From positions 1 to 45,542 of IMG/VR virus record IMGVR_UViG_2671181054_000005: DNA of 45,542 nucleotides, one strand, 5' to 3'. Shown piece after piece: positions 1 to 45,542 of this stretch. The translations under genes and the position numbers were made by a program. Under the pieces are notes generated by a model. It did not search any database and had not been told where the DNA came from. It saw only the letters and a program-made list of their open reading frames with translations. Numbering within the stretch: the first letter of the stretch is position 1; each line of letters opens with the position of its first letter. The DNA comes from a virus (Duplodnaviria > Heunggongvirae > Uroviricota > Caudoviricetes).

Positions 1-216
1 TTATTGGTTATCCGCTTTAGAAGCATTGACCTGATCTTCCCATGATGCGATCTCAGATTCCCGCCAGCGCTTAGGGTTGCCGGGAATCGTTGGTTTAGGG
101 AAGGGGCAGGTGAAGCTCGAAGGCATGCGCGCCGGTGTACTCCAAAAGTACAGCGTACTCCGGGAAATTTTGTATCGAGCCAGGATGTCACTGGTAAACA
201 AGATGCCGTCATTCAT
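1..216 (-). CDS. Excisionase / AlpA-like DNA-binding protein
   Basis: 71 aa, ATG start at 216; motif ILARYKISRSTLYFW typical of AlpA/Xis-family HTH; sits at the integrase-proximal end. Confidence 0.6.
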   Translation of the reverse strand: MNDGILFTSDILARYKISRSTLYFWSTPARMPSSFTCPFPKPTIPGNPKRWRESEIASWEDQVNASKADNQ

Positions 217-325
217 TATTCTTTACTCCAGGCAAAAAAATGCCCTCGCAATGGAGGGCAAATGGGGGATAACGTGGCAGTGCATTCGCACCCAATAGCC
301 AGCTCATAACTGGCTATCAGTTACG

Positions 326-550
326 TCATGATGTTGGTGGTTTCGGTAGAGGTATCCAGTGCGTTACATTAATCGGATACCATTCGATGCCGTAGTTTTG
401 CTCATACACCTGAGCGTACCAGCCGTCGCCTTTGGGATGGCATTCGCAGTACTGACCAATATGCAATTCAACGCCAAATTCTGGGCGTGGCCAGATATAG
501 ACAAAGTCATCGTCCTCCGGTAATCGCTCACTACAAGGCACCCATTCCAT
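326..550 (-). CDS. Hypothetical phage protein (DUF551-like)
   Basis: 74 aa, ATG start; N-terminal MEWVPCSERLPE resembles DUF551 phage proteins as I recall them. Confidence 0.45.
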   Translation of the reverse strand: MEWVPCSERLPEDDDFVYIWPRPEFGVELHIGQYCECHPKGDGWYAQVYEQNYGIEWYPINVTHWIPLPKPPTS

Positions 551-559
551 AATATCTCC

Positions 560-799
560 TCATGCCGCCCGCATAGCGCGGAGGCGTTTTAAGTGTTCTG
601 CTGTTTCGATTTCTTCGGCGATCCGCTCAGCCTGTGCTTTGGTAAGCGGCTCGAATTCATGCTGAAAGCGGCCCATGCTGGCGATACAGGTGCGACCGTT
701 TCTGATGTAGTGGATGACTTCGTTGGTAGCGCGGAGGATTTTGCAGGGCGCCCCGTGGGGATCTGCGTACCAGGTATTAGGCTGGATTATCCTGAACAT
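560..799 (-). CDS. Hypothetical protein
   Basis: Track ORF 560..859 begins with GTG; first ATG at 799 has a GGTGG Shine-Dalgarno and cuts overlap with the upstream gene to 23 nt. Confidence 0.35.
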   Translation of the reverse strand: MFRIIQPNTWYADPHGAPCKILRATNEVIHYIRNGRTCIASMGRFQHEFEPLTKAQAERIAEEIETAEHLKRLRAMRAA

Positions 800-1433
800 T
801 GGGCACCACCTTAAATTCGATAACCCAAACCCATGGGTTAGCTTCCCAGTTGTCGGCACCGTAGATGCTCATCCAAAGGTCACGGAAGTTAATGCGATAT
901 TCCCATCCGGGAAGAACCCCGCCGGAAGGCGGCGTAATGCCTTCTGACTTTGCATCGTCCTCACTCAGATCTCTAAGTCGCTCAACACGCACGCCGGTAA
1001 TCTCCAGAGTTAGACGACTGGCCCAGCGCGGCATGTGAATCGAAGGCGTCCAGCGTATTTCATCAGCCGGCGGCACATTCTCGTAATGAGTTGGAAGGTG
1101 CTCAGGATAATCCGCGCGATAAAGTTTCAGGTCCGGCGCGCCAGCACCAGCTTCAGCCCACGTTTCGCGCACCCAGATGCGATCGCCGACGGCACCGAAC
1201 GGGCAGGTGTAGCCTTCATTCTCATCTGCAACGCCAAACACATCTTTCTTTGCAGGCTGCAGGTATCCGTTTTTATCGACCACGCCAGGCGTGTACCAGT
1301 GTGCGTTTAAATCCAGATCGTAACCGTTATGCGTTGGGTGGAAGCCATCAGACGGCTGAATTTTCATGATGCGCCGCGTCTGCGTCTTCCGGCCGTCGAG
1401 GATGGCGCGCACCATCTCGCCGTTAAAAATCAT
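777..1433 (-). CDS. Hypothetical phage early protein
   Basis: Track ORF starts at GTG 1448; first ATG at 1433 gives MIFNGEMVRAILDGRKTQTRR, a recurring phage N-terminus; function unknown. Confidence 0.55.
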   Translation of the reverse strand: MIFNGEMVRAILDGRKTQTRRIMKIQPSDGFHPTHNGYDLDLNAHWYTPGVVDKNGYLQPAKKDVFGVADENEGYTCPFGAVGDRIWVRETWAEAGAGAPDLKLYRADYPEHLPTHYENVPPADEIRWTPSIHMPRWASRLTLEITGVRVERLRDLSEDDAKSEGITPPSGGVLPGWEYRINFRDLWMSIYGADNWEANPWVWVIEFKVVPNVQDNPA

Positions 1434-1444
1434 TCCGCGCTCTT

Positions 1445-1666
1445 TCACTGGATTCCCCTCTGCTTATTCTTCAGCTCGATGACGGATTGGCAATCCGCGC
1501 ACGTCTGGCAACCGGGAACGGCAGAGCGCCGCGGCTCGGGAATTGGTTCGTCGCATTCTTCACAACGCTCAGCTGATACGGCGTTACGGTTGAGGCGGTG
1601 AGCGGAAAGGGCAGCGTTACGCTGAAGCTCTTCAATCTCTGCTGCGGTGTCTATGATGTCGGCCAT
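1445..1666 (-). CDS. TraR/DksA-family C4 zinc-finger protein
   Basis: Track start is TTG; ATG at 1666; C-terminal CEECDEPIPEPRRSAVPGCQTCADCQ is a CxxC-x17-CxxC DksA/TraR zinc finger. Confidence 0.7.
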   Translation of the reverse strand: MADIIDTAAEIEELQRNAALSAHRLNRNAVSAERCEECDEPIPEPRRSAVPGCQTCADCQSVIELKNKQRGIQ

Positions 1667-1757
1667 GGTCAATGCTCCCGGAACTGTCGGTTAATTCGGT
1701 TGAAGGTGAACGCCAGCAATAAAAAAGGCCGACTAAGCGACCTAGTGATTAGTGCCT

Positions 1758-1949
1758 TCATGCTGCACCGCCTTCATTCTTCTCGGCTTCGACCGCCATC
1801 TGCTCAAGCCGTCGCGATAGCTCGGCGGCCAGTTTCTGGAATTCTTCTTCGGTCGCCACCGGGATCGGCACAAAGCGAATCCCTATGTGCGCCAGGTGGT
1901 TGGCGATTTCGAGGCTTTTCCTCAAATCAACTGGTGAGGCTCTGTTCAT
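1758..1949 (-). CDS. Hypothetical phage protein (DUF1382-like)
   Basis: 63 aa, ATG start, 4-nt overlap with upstream gene. Confidence 0.45.
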   Translation of the reverse strand: MNRASPVDLRKSLEIANHLAHIGIRFVPIPVATEEEFQKLAAELSRRLEQMAVEAEKNEGGAA

Positions 1950-2242
1950 GCGGCGCGATCCTCTTCCTGGAAGATAATTTCCATTTCAAGCTTCTCGGCC
2001 AACGCATTCTCCGCTCGGGCACCAGCGGAGTGCTCCCAGCCTTCAAGCATGTAGATAGCATCAGCACAGCGAAGCATAGACAGGCAGATGTCCATGTACT
2101 CGGCCTGGGTTAATCCATCTGGTAGACGGGCGGGATTCAGAACAATATGGCCTTTCGACCAGAGATGAAAATGCGCATGGTTAAAAGCGGCGCGGTTAAA
2201 ATTAGGTAGGCCGCTCATGGGCCCGGCAATATAAACTTTCAC
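1946..2242 (-). CDS. DUF4406 protein (nucleoside 2-deoxyribosyltransferase-like fold)
   Basis: GTG start with GGAG Shine-Dalgarno; N-terminal KVYIAGPMSG matches the DUF4406 signature as I recall it. Confidence 0.55.
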   Translation of the reverse strand: MKVYIAGPMSGLPNFNRAAFNHAHFHLWSKGHIVLNPARLPDGLTQAEYMDICLSMLRCADAIYMLEGWEHSAGARAENALAEKLEMEIIFQEEDRAA

Positions 2243-2457
2243 GATTCCACTCCGAAGCGGCGATTAAGCCGCCCTGTGTATACGACGAACTCCAGGAGGC
2301 TAACTCCCATAGCTTCAATTTTCTTATGATGCTTGTTGATGATGGGAGGCACCGTTTCGTTCCAGTTAGGCTTTGGCTTCTTGCGCATGGCCTGCTGGAT
2401 TTCTTCGGTGCAGCGGCGGCAGGCGGAGCGGATGGCGTTGTCAGTTTCTGGCGTCAT
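2239..2457 (-). CDS. Hypothetical protein
   Basis: Track start is TTG; internal ATG at 2457 forms an ATGA overlap with the methyltransferase stop. Confidence 0.4.
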   Translation of the reverse strand: MTPETDNAIRSACRRCTEEIQQAMRKKPKPNWNETVPPIINKHHKKIEAMGVSLLEFVVYTGRLNRRFGVES

Positions 2458-3005
2458 GCAGCCTCCCGGCGGGCGAGAAGTTTCGCCCCGAAAGCCATCA
2501 GCTCGTCCCGGTCCACAGTTGCGAAGTGGCAATGCGTTCGGGGGTATGGCCGCCAAATAATCAGGATGGATCCTTTGCTATTTCCCGATACCGGCTTACC
2601 GGTGACCGGGTTAATAAATGCCAGCCGCCCGGCGGTGATGAAGCGAACATCGCTGGCGGTCTGGATTGCCTCCTTGAACCAGCCAACCGAAGTGTCAGCT
2701 GGGACAAGCATGACCGTGCCGATCTGATTGGCGCTCTCGGCGGCGGCCTTCTTAACAAACGGTGTAATGTCGCTGTATGGCGGGTTCAGCCAGACGTAGC
2801 CGGGAATGCTCAGGTAATCAGCCCAGGGCGTTTCCAGCGTGTTCTGCTCGGCGGTGATGAACTTGCGGCAAAGGGCGTTATGCGGGGCCGCGGCGGCATC
2901 CAGTTGGAAGCAGAACTCAGCATCAAGGGAGGCGAAGAGGGCGGGTGGAGTGCGCCATAGGTCACGCTGATCCGCTGGGGTGTTGCTGCCGGTGTAATCA
3001 GTCAT
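2454..3005 (-). CDS. Phage N6-adenine DNA methyltransferase (Dam-like)
   Basis: 183 aa, ATG start; catalytic NPPY motif in VWLNPPYSD. Confidence 0.8.
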   Translation of the reverse strand: MTDYTGSNTPADQRDLWRTPPALFASLDAEFCFQLDAAAAPHNALCRKFITAEQNTLETPWADYLSIPGYVWLNPPYSDITPFVKKAAAESANQIGTVMLVPADTSVGWFKEAIQTASDVRFITAGRLAFINPVTGKPVSGNSKGSILIIWRPYPRTHCHFATVDRDELMAFGAKLLARREAA

Positions 3006-3154
3006 GCCGCCTCCTGCCTTTCCCGATATTCCTCAGCGAGCCGCTGCGCCTTTAATGGATTGCTTACCACTTCACCCCATGGCATTAGCCAGCCGTTACC
3101 AATGAAGGGAAGGCACACAGTGCCAACCCTGATGTCGTCGTGAGCGTGAGTCAT
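3002..3154 (-). CDS. Small hypothetical protein (50 aa)
   Basis: Not in ORF track; ATG at 3154 and stop at 3002, ATGA-overlapped with both neighbours. Confidence 0.3.
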   Translation of the reverse strand: MTHAHDDIRVGTVCLPFIGNGWLMPWGEVVSNPLKAQRLAEEYRERQEAA

Positions 3155-3579
3155 AGGATGGACTCCATTTCGTCGATGTAGAGGCCCTGAGCAATCAGGC
3201 GACTACGGCGGGCGGCACGTTCAATGCACTCCTGCCGTCTACCTTCCTGCGATTGTTCAATGGCGCGCCGGGTGAACAGCCGCGATTTACCCTGTGGCGT
3301 AATGACCTTTGGCTTCGTGACCAGGTCGAAAGTCCGGTCGCAGATTCCGTCCTCGTTGATCCATTTCTCAGACTCAACTATCTGCGCTATCTGTCCGGTG
3401 CCGCGGGTGATGCCGTTGGCGACCCGGTTAAACTCAATGAGCGTTACGCCAAACTTCTCAGCGATTTCACTACCGGTTACCGGGCGGCCGCGCGTCTGAA
3501 TCATCCAGATAACGCGCTCACGGAGACCGGAGAATTGCCCGGTTCGCCCGGGCCGACGGTAGAAGGGTGTGCGTTTCAT
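3151..3579 (-). CDS. Hypothetical protein, possible HTH DNA-binding
   Basis: Track start is GTG 3585; ATG at 3579 gives an ATGA overlap with the exo stop. Confidence 0.5.
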
Positions 3580-4256
3580 TTCCACTGCTCCCCGAACGTG
3601 AAGCCGATCTCCGCCAGCGCCTCGTCCATCTTCTCGATGAACTCCGGCACCATTTCTTTGAAATCGGTCATGTACTGTGGATCCCGCTCAACGACGACGT
3701 GGTGAATACCTTCGCGCTTCATGCGCGGGTCGTAGTTGGCAAAGAACCAGGCGTCTTTTCCGGTAACCCACATGCTGTACTGCACCTGGGCCATGTACGC
3801 AGACTTGATGGCTTCGAAACCGCCAAGGCGGAACTTCATGAAGTCGCGAGAGGTGAAAGGGCATTTAAGCTCAAGGCCGAACCCGTTACTGCACAGGCCG
3901 TCAGGGGAGCACGCGGTGCGCATGCTCTCGTCACGGAACAGGATCGGCGACTCCGTGACTTTCACGTCGGTGGTGAACTCGAAGAGGGTACGAGCGTCTT
4001 CCTCGTACTGCTTACCCCAGGCCAGCGCCTTAGCGTTAACCTCTGGCGCTACGCCTGTGCATACCTCGGCGAGCAGCGTGTGGAAGTAGGACATTTTCAT
4101 ATCTGTCCACTTCTTCCCCGATCTTGGCTTGGATATGACGTTGTGTACTTCTGAGGCAGTAATGACACCGAGGCGCAGCCGGTGCCACGCCTCATCGCCC
4201 TGTTGGATAGTGGTTACGTCAATGCCGGTCCGAGCTAGGATAATTTTCGGTGTCAT
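3576..4256 (-). CDS. exo: Lambda-type 5'-3' exonuclease (Red-alpha, YqaJ family)
   Basis: 226 aa, near-collinear with lambda Exo as I recall it (MTP.IIL.RTGIDV...GEQW); adjacent to bet and gam. Confidence 0.9.
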
Positions 4257-4459
4257 AGTTTTACCCTGTATACGTTCTGCTTATTTGAACGGGTGCCATC
4301 GTGAAACCATATTGCGCACCTGGTGACTTCTATCCATTTACGCCGCTCAAGCTCGGCGATGAACCATGAAACGCGAGACCTTGAAATGCCTAAAATCTTT
4401 GCCATGTCGCGAATGCTGTGCTTTCCGCTTCGCAACAGTGAAAGCAGGGAGGGTGTCAT
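4253..4459 (-). CDS. Small putative helix-turn-helix protein
   Basis: 68 aa, ATG start, ATGA overlaps with bet stop and exo start; HTH-like segment [22 protein letters not shown]. Confidence 0.45.
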
Positions 4460-5301
4460 GCTGCCGCCTTAGCTTTTTTCTGAAGGAAGTTGAACCCTTT
4501 CTGTGCCTCTTCTTCAGTGAGGTCGGACGCCTCAAGAATTGGCCGTTTGAAGATGTCGCTGCACACTGGGAGGAAGTCTTCCTCCCAGTCTTTATTCAGC
4601 GATGTTAAGAGATCGGTGATCGCCTGAAGCGTTTCTTCGCTTGCTGCTGGTGGAAGTGCTTCTGTGGTGCTGCGCGGCGTGACGTCACGGATATCAACGT
4701 CCAGTGATTTGCCTTCCATTTCTTCGGCGGTAGGCTGCTGTCCAATCTCAGGCCATGCCTTACGCAACGCCTGAGCTTCCGCGCATTTCGCCAGCTGTCC
4801 GTATGGGCGCTTTTTCCACATCGCATTCGGCGCCGTTGTTTCGCGGCCGCCGGTGGCATAGTTTTCAATCCAGTATTCTTTGGCGCTGAACTCGACGATC
4901 TCGCCGCTGGGCATGCGCTTGAAAACGGTGTATTTGCACCACTGAGGGAAGGTCACCTCGACACCAGTAAGCGTCTGAGTTACATCGGGCCCGAACTCAG
5001 GCTCCCGTGCCCCGGCATAATCGCCAGAGCGGTCTGCCTGAATGCGGTAAAGCCCGATTCCTGGCATGACCACGTCGCGCCAGTCACCTTTACCTGTTTT
5101 CGAGTCTTTGACGTACATCGGAACGAGGTGGACAGGTTTGAGCAACGGATCCAGCTGGCGGGCGCGGCAGTAGTCAAGCGCCATCATTACCGATTCGTCT
5201 TTGGCGCCAGGGTAGATGCTGTTCTTCAGTGCACTCCAGGTGGAGACGTCGACGCCTATCTCCTGAAGCGACTTCGCTGTGATTGTTAATTCGTTTGCCA
5301 T
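4456..5301 (-). CDS. bet: Single-strand annealing recombinase (Bet / Red-beta / RecT family)
   Basis: Track start is TTG; ATG at 5301 with GAGGGG Shine-Dalgarno; C-terminal tail resembles lambda Bet C-terminus. Confidence 0.8.
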   Translation of the reverse strand: MANELTITAKSLQEIGVDVSTWSALKNSIYPGAKDESVMMALDYCRARQLDPLLKPVHLVPMYVKDSKTGKGDWRDVVMPGIGLYRIQADRSGDYAGAREPEFGPDVTQTLTGVEVTFPQWCKYTVFKRMPSGEIVEFSAKEYWIENYATGGRETTAPNAMWKKRPYGQLAKCAEAQALRKAWPEIGQQPTAEEMEGKSLDVDIRDVTPRSTTEALPPAASEETLQAITDLLTSLNKDWEEDFLPVCSDIFKRPILEASDLTEEEAQKGFNFLQKKAKAAA

Positions 5302-5319
5302 CGTTAATCCCCTCAAAAA

Positions 5320-5604
5320 TTAAAACGGGCAGCCGGTACGGTGTTCCCAGTCGTATTCCGCCTGGGCGTAAGCAACTACCGAAATGAAATCGTTGTAGGC
5401 CTCGCCAGCTTTATCGCTGCGAAGCCCTTCGTATGGGCTGGAGTCTATCGGGATCGTGAAGTGGAAGAGGCCGGACGGCTCTTTAGGCATCATGTCGATG
5501 ATTTTCTGCGCCCGGTCGTCGATCCACTTCTCTTTCTCGTCGGTGATCTGCTGCTCAGCCCAGCGCCGATCTTCGATGCGGTCGTAAGTGAGGTATGCGT
5601 TCAT
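5320..5604 (-). CDS. gam: Gam-like host nuclease (RecBCD) inhibitor
   Basis: 94 aa; N-terminus MNAYLTYDRIEDRRWAEQQ resembles lambda GamS [20 protein letters not shown]; gam position upstream of bet. Confidence 0.55.
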   Translation of the reverse strand: MNAYLTYDRIEDRRWAEQQITDEKEKWIDDRAQKIIDMMPKEPSGLFHFTIPIDSSPYEGLRSDKAGEAYNDFISVVAYAQAEYDWEHRTGCPF

Positions 5605-5611
5605 GGTTGCC

Positions 5612-6583
5612 TCAGTAATGAATTTTCGCGCAGGGGATCAGGTCATCTTTCAGAGCGGTAAGCACTTCGATAGCCTGCTCGCGGGTTAAGCTGGTTTGGC
5701 TGGTGAGCGCGTTAACGATGTTGGTGCCGACCGTCTTGCGGTGCTTAACGTCAGCTTCACGCTTTGCCTGCTCATCGGCGAGGCGCTTCTCTTCGGCCAG
5801 GCGGGCATCTTCGGCCTGTTTGGCCTTCAGGCGCTCGGCTTCAACCGCCGCGGCTTTTTCGCGTTCCGCCCGGGCTTCCGCTTCCTGCTTCTCGCGAGCT
5901 GCACGCTGTTCCGCTTCGACGCGCTGGCGCTCCGCCAGTTCAGCGCGGGCTTTCTCTTCGGCTTCACGGCGCGCTGCGGCTTCAATCTCCGCTTTGTGCT
6001 TCGCTTCGGCATCGCGGCGGGCTTGTTCTGCTGCTTCCTGTTTCAGCCGCTCATCACGTTCACGCTGAGCCTGTTCCGCCAGACGGCGCTGCTCTTCGCG
6101 GTCACGGTCAAAATCCTTGTTCATCAGTAGAGCCATTTCGTGGTCCGCTTCGAACTTGGCAGCCAGCTCCTGATCGAACCTGATGTTCATCTCCAGCGCT
6201 TCGGCGTGCATCGCGTTCATGGCTTCTTCAGCCTTAATGCGTTCCTGCTCGGCTTCCCATTCGGTGAGTGGGCGGCGGGTCGCATCGCGCAGCTCGTCGC
6301 AGGCATCAACGAATCGCTTAATTTCGGCCTCAGCCGGACGCACAGCCTCTTTCAGGCGCTTCAGGTACTCACGGCCCGGCTTTTCGATTGCCGTCTTGCT
6401 GCGGGACACCTGCGCTGCCAGAGAGGCAACACGGTCACGGCCTTTCTTCGTGGACAGGTCCGGCACTTCGTTTACAGCCTGGCGGATTTGCTCAAGGTAC
6501 GCGTCAAGGCCGCCCGCTACGTAAAGCACTGGGGCCTGTTCCGGCTTGATTTCGATGACAGTTAAGTCCGTTACTTCGCTCAT
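5612..6583 (-). CDS. Hypothetical protein with long charged Ala/Glu/Arg/Lys-rich coiled-coil region
   Basis: 323 aa, ATG start with AGGAG Shine-Dalgarno; central ~150 aa is low-complexity EAEQRAAREKQEAEARAEREK-type repeat. Confidence 0.6.
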   Translation of the reverse strand: MSEVTDLTVIEIKPEQAPVLYVAGGLDAYLEQIRQAVNEVPDLSTKKGRDRVASLAAQVSRSKTAIEKPGREYLKRLKEAVRPAEAEIKRFVDACDELRDATRRPLTEWEAEQERIKAEEAMNAMHAEALEMNIRFDQELAAKFEADHEMALLMNKDFDRDREEQRRLAEQAQRERDERLKQEAAEQARRDAEAKHKAEIEAAARREAEEKARAELAERQRVEAEQRAAREKQEAEARAEREKAAAVEAERLKAKQAEDARLAEEKRLADEQAKREADVKHRKTVGTNIVNALTSQTSLTREQAIEVLTALKDDLIPCAKIHY

Positions 6584-6652
6584 GGTTTCTCCTGAAATTT
6601 GGATGTGCAGATCCCGCCCGCAGAAGCCAGGCCGATCGGTTTAATAGGATGG

Positions 6653-6862
6653 TTAGTGCTGGATAGGGTTGCCGTGACCGTCCAGAAGGACGTCAATCAC
6701 GCAGTCACTGAGGCGGATAATTTCTGCATCGGTGTGCAGGTACACCCATTTGCGCTCCTGAATGACTGCTGAGACGCGATAGGTTCGGCCTTCATGCATT
6801 GCCATCATTCCGGGCGTGACGCACTGGCGAATGAGCGGGGTGGTACCGTAGTGGTGCATCAT
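6653..6862 (-). CDS. Hypothetical small protein
   Basis: 69 aa, ATG start, ATGA-type overlap with upstream small ORF. Confidence 0.4.
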   Translation of the reverse strand: MMHHYGTTPLIRQCVTPGMMAMHEGRTYRVSAVIQERKWVYLHTDAEIIRLSDCVIDVLLDGHGNPIQH

Positions 6863-7017
6863 ACCTTCACCTCAACCTGTTCCAGGAGGCCAGCCATATG
6901 CATCTGCCAGCGGTTAAGCGTCAGCTTTTCACGCGGTGCCGATACGGACGTCAGCTGCCACTCGTTATCGTTGAGCTTTTTGTCGGTGTACTGCTTGCCG
7001 TTGTGGGTGACTGTCAT
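6859..7017 (-). CDS. Small hypothetical protein (52 aa)
   Basis: Not in ORF track; ATG at 7017, ATGA overlap with stop of 7014..7523. Confidence 0.3.
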   Translation of the reverse strand: MTVTHNGKQYTDKKLNDNEWQLTSVSAPREKLTLNRWQMHMAGLLEQVEVKV

Positions 7018-7523
7018 GATGCCTCCCGAGCTTTGGCGTTTGCCGCATTGATGGCGTCAATGTTCATCAGGCAGTAGATAGCGCATTCAGCGTCGTAATC
7101 ACTCAACCCGCCGCTTGCCAGCTTATTAAGTGCGGTGCCAGTTAAACCGATCTTGAAGCAGATAGAGCCGTGTTTAGGGCCATATCCATAGCGATGGTCT
7201 TCACGCTGATCGCTCCATTGGGCGTAGTTTTTTGTGCCAAAATAACGCTCGCTCAGACGGTTGAACCCCGACGCAATGTCGTTAATCGCGTCTTCAACAC
7301 ACCCGCGCCGTTCCGTGCTTTGTTTCGGGTCTCCGAAGTTAATGATCGTCATGCCATGCCGAACCATCTCAACCGTTAGGCCTTTATTGGCATAGTTGAT
7401 ACCTTCAGCCACGGCAATCAACTCCTTGCCGATGCGTGAGGTGTCATCAACAAACTTCGCCTTCAACTGAGCCAGCTCGGCTTCAATTGCCATTTTCTTC
7501 TTGGTCAATTCGATAAGAGTCAT
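7014..7523 (-). CDS. Hypothetical protein, first large gene after tL1-like terminator
   Basis: 169 aa, ATG start with GGAGAC Shine-Dalgarno. Confidence 0.55.
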   Translation of the reverse strand: MTLIELTKKKMAIEAELAQLKAKFVDDTSRIGKELIAVAEGINYANKGLTVEMVRHGMTIINFGDPKQSTERRGCVEDAINDIASGFNRLSERYFGTKNYAQWSDQREDHRYGYGPKHGSICFKIGLTGTALNKLASGGLSDYDAECAIYCLMNIDAINAANAKAREAS

Positions 7524-7656
7524 AATTGTCTCCGCGCTTAAGGCCGCGCCGCCGAACGGTTAATACAAGACTTCAACGCATTTATTCAGTGTTTCAATGG
7601 GCGGTGGATGGCCGCCGGTTGTCATAACTTGAGCCACTCGTAAATGACCCCAGGTA

Positions 7657-7682
7657 TGAAAAAAGCCGCTGGTTAGGCGGCT
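7657..7682 (-). terminator. Intrinsic terminator (tL1-like)
   Basis: Minus-strand hairpin GCCGC-N7-GCGGC followed by a U-run (plus-strand A-run 7658-7664). Confidence 0.5.
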
Positions 7683-7897
7683 CTGTTAATCCATTCTCGT
7701 GCGTTGCGTCGGCACATCCATGCCAGCTTTACCCAAAGGTCATGAAACCCATCACCACGCACTGATGCTCGACATTTTTTGCGGTACTGCCTGTAATCTT
7801 CACTGCACTCGGCAGCATATTTATCAGTTGTGCTTTGCATGCTCTTACCCTCTGTCGTTACCCGCTGATGCGGGAGAAATTCTTTATCTATCAGCTG

Positions 7898-8110
7898 CTA
7901 CAACTCATCACGAATCTGTGAGAGTGTGCTGATCGCCTGGTAATGACCGCGACGCTGCTCTTCTGTTTTGAACGCGCGCATATCGTCTTTTATCGATGCG
8001 ATTGCCTTATTCAGAACTTCCACTTGCGCTTCTTTAATCGCCTGTTTGCGTGGCTTCTGACGCTTCTTAGGAAGGTCTCTTAAACACGCCGGAATGTATG
8101 TCTGAGTCAT
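7898..8110 (-). CDS. Small basic protein, possible N-like antiterminator
   Basis: 70 aa, ATG start with AAGAGGA Shine-Dalgarno; about 200 nt downstream of pL; Arg/Lys-rich N-terminal segment LPKKRQKPRKQ; no nut site found. Confidence 0.4.
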   Translation of the reverse strand: MTQTYIPACLRDLPKKRQKPRKQAIKEAQVEVLNKAIASIKDDMRAFKTEEQRRGHYQAISTLSQIRDEL

Positions 8111-8317
8111 AAAAAATCCTCTTGTGATTCAGCACAGCCCACTCAGCTTCGAATGGACTGGAATAAATCTTTTTTTCGCTTTGCCATAATTGCCGCTCTC
8201 CCTGAGCCCGCCTATGGTCCGACGCATGGTTTACTGTCGCGCCGTTCGACTGACCGAATCTCCACTTCGCCGCTGGCTAACTTCGCTCAGCTGTCGATGT
8301 TTCGTTTCGATGGGCTA

Positions 8318-8380
8318 ACAATAGCTAAAGCGATTATTTCAGTCAATCGCCAAAACGATATTTATCATCGATAAAGTGAT
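8318..8380 (-). promoter_or_regulatory. OL operator cluster and pL promoter (leftward)
   Basis: Minus-strand TTGACT (8341-8346) -17 nt- TATTGT (8318-8323); three ATCGC-N4-GCGAT-like dyads at 8321-8334, 8346-8359, 8367-8380. Confidence 0.5.
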
Positions 8381-8482
8381 AATTCATTGAATGTTAAAGC
8401 GATATTTTTTTTAAATGAAGTGGAAAAAAGTGATGTTGAAGGCGGTTTGATGGGAGCGAATTGGAGGTAGTAGATGGAGGTA

Positions 8483-8504
8483 TAAAAAAACCGGCTTTCG
8501 CCGG
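8483..8504 (-). terminator. Intrinsic terminator ending the cI-lipoprotein transcript
   Basis: Minus-strand hairpin CCGGC-N4-GCCGG followed by a 7-U run, 9 nt after the lipoprotein stop. Confidence 0.6.
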
Positions 8505-8512
8505 TTGGTTAA

Positions 8513-8989
8513 TCAGTTGCAGTTAACTTTCCTGCCTACGAAGATCAAGTCTCCGTACTCGTCATTGGTATTCTTAAACCTAAGAACCTGTCCATTACGG
8601 ATAAAGGCCCAGTAGAGTTGCTTACCTGTGTATCCGCCATAAGAATTTTTTGCGTTCACGAAAACACACGTTGAGTAACCGTAAACAAAGTTCCTGTTCT
8701 CAACCATAACCTCTTTGCGGAGTGGAGAGAAGTCGCTGAATTTCGCGGAATCAGGATCCTTTAAGGCATCCTTGATTGTTTCCTGAACCAGCTCTTTATA
8801 GTTCTTTGGCTTTTCACCGACATCGGCTGTTTCAAGATTGATATTTCTAACCTTCTCGGCAAACTCGGCATCATGTTTTTTAGCCTCAGCCATCTTCTGA
8901 TCGTAATCAGAAGCAATACGGGCATAAGGTGGTTGCGCACACGCGCTGAGCAATGCAGAGGCGATAACTACAGCTGCTAATTTTTTCAT
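8513..8989 (-). CDS. Prophage lipoprotein of unknown function in the rexAB position
   Basis: 158 aa; signal peptide MKKLAAVVIASALLSAC with lipobox LSAC; 35 nt after cI with no intervening terminator; AT-rich relative to flanks. Confidence 0.75.
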   Translation of the reverse strand: MKKLAAVVIASALLSACAQPPYARIASDYDQKMAEAKKHDAEFAEKVRNINLETADVGEKPKNYKELVQETIKDALKDPDSAKFSDFSPLRKEVMVENRNFVYGYSTCVFVNAKNSYGGYTGKQLYWAFIRNGQVLRFKNTNDEYGDLIFVGRKVNCN

Positions 8990-9024
8990 CTTCCCATCCC
9001 AGAGTAATTACTGTGTAAATTTTG

Positions 9025-9717
9025 TTATGCGAATCTTTTATAATCGACTGACTGTCTCAGCAGTACTTTAGCCATGACGTAGAACGCGTCCTCATCTTCA
9101 GGCTCGACGTACCATTTTTCGTAAATCGGGTTATCGGATATTACTGCCAGCCTGTCTCGCTGCATCTGCAGGCGCTTAACGTGCAGTGTCTTCCCAAATA
9201 CAAAGACGTATACACCGTCACCATCAAAGTGCGTAACACCGGTATCAACGAAGATCTGATCACCTGGTGAAATAGTGCCGTCCATGCTGTCACCATTAAC
9301 TGTGATCACTTTGACATGCGCAGCTGGACGATTGCCGAACAAGGCTCGCGCCTGCTCAGTCGTGTATTCAATGGCTCGGATAGTTTCAATGAAATCGCTG
9401 GTGACAATGCTGCCCGGCCCAGCGCTGGCTTTAACGTCGAGTACATCCACGCGGTAAATCCCATTCAGTGACGGCTTAACCTGGTATAGCGCAGACGGTT
9501 CTCTTGCGCTACTTGAAGCCATTTCCCCTTCACCAGTAGACAGCCACTCCGGCCGCACACCCAGAACAGAGGCAATCTCAACAGTTTTACGGGAGCCGTT
9601 CGCTTCCTTGAGTAGCTTATTGACGCTGGACTGAGCCATGCCGACATCTTTGGCTAACCGGCCCTGTGTATATCCAGCATATTTCATTGCCTGCGCCAGG
9701 CGCTCCGAGAATCCCAT
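9025..9717 (-). CDS. cI: CI-type prophage repressor (HTH plus S24 LexA-like peptidase domain)
   Basis: Track start is GTG; ATG at 9717 with GAGGTG Shine-Dalgarno; N-terminal HTH, Ala-Gly site (SAGPG), GDSM serine motif and conserved Lys (VKRL). Confidence 0.85.
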   Translation of the reverse strand: MGFSERLAQAMKYAGYTQGRLAKDVGMAQSSVNKLLKEANGSRKTVEIASVLGVRPEWLSTGEGEMASSSAREPSALYQVKPSLNGIYRVDVLDVKASAGPGSIVTSDFIETIRAIEYTTEQARALFGNRPAAHVKVITVNGDSMDGTISPGDQIFVDTGVTHFDGDGVYVFVFGKTLHVKRLQMQRDRLAVISDNPIYEKWYVEPEDEDAFYVMAKVLLRQSVDYKRFA

Positions 9718-9743
9718 ATTCACCTCTGTTAATGACTCCTTTA

Positions 9744-9817
9744 ACTCTATCGCTCAAGCGATTATTTAGCAAAAAATCGCCTATGCGATTGACATTCGCT
9801 AAAGTGATAACCATAAT
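9744..9817. promoter_or_regulatory. OR operator cluster with divergent pRM (leftward) and pR (rightward)
   Basis: Dyads ATCGC-N4-GCGAT at 9749-9762 and 9776-9789, weaker TTCGC-N4-GTGAT at 9795-9808; pR TTGACA (9789-9794) -17- CATAAT (9812-9817); candidate pRM TTGCTA -17- TAGAGT on minus strand. Confidence 0.55.
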
Positions 9818-9844
9818 CGCTTTAAACTGATAGCTGAGGTGATT

Positions 9845-10096
9845 ATGAAGACCCCAACAGTAGAGAAGAACTCCGCAGTAGAGAAAGCGATTGCCATCGC
9901 TGGCAGCCAGAAAGAACTGGCAAAACGTTGCGGTAAAGCCCAGTCCACTATCTGCGACTGGCTTAACGGAAAGAAACGCATCTCCCCAGTTCACGTTCCT
10001 GAGCTGGTGAAAGCGGTTGGTGGTGAAATCCAGGCTCATGAATTCCGCCCGGACCTGCCTTCCATCTTTCCACACCCTGACAACCATGCCGCTTAA
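9845..10096 (+). CDS. cro: Cro-like repressor (YdaS/Cro family HTH)
   Basis: Track start is GTG 9839; ATG at 9845 with GAGGTGA Shine-Dalgarno; HTH SQKELAKRCGKAQSTICDWLNG; divergent from cI across OR. Confidence 0.7.
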   Translation: MKTPTVEKNSAVEKAIAIAGSQKELAKRCGKAQSTICDWLNGKKRISPVHVPELVKAVGGEIQAHEFRPDLPSIFPHPDNHAA

Positions 10097-10125
10097 CGGC
10101 GGCCCTAACCACGAAAGGGAAAGCA

Positions 10126-10692
10126 ATGCATTCACTTGCGTATCAACAGAGTACCGGACTTGAACAACGTCCGTTGATTTCGATTTATCAAAGTGTTCCG
10201 CGTAATAACCGTAAGCTAACTCGAATACGGGAGGCAGTTAAGGCCTGGCAAAAAGCTACGCCGGGCCAGTCTCAGGTTCACATTTCTCAGCTGGTTGCGA
10301 AAGAGTGGCTGGCGCGCGGCGGGAAGGGGTTGTTACTGGCAGGTTCTGAACACAACACGAAGCAGAACTTCTTCCGGATGATTAACGATCCGGGCCCGAA
10401 GAACGACAAGGGGTTGATGCTACTGATCCCCGTCATTATCGACGTGATGGCGCGGGATAACGAGAAAGTGGCGAGAGAGTTCGGTCTGGTCGCAAAGACT
10501 GAGGCCGAACTGATAGCCGAGGCCATGAAAGAGTGCACTGAAGCGCATCAGGCGAAGTTACTTGGTCAGCCGATACAACGCCTTGAGAAAGAGGTGAGAG
10601 AAGCTGCTGAAGCACTTCTGCGCTTTCTGCCCACTGAATCAATCGCCGCGGTGGTGACAAGTCTGGCCGCTATGGCGCCGGGAGTTATGTGA
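10126..10692 (+). CDS. CII-analogue regulatory protein (possibly YdaT-like)
   Basis: 188 aa, ATG with AAGGGA Shine-Dalgarno; directly follows cro; family assignment from memory only. Confidence 0.45.
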   Translation: MHSLAYQQSTGLEQRPLISIYQSVPRNNRKLTRIREAVKAWQKATPGQSQVHISQLVAKEWLARGGKGLLLAGSEHNTKQNFFRMINDPGPKNDKGLMLLIPVIIDVMARDNEKVAREFGLVAKTEAELIAEAMKECTEAHQAKLLGQPIQRLEKEVREAAEALLRFLPTESIAAVVTSLAAMAPGVM

Positions 10693-10781
10693 TGGGAAGT
10701 ATCAAAAACGGCGAAAGCCAGTCTGCTCGAACAGAACTGGCCTTCAGATGCAAATCGTGTGCACTCATTGCAGGAGGAATA

Positions 10782-10928
10782 ATGGCAAAAAATCCACGCT
10801 ATTACCATACCGCTGTACATAAAAACATAACCCGCGACCGCTTCATCCGCTCGGTTAACCCGATTGTGGCAGAGAAGATGCGCGCCATCCTGGAAGAACT
10901 GAAACGTAAGGAGAGTGGCCGTGGGTAA
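10782..10928 (+). CDS. Small hypothetical protein (48 aa)
   Basis: Internal ATG of track ORF 10689..10928 preceded by strong GGAGG Shine-Dalgarno. Confidence 0.3.
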   Translation: MAKNPRYYHTAVHKNITRDRFIRSVNPIVAEKMRAILEELKRKESGRG

Positions 10929-11820
10929 CGTATCCAATTTAGCCGAAGCCAGAGAGGCCAGAAGGCTCCAGAAACCGCGCACGAATGACGGTAAGGGGTT
11001 TGCCTTGCTGCACCGTAAAATTATGGATGTGCCGTTCTACAAGGACGCTGAGGCGGCTCATTTATGGGTTCACCTGCTCCTGCGCGCTAATCATGAACAG
11101 ACACTGGTATCGACTGATGTCGGCGATGTGATCTGCGAGCGCGGAGAGTTCATTACCGGGCGAAACACGCTGGCAATGGAAACGGGTTTGACCGCTGATC
11201 GCGTTAAATCACTGCTCCGTAAATTCCAGAACCTGGGCATGATCACCACCAAATCGAACAACCGTTTTACTGTTCTAAAAGTGGTCAAATATGACGAATA
11301 TCAGTCAAATTTTTGTCCAGCCGATGTCCAGCCAGTGTCCAGCGCAAACGCAGCTATATCAATGCCTGCGGAGGCGGAGTGTCCAGCCGATGTCCAGCCA
11401 GTGTCCACAGATAACAATATATTAAATAACTTACTACCTAACGGTAGTAAGTATGTCGCAAATGACCAGAAACCCGCTGAAGAGAAAAAGTCCCGTTTGT
11501 CATGCGATGAAGTATGGCAATGCCTGAAAGACGAACTGCCTGAAGCCCGGGGATGGAGATGCCTCACTGATGAGCGACGCAATCTGATCCGCACCTTCTG
11601 GGGTAAGGCTAACAAAATTGCCCGCAACCTGGACGGCAAGCCGATGGATATGGACGGTTTCAGAAGCTATCTGCGCTACATCGCTCAGAACTGCCGCTGG
11701 ATGCTTGAAGACCGACCAGACCAGAAATCCGGGAAGACCTGGCGCCGCATGAAATTCGATAAGTTCCTGACCGAAAAGCTCTACATCGAAGTGCGCGAAG
11801 GGGATCGTGATGACCGCTGA
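10921..11820 (+). CDS. Replication initiator (lambda O-like) with origin iterons inside the gene
   Basis: GTG start at 10921 preceded by AAGGAGAG; direct repeats inside the ORF encode the duplicated peptide CPADVQPVS; followed by the helicase gene. Confidence 0.6.
   Translation: MGNVSNLAEAREARRLQKPRTNDGKGFALLHRKIMDVPFYKDAEAAHLWVHLLLRANHEQTLVSTDVGDVICERGEFITGRNTLAMETGLTADRVKSLLRKFQNLGMITTKSNNRFTVLKVVKYDEYQSNFCPADVQPVSSANAAISMPAEAECPADVQPVSTDNNILNNLLPNGSKYVANDQKPAEEKKSRLSCDEVWQCLKDELPEARGWRCLTDERRNLIRTFWGKANKIARNLDGKPMDMDGFRSYLRYIAQNCRWMLEDRPDQKSGKTWRRMKFDKFLTEKLYIEVREGDRDDR
11313..11455. repeat. Phage origin of replication: iterons plus AT-rich palindrome
   Basis: Two ~28-bp tandem units (TGTCCAGCCGATGTCCAGCCAGTGTCCA; six GTCCA cores) at 11313-11409, then AT-rich segment with palindrome TTACTACC-TAAC-GGTAGTAA. 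Confidence 0.55.
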
Positions 11821-13243
11821 TTTCATGGCTGTACCACAAAACCTCGAAGCAGAGCAGAGCGTTATCGGTGGCCTGCTGCTGGATGATGACAACAGCGAGC
11901 GAGTCCAGAAGGTTCTGGCGATGCTCAAGCCTGAATCGTTCTACAGCCGACCTCACCAGCTGATCTTTGCCGAGATGCGCCAGATGTTCCGCGACAACAA
12001 GCCAGTCGATGGTCTGACATTGTTCGACGCGCTCGAAGGCAAAGGGCTCGCGGAGCAGGTAGGTGGCTTTGCTTACCTGGCGGAGATCGCCAAGAACACT
12101 CCCAGCGCTGCAAACATCGTGGCATACGCTGCGTCAGTCCGGGAAGCCGCAATGGAGCGCTACGGTATCAGCCGCCTGACCGAAGCTACTGAGCTGCTGT
12201 ATTCCCGCAATGGCATGAGCGCCACGCAGAAGTACGAGGCCATTCAGGGTATTTTCACCCAGCTCGCAGACCATTCAAAAACCGGTAGTCGCCGTGGGTT
12301 GCGGTCGTTCGGCGAGGTTATGGATGACTGGGTAGCAGATCTGGAGAAACGCTTTGACCCTTCAGGCGAACAGCGCGGCATGAGCACCGGCATCCCGTCA
12401 CTCGACCGGCTGCTGGCGCCGAAAGGTCTGGTTAAAGGCTCTCTGTTCGTGATTGGCGCAAGGCCAAAGATGGGCAAGACAACCCTGTACGGTCAGATGG
12501 CGATCAACTGCGCGGTTCGTGAGAAAAAGCCAGCGCTGATGTTCAGCCTCGAAATGCCGGGCGACCAGATCCTCGAAAAACTGGTTGGTCAGAGGTCTGG
12601 AGTTAACCCGAGCATTTTTTACATGCCAGCCACGGATGACGCCGATGACCAGTACCAGGGCGATTACGACGGCGACTTTAAGAAGGCGATCGCCACCGCC
12701 GGGCGATTGAGTGAAATCGACATGCTGTACATCGACGATACTCCTGGCCTGTCACTGGCGCACATCGTTAGCGAAAGCCGCCGAATCAAGCGCGAGAAGG
12801 GCTGCGTAGGAATGATTCTGGTTGACTACCTGACTCTAATGACCGCCGAAAAAGCCGACCGTAATGACCTGGCCTACGGGATGATCACCAAAGGTCTGAA
12901 GAATCTCGCCAAAGAGCTTGGCTGCGTCGTCGTGCTGCTGACCCAGCTCAACCGCGAACTGGAGAAGCGAGTGAATAAACGCCCGTTGCCGAGCGATTCC
13001 CGCGACACAGGGCAGATTGAGCAGGACTGCGACTACTGGGTTGGTATCCACCGGGAAGGTGCTTTCGATGACAGCGTGCCGCCGGGAGAAACCGAGTTAA
13101 TCCTGAGACTCAACCGCCACGGCAGCACCGGAACGGTTTATTGCAATCAGATCAACGGGGCAATTTACGACACAGACCAGCAGGCCGCCGCCGCAGAACG
13201 CCGCGGGCGCGAGCAGCAGCCGAAAAAGAAAGGGGGCTTCTGA
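11810..13243 (+). CDS. Replicative DNA helicase (DnaB family)
   Basis: 477 aa from ATG 11810 (track start is GTG 11807); DnaB N-terminal pattern EAEQSVIGGLLLDD and Walker A GARPKMGKT. Confidence 0.9.
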   Translation: MTADFMAVPQNLEAEQSVIGGLLLDDDNSERVQKVLAMLKPESFYSRPHQLIFAEMRQMFRDNKPVDGLTLFDALEGKGLAEQVGGFAYLAEIAKNTPSAANIVAYAASVREAAMERYGISRLTEATELLYSRNGMSATQKYEAIQGIFTQLADHSKTGSRRGLRSFGEVMDDWVADLEKRFDPSGEQRGMSTGIPSLDRLLAPKGLVKGSLFVIGARPKMGKTTLYGQMAINCAVREKKPALMFSLEMPGDQILEKLVGQRSGVNPSIFYMPATDDADDQYQGDYDGDFKKAIATAGRLSEIDMLYIDDTPGLSLAHIVSESRRIKREKGCVGMILVDYLTLMTAEKADRNDLAYGMITKGLKNLAKELGCVVVLLTQLNRELEKRVNKRPLPSDSRDTGQIEQDCDYWVGIHREGAFDDSVPPGETELILRLNRHGSTGTVYCNQINGAIYDTDQQAAAAERRGREQQPKKKGGF

Positions 13244-13542
13244 TGAAAGGCAAACAGGCAATTCTTCGTTATCTCGAAACGCACCGGACCTTCACTGCGA
13301 AGGATGTGGCCACAGAGTGTGGCATGACCATCAACTGCATCACGAAGAACGCTATCGATCTGGAGCGGGCCCGGAAGATTGTGCGCGTGAGCAAGGTCTG
13401 GCGAACGGTGACTTATCGCCAGGCGACGCCGGAAGAGCAGGACGGCACCGCGCGCAGCTGCACCAACGGAATATTTCAGGGGTGCCGGAACAGTCCTGCG
13501 ATGAAGCGAGTATTGATGGTTTGGGGGAGGGAAGGGGTATGA
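13243..13542 (+). CDS. Hypothetical protein
   Basis: 99 aa; ATG overlaps helicase stop (TGATG) with AAGGGGG Shine-Dalgarno. Confidence 0.5.
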   Translation: MKGKQAILRYLETHRTFTAKDVATECGMTINCITKNAIDLERARKIVRVSKVWRTVTYRQATPEEQDGTARSCTNGIFQGCRNSPAMKRVLMVWGREGV

Positions 13543-13736
13543 AAATCGAAGATATCAAAAACGTTGCGGTGTTCTTCAATTTTAACGGTAAAACGGTGGC
13601 TTTGCGCATGGATCCTGAGCAGAAGCGAATCGTCGCATTAATGGCGCTTAACACGGCTGATGCCCGGGCAGAACTGATTGAGGTGCCGCACATGACTTTA
13701 CCAGCAGACCCAGCCATGCAGGAGGCCGCCCAATGA
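13539..13736 (+). CDS. Hypothetical protein
   Basis: 65 aa; ATGA overlap with upstream gene. Confidence 0.45.
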   Translation: MKIEDIKNVAVFFNFNGKTVALRMDPEQKRIVALMALNTADARAELIEVPHMTLPADPAMQEAAQ

Positions 13737-14338
13737 GCAACATCAACAAACAGGAGCTGCGTGAAGCGGCGGAGAGAGCAGAATCCGATAGTTGGGGTTA
13801 TGATCGCGATGAATTCAATGAGGCTCTAACCCCGTCCACCGTGCTGGCACTGCTAGATGAGTTGGAAGCCAAAGATTCCATGATAGCAGCACAACAACAT
13901 GAGATCCGTACGTTACTGAATGCGCTTGAGGGCAGACCATGCCCTAAATGCAACGACACAGGCATGGCTGATAGTGGCGGTACGCAACCCTGGGGCGAGC
14001 CAATAAGCGTTCCATGTGATTGCGCCGCCCCGCCATCGCCGGTAGCTGTGCCTGAAGGATACAGGTTGCAGCCAATTTCTGAATATGACGCAATGTGCGC
14101 CGCCATGCTTCAGGGTGCCGAAAACGCCGAGTCGCGCTGCACCATCAAGACCGCGCCAGCACTGGATTCTTTGACAAAAAATGCCGAGTCGCGCTGCGGC
14201 AACTCTCCGGTGATTCAGGATGGTTGGGTGCTGGTGCCAGAAGAACCCACCCATGAAATGCTTGAGGCTGGTGATGAACAATTCGGAACTTACGATGTGT
14301 ATCGCCGGATGATAGCAGCATCACCGCAGCAGAAGTGA
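13733..14338 (+). CDS. Hypothetical protein with Cys-containing segment
   Basis: 201 aa, ATG with GGAGG Shine-Dalgarno; internal near-repeat AENAESRC / KNAESRC; CPKCND...CDC motif. Confidence 0.55.
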   Translation: MSNINKQELREAAERAESDSWGYDRDEFNEALTPSTVLALLDELEAKDSMIAAQQHEIRTLLNALEGRPCPKCNDTGMADSGGTQPWGEPISVPCDCAAPPSPVAVPEGYRLQPISEYDAMCAAMLQGAENAESRCTIKTAPALDSLTKNAESRCGNSPVIQDGWVLVPEEPTHEMLEAGDEQFGTYDVYRRMIAASPQQK

Positions 14339-14346
14339 TCTATAAT

Positions 14347-14371
14347 CCCCTCAAATAACCGAGGGGGTTTT
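14347..14371 (+). terminator. Intrinsic terminator
   Basis: Hairpin CCCCTC-N8-GAGGGG followed by TTTT, 9 nt after stop of 13733..14338. Confidence 0.5.
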
Positions 14372-14554
14372 ATGTCTAACGAAGAAATGACTCCAGCAGA
14401 AAAATATAAAGCTTCAATGAAAAGACATAAAAAGTTCTGGAGTAAATCACAAATTGCAAATGCGAAACGGTTTGATGCTGGAGAGGTTGAATCTGTTGAT
14501 GGTTTTAGATCTCCTTATGAGACCAGAAAGAAGAGAGGGAGGACTGCTGACTAA
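14372..14554 (+). CDS. Hypothetical small basic protein
   Basis: 60 aa, ATG with GAGGGGG Shine-Dalgarno; AT-rich nin-region island. Confidence 0.45.
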
Positions 14555-14808
14555 TGTCTGACTGGAACATTGCAGCAAAGCCGCAGGAAGAACGCGACAA
14601 GGTTAATGTTGACCTGGCAGCCTCCGGCGTGGCCTACAAAGAGCGCCTGAATATGCCGGTTATCGCCGAGCAGGTAGCTCGTGAGCAACCAGAGCATCTA
14701 CGAGAGTATTTCATGGATCGCGTGCGGCACTATCGCGAGCAGAGCGTTGCATTGCCTAAGGCATCTGATCCTCGCTACATTGAAATGACTGAGCAAAATG
14801 CAAAATAA
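14554..14808 (+). CDS. Hypothetical protein
   Basis: 84 aa, ATG overlapping previous stop, AGGGAGGA Shine-Dalgarno. Confidence 0.5.
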
Positions 14809-14824
14809 ATTTTAGGAGATTCAA

Positions 14825-15085
14825 ATGGAAAATAGCATGAGCATCACAACGATTCTTGAAAGAGAAAGGGAGCTTGATGATCTTGTTAAGGTGTGCCTCG
14901 ATGAGCTTGAGGTGATTGACATCCATGGACAGGTTTACTCAATTCCTCTTTCCCACCTAACGAACGCAGAGCAGGTGGTACATTGGGTCTGGAAGATTGC
15001 TGAGAGAGGTGATTTCGCCATGGATGTTGTTCGTAAATTTACTGAAGTTGCGTCCCATCATGTGGGGTTTGACGCTAAAAAATAA
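14825..15085 (+). CDS. Hypothetical protein
   Basis: 86 aa, ATG with TAGGAG Shine-Dalgarno. Confidence 0.5.
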   Translation: MENSMSITTILERERELDDLVKVCLDELEVIDIHGQVYSIPLSHLTNAEQVVHWVWKIAERGDFAMDVVRKFTEVASHHVGFDAKK

Positions 15086-15203
15086 ATCGCCAAGGACCGA
15101 TTTAATAGCTATACACATGTTTTACATTCCGCTCGCATCTTAACCAAATCTTTCTTGGTATAATGATTTTTTACAGGCGAATGACGTGTGAGGTCCGGGA
15201 TTT

Positions 15204-15401
15204 ATGACTTGTGAAGTATGTAACAAACAACCCCTTGGACGAAGGGACCCGCCTCTTCCATGCATGGTCTTGCAAGGCGATAAATCCGTTAACTTCAGCC
15301 ATCACGGACGCGAAGCAAACGAGCGTTATTACAAATGCTCGGAATGCGGTCATGAGTGGATGAGAGAGACAGGAAATTGCGGCGAAGGCTGGATTCCTTA
15401 A
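15204..15401 (+). CDS. Small zinc-ribbon protein
   Basis: 65 aa with CxxC (CEVC) and CxxC (CSEC) pairs; preceded by extended -10 TGgTATAAT at 15156-15164. Confidence 0.4.
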   Translation: MTCEVCNKQPLGRRDPPLPCMVLQGDKSVNFSHHGREANERYYKCSECGHEWMRETGNCGEGWIP

Positions 15402-15604
15402 CTATATATTGTCGCTATTCGCAAATTGATTTTCTCAAATCATCCCGCCATAATTAAGTCGCAGTCGGCCTGAACACCCGATTGTGACTTCTGCGCATTT
15501 AAGGGGACTTAAATGCGACCACAATCTGAAATCCTCACCTTGTCACAGATGCAGAAATGCACCTGCGATTTTCTGCATTCTGCGGTTTCCGTTAAGGAGG
15601 CCGT

Positions 15605-16060
15605 ATGACTCTTCCAGTAGACGGCATCAAGCTCCATCGCGGCAACTTCGCAGCCATCGGTCAGCAGATTCAGCCCTTGCTTGATGCCGGGCAATGCTTT
15701 CGCCTTCAGGTTAAGCCGTGGCGCGAGAAGCGCAGCCTGTCGCAGAACGCTCTCAGCCACATGTGGTACACGGAAATCAGCGAATGCCTCATCACCCGCG
15801 GCAAGACCTTCGCTACGCCTGAATGGGTCAAAGACGCGATGAAGCACACCTATCTCGGCTACGAAAGCAAGGACAGGGTAGACGTCGTGTCCGGAGAGGT
15901 AACCACGGTCCAATCCCTCCGCCATACGTCAGAGCTGGAAACCGGCGAGATGTACATCTTCCTGTGCAAAGTCGAAGCCTGGGCGATGAATATTGGATGC
16001 CACCTGACCATTCCGCAGAGCTGCGAGTACCAGCAGCTGCGCGATAAGCAGGAGGCCTGA
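15605..16060 (+). CDS. ninB: NinB (Orf) recombination mediator
   Basis: 151 aa, ATG with AAGGAGG Shine-Dalgarno; REKRSLSQNALSHMWYTEIS resembles lambda NinB. Confidence 0.75.
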   Translation: MTLPVDGIKLHRGNFAAIGQQIQPLLDAGQCFRLQVKPWREKRSLSQNALSHMWYTEISECLITRGKTFATPEWVKDAMKHTYLGYESKDRVDVVSGEVTTVQSLRHTSELETGEMYIFLCKVEAWAMNIGCHLTIPQSCEYQQLRDKQEA

Positions 16061-16230
16061 TGTCTACTCCACTTTCCCGCGTCATCACCAACGAAATCTT
16101 CCGCGTTCCGGCGCGCCGCAAGCGTAAGCCAGCGGTTAAGCCGTCCGACATCCCGACTTTCAAGGACTACACCGCCCGCCTGGTCGATCAGAAATGGCTG
16201 CGTCTCGCAGCGAGGAGAAAATCCGCATGA
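16060..16230 (+). CDS. Small hypothetical nin-region protein (56 aa)
   Basis: Not in ORF track; ATG overlaps ninB stop with AGGAGG Shine-Dalgarno; stop overlaps phosphatase start. Confidence 0.35.
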
Positions 16231-16895
16231 GCATGTATCAACGCATTAATGGCGCTGACTGGCGCAATATCTTCGTTGTGGGCGATCTGCATGGGTGCTA
16301 CACGCTGCTGATGAGTGAGCTCGAAAAAGCTTCGTTCGACCCGGCGCGTGATTTGCTGATCTCGGTTGGAGACCTTGTTGACCGCGGCGCGGAAAACGTC
16401 GAGTGCCTGGAGCTGATTACTATGCCGTGGTTCCGGGCTGTGCGAGGAAACCATGAGCAGATGATGATTGATGGGCTATCGGAGTATGGGAACGTCAATC
16501 ACTGGTTGGCAAATGGTGGCGGCTGGTTCTTCAATCTCGACTATGACAAAGAAGTGCTGGCTAAGGCTCTGGTTCACAAAGCAGCTGAGCTGCCACTCGT
16601 CATCGAGCTGGTTACCGCTGAGCGTAAAATCGTTATCTGCCACGCTGACTACCCGCATAACGAATATGCGTTCGATAAGCCCATCCCGAAAGATATGGTC
16701 ATCTGGAATCGTGAGAGGGTTAGCGACGCACAGGACGGCATAGTATCGACGATAGCCGGTGCTGATCTGTTTATCTTCGGCCACACCCCAGCGCGCCAGC
16801 CCCTGAAGTATGCCAACCAGATGTACATCGACACCGGCGCCGTGTTCTGCGGAAACCTCACGCTGGTAAAGGTGCAAGGCGGTGAACATGCGTAA
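16227..16895 (+). CDS. Lambda-type Ser/Thr protein phosphatase (NinI-like)
   Basis: Metallophosphoesterase motifs GDLHG, GDLVDRG, GNHE; near-collinear with lambda phosphatase as I recall it; start set to ATG 16227. Confidence 0.9.
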
Positions 16896-17529
16896 ACCAT
16901 CCCGCCGTAAGTGCAAAGTATGCGGGGAATACTTCGTGCCGAAATTCCACGATATCCGGATCCGCTGGTGCAGCCCGGAGCACGGCGCAATCCTCGCGAT
17001 GGAAGAACGTCAAAAGGAGAAGGTGAAAGCCGCTGCTAAGCGCATTAAGGAGCAGAAGGAGGCAGAGAAGGCCGGGCGCAAACGCCGCAAGGAGAGGCTG
17101 GCAGAGCTACGCCCAGCAGGTTACTACAAAGCGCAGGCTCAGCAGGCATTCAACGCCTACATCCGTGCGCGCGATGCTGATTTGCCATGCATCAGCTGCG
17201 GAGAGACCAACCCGCCAGATCTGCATGGCGGCCAATGGGACTGCGGCCACTTCAAAACGGTCGGCGCTAACCCTGAACTGCGCTTTGAAGAGCGCAATGC
17301 CCATAAGCAGTGCAAATCCTGTAATGCCGGAGCGGGCAAATATACCGCCAAAGAGGCGACGGTAGCGCAGCAATACGAAGCTGGTCTGGTCGCTCGTTAC
17401 GGGCAGGAGTACGTGGACTGGCTCAACGGCCCCCACGAAATGACCAACTACCGCCGTGAAGACTTCATTCGGATCCGCGATGAATACCGCGCCAAGCTCA
17501 AAGCACTGAAACAGTGGGAGGCCGCATGA
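16888..17529 (+). CDS. ninG: NinG (Rap) recombination protein
   Basis: Track start is GTG; ATG at 16888; Cys-rich motifs CKVCGEYF and CISCGE...CGHF typical of NinG. Confidence 0.75.
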
Positions 17530-26606: not shown

Positions 26607-27056
26607 ATGCCACGTTATCGTCGCGTTAATATCGACGGTCAGTCTCTGTACAAGACCGAAACCCGCACTACGGCCGCCGCGCTGCTTCCCGGTACTGCGG
26701 CAACTATCAACTCATCCGATAAATTCGCTCAGGCCACCGCGCTAACCGGTCGCCTGTACATCATCGATGTTGGTTACCACCAGGGCCTGACCATCACTGA
26801 ATCAATCCCTGCCGGTGATTCTGCTGTCGGCAACTACGTCGAAGAAGGTCGTGAGCTGGCGCTGCGCTGCCTGCCTGGTGCGTATAAGAAAGACAGTCCG
26901 ATCAAGCTGGGTACTGCCGGTCAGTTTACCCTGGCAACCGATGATACTGATTCAGTGATCGGCTACAGCCAGGATGAATACACCATCGCGGCCAGCACCA
27001 CTGACTTCATTCGCGTGCGTATGCGCGTTGGCACTGTCGCCGCAGCTGGCGCGTAA
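26607..27056 (+). CDS. Putative head decoration / structural protein
   Basis: 149 aa, ATG with AAGGAG Shine-Dalgarno; immediately upstream of major capsid gene. Confidence 0.4.
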   Translation: MPRYRRVNIDGQSLYKTETRTTAAALLPGTAATINSSDKFAQATALTGRLYIIDVGYHQGLTITESIPAGDSAVGNYVEEGRELALRCLPGAYKKDSPIKLGTAGQFTLATDDTDSVIGYSQDEYTIAASTTDFIRVRMRVGTVAAAGA

Positions 27057-27073
27057 CAAAAGGACAAACACAT

Positions 27074-28150
27074 ATGTACTTCTCTAAAGAGACGCTGGCG
27101 ACTAACTCCCGCCTCGGCGGGCACTGGAGCGAACTGTGGGCAAACCGCAACATGTGGAACCTTCAGAACGATTCCATCATCGCGGCTAACCGCGCAATCA
27201 TGACGCCTGACATGCTGGCATGTAACGCCGTTGGCGGTTTCTCCCGTGACTTCTGGGCTGAGATTGACAATCAGGTGCTGCAACTGCGCGATCAGGAAGT
27301 TGGCATGGAAATCGTGAACGACCTGATCGGCGTTCAGACCGTGCTGCCGGTCGGTAAAACCGCCAAGCTGTATAACGTCGTTGGCGACATCGCTGACGAC
27401 GTGTCAGTAAGCATCGATGGTCAGGCGCCGTTCTCCTTCGATCACACCGACTACGCGAGCGACGGTGACCCGATTCCGGTGTTCACTGCTGGTTACGGTG
27501 TTAACTGGCGTCATGCTGCTGGTCTGAACTCTGTTGGCATTGACTTGGTGCTGGACTCGCAGATGGCGAAGATGCGCAAGTTCAACCAGAAGCGCGTTAA
27601 CTACTACCTGAACGGCGATTCAAAAATTCAGGTTCAGTCCTACCCGGCGCAGGGCATCAAGAACCACCGCAACACCAAGAAGATTAACCTCGGTTCTGGT
27701 GCTGGTGGTGCGAACATCGACCTGACAACCGCTGACATGACCGCGATCTTTGCATTCTTCGGTAAAGGCGCATTCGGCACCACCGCACGCACGAACAAAG
27801 TCGCCGCCTACGATGTGATGTGGGTTTCCCCGGAAATCTGGGCAAACCTGGCGCAGCCGTACGTGGTGAATGGCGTCGTAAGCGGCACTGTGTTGCAGGC
27901 TGTTCTGCCTTTCGCGCCGGTGAAAGAAATCCGCATGAGCTTCGCACTGAGTGGTAACGAGTTTATCGCGTACGTTCGTCGTCGTGACGTGATCTCCCCA
28001 CTGGTTGGTATGGCTGTCGGCGTTGTTCCGCTGCCGCGCCCACTGCCTAACGTTAACTACAACTTCCAGATTATGTCTGCTGAAGGTCTGCAAATAACCG
28101 CAGACGATCAGGGCCTGTCTGGCGTTGTCTACGGCGCTAACCTGGCGTAA
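27074..28150 (+). CDS. Major capsid protein (putative)
   Basis: 358 aa, ATG with AAGGA Shine-Dalgarno; followed by tandem terminators typical of highly expressed capsid genes. Confidence 0.65.
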   Translation: MYFSKETLATNSRLGGHWSELWANRNMWNLQNDSIIAANRAIMTPDMLACNAVGGFSRDFWAEIDNQVLQLRDQEVGMEIVNDLIGVQTVLPVGKTAKLYNVVGDIADDVSVSIDGQAPFSFDHTDYASDGDPIPVFTAGYGVNWRHAAGLNSVGIDLVLDSQMAKMRKFNQKRVNYYLNGDSKIQVQSYPAQGIKNHRNTKKINLGSGAGGANIDLTTADMTAIFAFFGKGAFGTTARTNKVAAYDVMWVSPEIWANLAQPYVVNGVVSGTVLQAVLPFAPVKEIRMSFALSGNEFIAYVRRRDVISPLVGMAVGVVPLPRPLPNVNYNFQIMSAEGLQITADDQGLSGVVYGANLA

Positions 28151-28159
28151 GGAAACAGC

Positions 28160-28453
28160 ATGGCTAAATACGAAGTTGTGCGCCCATGGTTCGGCGTGAA
28201 GATTGGCGACGTGGTGGAGTTGAAAGAGCTTCACCCGGCGCTGAAGTCTAACGTCCGGCTGATGAAAGGCGAGGCTGGTGGCGAGCTGAAACCTGCAACA
28301 CCTGATGCCGGTACCGGTGAGAAATCACGCAAAGAGGCTATCCAGGCTCGTTTGACTGAGCTGGGCATCGAGTTCAAAGGCAATCTGGGCGAAGAAAAGC
28401 TCAGTGAGCTGTTGCCTGACGGTGAGCTCGAAAAGCTTTTCCCTGCTGAATAA
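28160..28453 (+). CDS. Hypothetical head-associated protein
   Basis: 97 aa, ATG with AAGGAAA Shine-Dalgarno. Confidence 0.45.
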   Translation: MAKYEVVRPWFGVKIGDVVELKELHPALKSNVRLMKGEAGGELKPATPDAGTGEKSRKEAIQARLTELGIEFKGNLGEEKLSELLPDGELEKLFPAE

Positions 28454-28455
28454 CA

Positions 28456-28479
28456 GCCGCCGCTAAGGCGGTTTTTTTA
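28456..28479 (+). terminator. Intrinsic terminator after capsid genes (a second hairpin follows at 28482-28497)
   Basis: Hairpin CCGCC-GCTAA-GGCGG plus TTTTTTT; second hairpin CCCCGC-TCCG-GCGGGG. Confidence 0.65.
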
Positions 28480-28515
28480 TGCCCCGCTCCGGCGGGGTAT
28501 TTCACGGAGTCGATA

Positions 28516-28917
28516 ATGGTAACTCTCGAACAGGCGAAGGAGTATCTGGAGAGCCAGGGAATTACCATTCCCGATTTTGTTCTTCAGGCTCTCGTCGACC
28601 AGGCCAACAGCATTCAGGAGTGTCTCGATGCGCATTATCCGGCATCGACCTCGCTGTTGATTCAGCTCTATCTGCTGGCGCTTATGGGGCTCGGGCAGGG
28701 GGACAAATACATCTCCAGCCAGACGGCTCCAAGCGGGGCGTCCCGCTCTTTCCGGTACCAGTCGTTCACCGACCGCTGGAAAGCATCAGTGAACCTGTTG
28801 CGGGGGCTGGATAAGTACGGTTGTGCAACCTCCCTTATTCCTGCCGACCCTACCGCCACCCCGGCATTCGCTGGTATCTGGATCGGTAAGGGCGGCTGCA
28901 TGTGCGGGGATAAGTGA
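28516..28917 (+). CDS. Head-tail connector / adaptor protein (gp6-like, putative)
   Basis: 133 aa; N-terminal VTLEQAKEYL pattern common in head-tail connector proteins; position after capsid. Confidence 0.45.
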   Translation: MVTLEQAKEYLESQGITIPDFVLQALVDQANSIQECLDAHYPASTSLLIQLYLLALMGLGQGDKYISSQTAPSGASRSFRYQSFTDRWKASVNLLRGLDKYGCATSLIPADPTATPAFAGIWIGKGGCMCGDK

Positions 28918-29090
28918 TGACGTATAAATCAGTGACGGAAGGCAAGCCGAAGCCGCTCACTCGCGTATGGGTTGAAACCGACACCCGGCGGGAGACTACC
29001 GCCTACGTGAAATCGGACGGCGAGTGGCATATAAACTGCCCGCGCATACGGGCTACTGGCGCGAAGGTGTTGAGGTGGAAAGATGGCTGA
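28917..29090 (+). CDS. Small hypothetical protein (57 aa)
   Basis: Not in ORF track; ATG overlaps upstream stop (TGATG); stop overlaps next start. Confidence 0.3.
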   Translation: MTYKSVTEGKPKPLTRVWVETDTRRETTAYVKSDGEWHINCPRIRATGAKVLRWKDG

Positions 29091-29316
29091 ACGATACGAT
29101 GCGCATGCCTTTAAGTGCGAAGACAACTGGTCGCTGTTCATCTGGATGAACGACTCCGGAGTTAAGTTTATTGGCCGCCATGCTGAAACTTACGAGAAAG
29201 CCAAAGCTGACTTTCTGGAGCAGGCTGATGCTAAGCGCCTCGCCAGTCAATCAGGCTCGATGCGGCCTCTTGATGATTTCAGAATCGTTGAGAAGGTGGA
29301 GGTATTCACTCTATGA
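29083..29316 (+). CDS. Hypothetical protein
   Basis: 77 aa, ATG start, translationally coupled in the head-tail joining cluster. Confidence 0.4.
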   Translation: MAERYDAHAFKCEDNWSLFIWMNDSGVKFIGRHAETYEKAKADFLEQADAKRLASQSGSMRPLDDFRIVEKVEVFTL

Positions 29317-29663
29317 GCAGCGTGGCCAACTGGTCTTACACCGCCACGGCGACAATCTGGCGAAAGCTGGAAGGCAATGACGAATACGGCGATCCGCTGG
29401 GTTATGCCGAACCTGAGCAAATCCTCTGTGATTACGAGGGCGGGCTCAGCAAGAAGTTAGCCAGCCTGGGCGCTGAAATCGTCGTGAAAAATACCGTCTG
29501 GACGGAGTTCGCGCTGGCGGCCGCGGGGGATTACCTGCTGATTGGTGTATCGACTGAAGAAGACCCGGTTGTGGCCGGTGCCGACGAGGTGAGGCAAGTT
29601 ATTCGCTATGCCGACACGTTCGAGCGCCTGGCGGATGATTACGCCATCCTGACGGGAGTGTAG
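29313..29663 (+). CDS. Head closure / head-tail joining protein (putative)
   Basis: 116 aa, ATG with GGTGGAGG Shine-Dalgarno; position. Confidence 0.45.
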   Translation: MSSVANWSYTATATIWRKLEGNDEYGDPLGYAEPEQILCDYEGGLSKKLASLGAEIVVKNTVWTEFALAAAGDYLLIGVSTEEDPVVAGADEVRQVIRYADTFERLADDYAILTGV

Positions 29664-29665
29664 CC

Positions 29666-30130
29666 ATGGGCATAAAAGTGAAGGGCATCAGCCAGGCGAA
29701 GAAGCACCTGAACGATGTCATCAACGACGTTAAGGGCCGTAAGGTAATTCGCGCGTTGCAGTCAGCGATGATGCTTATCGGTACCCGGGCGGCATATTAC
29801 ACCCCGATCGACACCTCTACCTTGGTTAACAGCCAGTTCCGTGAAATCGACGCTGGCGGGGTGCTCATCACCGGGCGCATCGGTTACTCAGCCAACTATG
29901 CCGCGTACGTGCACGAGGCGTCAGGCAAGCTGAAAGGCCAGCCGCGCGCGCATTTTGGTGTGACCAGTAACCGGTCTGAGTTCGGCCCGCAGAAACCGAA
30001 AGAATTCGGTGGCGGGACAGGAAAGGGCAACTACTGGGATCCGCATGGTGAGCCGCAATTCCTGACCAAAGGCGCAAATGACGAGCGCGATAACGTTGAC
30101 GCGGTGATGCGCAAGGAGCTTTCGCTATGA
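29666..30130 (+). CDS. Tail component (HK97 gp10-like, putative)
   Basis: 154 aa, ATG with GGGAG Shine-Dalgarno; position between head closure and tail genes. Confidence 0.45.
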   Translation: MGIKVKGISQAKKHLNDVINDVKGRKVIRALQSAMMLIGTRAAYYTPIDTSTLVNSQFREIDAGGVLITGRIGYSANYAAYVHEASGKLKGQPRAHFGVTSNRSEFGPQKPKEFGGGTGKGNYWDPHGEPQFLTKGANDERDNVDAVMRKELSL

Positions 30131-30510
30131 CACCCATGATGCACGAGCGGGTGCGCAACATGTTCGGCGACGCCGGGCTAACGACCGGCTTCACGGTGCA
30201 GCAGTTGATGTACGACGACCCGGGCGACCAGTCGAAGGCGATCATGGTGTTCAGGCCAAACGGTGGTTCGAATATCCGCACTGATCTTGGCTCTGAGTAC
30301 CACGTCTTGGTCGACGTTGTCGGCGCGAAAGATAAGCGCAGAGACGCGCTCAATGCAGTGCAGCGTATCGTCGATTATGTCCAGGCTAACCCAATGGCTG
30401 ACGAATGCGTCGGCTACATCCAGAACATGGGCGCAATTCCCGCGCCGGTGCTCACAGAAGAAGGGCGAATAGTCTTCCGACTCCAGTTCGCCTGCACTTA
30501 CGGCGAATAG
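30127..30510 (+). CDS. Tail completion / terminator protein (putative)
   Basis: 127 aa, ATGA overlap with upstream gene; immediately upstream of major tail gene. Confidence 0.45.
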   Translation: MTPMMHERVRNMFGDAGLTTGFTVQQLMYDDPGDQSKAIMVFRPNGGSNIRTDLGSEYHVLVDVVGAKDKRRDALNAVQRIVDYVQANPMADECVGYIQNMGAIPAPVLTEEGRIVFRLQFACTYGE

Positions 30511-30527
30511 CCATCCCAACCAAATAA

Positions 30528-30550
30528 CCCGCTCCGGCGGGTTTTCTTTT
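30528..30550 (+). terminator. Intrinsic terminator
   Basis: Hairpin CCCGC-TCCG-GCGGG followed by TTTTCTTTT. Confidence 0.6.
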
Positions 30551-30572
30551 ATACGTCAAAGAGGAGTTTCAC

Positions 30573-31316
30573 ATGGCTAATTGCCAGAACTCGAACGAGC
30601 GCCTGTTCGGCGGTGCGGTCGTGCTGGAAGTCGCCGATGGCTGCCCTGACGTCAAGCCACTTGAATCTGAGTGGATGGCGCTGGCGGCTGGTACGTCGAA
30701 GGGCTTCGACTTCAACCCGAACTCGGTTACCTCTGATGCAGATGACGGCGGCGGCTATGTCGAGACCATCATCACCAACAGTGACTTCACCCTGAGCTTT
30801 GAAGGCGAAGTGCGCAAGAAGGACAAGCTGGATCAGTACGGTGTCGGTAAGTTCATCAAGTATTTTGCTGATGAACTGAAGGCCAAGCGCCAGCCCGGTA
30901 TCTGGGTGCGCATGGACTACGGCCCGGTCGAATTCATCGGCTACATGAATATCACGGCGCTGAGCTCTGACGGTGGCACGAACGATATCGTCACGTTCTC
31001 CACTGAGTTCAAAGTCGGCGACGCTAGCACCATCGAAGTGAACGAAATCACTGCGGTAGCGGTGACTGGCGTGACGGTAACACCGGCAACCAGCACTGGC
31101 GCGGCGGGTGGTACCAGCACCTTCACGGTGAATATCGCACCAACCGGCGCAACAAACACAGGCTTCACCGTTGCATCAACTGATCCAGCCAAAGCCACTG
31201 CCACAGCATCCGGTACCACCGTCACGGTGAACCGCGTCGCCACCGGCAGCGCGCAGATCATCATCAATACCGAAGACGGCAACTTTGTGGCCGTGCATAC
31301 GGTTACCGTTACCTAA
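30573..31316 (+). CDS. Major tail protein with C-terminal Ig-like (Big_2-type) domain
   Basis: 247 aa, ATG with AAGAGGAG Shine-Dalgarno; C-terminal Thr/Val/Ala-rich TVT repeats typical of Ig-like domains. Confidence 0.65.
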   Translation: MANCQNSNERLFGGAVVLEVADGCPDVKPLESEWMALAAGTSKGFDFNPNSVTSDADDGGGYVETIITNSDFTLSFEGEVRKKDKLDQYGVGKFIKYFADELKAKRQPGIWVRMDYGPVEFIGYMNITALSSDGGTNDIVTFSTEFKVGDASTIEVNEITAVAVTGVTVTPATSTGAAGGTSTFTVNIAPTGATNTGFTVASTDPAKATATASGTTVTVNRVATGSAQIIINTEDGNFVAVHTVTVT

Positions 31317-31373
31317 CGGACATTCCAAAGGGCGGCGTGCTGCCCTTGATAATGACCGTTTACTGGAAGGCAT

Positions 31374-32042
31374 ATGACCGCTTTAACCGATATTGGCGAA
31401 CTCTCTATCAGCGACAGCCGCGCAGGCGGTAAAGACTACCTGCTCAGGCCCTCATTCGAGGCTATGACGAGGATCGGCGCTCCAGAGGAGATTGTGCAGG
31501 CGTATGCCACCATCCACGGCAAAGACGTCGCACAGCTGGTTGAGGTGTGCGCTGGCATGCTGGGGCGCTTTCCTGAATGGCTATCACCTTCATTCAACCG
31601 TGCAGCCGAGAAGCTGTTATCGACGTGCATGCTTGTGCTACAGGCGTGCTGTGAGGACGACCTGACGCCAATGATCGGCGAATGGAAAGGATGGCGGCAT
31701 TGTGTCGTCTACCGCCCGGGCCAGATGCCTAAGAACGACATTATCGTACTGGCGCAGCACCTCATGCAGCACGGCATCGTCGGAAAGGCAAAGGTTCGCC
31801 AGTTGCAGCGCCACGAGACTGGCGAGCGCACTACGGAGTTCAAAGCCTTCGACTACATCAGCGCAGCACGTAGTCACTTTGGAATGAACCGCGCCGAAGC
31901 CTCTCAGTTAACGATGACCGAATTTCAGATGCTGCTGGCGGCGAAATACCCCGATCAGAAAGGTTTCACTCGCGATGAGTATGACAGCATCGCCGACGAA
32001 TACCTGGCTAAACAGGCTGCACGTAGAAAGAAAGCCCAATAA
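31374..32042 (+). CDS. Tail assembly chaperone (putative)
   Basis: 222 aa, ATG with GGAAGG Shine-Dalgarno; lies between major tail and tape measure genes; no frameshift extension identified. Confidence 0.45.
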   Translation: MTALTDIGELSISDSRAGGKDYLLRPSFEAMTRIGAPEEIVQAYATIHGKDVAQLVEVCAGMLGRFPEWLSPSFNRAAEKLLSTCMLVLQACCEDDLTPMIGEWKGWRHCVVYRPGQMPKNDIIVLAQHLMQHGIVGKAKVRQLQRHETGERTTEFKAFDYISAARSHFGMNRAEASQLTMTEFQMLLAAKYPDQKGFTRDEYDSIADEYLAKQAARRKKAQ

Positions 32043-32055
32043 ATTGGGCTCTATT

Positions 32056-32268
32056 TTAGAAAACCAACGTCAAATGCTCTCTACCAATCCGGGCTAAATC
32101 ACTGACGTTCATTGGTACTCGGCCCCTAACGTCGATTTTAATGTGACCACCGGCATTAGCTACGGTTCTTATTAAGTCAGAAATATTCATTGGAATTGCA
32201 CAATCGGCAGTAATTTCTATATGAACTCCAGTTCTGGCTATATCACTAATATTCATTGGTAACGGCAT
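32056..32268 (-). CDS. Small repeat-containing protein encoded antisense within the tail module
   Basis: 70 aa, ATG at 32268 with GGAGGA Shine-Dalgarno; three in-frame peptide repeats PMN(I/V)SD(I/L)xR; AT-rich. Confidence 0.4.
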   Translation of the reverse strand: MPLPMNISDIARTGVHIEITADCAIPMNISDLIRTVANAGGHIKIDVRGRVPMNVSDLARIGREHLTLVF

Positions 32269-32382
32269 AAATCCTCCATTGTTTTAAAAACAGCAATCAT
32301 TTCAGCACGTTCATTACTTTTCTATTGTGATGAGCCTTAAGATTCAGCGAAATACCATCGTCAGTACTATTTGGAGAATGAC

Positions 32383-35313
32383 ATGGCTGGTGAGAAGAAC
32401 GCCGGTAGCATCGTTTATGAAATCAGCGCTGACGTTGAGCCGCTGCTGCAGGGCGGGAAGCAGGCCATTGATGCTCTGGATAAATTGGATGCGGCAGCTC
32501 AGCAGTCCGGCAAGGGAATGGATAACCTCGATCAAAGCACGTCTCAAACCGGATCCGCGTTTACTGAACTGGCTGGTTATGCCAACTCGATGGATAACCA
32601 ACTGCGCAAGCTTAACACCAATGTGAGCGGGATCGCCCGCGCAATGGAAGAGGCCCGCAGCGGGACCGGTGGCGCCAACAGTGAGTTCAATCGCGCTGAA
32701 TCCATCATCGAGGCGCTGGGTAACCAACTCGCTGTGCTGGACGAAGCACAGGAGAATGGCGCTCGCAGTGCTGCCGTTCTGGCTGCCCAGTTGCGCGCCG
32801 GGTCAAAAGCGACCGATGAAGAGAAGCAGAAGATCGGCGAATTGACCGGCCGACTGTATGACATGAAAACAGGCGTGGAAACCGGAGCGAAAGGAACTGG
32901 AGCCTGGAAAAACAGCATGCAACAGGCTGGGTACCAGGTTCAGGACTTTATCATTCAGGTTCAGGGCGGCCAGTCCGCGCTGGTAGCGTTTGCACAGCAG
33001 GGCTCTCAACTTGCCGGTGCATTCGGGCCGGGTGGTGCGGTAATTGGTTCTGTTATCGCACTGAGTTCTGTCCTGGCCGGTGTGCTCATCACTTCTCTGA
33101 ATGGCGGCAAGAACGCCATGGATGCGCTGAAAGACGCAGCCGAGGCGATGGACAAGGTCATTACCATTTCCCAAAATGGCGTGGCCGCTCTGTCTGATAA
33201 ATACGCATTGCTCGCGAAAACGAATACCGAAGTAGCAACGCTGATGCGTAACCAGGCACTGCTGGAATACAACGAGGCTATCAACAAGATACCGAAGGCG
33301 ATTAGCGATGCTTCGAGCTCGTTACTTTCCTTCGGCGATAAGGCACTTTCTGCATTTTCCGGTGGTTATGCGTCAGTCGATGGCTTTAACGATCGTCTGG
33401 CTACTCTTGAAATCACCACGGATAACTATTCCGAGGCGATGAAGCAGGCATACGGTGCCGGGCAGGCATTCCAGGCGACCGCAAACAGCATTGGCAACAC
33501 CGTCGGAGCCGTTGCCGACAAGTTCGGGATATCAGAGCAGAAAGCCTTCGAGTTCAGCAAGCAACTTTCCGATATTGCCAAAAACCCAACACCGGAAGCC
33601 CTGCAGCGACTTGCTACTGAACTGCAGAACACTCAGAGCTCAACCGAGAAAGGGCAGACTGCGCTCACGGCATTTGTTGGGAAACTGGTTGAGTTATCAC
33701 GTGAAGCCGTCATTGCTAAAGGTAATGTTGCTGCTCTGAAGCAGGAAACGGATAACCTTACCGCCGGGCAGAAGAACCTTATCAAGCAGTCAGAGCGTAA
33801 CCTTGCGCTGTCAAAACTGCAGGGTGAGGCTCGCGCCCGACTTCAGGCGCAATATGCCGCTGAAGATGCGGGGTTTGCAAAAGATGATCCGCACGCCAAA
33901 CAAATGGAAAATGACGCTGCCGCTACGTACAAAAATACGCAGGCGCAGAAGACACTTCAGTCCGAGCAGAAGAAAGGTGCTTCCCAGGCTGATTCTATTG
34001 CTCAGAAACTGGCGAACCTGAAACAGCAATCAGAGCTCGCTGCCGACTCAACAAGCAAGCTGAGCCGGGAACAAGCGATCCTGAATGCTCAGCAGTCACT
34101 TGGTAAAGGCGCAACGAAGGAGCAGATCGCGCTGGCTGGGCAGTACGCCGCAACAAAATGGGACACTGCTAACGCCATTAAAGCGCAAGCGGCAGCTGAG
34201 AAGCTTCTCCCTGAGGCGCGTGAGAATGCCAGTTACAAGCAGGATGTAGAGGATCTGAACACCGCTCTGGCTGCGAAGAAAATCAGTCAGGAGCAGTTCA
34301 ATCAGACTTCCGAGCGACTGGAGGCAACTCACCAGGCAAACCTCGCCAAAATCCGCGCCCAGCAGGCTGTGACGCCACAGCAGGATGCAGTCGGTGGAGT
34401 TGACCCTGTTCAGCAACTTGCTAACGAGAACGCTCGCAAGCTAGCGCTCATTCAGGCATTCGAACAGCAGGGGCTTATCACTCACCAGAATGCGCTCATG
34501 CTGCGCGCTACAGCTGACAAGGAGTATGAGCAGGCTCGCATCGCTGCCCAATGGGAGATCTTCCGCAATCAGAGCGCAGGTAATGAAGCACTGGCGGCGT
34601 CCTTCGATGCACTGGCCGGTAATGCGTCCAACGCCTTAACCGGCATCATTACCGGGAGCATGTCAGCGTCTGATGCCCTGCGCTCGATCGGGAATACCGT
34701 ACTGAACAGCCTCATCAACACCTTCGTTCAGATGGGCGTTGAGTGGGTGAAGTCAGCCATCATGGGGCAGACGGCCACCACTGCTGCAGTTGCAGCATCG
34801 ACCACTGCTCAGGCGGCAGGCATTGCCACTACCACGGCGACGTCTACCGCGGCGGCGGCGGCTACGACAGCGGCCTGGACTCCGGCAGCCATTATGTCAT
34901 CCATCGCCTCATTCGGTGGTGCGGTGGCGATCGGCATCGGAGCTATGGCTGGCATCCTGGCGCTGTCTGGCAAGCGAAAGAACGGCGGGCCCGTTTCGGC
35001 TGGCGGAATGTACCAGGTCGGCGAAGGCGGGATGCCTGAGATTTACCAGGCCAGCACCGGAAAGCAGTACATGATACCGGGCGACAACGGTCGAGTGATC
35101 AGCAATAAGGACATGGCTTCAGGAGGTGGTGGCGGGGTGGTAATCAACATCCAGAACTACACGTCATCCTCGGTCGATGCGCAAGCTGGCACGGATGCCA
35201 ATGGGGGCGTGACCGTCGATGTCATCGTCGCTGACCTGAATAATGGCGGGCCGATTAGCAGCGGTATAACCAGCAACTTCAATGTCAAACGCAAGCCAAG
35301 GGGGCAGGGCTGA
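32383..35313 (+). CDS. Tail tape measure protein
   Basis: Track start is TTG 32371; ATG at 32383 with GGAGA Shine-Dalgarno; ~976 aa Ala/Gln-rich protein with hydrophobic Gly/Ala-rich segment near C-terminus. Confidence 0.85.
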   Translation: MAGEKNAGSIVYEISADVEPLLQGGKQAIDALDKLDAAAQQSGKGMDNLDQSTSQTGSAFTELAGYANSMDNQLRKLNTNVSGIARAMEEARSGTGGANSEFNRAESIIEALGNQLAVLDEAQENGARSAAVLAAQLRAGSKATDEEKQKIGELTGRLYDMKTGVETGAKGTGAWKNSMQQAGYQVQDFIIQVQGGQSALVAFAQQGSQLAGAFGPGGAVIGSVIALSSVLAGVLITSLNGGKNAMDALKDAAEAMDKVITISQNGVAALSDKYALLAKTNTEVATLMRNQALLEYNEAINKIPKAISDASSSLLSFGDKALSAFSGGYASVDGFNDRLATLEITTDNYSEAMKQAYGAGQAFQATANSIGNTVGAVADKFGISEQKAFEFSKQLSDIAKNPTPEALQRLATELQNTQSSTEKGQTALTAFVGKLVELSREAVIAKGNVAALKQETDNLTAGQKNLIKQSERNLALSKLQGEARARLQAQYAAEDAGFAKDDPHAKQMENDAAATYKNTQAQKTLQSEQKKGASQADSIAQKLANLKQQSELAADSTSKLSREQAILNAQQSLGKGATKEQIALAGQYAATKWDTANAIKAQAAAEKLLPEARENASYKQDVEDLNTALAAKKISQEQFNQTSERLEATHQANLAKIRAQQAVTPQQDAVGGVDPVQQLANENARKLALIQAFEQQGLITHQNALMLRATADKEYEQARIAAQWEIFRNQSAGNEALAASFDALAGNASNALTGIITGSMSASDALRSIGNTVLNSLINTFVQMGVEWVKSAIMGQTATTAAVAASTTAQAAGIATTTATSTAAAAATTAAWTPAAIMSSIASFGGAVAIGIGAMAGILALSGKRKNGGPVSAGGMYQVGEGGMPEIYQASTGKQYMIPGDNGRVISNKDMASGGGGGVVINIQNYTSSSVDAQAGTDANGGVTVDVIVADLNNGGPISSGITSNFNVKRKPRGQG

Positions 35314-35810
35314 TGCCAATTATAGACTATCCCGACTGGCTGCCGCTGGCGCAGAAGGCCAGCAAAAACATGACTCTCGATACCGGGTTCCAGGCCGATC
35401 AGCCAGCGGTCGGCCCGGCCATCTTCGAGAATCAAACCGACGACCTGAAAGTGACCTGGTCGCTGACGTGGATATTCACCCTGGCGCAGGAGCGCGCTTT
35501 CCAGCAGTGGCTGCGCAGCCCGAACTATCTCAACCGGGGCCTGAACTGGTTCCGGATGAATATCAACCTGGGCGGCAGTGGCCTCCAGCTGCAGGAGCTT
35601 CATTTCACGCAGATGCCGGTGCAAACCAGTATCGACGGCGGGGTGGTGACCTGGACGGGAACCGTTATTGCGAACCACCTCTACAATGCCGACGACGAAT
35701 TTGACGACATCATTGTTGAACTGCCGCCGCCGTGGGATTCCTGGCTGGATATCGTTGTCACTGGCTATCCGGACGGACGCGATCCTGAATCACTACCGAG
35801 GGTGCCGTAA
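35313..35810 (+). CDS. Minor tail protein (distal tail component, putative)
   Basis: 165 aa, ATG overlaps tape measure stop (TGATG). Confidence 0.55.
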   Translation: MPIIDYPDWLPLAQKASKNMTLDTGFQADQPAVGPAIFENQTDDLKVTWSLTWIFTLAQERAFQQWLRSPNYLNRGLNWFRMNINLGGSGLQLQELHFTQMPVQTSIDGGVVTWTGTVIANHLYNADDEFDDIIVELPPPWDSWLDIVVTGYPDGRDPESLPRVP

Positions 35811-36280
35811 TGCCGAGCTTCAGGGAGTATAAGCAGCAGCGGCCGACGCGCGGGCTGTACGACACCATCACGTTCTACCATCCATCCTTTGGCTACGTCC
35901 GCCTGGTCGACAAGCAGTTCTTTCCGAAGACGCTCGGCGGCCAGACGTATATGCCAGCGCGCTTTGAAATCGAAGAGAGCCAGCAGAGCGGCACGCCGGT
36001 GATCGACGCGACGGTGAAGTTAGGGCGGCTTTCGTCGGACATCAAAGCGCTGATGAAGCAGTGGAAGGGCGCGGCCCGGCTGACGGCCATCACGGCCACA
36101 AGGCAGATCTTCGATAGCGGGGACGTGTCTGTGCCGATTAAGTCCTGGCAGTTATACGTCAAGACAGTGGACATCGATGCTGACTCCGCGTCGGTCACTC
36201 TGTCCGTCACCAACCCGCTGAACAACAACATCGGAAGGCTCTATGACCCAACGGAATATACCGGCCTGCAGTACCTCTGA
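35810..36280 (+). CDS. Minor tail protein (putative)
   Basis: 156 aa, ATG overlaps upstream stop (TAATG), GAGGGTG Shine-Dalgarno. Confidence 0.55.
   Translation: MPSFREYKQQRPTRGLYDTITFYHPSFGYVRLVDKQFFPKTLGGQTYMPARFEIEESQQSGTPVIDATVKLGRLSSDIKALMKQWKGAARLTAITATRQIFDSGDVSVPIKSWQLYVKTVDIDADSASVTLSVTNPLNNNIGRLYDPTEYTGLQYL

Positions 36281-45542: not shown

Follow-up and report, generated by a model that had tools for sequence, protein, structure and literature searches.

What fills the AT-rich interval between a gene in tail assembly chaperone position and the tape measure protein (TMP) gene of this phage, and do the three direct repeats inside it work as DNA or as coding sequence? A first-pass annotation, made from the letters alone, had seen a reverse-oriented open reading frame (ORF) of 70 codons running through the repeats, and had allowed that the repeats might instead be an array of protein-binding sites. 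Both readings are weighed here over the window, by which we mean the whole stretch of 45,542 nucleotides, together with related prophages and the homologues of the encoded protein.

An insert between two tail genes

The window is that of a temperate siphophage, with a CI-type repressor, RecT, a tailspike with a GDSL domain and an umuDC-like pair, and its tail module resembles those of Enterobacter phage CobraSix and Hafnia phage Pocitis76. The tail genes run in the order tail terminator, Ig-domain tail tube, 222-aa DUF6246 protein and 976-aa TMP. The 346 bp around the insert are 100% identical to the chromosome of E. coli strain 20A24 (NZ_CP147044.1), and the insert region is rare in the species (1 of 5426 complete E. 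coli genomes). The features of the locus are these, with the strand given where one applies:

31374-32042, plus strand: DUF6246 gene, the left flank (Pfam PF19759, E 3e-72), between the tail tube gene and the TMP gene, in tail assembly chaperone position
32033-32050: hairpin AGCCCAAT/ATTGGGCT, spanning the DUF6246 stop codon, with T-rich tails on both strands and a plus-strand match in a terminator scan
32036-32371: low-GC insert (moron cassette), placed by alignment with CobraSix, Pocitis76 and the Enterobacter prophages L024 and L027, and by the drop in GC
32056-32268, minus strand: gene for the 70-aa three-repeat protein, from the ORF listing (RefSeq WP_001514209.1, 'hypothetical protein'; phrog_23044)
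32099-32117, plus strand: DNA repeat copy 1, antisense of peptide repeat 3 (PMNVSD)
32177-32195, plus strand: DNA repeat copy 2, antisense of peptide repeat 2 (PMNISD)
32243-32261, plus strand: DNA repeat copy 3, antisense of peptide repeat 1 (PMNISD)
32272-32277, minus strand: Shine-Dalgarno sequence GGAGGA, read from the sequence, 3 nt before the ATG (GGAGGA-TTT-ATG)
32280-32292: 13-bp AT-rich palindrome TGTTTT-A-AAAACA, read from the sequence, directly upstream of the reverse gene's Shine-Dalgarno sequence
32296-32324, minus strand: weak candidate sigma-70 promoter (TAGAAA, 17-nt spacer, TG-n-AATGAT; 8 of 12 matches in a relaxed manual scan)
32383-35313, plus strand: TMP gene, the right flank (RefSeq; 976 aa from ATG 32383)

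The AT-rich gap of about 330 bp is as it was first described, with coordinates off by at most one base. From the DUF6246 stop at 32042 to the start of TMP it measures 328-340 bp, depending on whether the alternative TTG at 32371 or the RefSeq ATG at 32383 is taken, and its GC content is 0.33-0.43 against 0.53-0.62 in the flanking genes. In CobraSix, Pocitis76, L024 and L027 the two genes lie 12-15 bp apart, and in the alignment with these relatives the TMP ribosome-binding and start region GGAGAATGACATGGC, common to them and the window, resumes directly after the insert.

The hairpin at the chaperone stop, earlier called bidirectional-looking, bears out that description at 32033-32050, with T-rich tails on both strands. 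Its stem is GC-rich and 7-8 bp long; the minus-strand fold comes to -14.5 kcal/mol (z -2.2) and is followed by TTCTTTCT, and from these sequence features it is likely to be an intrinsic terminator for the reverse gene. At the other end of that gene, a standard consensus scan returned no sigma-70 promoter upstream of the 70-aa ORF, the weak candidate listed above being the product of the relaxed scan; the 13-bp palindrome could be an operator or a chance outcome of AT-richness. An Rfam scan of the region gave nothing above threshold, and the window holds no tRNA genes.

A further question concerns the chaperone itself, for which the expected frameshifted extension had been reported missing and a search for a slippery site at the 3' end suggested. 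That search gave no site leading to an extension: the sole in-frame X_XXY_YYZ heptamer in the DUF6246 gene is CCCGGGC at 31715-31721, where a -1 shift meets a stop after 5 codons and would yield a product of ~119 aa. The heptamer is common to only 2 of 43 homologues (L036 and L047) and is therefore probably not meaningful, and no slippery heptamer is positionally conserved among the 43 DUF6246 genes. An extension spanning the insert was considered and set aside as impossible: no plus-strand frame stays open across it, and each is closed repeatedly, the -1 frame by stops at 31976, 31982, 32009, 32024, 32057 and beyond, the +1 frame at 32095, 32173 and beyond. The pairing of a slippery heptamer with an overlapping -1 ORF that defines G/GT-type chaperones is not found here. 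In the relatives TMP starts 12 bp past the DUF6246 stop, which leaves no room for an extension; with no room there and no conserved heptamer, the missing G/GT-type extension is a trait of the DUF6246 family as a whole, unrelated to the insert. The observation of its absence was thus correct, yet it does not reflect an effect of the insert. Many Enterobacterales prophages have a DUF6246 gene at the place of the tail assembly chaperone gene (the window and loci L023-L070); we found no relative of DUF6246 with a solved structure in the PDB and no relevant paper on it in the literature.

Three repeats at the level of DNA and of protein

The three direct repeats, now placed at 32099, 32177 and 32243, have the 78- and 66-bp spacings first attributed to them. 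Taken as DNA they are striking: the 19-mer with up to 3 mismatches finds 2 matches in the window against 0.02 expected by chance, and 3 of the 4 copies of the 8-mer TTCATTGG in 45.5 kb fall inside 152 bp at the insert. Three 19-bp copies far beyond chance, in AT-rich DNA that looks intergenic, are what one might expect of an iteron or operator array bound by a protein, with the ORF incidental. Their spacing speaks against this, since both intervals are in frame with the 70-aa ORF, a minus-strand reading frame at 32056-32268 whose GGAGGA and three copies of PMN(I/V)SD(I/L)xR are present as the first-pass annotation gave them. The protein reads MPL-PMNISDIARTG..., PMNISDLIRTV..., PMNVSDLARIG..., so that its repeats are PMNISDIAR, PMNISDLIR and PMNVSDLAR.

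The codons are more telling. Already inside the E. coli gene the repeats use different codons for Ser (AGT, TCT, AGT) and for Arg (AGA, AGA, CGG), which argues against such an array. In five homologues the residues of the units are kept while synonymous codon positions differ; of the 11 residues compared between units 1 and 3 of the V. cholerae homologue, 10 agree, 7 of these with different codons. Homologues 23-54% identical to the E. coli protein keep the length of the ORF and its amino-acid repeats through such codon change, and the family turns up in unrelated genomic contexts. Iterons would be conserved as DNA irrespective of frame, and that pattern is not seen. Because the homologues keep the repeat residues while synonymous positions differ, we consider an array of DNA sites extremely improbable; the alternative that the first reading had held in reserve is accordingly rejected. 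As the codons indicate, the three DNA repeats are the coding trace of three peptide repeats.

Close variants of the locus lead to a similar view. In two natural variants the ORF is 92.5% and 96.7% identical to that of the window, against 82-85% and 89-93% for the DUF6246 and TMP sequences on either side; synonymous and nonsynonymous changes in the ORF stand at 9:7 in the 92.5% variant and 5:2 in the 96.7% variant. The comparison of relatives that had been proposed as a check on the reading frame thus gives an ORF more conserved than its flanks, an excess of synonymous change and homologues that keep the frame, a pattern that indicates purifying selection on the 70-aa protein. The protein family, the conservation of the ORF with its synonymous excess and the insert-free relatives together support the earlier suggestion of a genuine reverse coding gene on an AT-rich insert.

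In the 90% variant (P0001, encoded at L005 5994-6206), none of the three PMN motifs retains its Met, which has become V, L and T, and the remainder of each motif is kept; three equivalent positions change together.

Searches of protein databases with the repeat protein, also proposed at the outset, were productive in one respect and empty in another. They returned a family of homologues and an unassigned phage protein group, phrog_23044 (PHROGs v4, where no function is assigned; E 6.2e-52, residues 1-70 against profile positions 1-70 of 70). Profile searches put the family at ~40 clusters of 66-75 aa, 23-54% identical to the 70-aa protein, and a phmmer scan of 1.8 billion representatives gave 13 proteins of 66-73 aa at 31-54% identity. 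The sources include Serratia, Vibrio, Photobacterium, Burkholderia and Herbaspirillum, and all members are labelled hypothetical. Their alignment has few gaps, with G14 and T67 invariant and A11, H42 and G62 nearly so, and in all members the layout (L)PxTLExLARIG-x-(H/N)(I/V)x(I) recurs three times. A third, broader profile search added no relative that was longer or annotated; the long repeat proteins P0002, P0004, P0014 and P0016 were set aside as apparent low-complexity repeat matches.

The known-domain collections gave no match. Pfam, NCBIfam and PADLOC scans of the 70-aa protein and of family members found nothing, including PADLOC-DB v2 for the 70-aa protein or the Herbaspirillum homologue at E<=0.01; a sequence-profile search of the PDB gave chance matches only (E>=0.18), and fold searches with the 70-aa protein gave only generic alpha/beta fragments. 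By tblastn the best match to the protein in 50,697 phage records had E=2, and plasmid records held nothing significant.

What the protein may look like is suggested by its repeats and by an AF2 model (pLDDT 77) with a (helix-strand)x3 layout. It consists of three units of 22-26 residues, each predicted to form a short helix and then a beta-strand starting with His or Asn, and as modelled these units resemble a mini-solenoid. Read from the sequence, it has no signal peptide, lipobox or membrane segment; lacking a signal peptide and membrane segment, it is probably cytoplasmic. The family shares with LRR- and FNIP-like solenoids units of 22-26 residues, here LPxTLExLxxIGxx(H/N)(I/V)T(I), with a beta-strand and a helix in each, and a His or Asn stands at the equivalent position of each strand. 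It is unlike them in having three units only and no capping motifs, and none of 15 family members matches an LRR or FNIP Pfam model at E<=1. This is a resemblance, not membership.

Evidence for a selected protein also bears on the possibility that the insert acts in cis, with antisense transcription or the hairpin tuning read-through from DUF6246 into TMP and the peptide secondary. A terminator-like hairpin with a plus-strand T-run does lie exactly between the two tail genes, and convergent transcription would collide at the insert. Purifying selection on the protein points the other way, as does the presence of the family outside tail operons; and where the insert is missing DUF6246 and TMP abut, so that the relatives need no such control. 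We regard an effect in cis as very unlikely, and return to the reading in which the insert serves to carry a protein gene.

The junction as a cargo site

Is such an insert exceptional at this position? A survey of the DUF6246-TMP junction in 48 species-representative genomes encoding DUF6246 indicates otherwise for the site, and confirms the rarity of the particular element, which is found in 0 of the 48 loci. The two genes are 1-38 bp apart in 16 loci, and insert-free close relatives comprise CobraSix, Pocitis76 and at least 14 Enterobacterales prophages, so the suggested comparison with related prophages did find the insert absent from them. At least 13 other prophages have 420-2500 bp of unrelated, lower-GC cargo at the same junction (L025, L032, L033, L035, L038, L042, L046, L048, L049, L051, L053, L054 and L056), mostly forward-oriented genes for predicted lipoproteins or membrane proteins. 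Enterobacter phage ENT1 has a different reverse ORF, of 98 aa, at exactly this junction (L002 2185-2481, minus strand), with no match in PHROG, NCBIfam or PADLOC. The DUF6246-TMP junction is a cargo hot spot.

Separately, a reverse 97-aa ORF at the junction in L048 has, by eye, the look of an Arc-type ribbon-helix-helix protein.

A reverse-oriented gene inside a tail operon had been called unusual. The orientation is confirmed; the word overstates the case, for the junction is a hot spot and the position is that of HK97 gene 15 (PMC3594210). The moron that encodes HK97 gp15 stands between the chaperone and tape measure genes of the tail; its protein is made from the prophage and confers exclusion of phages (PMC3594210). 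Gene 15 and the insert in the window are alike in being absent from close relatives, deviant in composition and small in product (PMC3594210). Their proteins differ: gp15 is YebO-like and sits in the inner membrane, with a transmembrane helix at its N-terminus, whereas the 70-aa protein lacks any hydrophobic segment and has an alpha/beta make-up of three repeats.

Measured against the Juhala/Hendrix definition of a moron, the insert separates genes that are adjacent in relatives (340 bp here, 1-38 bp there), differs in composition from its surroundings, as does other cargo in the same slot, and has, at consensus level, a terminator of its own in the predicted hairpin at 32033-32050. For a promoter of its own, which the definition also names, the scans gave the weak 8-of-12 candidate at 32296-32324 and nothing closer to consensus. 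We are highly confident of this anatomical reading, in which the insert is a moron carrying a real reverse-oriented gene. What is known here is a moron at a textbook site; what is uncharacterised is its small-protein family.

That family has other homes. Homologues 40-42% identical to the 70-aa protein lie in reverse orientation in the DUF6246-TMP slot of Serratia liquefaciens and a second Serratia species, there within larger cargo islands, and the 54% identical homologue lies in reverse between gpK-like (JAB/NlpC) and gpI-like genes of a lambda-like tail module; in all, reverse homologues inside a tail operon occur in three other prophage lineages. Filamentous (Zot) prophages of Vibrio cholerae carry a member at their end, V. 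alginolyticus has one beside an integrase, and others belong to a P22-like element or, in Burkholderia, adjoin DUF6338 near a resolvase. In Herbaspirillum (L019 3890-8239) the homologue lies next to a prophage and stands between a TIR protein (PADLOC PDC-S66, bSEFIR-like) and a 260-aa protein with a membrane anchor; ThsB_TIR and SLATT genes follow directly downstream, and further on comes a prophage portal gene. The trio of TIR, 72-aa and 260-aa genes is found again in L020. No conserved partner emerged: genes of ~250 aa lie downstream of the homologues in Herbaspirillum, V. cholerae and V. alginolyticus, but show no homology among themselves. In the E. coli insert the 70-aa gene is the sole cargo and therefore works as a stand-alone unit. 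From these sequence contexts the family is read as mobile cargo, often reversed within tail operons.

As anatomy the finding is ordinary: in widespread temperate siphophages of Enterobacterales, the DUF6246-TMP junction is the equivalent of the HK97 gene 15 site. It does pick out a compact, uncharacterised family with no Pfam or NCBIfam entry, which recurs as reverse cargo in the tail operons of unrelated phages and in other mobile elements, and which makes a cheap, well-defined candidate for a phage-panel screen.

Possible roles of the reverse gene

Small morons of this type have repeatedly proved to be exclusion, assembly-blocking or counter-defence factors. The cassette in the window, probably acquired horizontally, consists of one minus-strand gene with a strong ribosome-binding site and a terminator-like hairpin, and reads as a self-contained unit. 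As the gene opposes late transcription, it is probably transcribed on its own in the lysogen, and converging late transcription may damp it during lytic growth, as with phi80 taiEcA (PMC11364771). The protein would bind another protein, to the prophage's advantage in conflict between phages or between phage and host, our leading guess being exclusion of superinfecting phages or interference with their assembly.

Two characterised systems besides HK97 gp15 inform this proposal. Pseudomonas phage JBD26 encodes Tab (tail assembly blocker), a moron product of 83 residues that acts against the TMP of incoming phages and is expressed constitutively from the prophage (PMC10884400). Tab and the 70-aa protein are both small moron products (83 and 70 residues) of the late operon without similarity to known domains. 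The tab gene lies between terminase genes with a cognate anti-Tab, in contrast to the 70-aa gene, which has no partner gene, and tblastn against phage records detected no sequence relationship between the proteins. In phi80, the gene for TaiEcA is divergent and interrupts the late operon, and its expression is lowered by Q-driven late transcription (PMC11364771). This Tai/Ati arrangement, termed a 'noncontiguous operon', is like the window in that a gene opposing the late genes interrupts the late operon. TaiEcA is by contrast a 26-kDa protein paired with a counter-defence gene, atiEcA, and usually sits upstream of the packaging module; we saw no homology between it and the 70-aa protein and no candidate Ati at the window locus.

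How far do these likenesses carry? Independent expression of the reverse gene in the lysogen is probable from its orientation. A conflict-related function for the protein comes somewhat short of an even chance, the functional part of the explanation drawing only on analogy and context. Taken whole, as a moron cassette in a CobraSix-like siphophage, expressed independently in the lysogen and serving in phage-phage or phage-host conflict, the explanation seems to us fairly likely. A more specific version is tentative and on balance improbable: the family would be an unrecognised one of effectors in inter-phage conflict, stand-alone mini-solenoid binders encoded backwards within late or tail operons, made in the lysogen, silenced by late transcription, and able to keep superinfecting phages from assembling their tails or getting their DNA in. 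On that view, a tail component that is itself trimeric, for example the tape measure protein, might be the counterpart of the three near-equivalent units.

It is also conceivable, if doubtful, that the protein is a counter-defence (anti-immune) factor, used against host defences in infection or induction and not for protection of the lysogen. A small, probably cytoplasmic protein that is built of repeats and, on its predicted structure, binder-like would suit such a role; many kinds of mobile element carry the gene; and in Herbaspirillum the member has a TIR-domain protein as its neighbour, with ThsB_TIR and SLATT genes close by. The gene is placed against the late operon and outside the early region, however, and would be poorly timed for infection; it has no similarity to known anti-defence proteins, and the defence genes that neighbour the family differ between contexts.

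Another unlikely reading, to which we give slightly less credence still, would make it a lysogenic-conversion factor that alters host physiology or fitness, with no part in phage conflict. Most other cargo in the slot consists of lipoproteins and membrane proteins typical of host-directed morons, and the same prophage has a reverse acyltransferase gene of O-antigen type. Yet without signal peptide, lipobox or membrane segment the protein is not envelope-directed like the other cargo, and no host pathway gene co-occurs with the family. Counter-defence and host-directed conversion are thus the chief competitors; the conflict-related role is the one we carry forward.

Some further observations concern the rest of the prophage and a relative. 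The Acyl_transf_3 acyltransferase gene (window 41801-42886, minus strand) adjoins the tailspike with its GDSL lipase/esterase domain (39182-41764, plus strand), and its sequence suggests another moron, one for conversion by O-antigen acetylation, with a deacetylating tailspike as its partner. At the prophage end, a umuD-like gene (Peptidase_S24, 128 aa) and a umuC-like gene (IMS family, 422 aa) form a pair (window 43224-44878, plus strand), so that the prophage carries translesion polymerase genes. In the metagenomic relative with the 90% variant (L005 5145-5876 and 1934-4966; also L006), homology to the TMP of the window ends after ~44 codons, and the ORF continues as a domain like the C-terminal part of type I restriction HsdR (PADLOC REase_I, E 3e-58). 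UvrD-like helicase genes come next, and this relative has a broken DUF6246 gene. The locus has the look of a prophage that decayed or recombined and became joined to a defence-like region.
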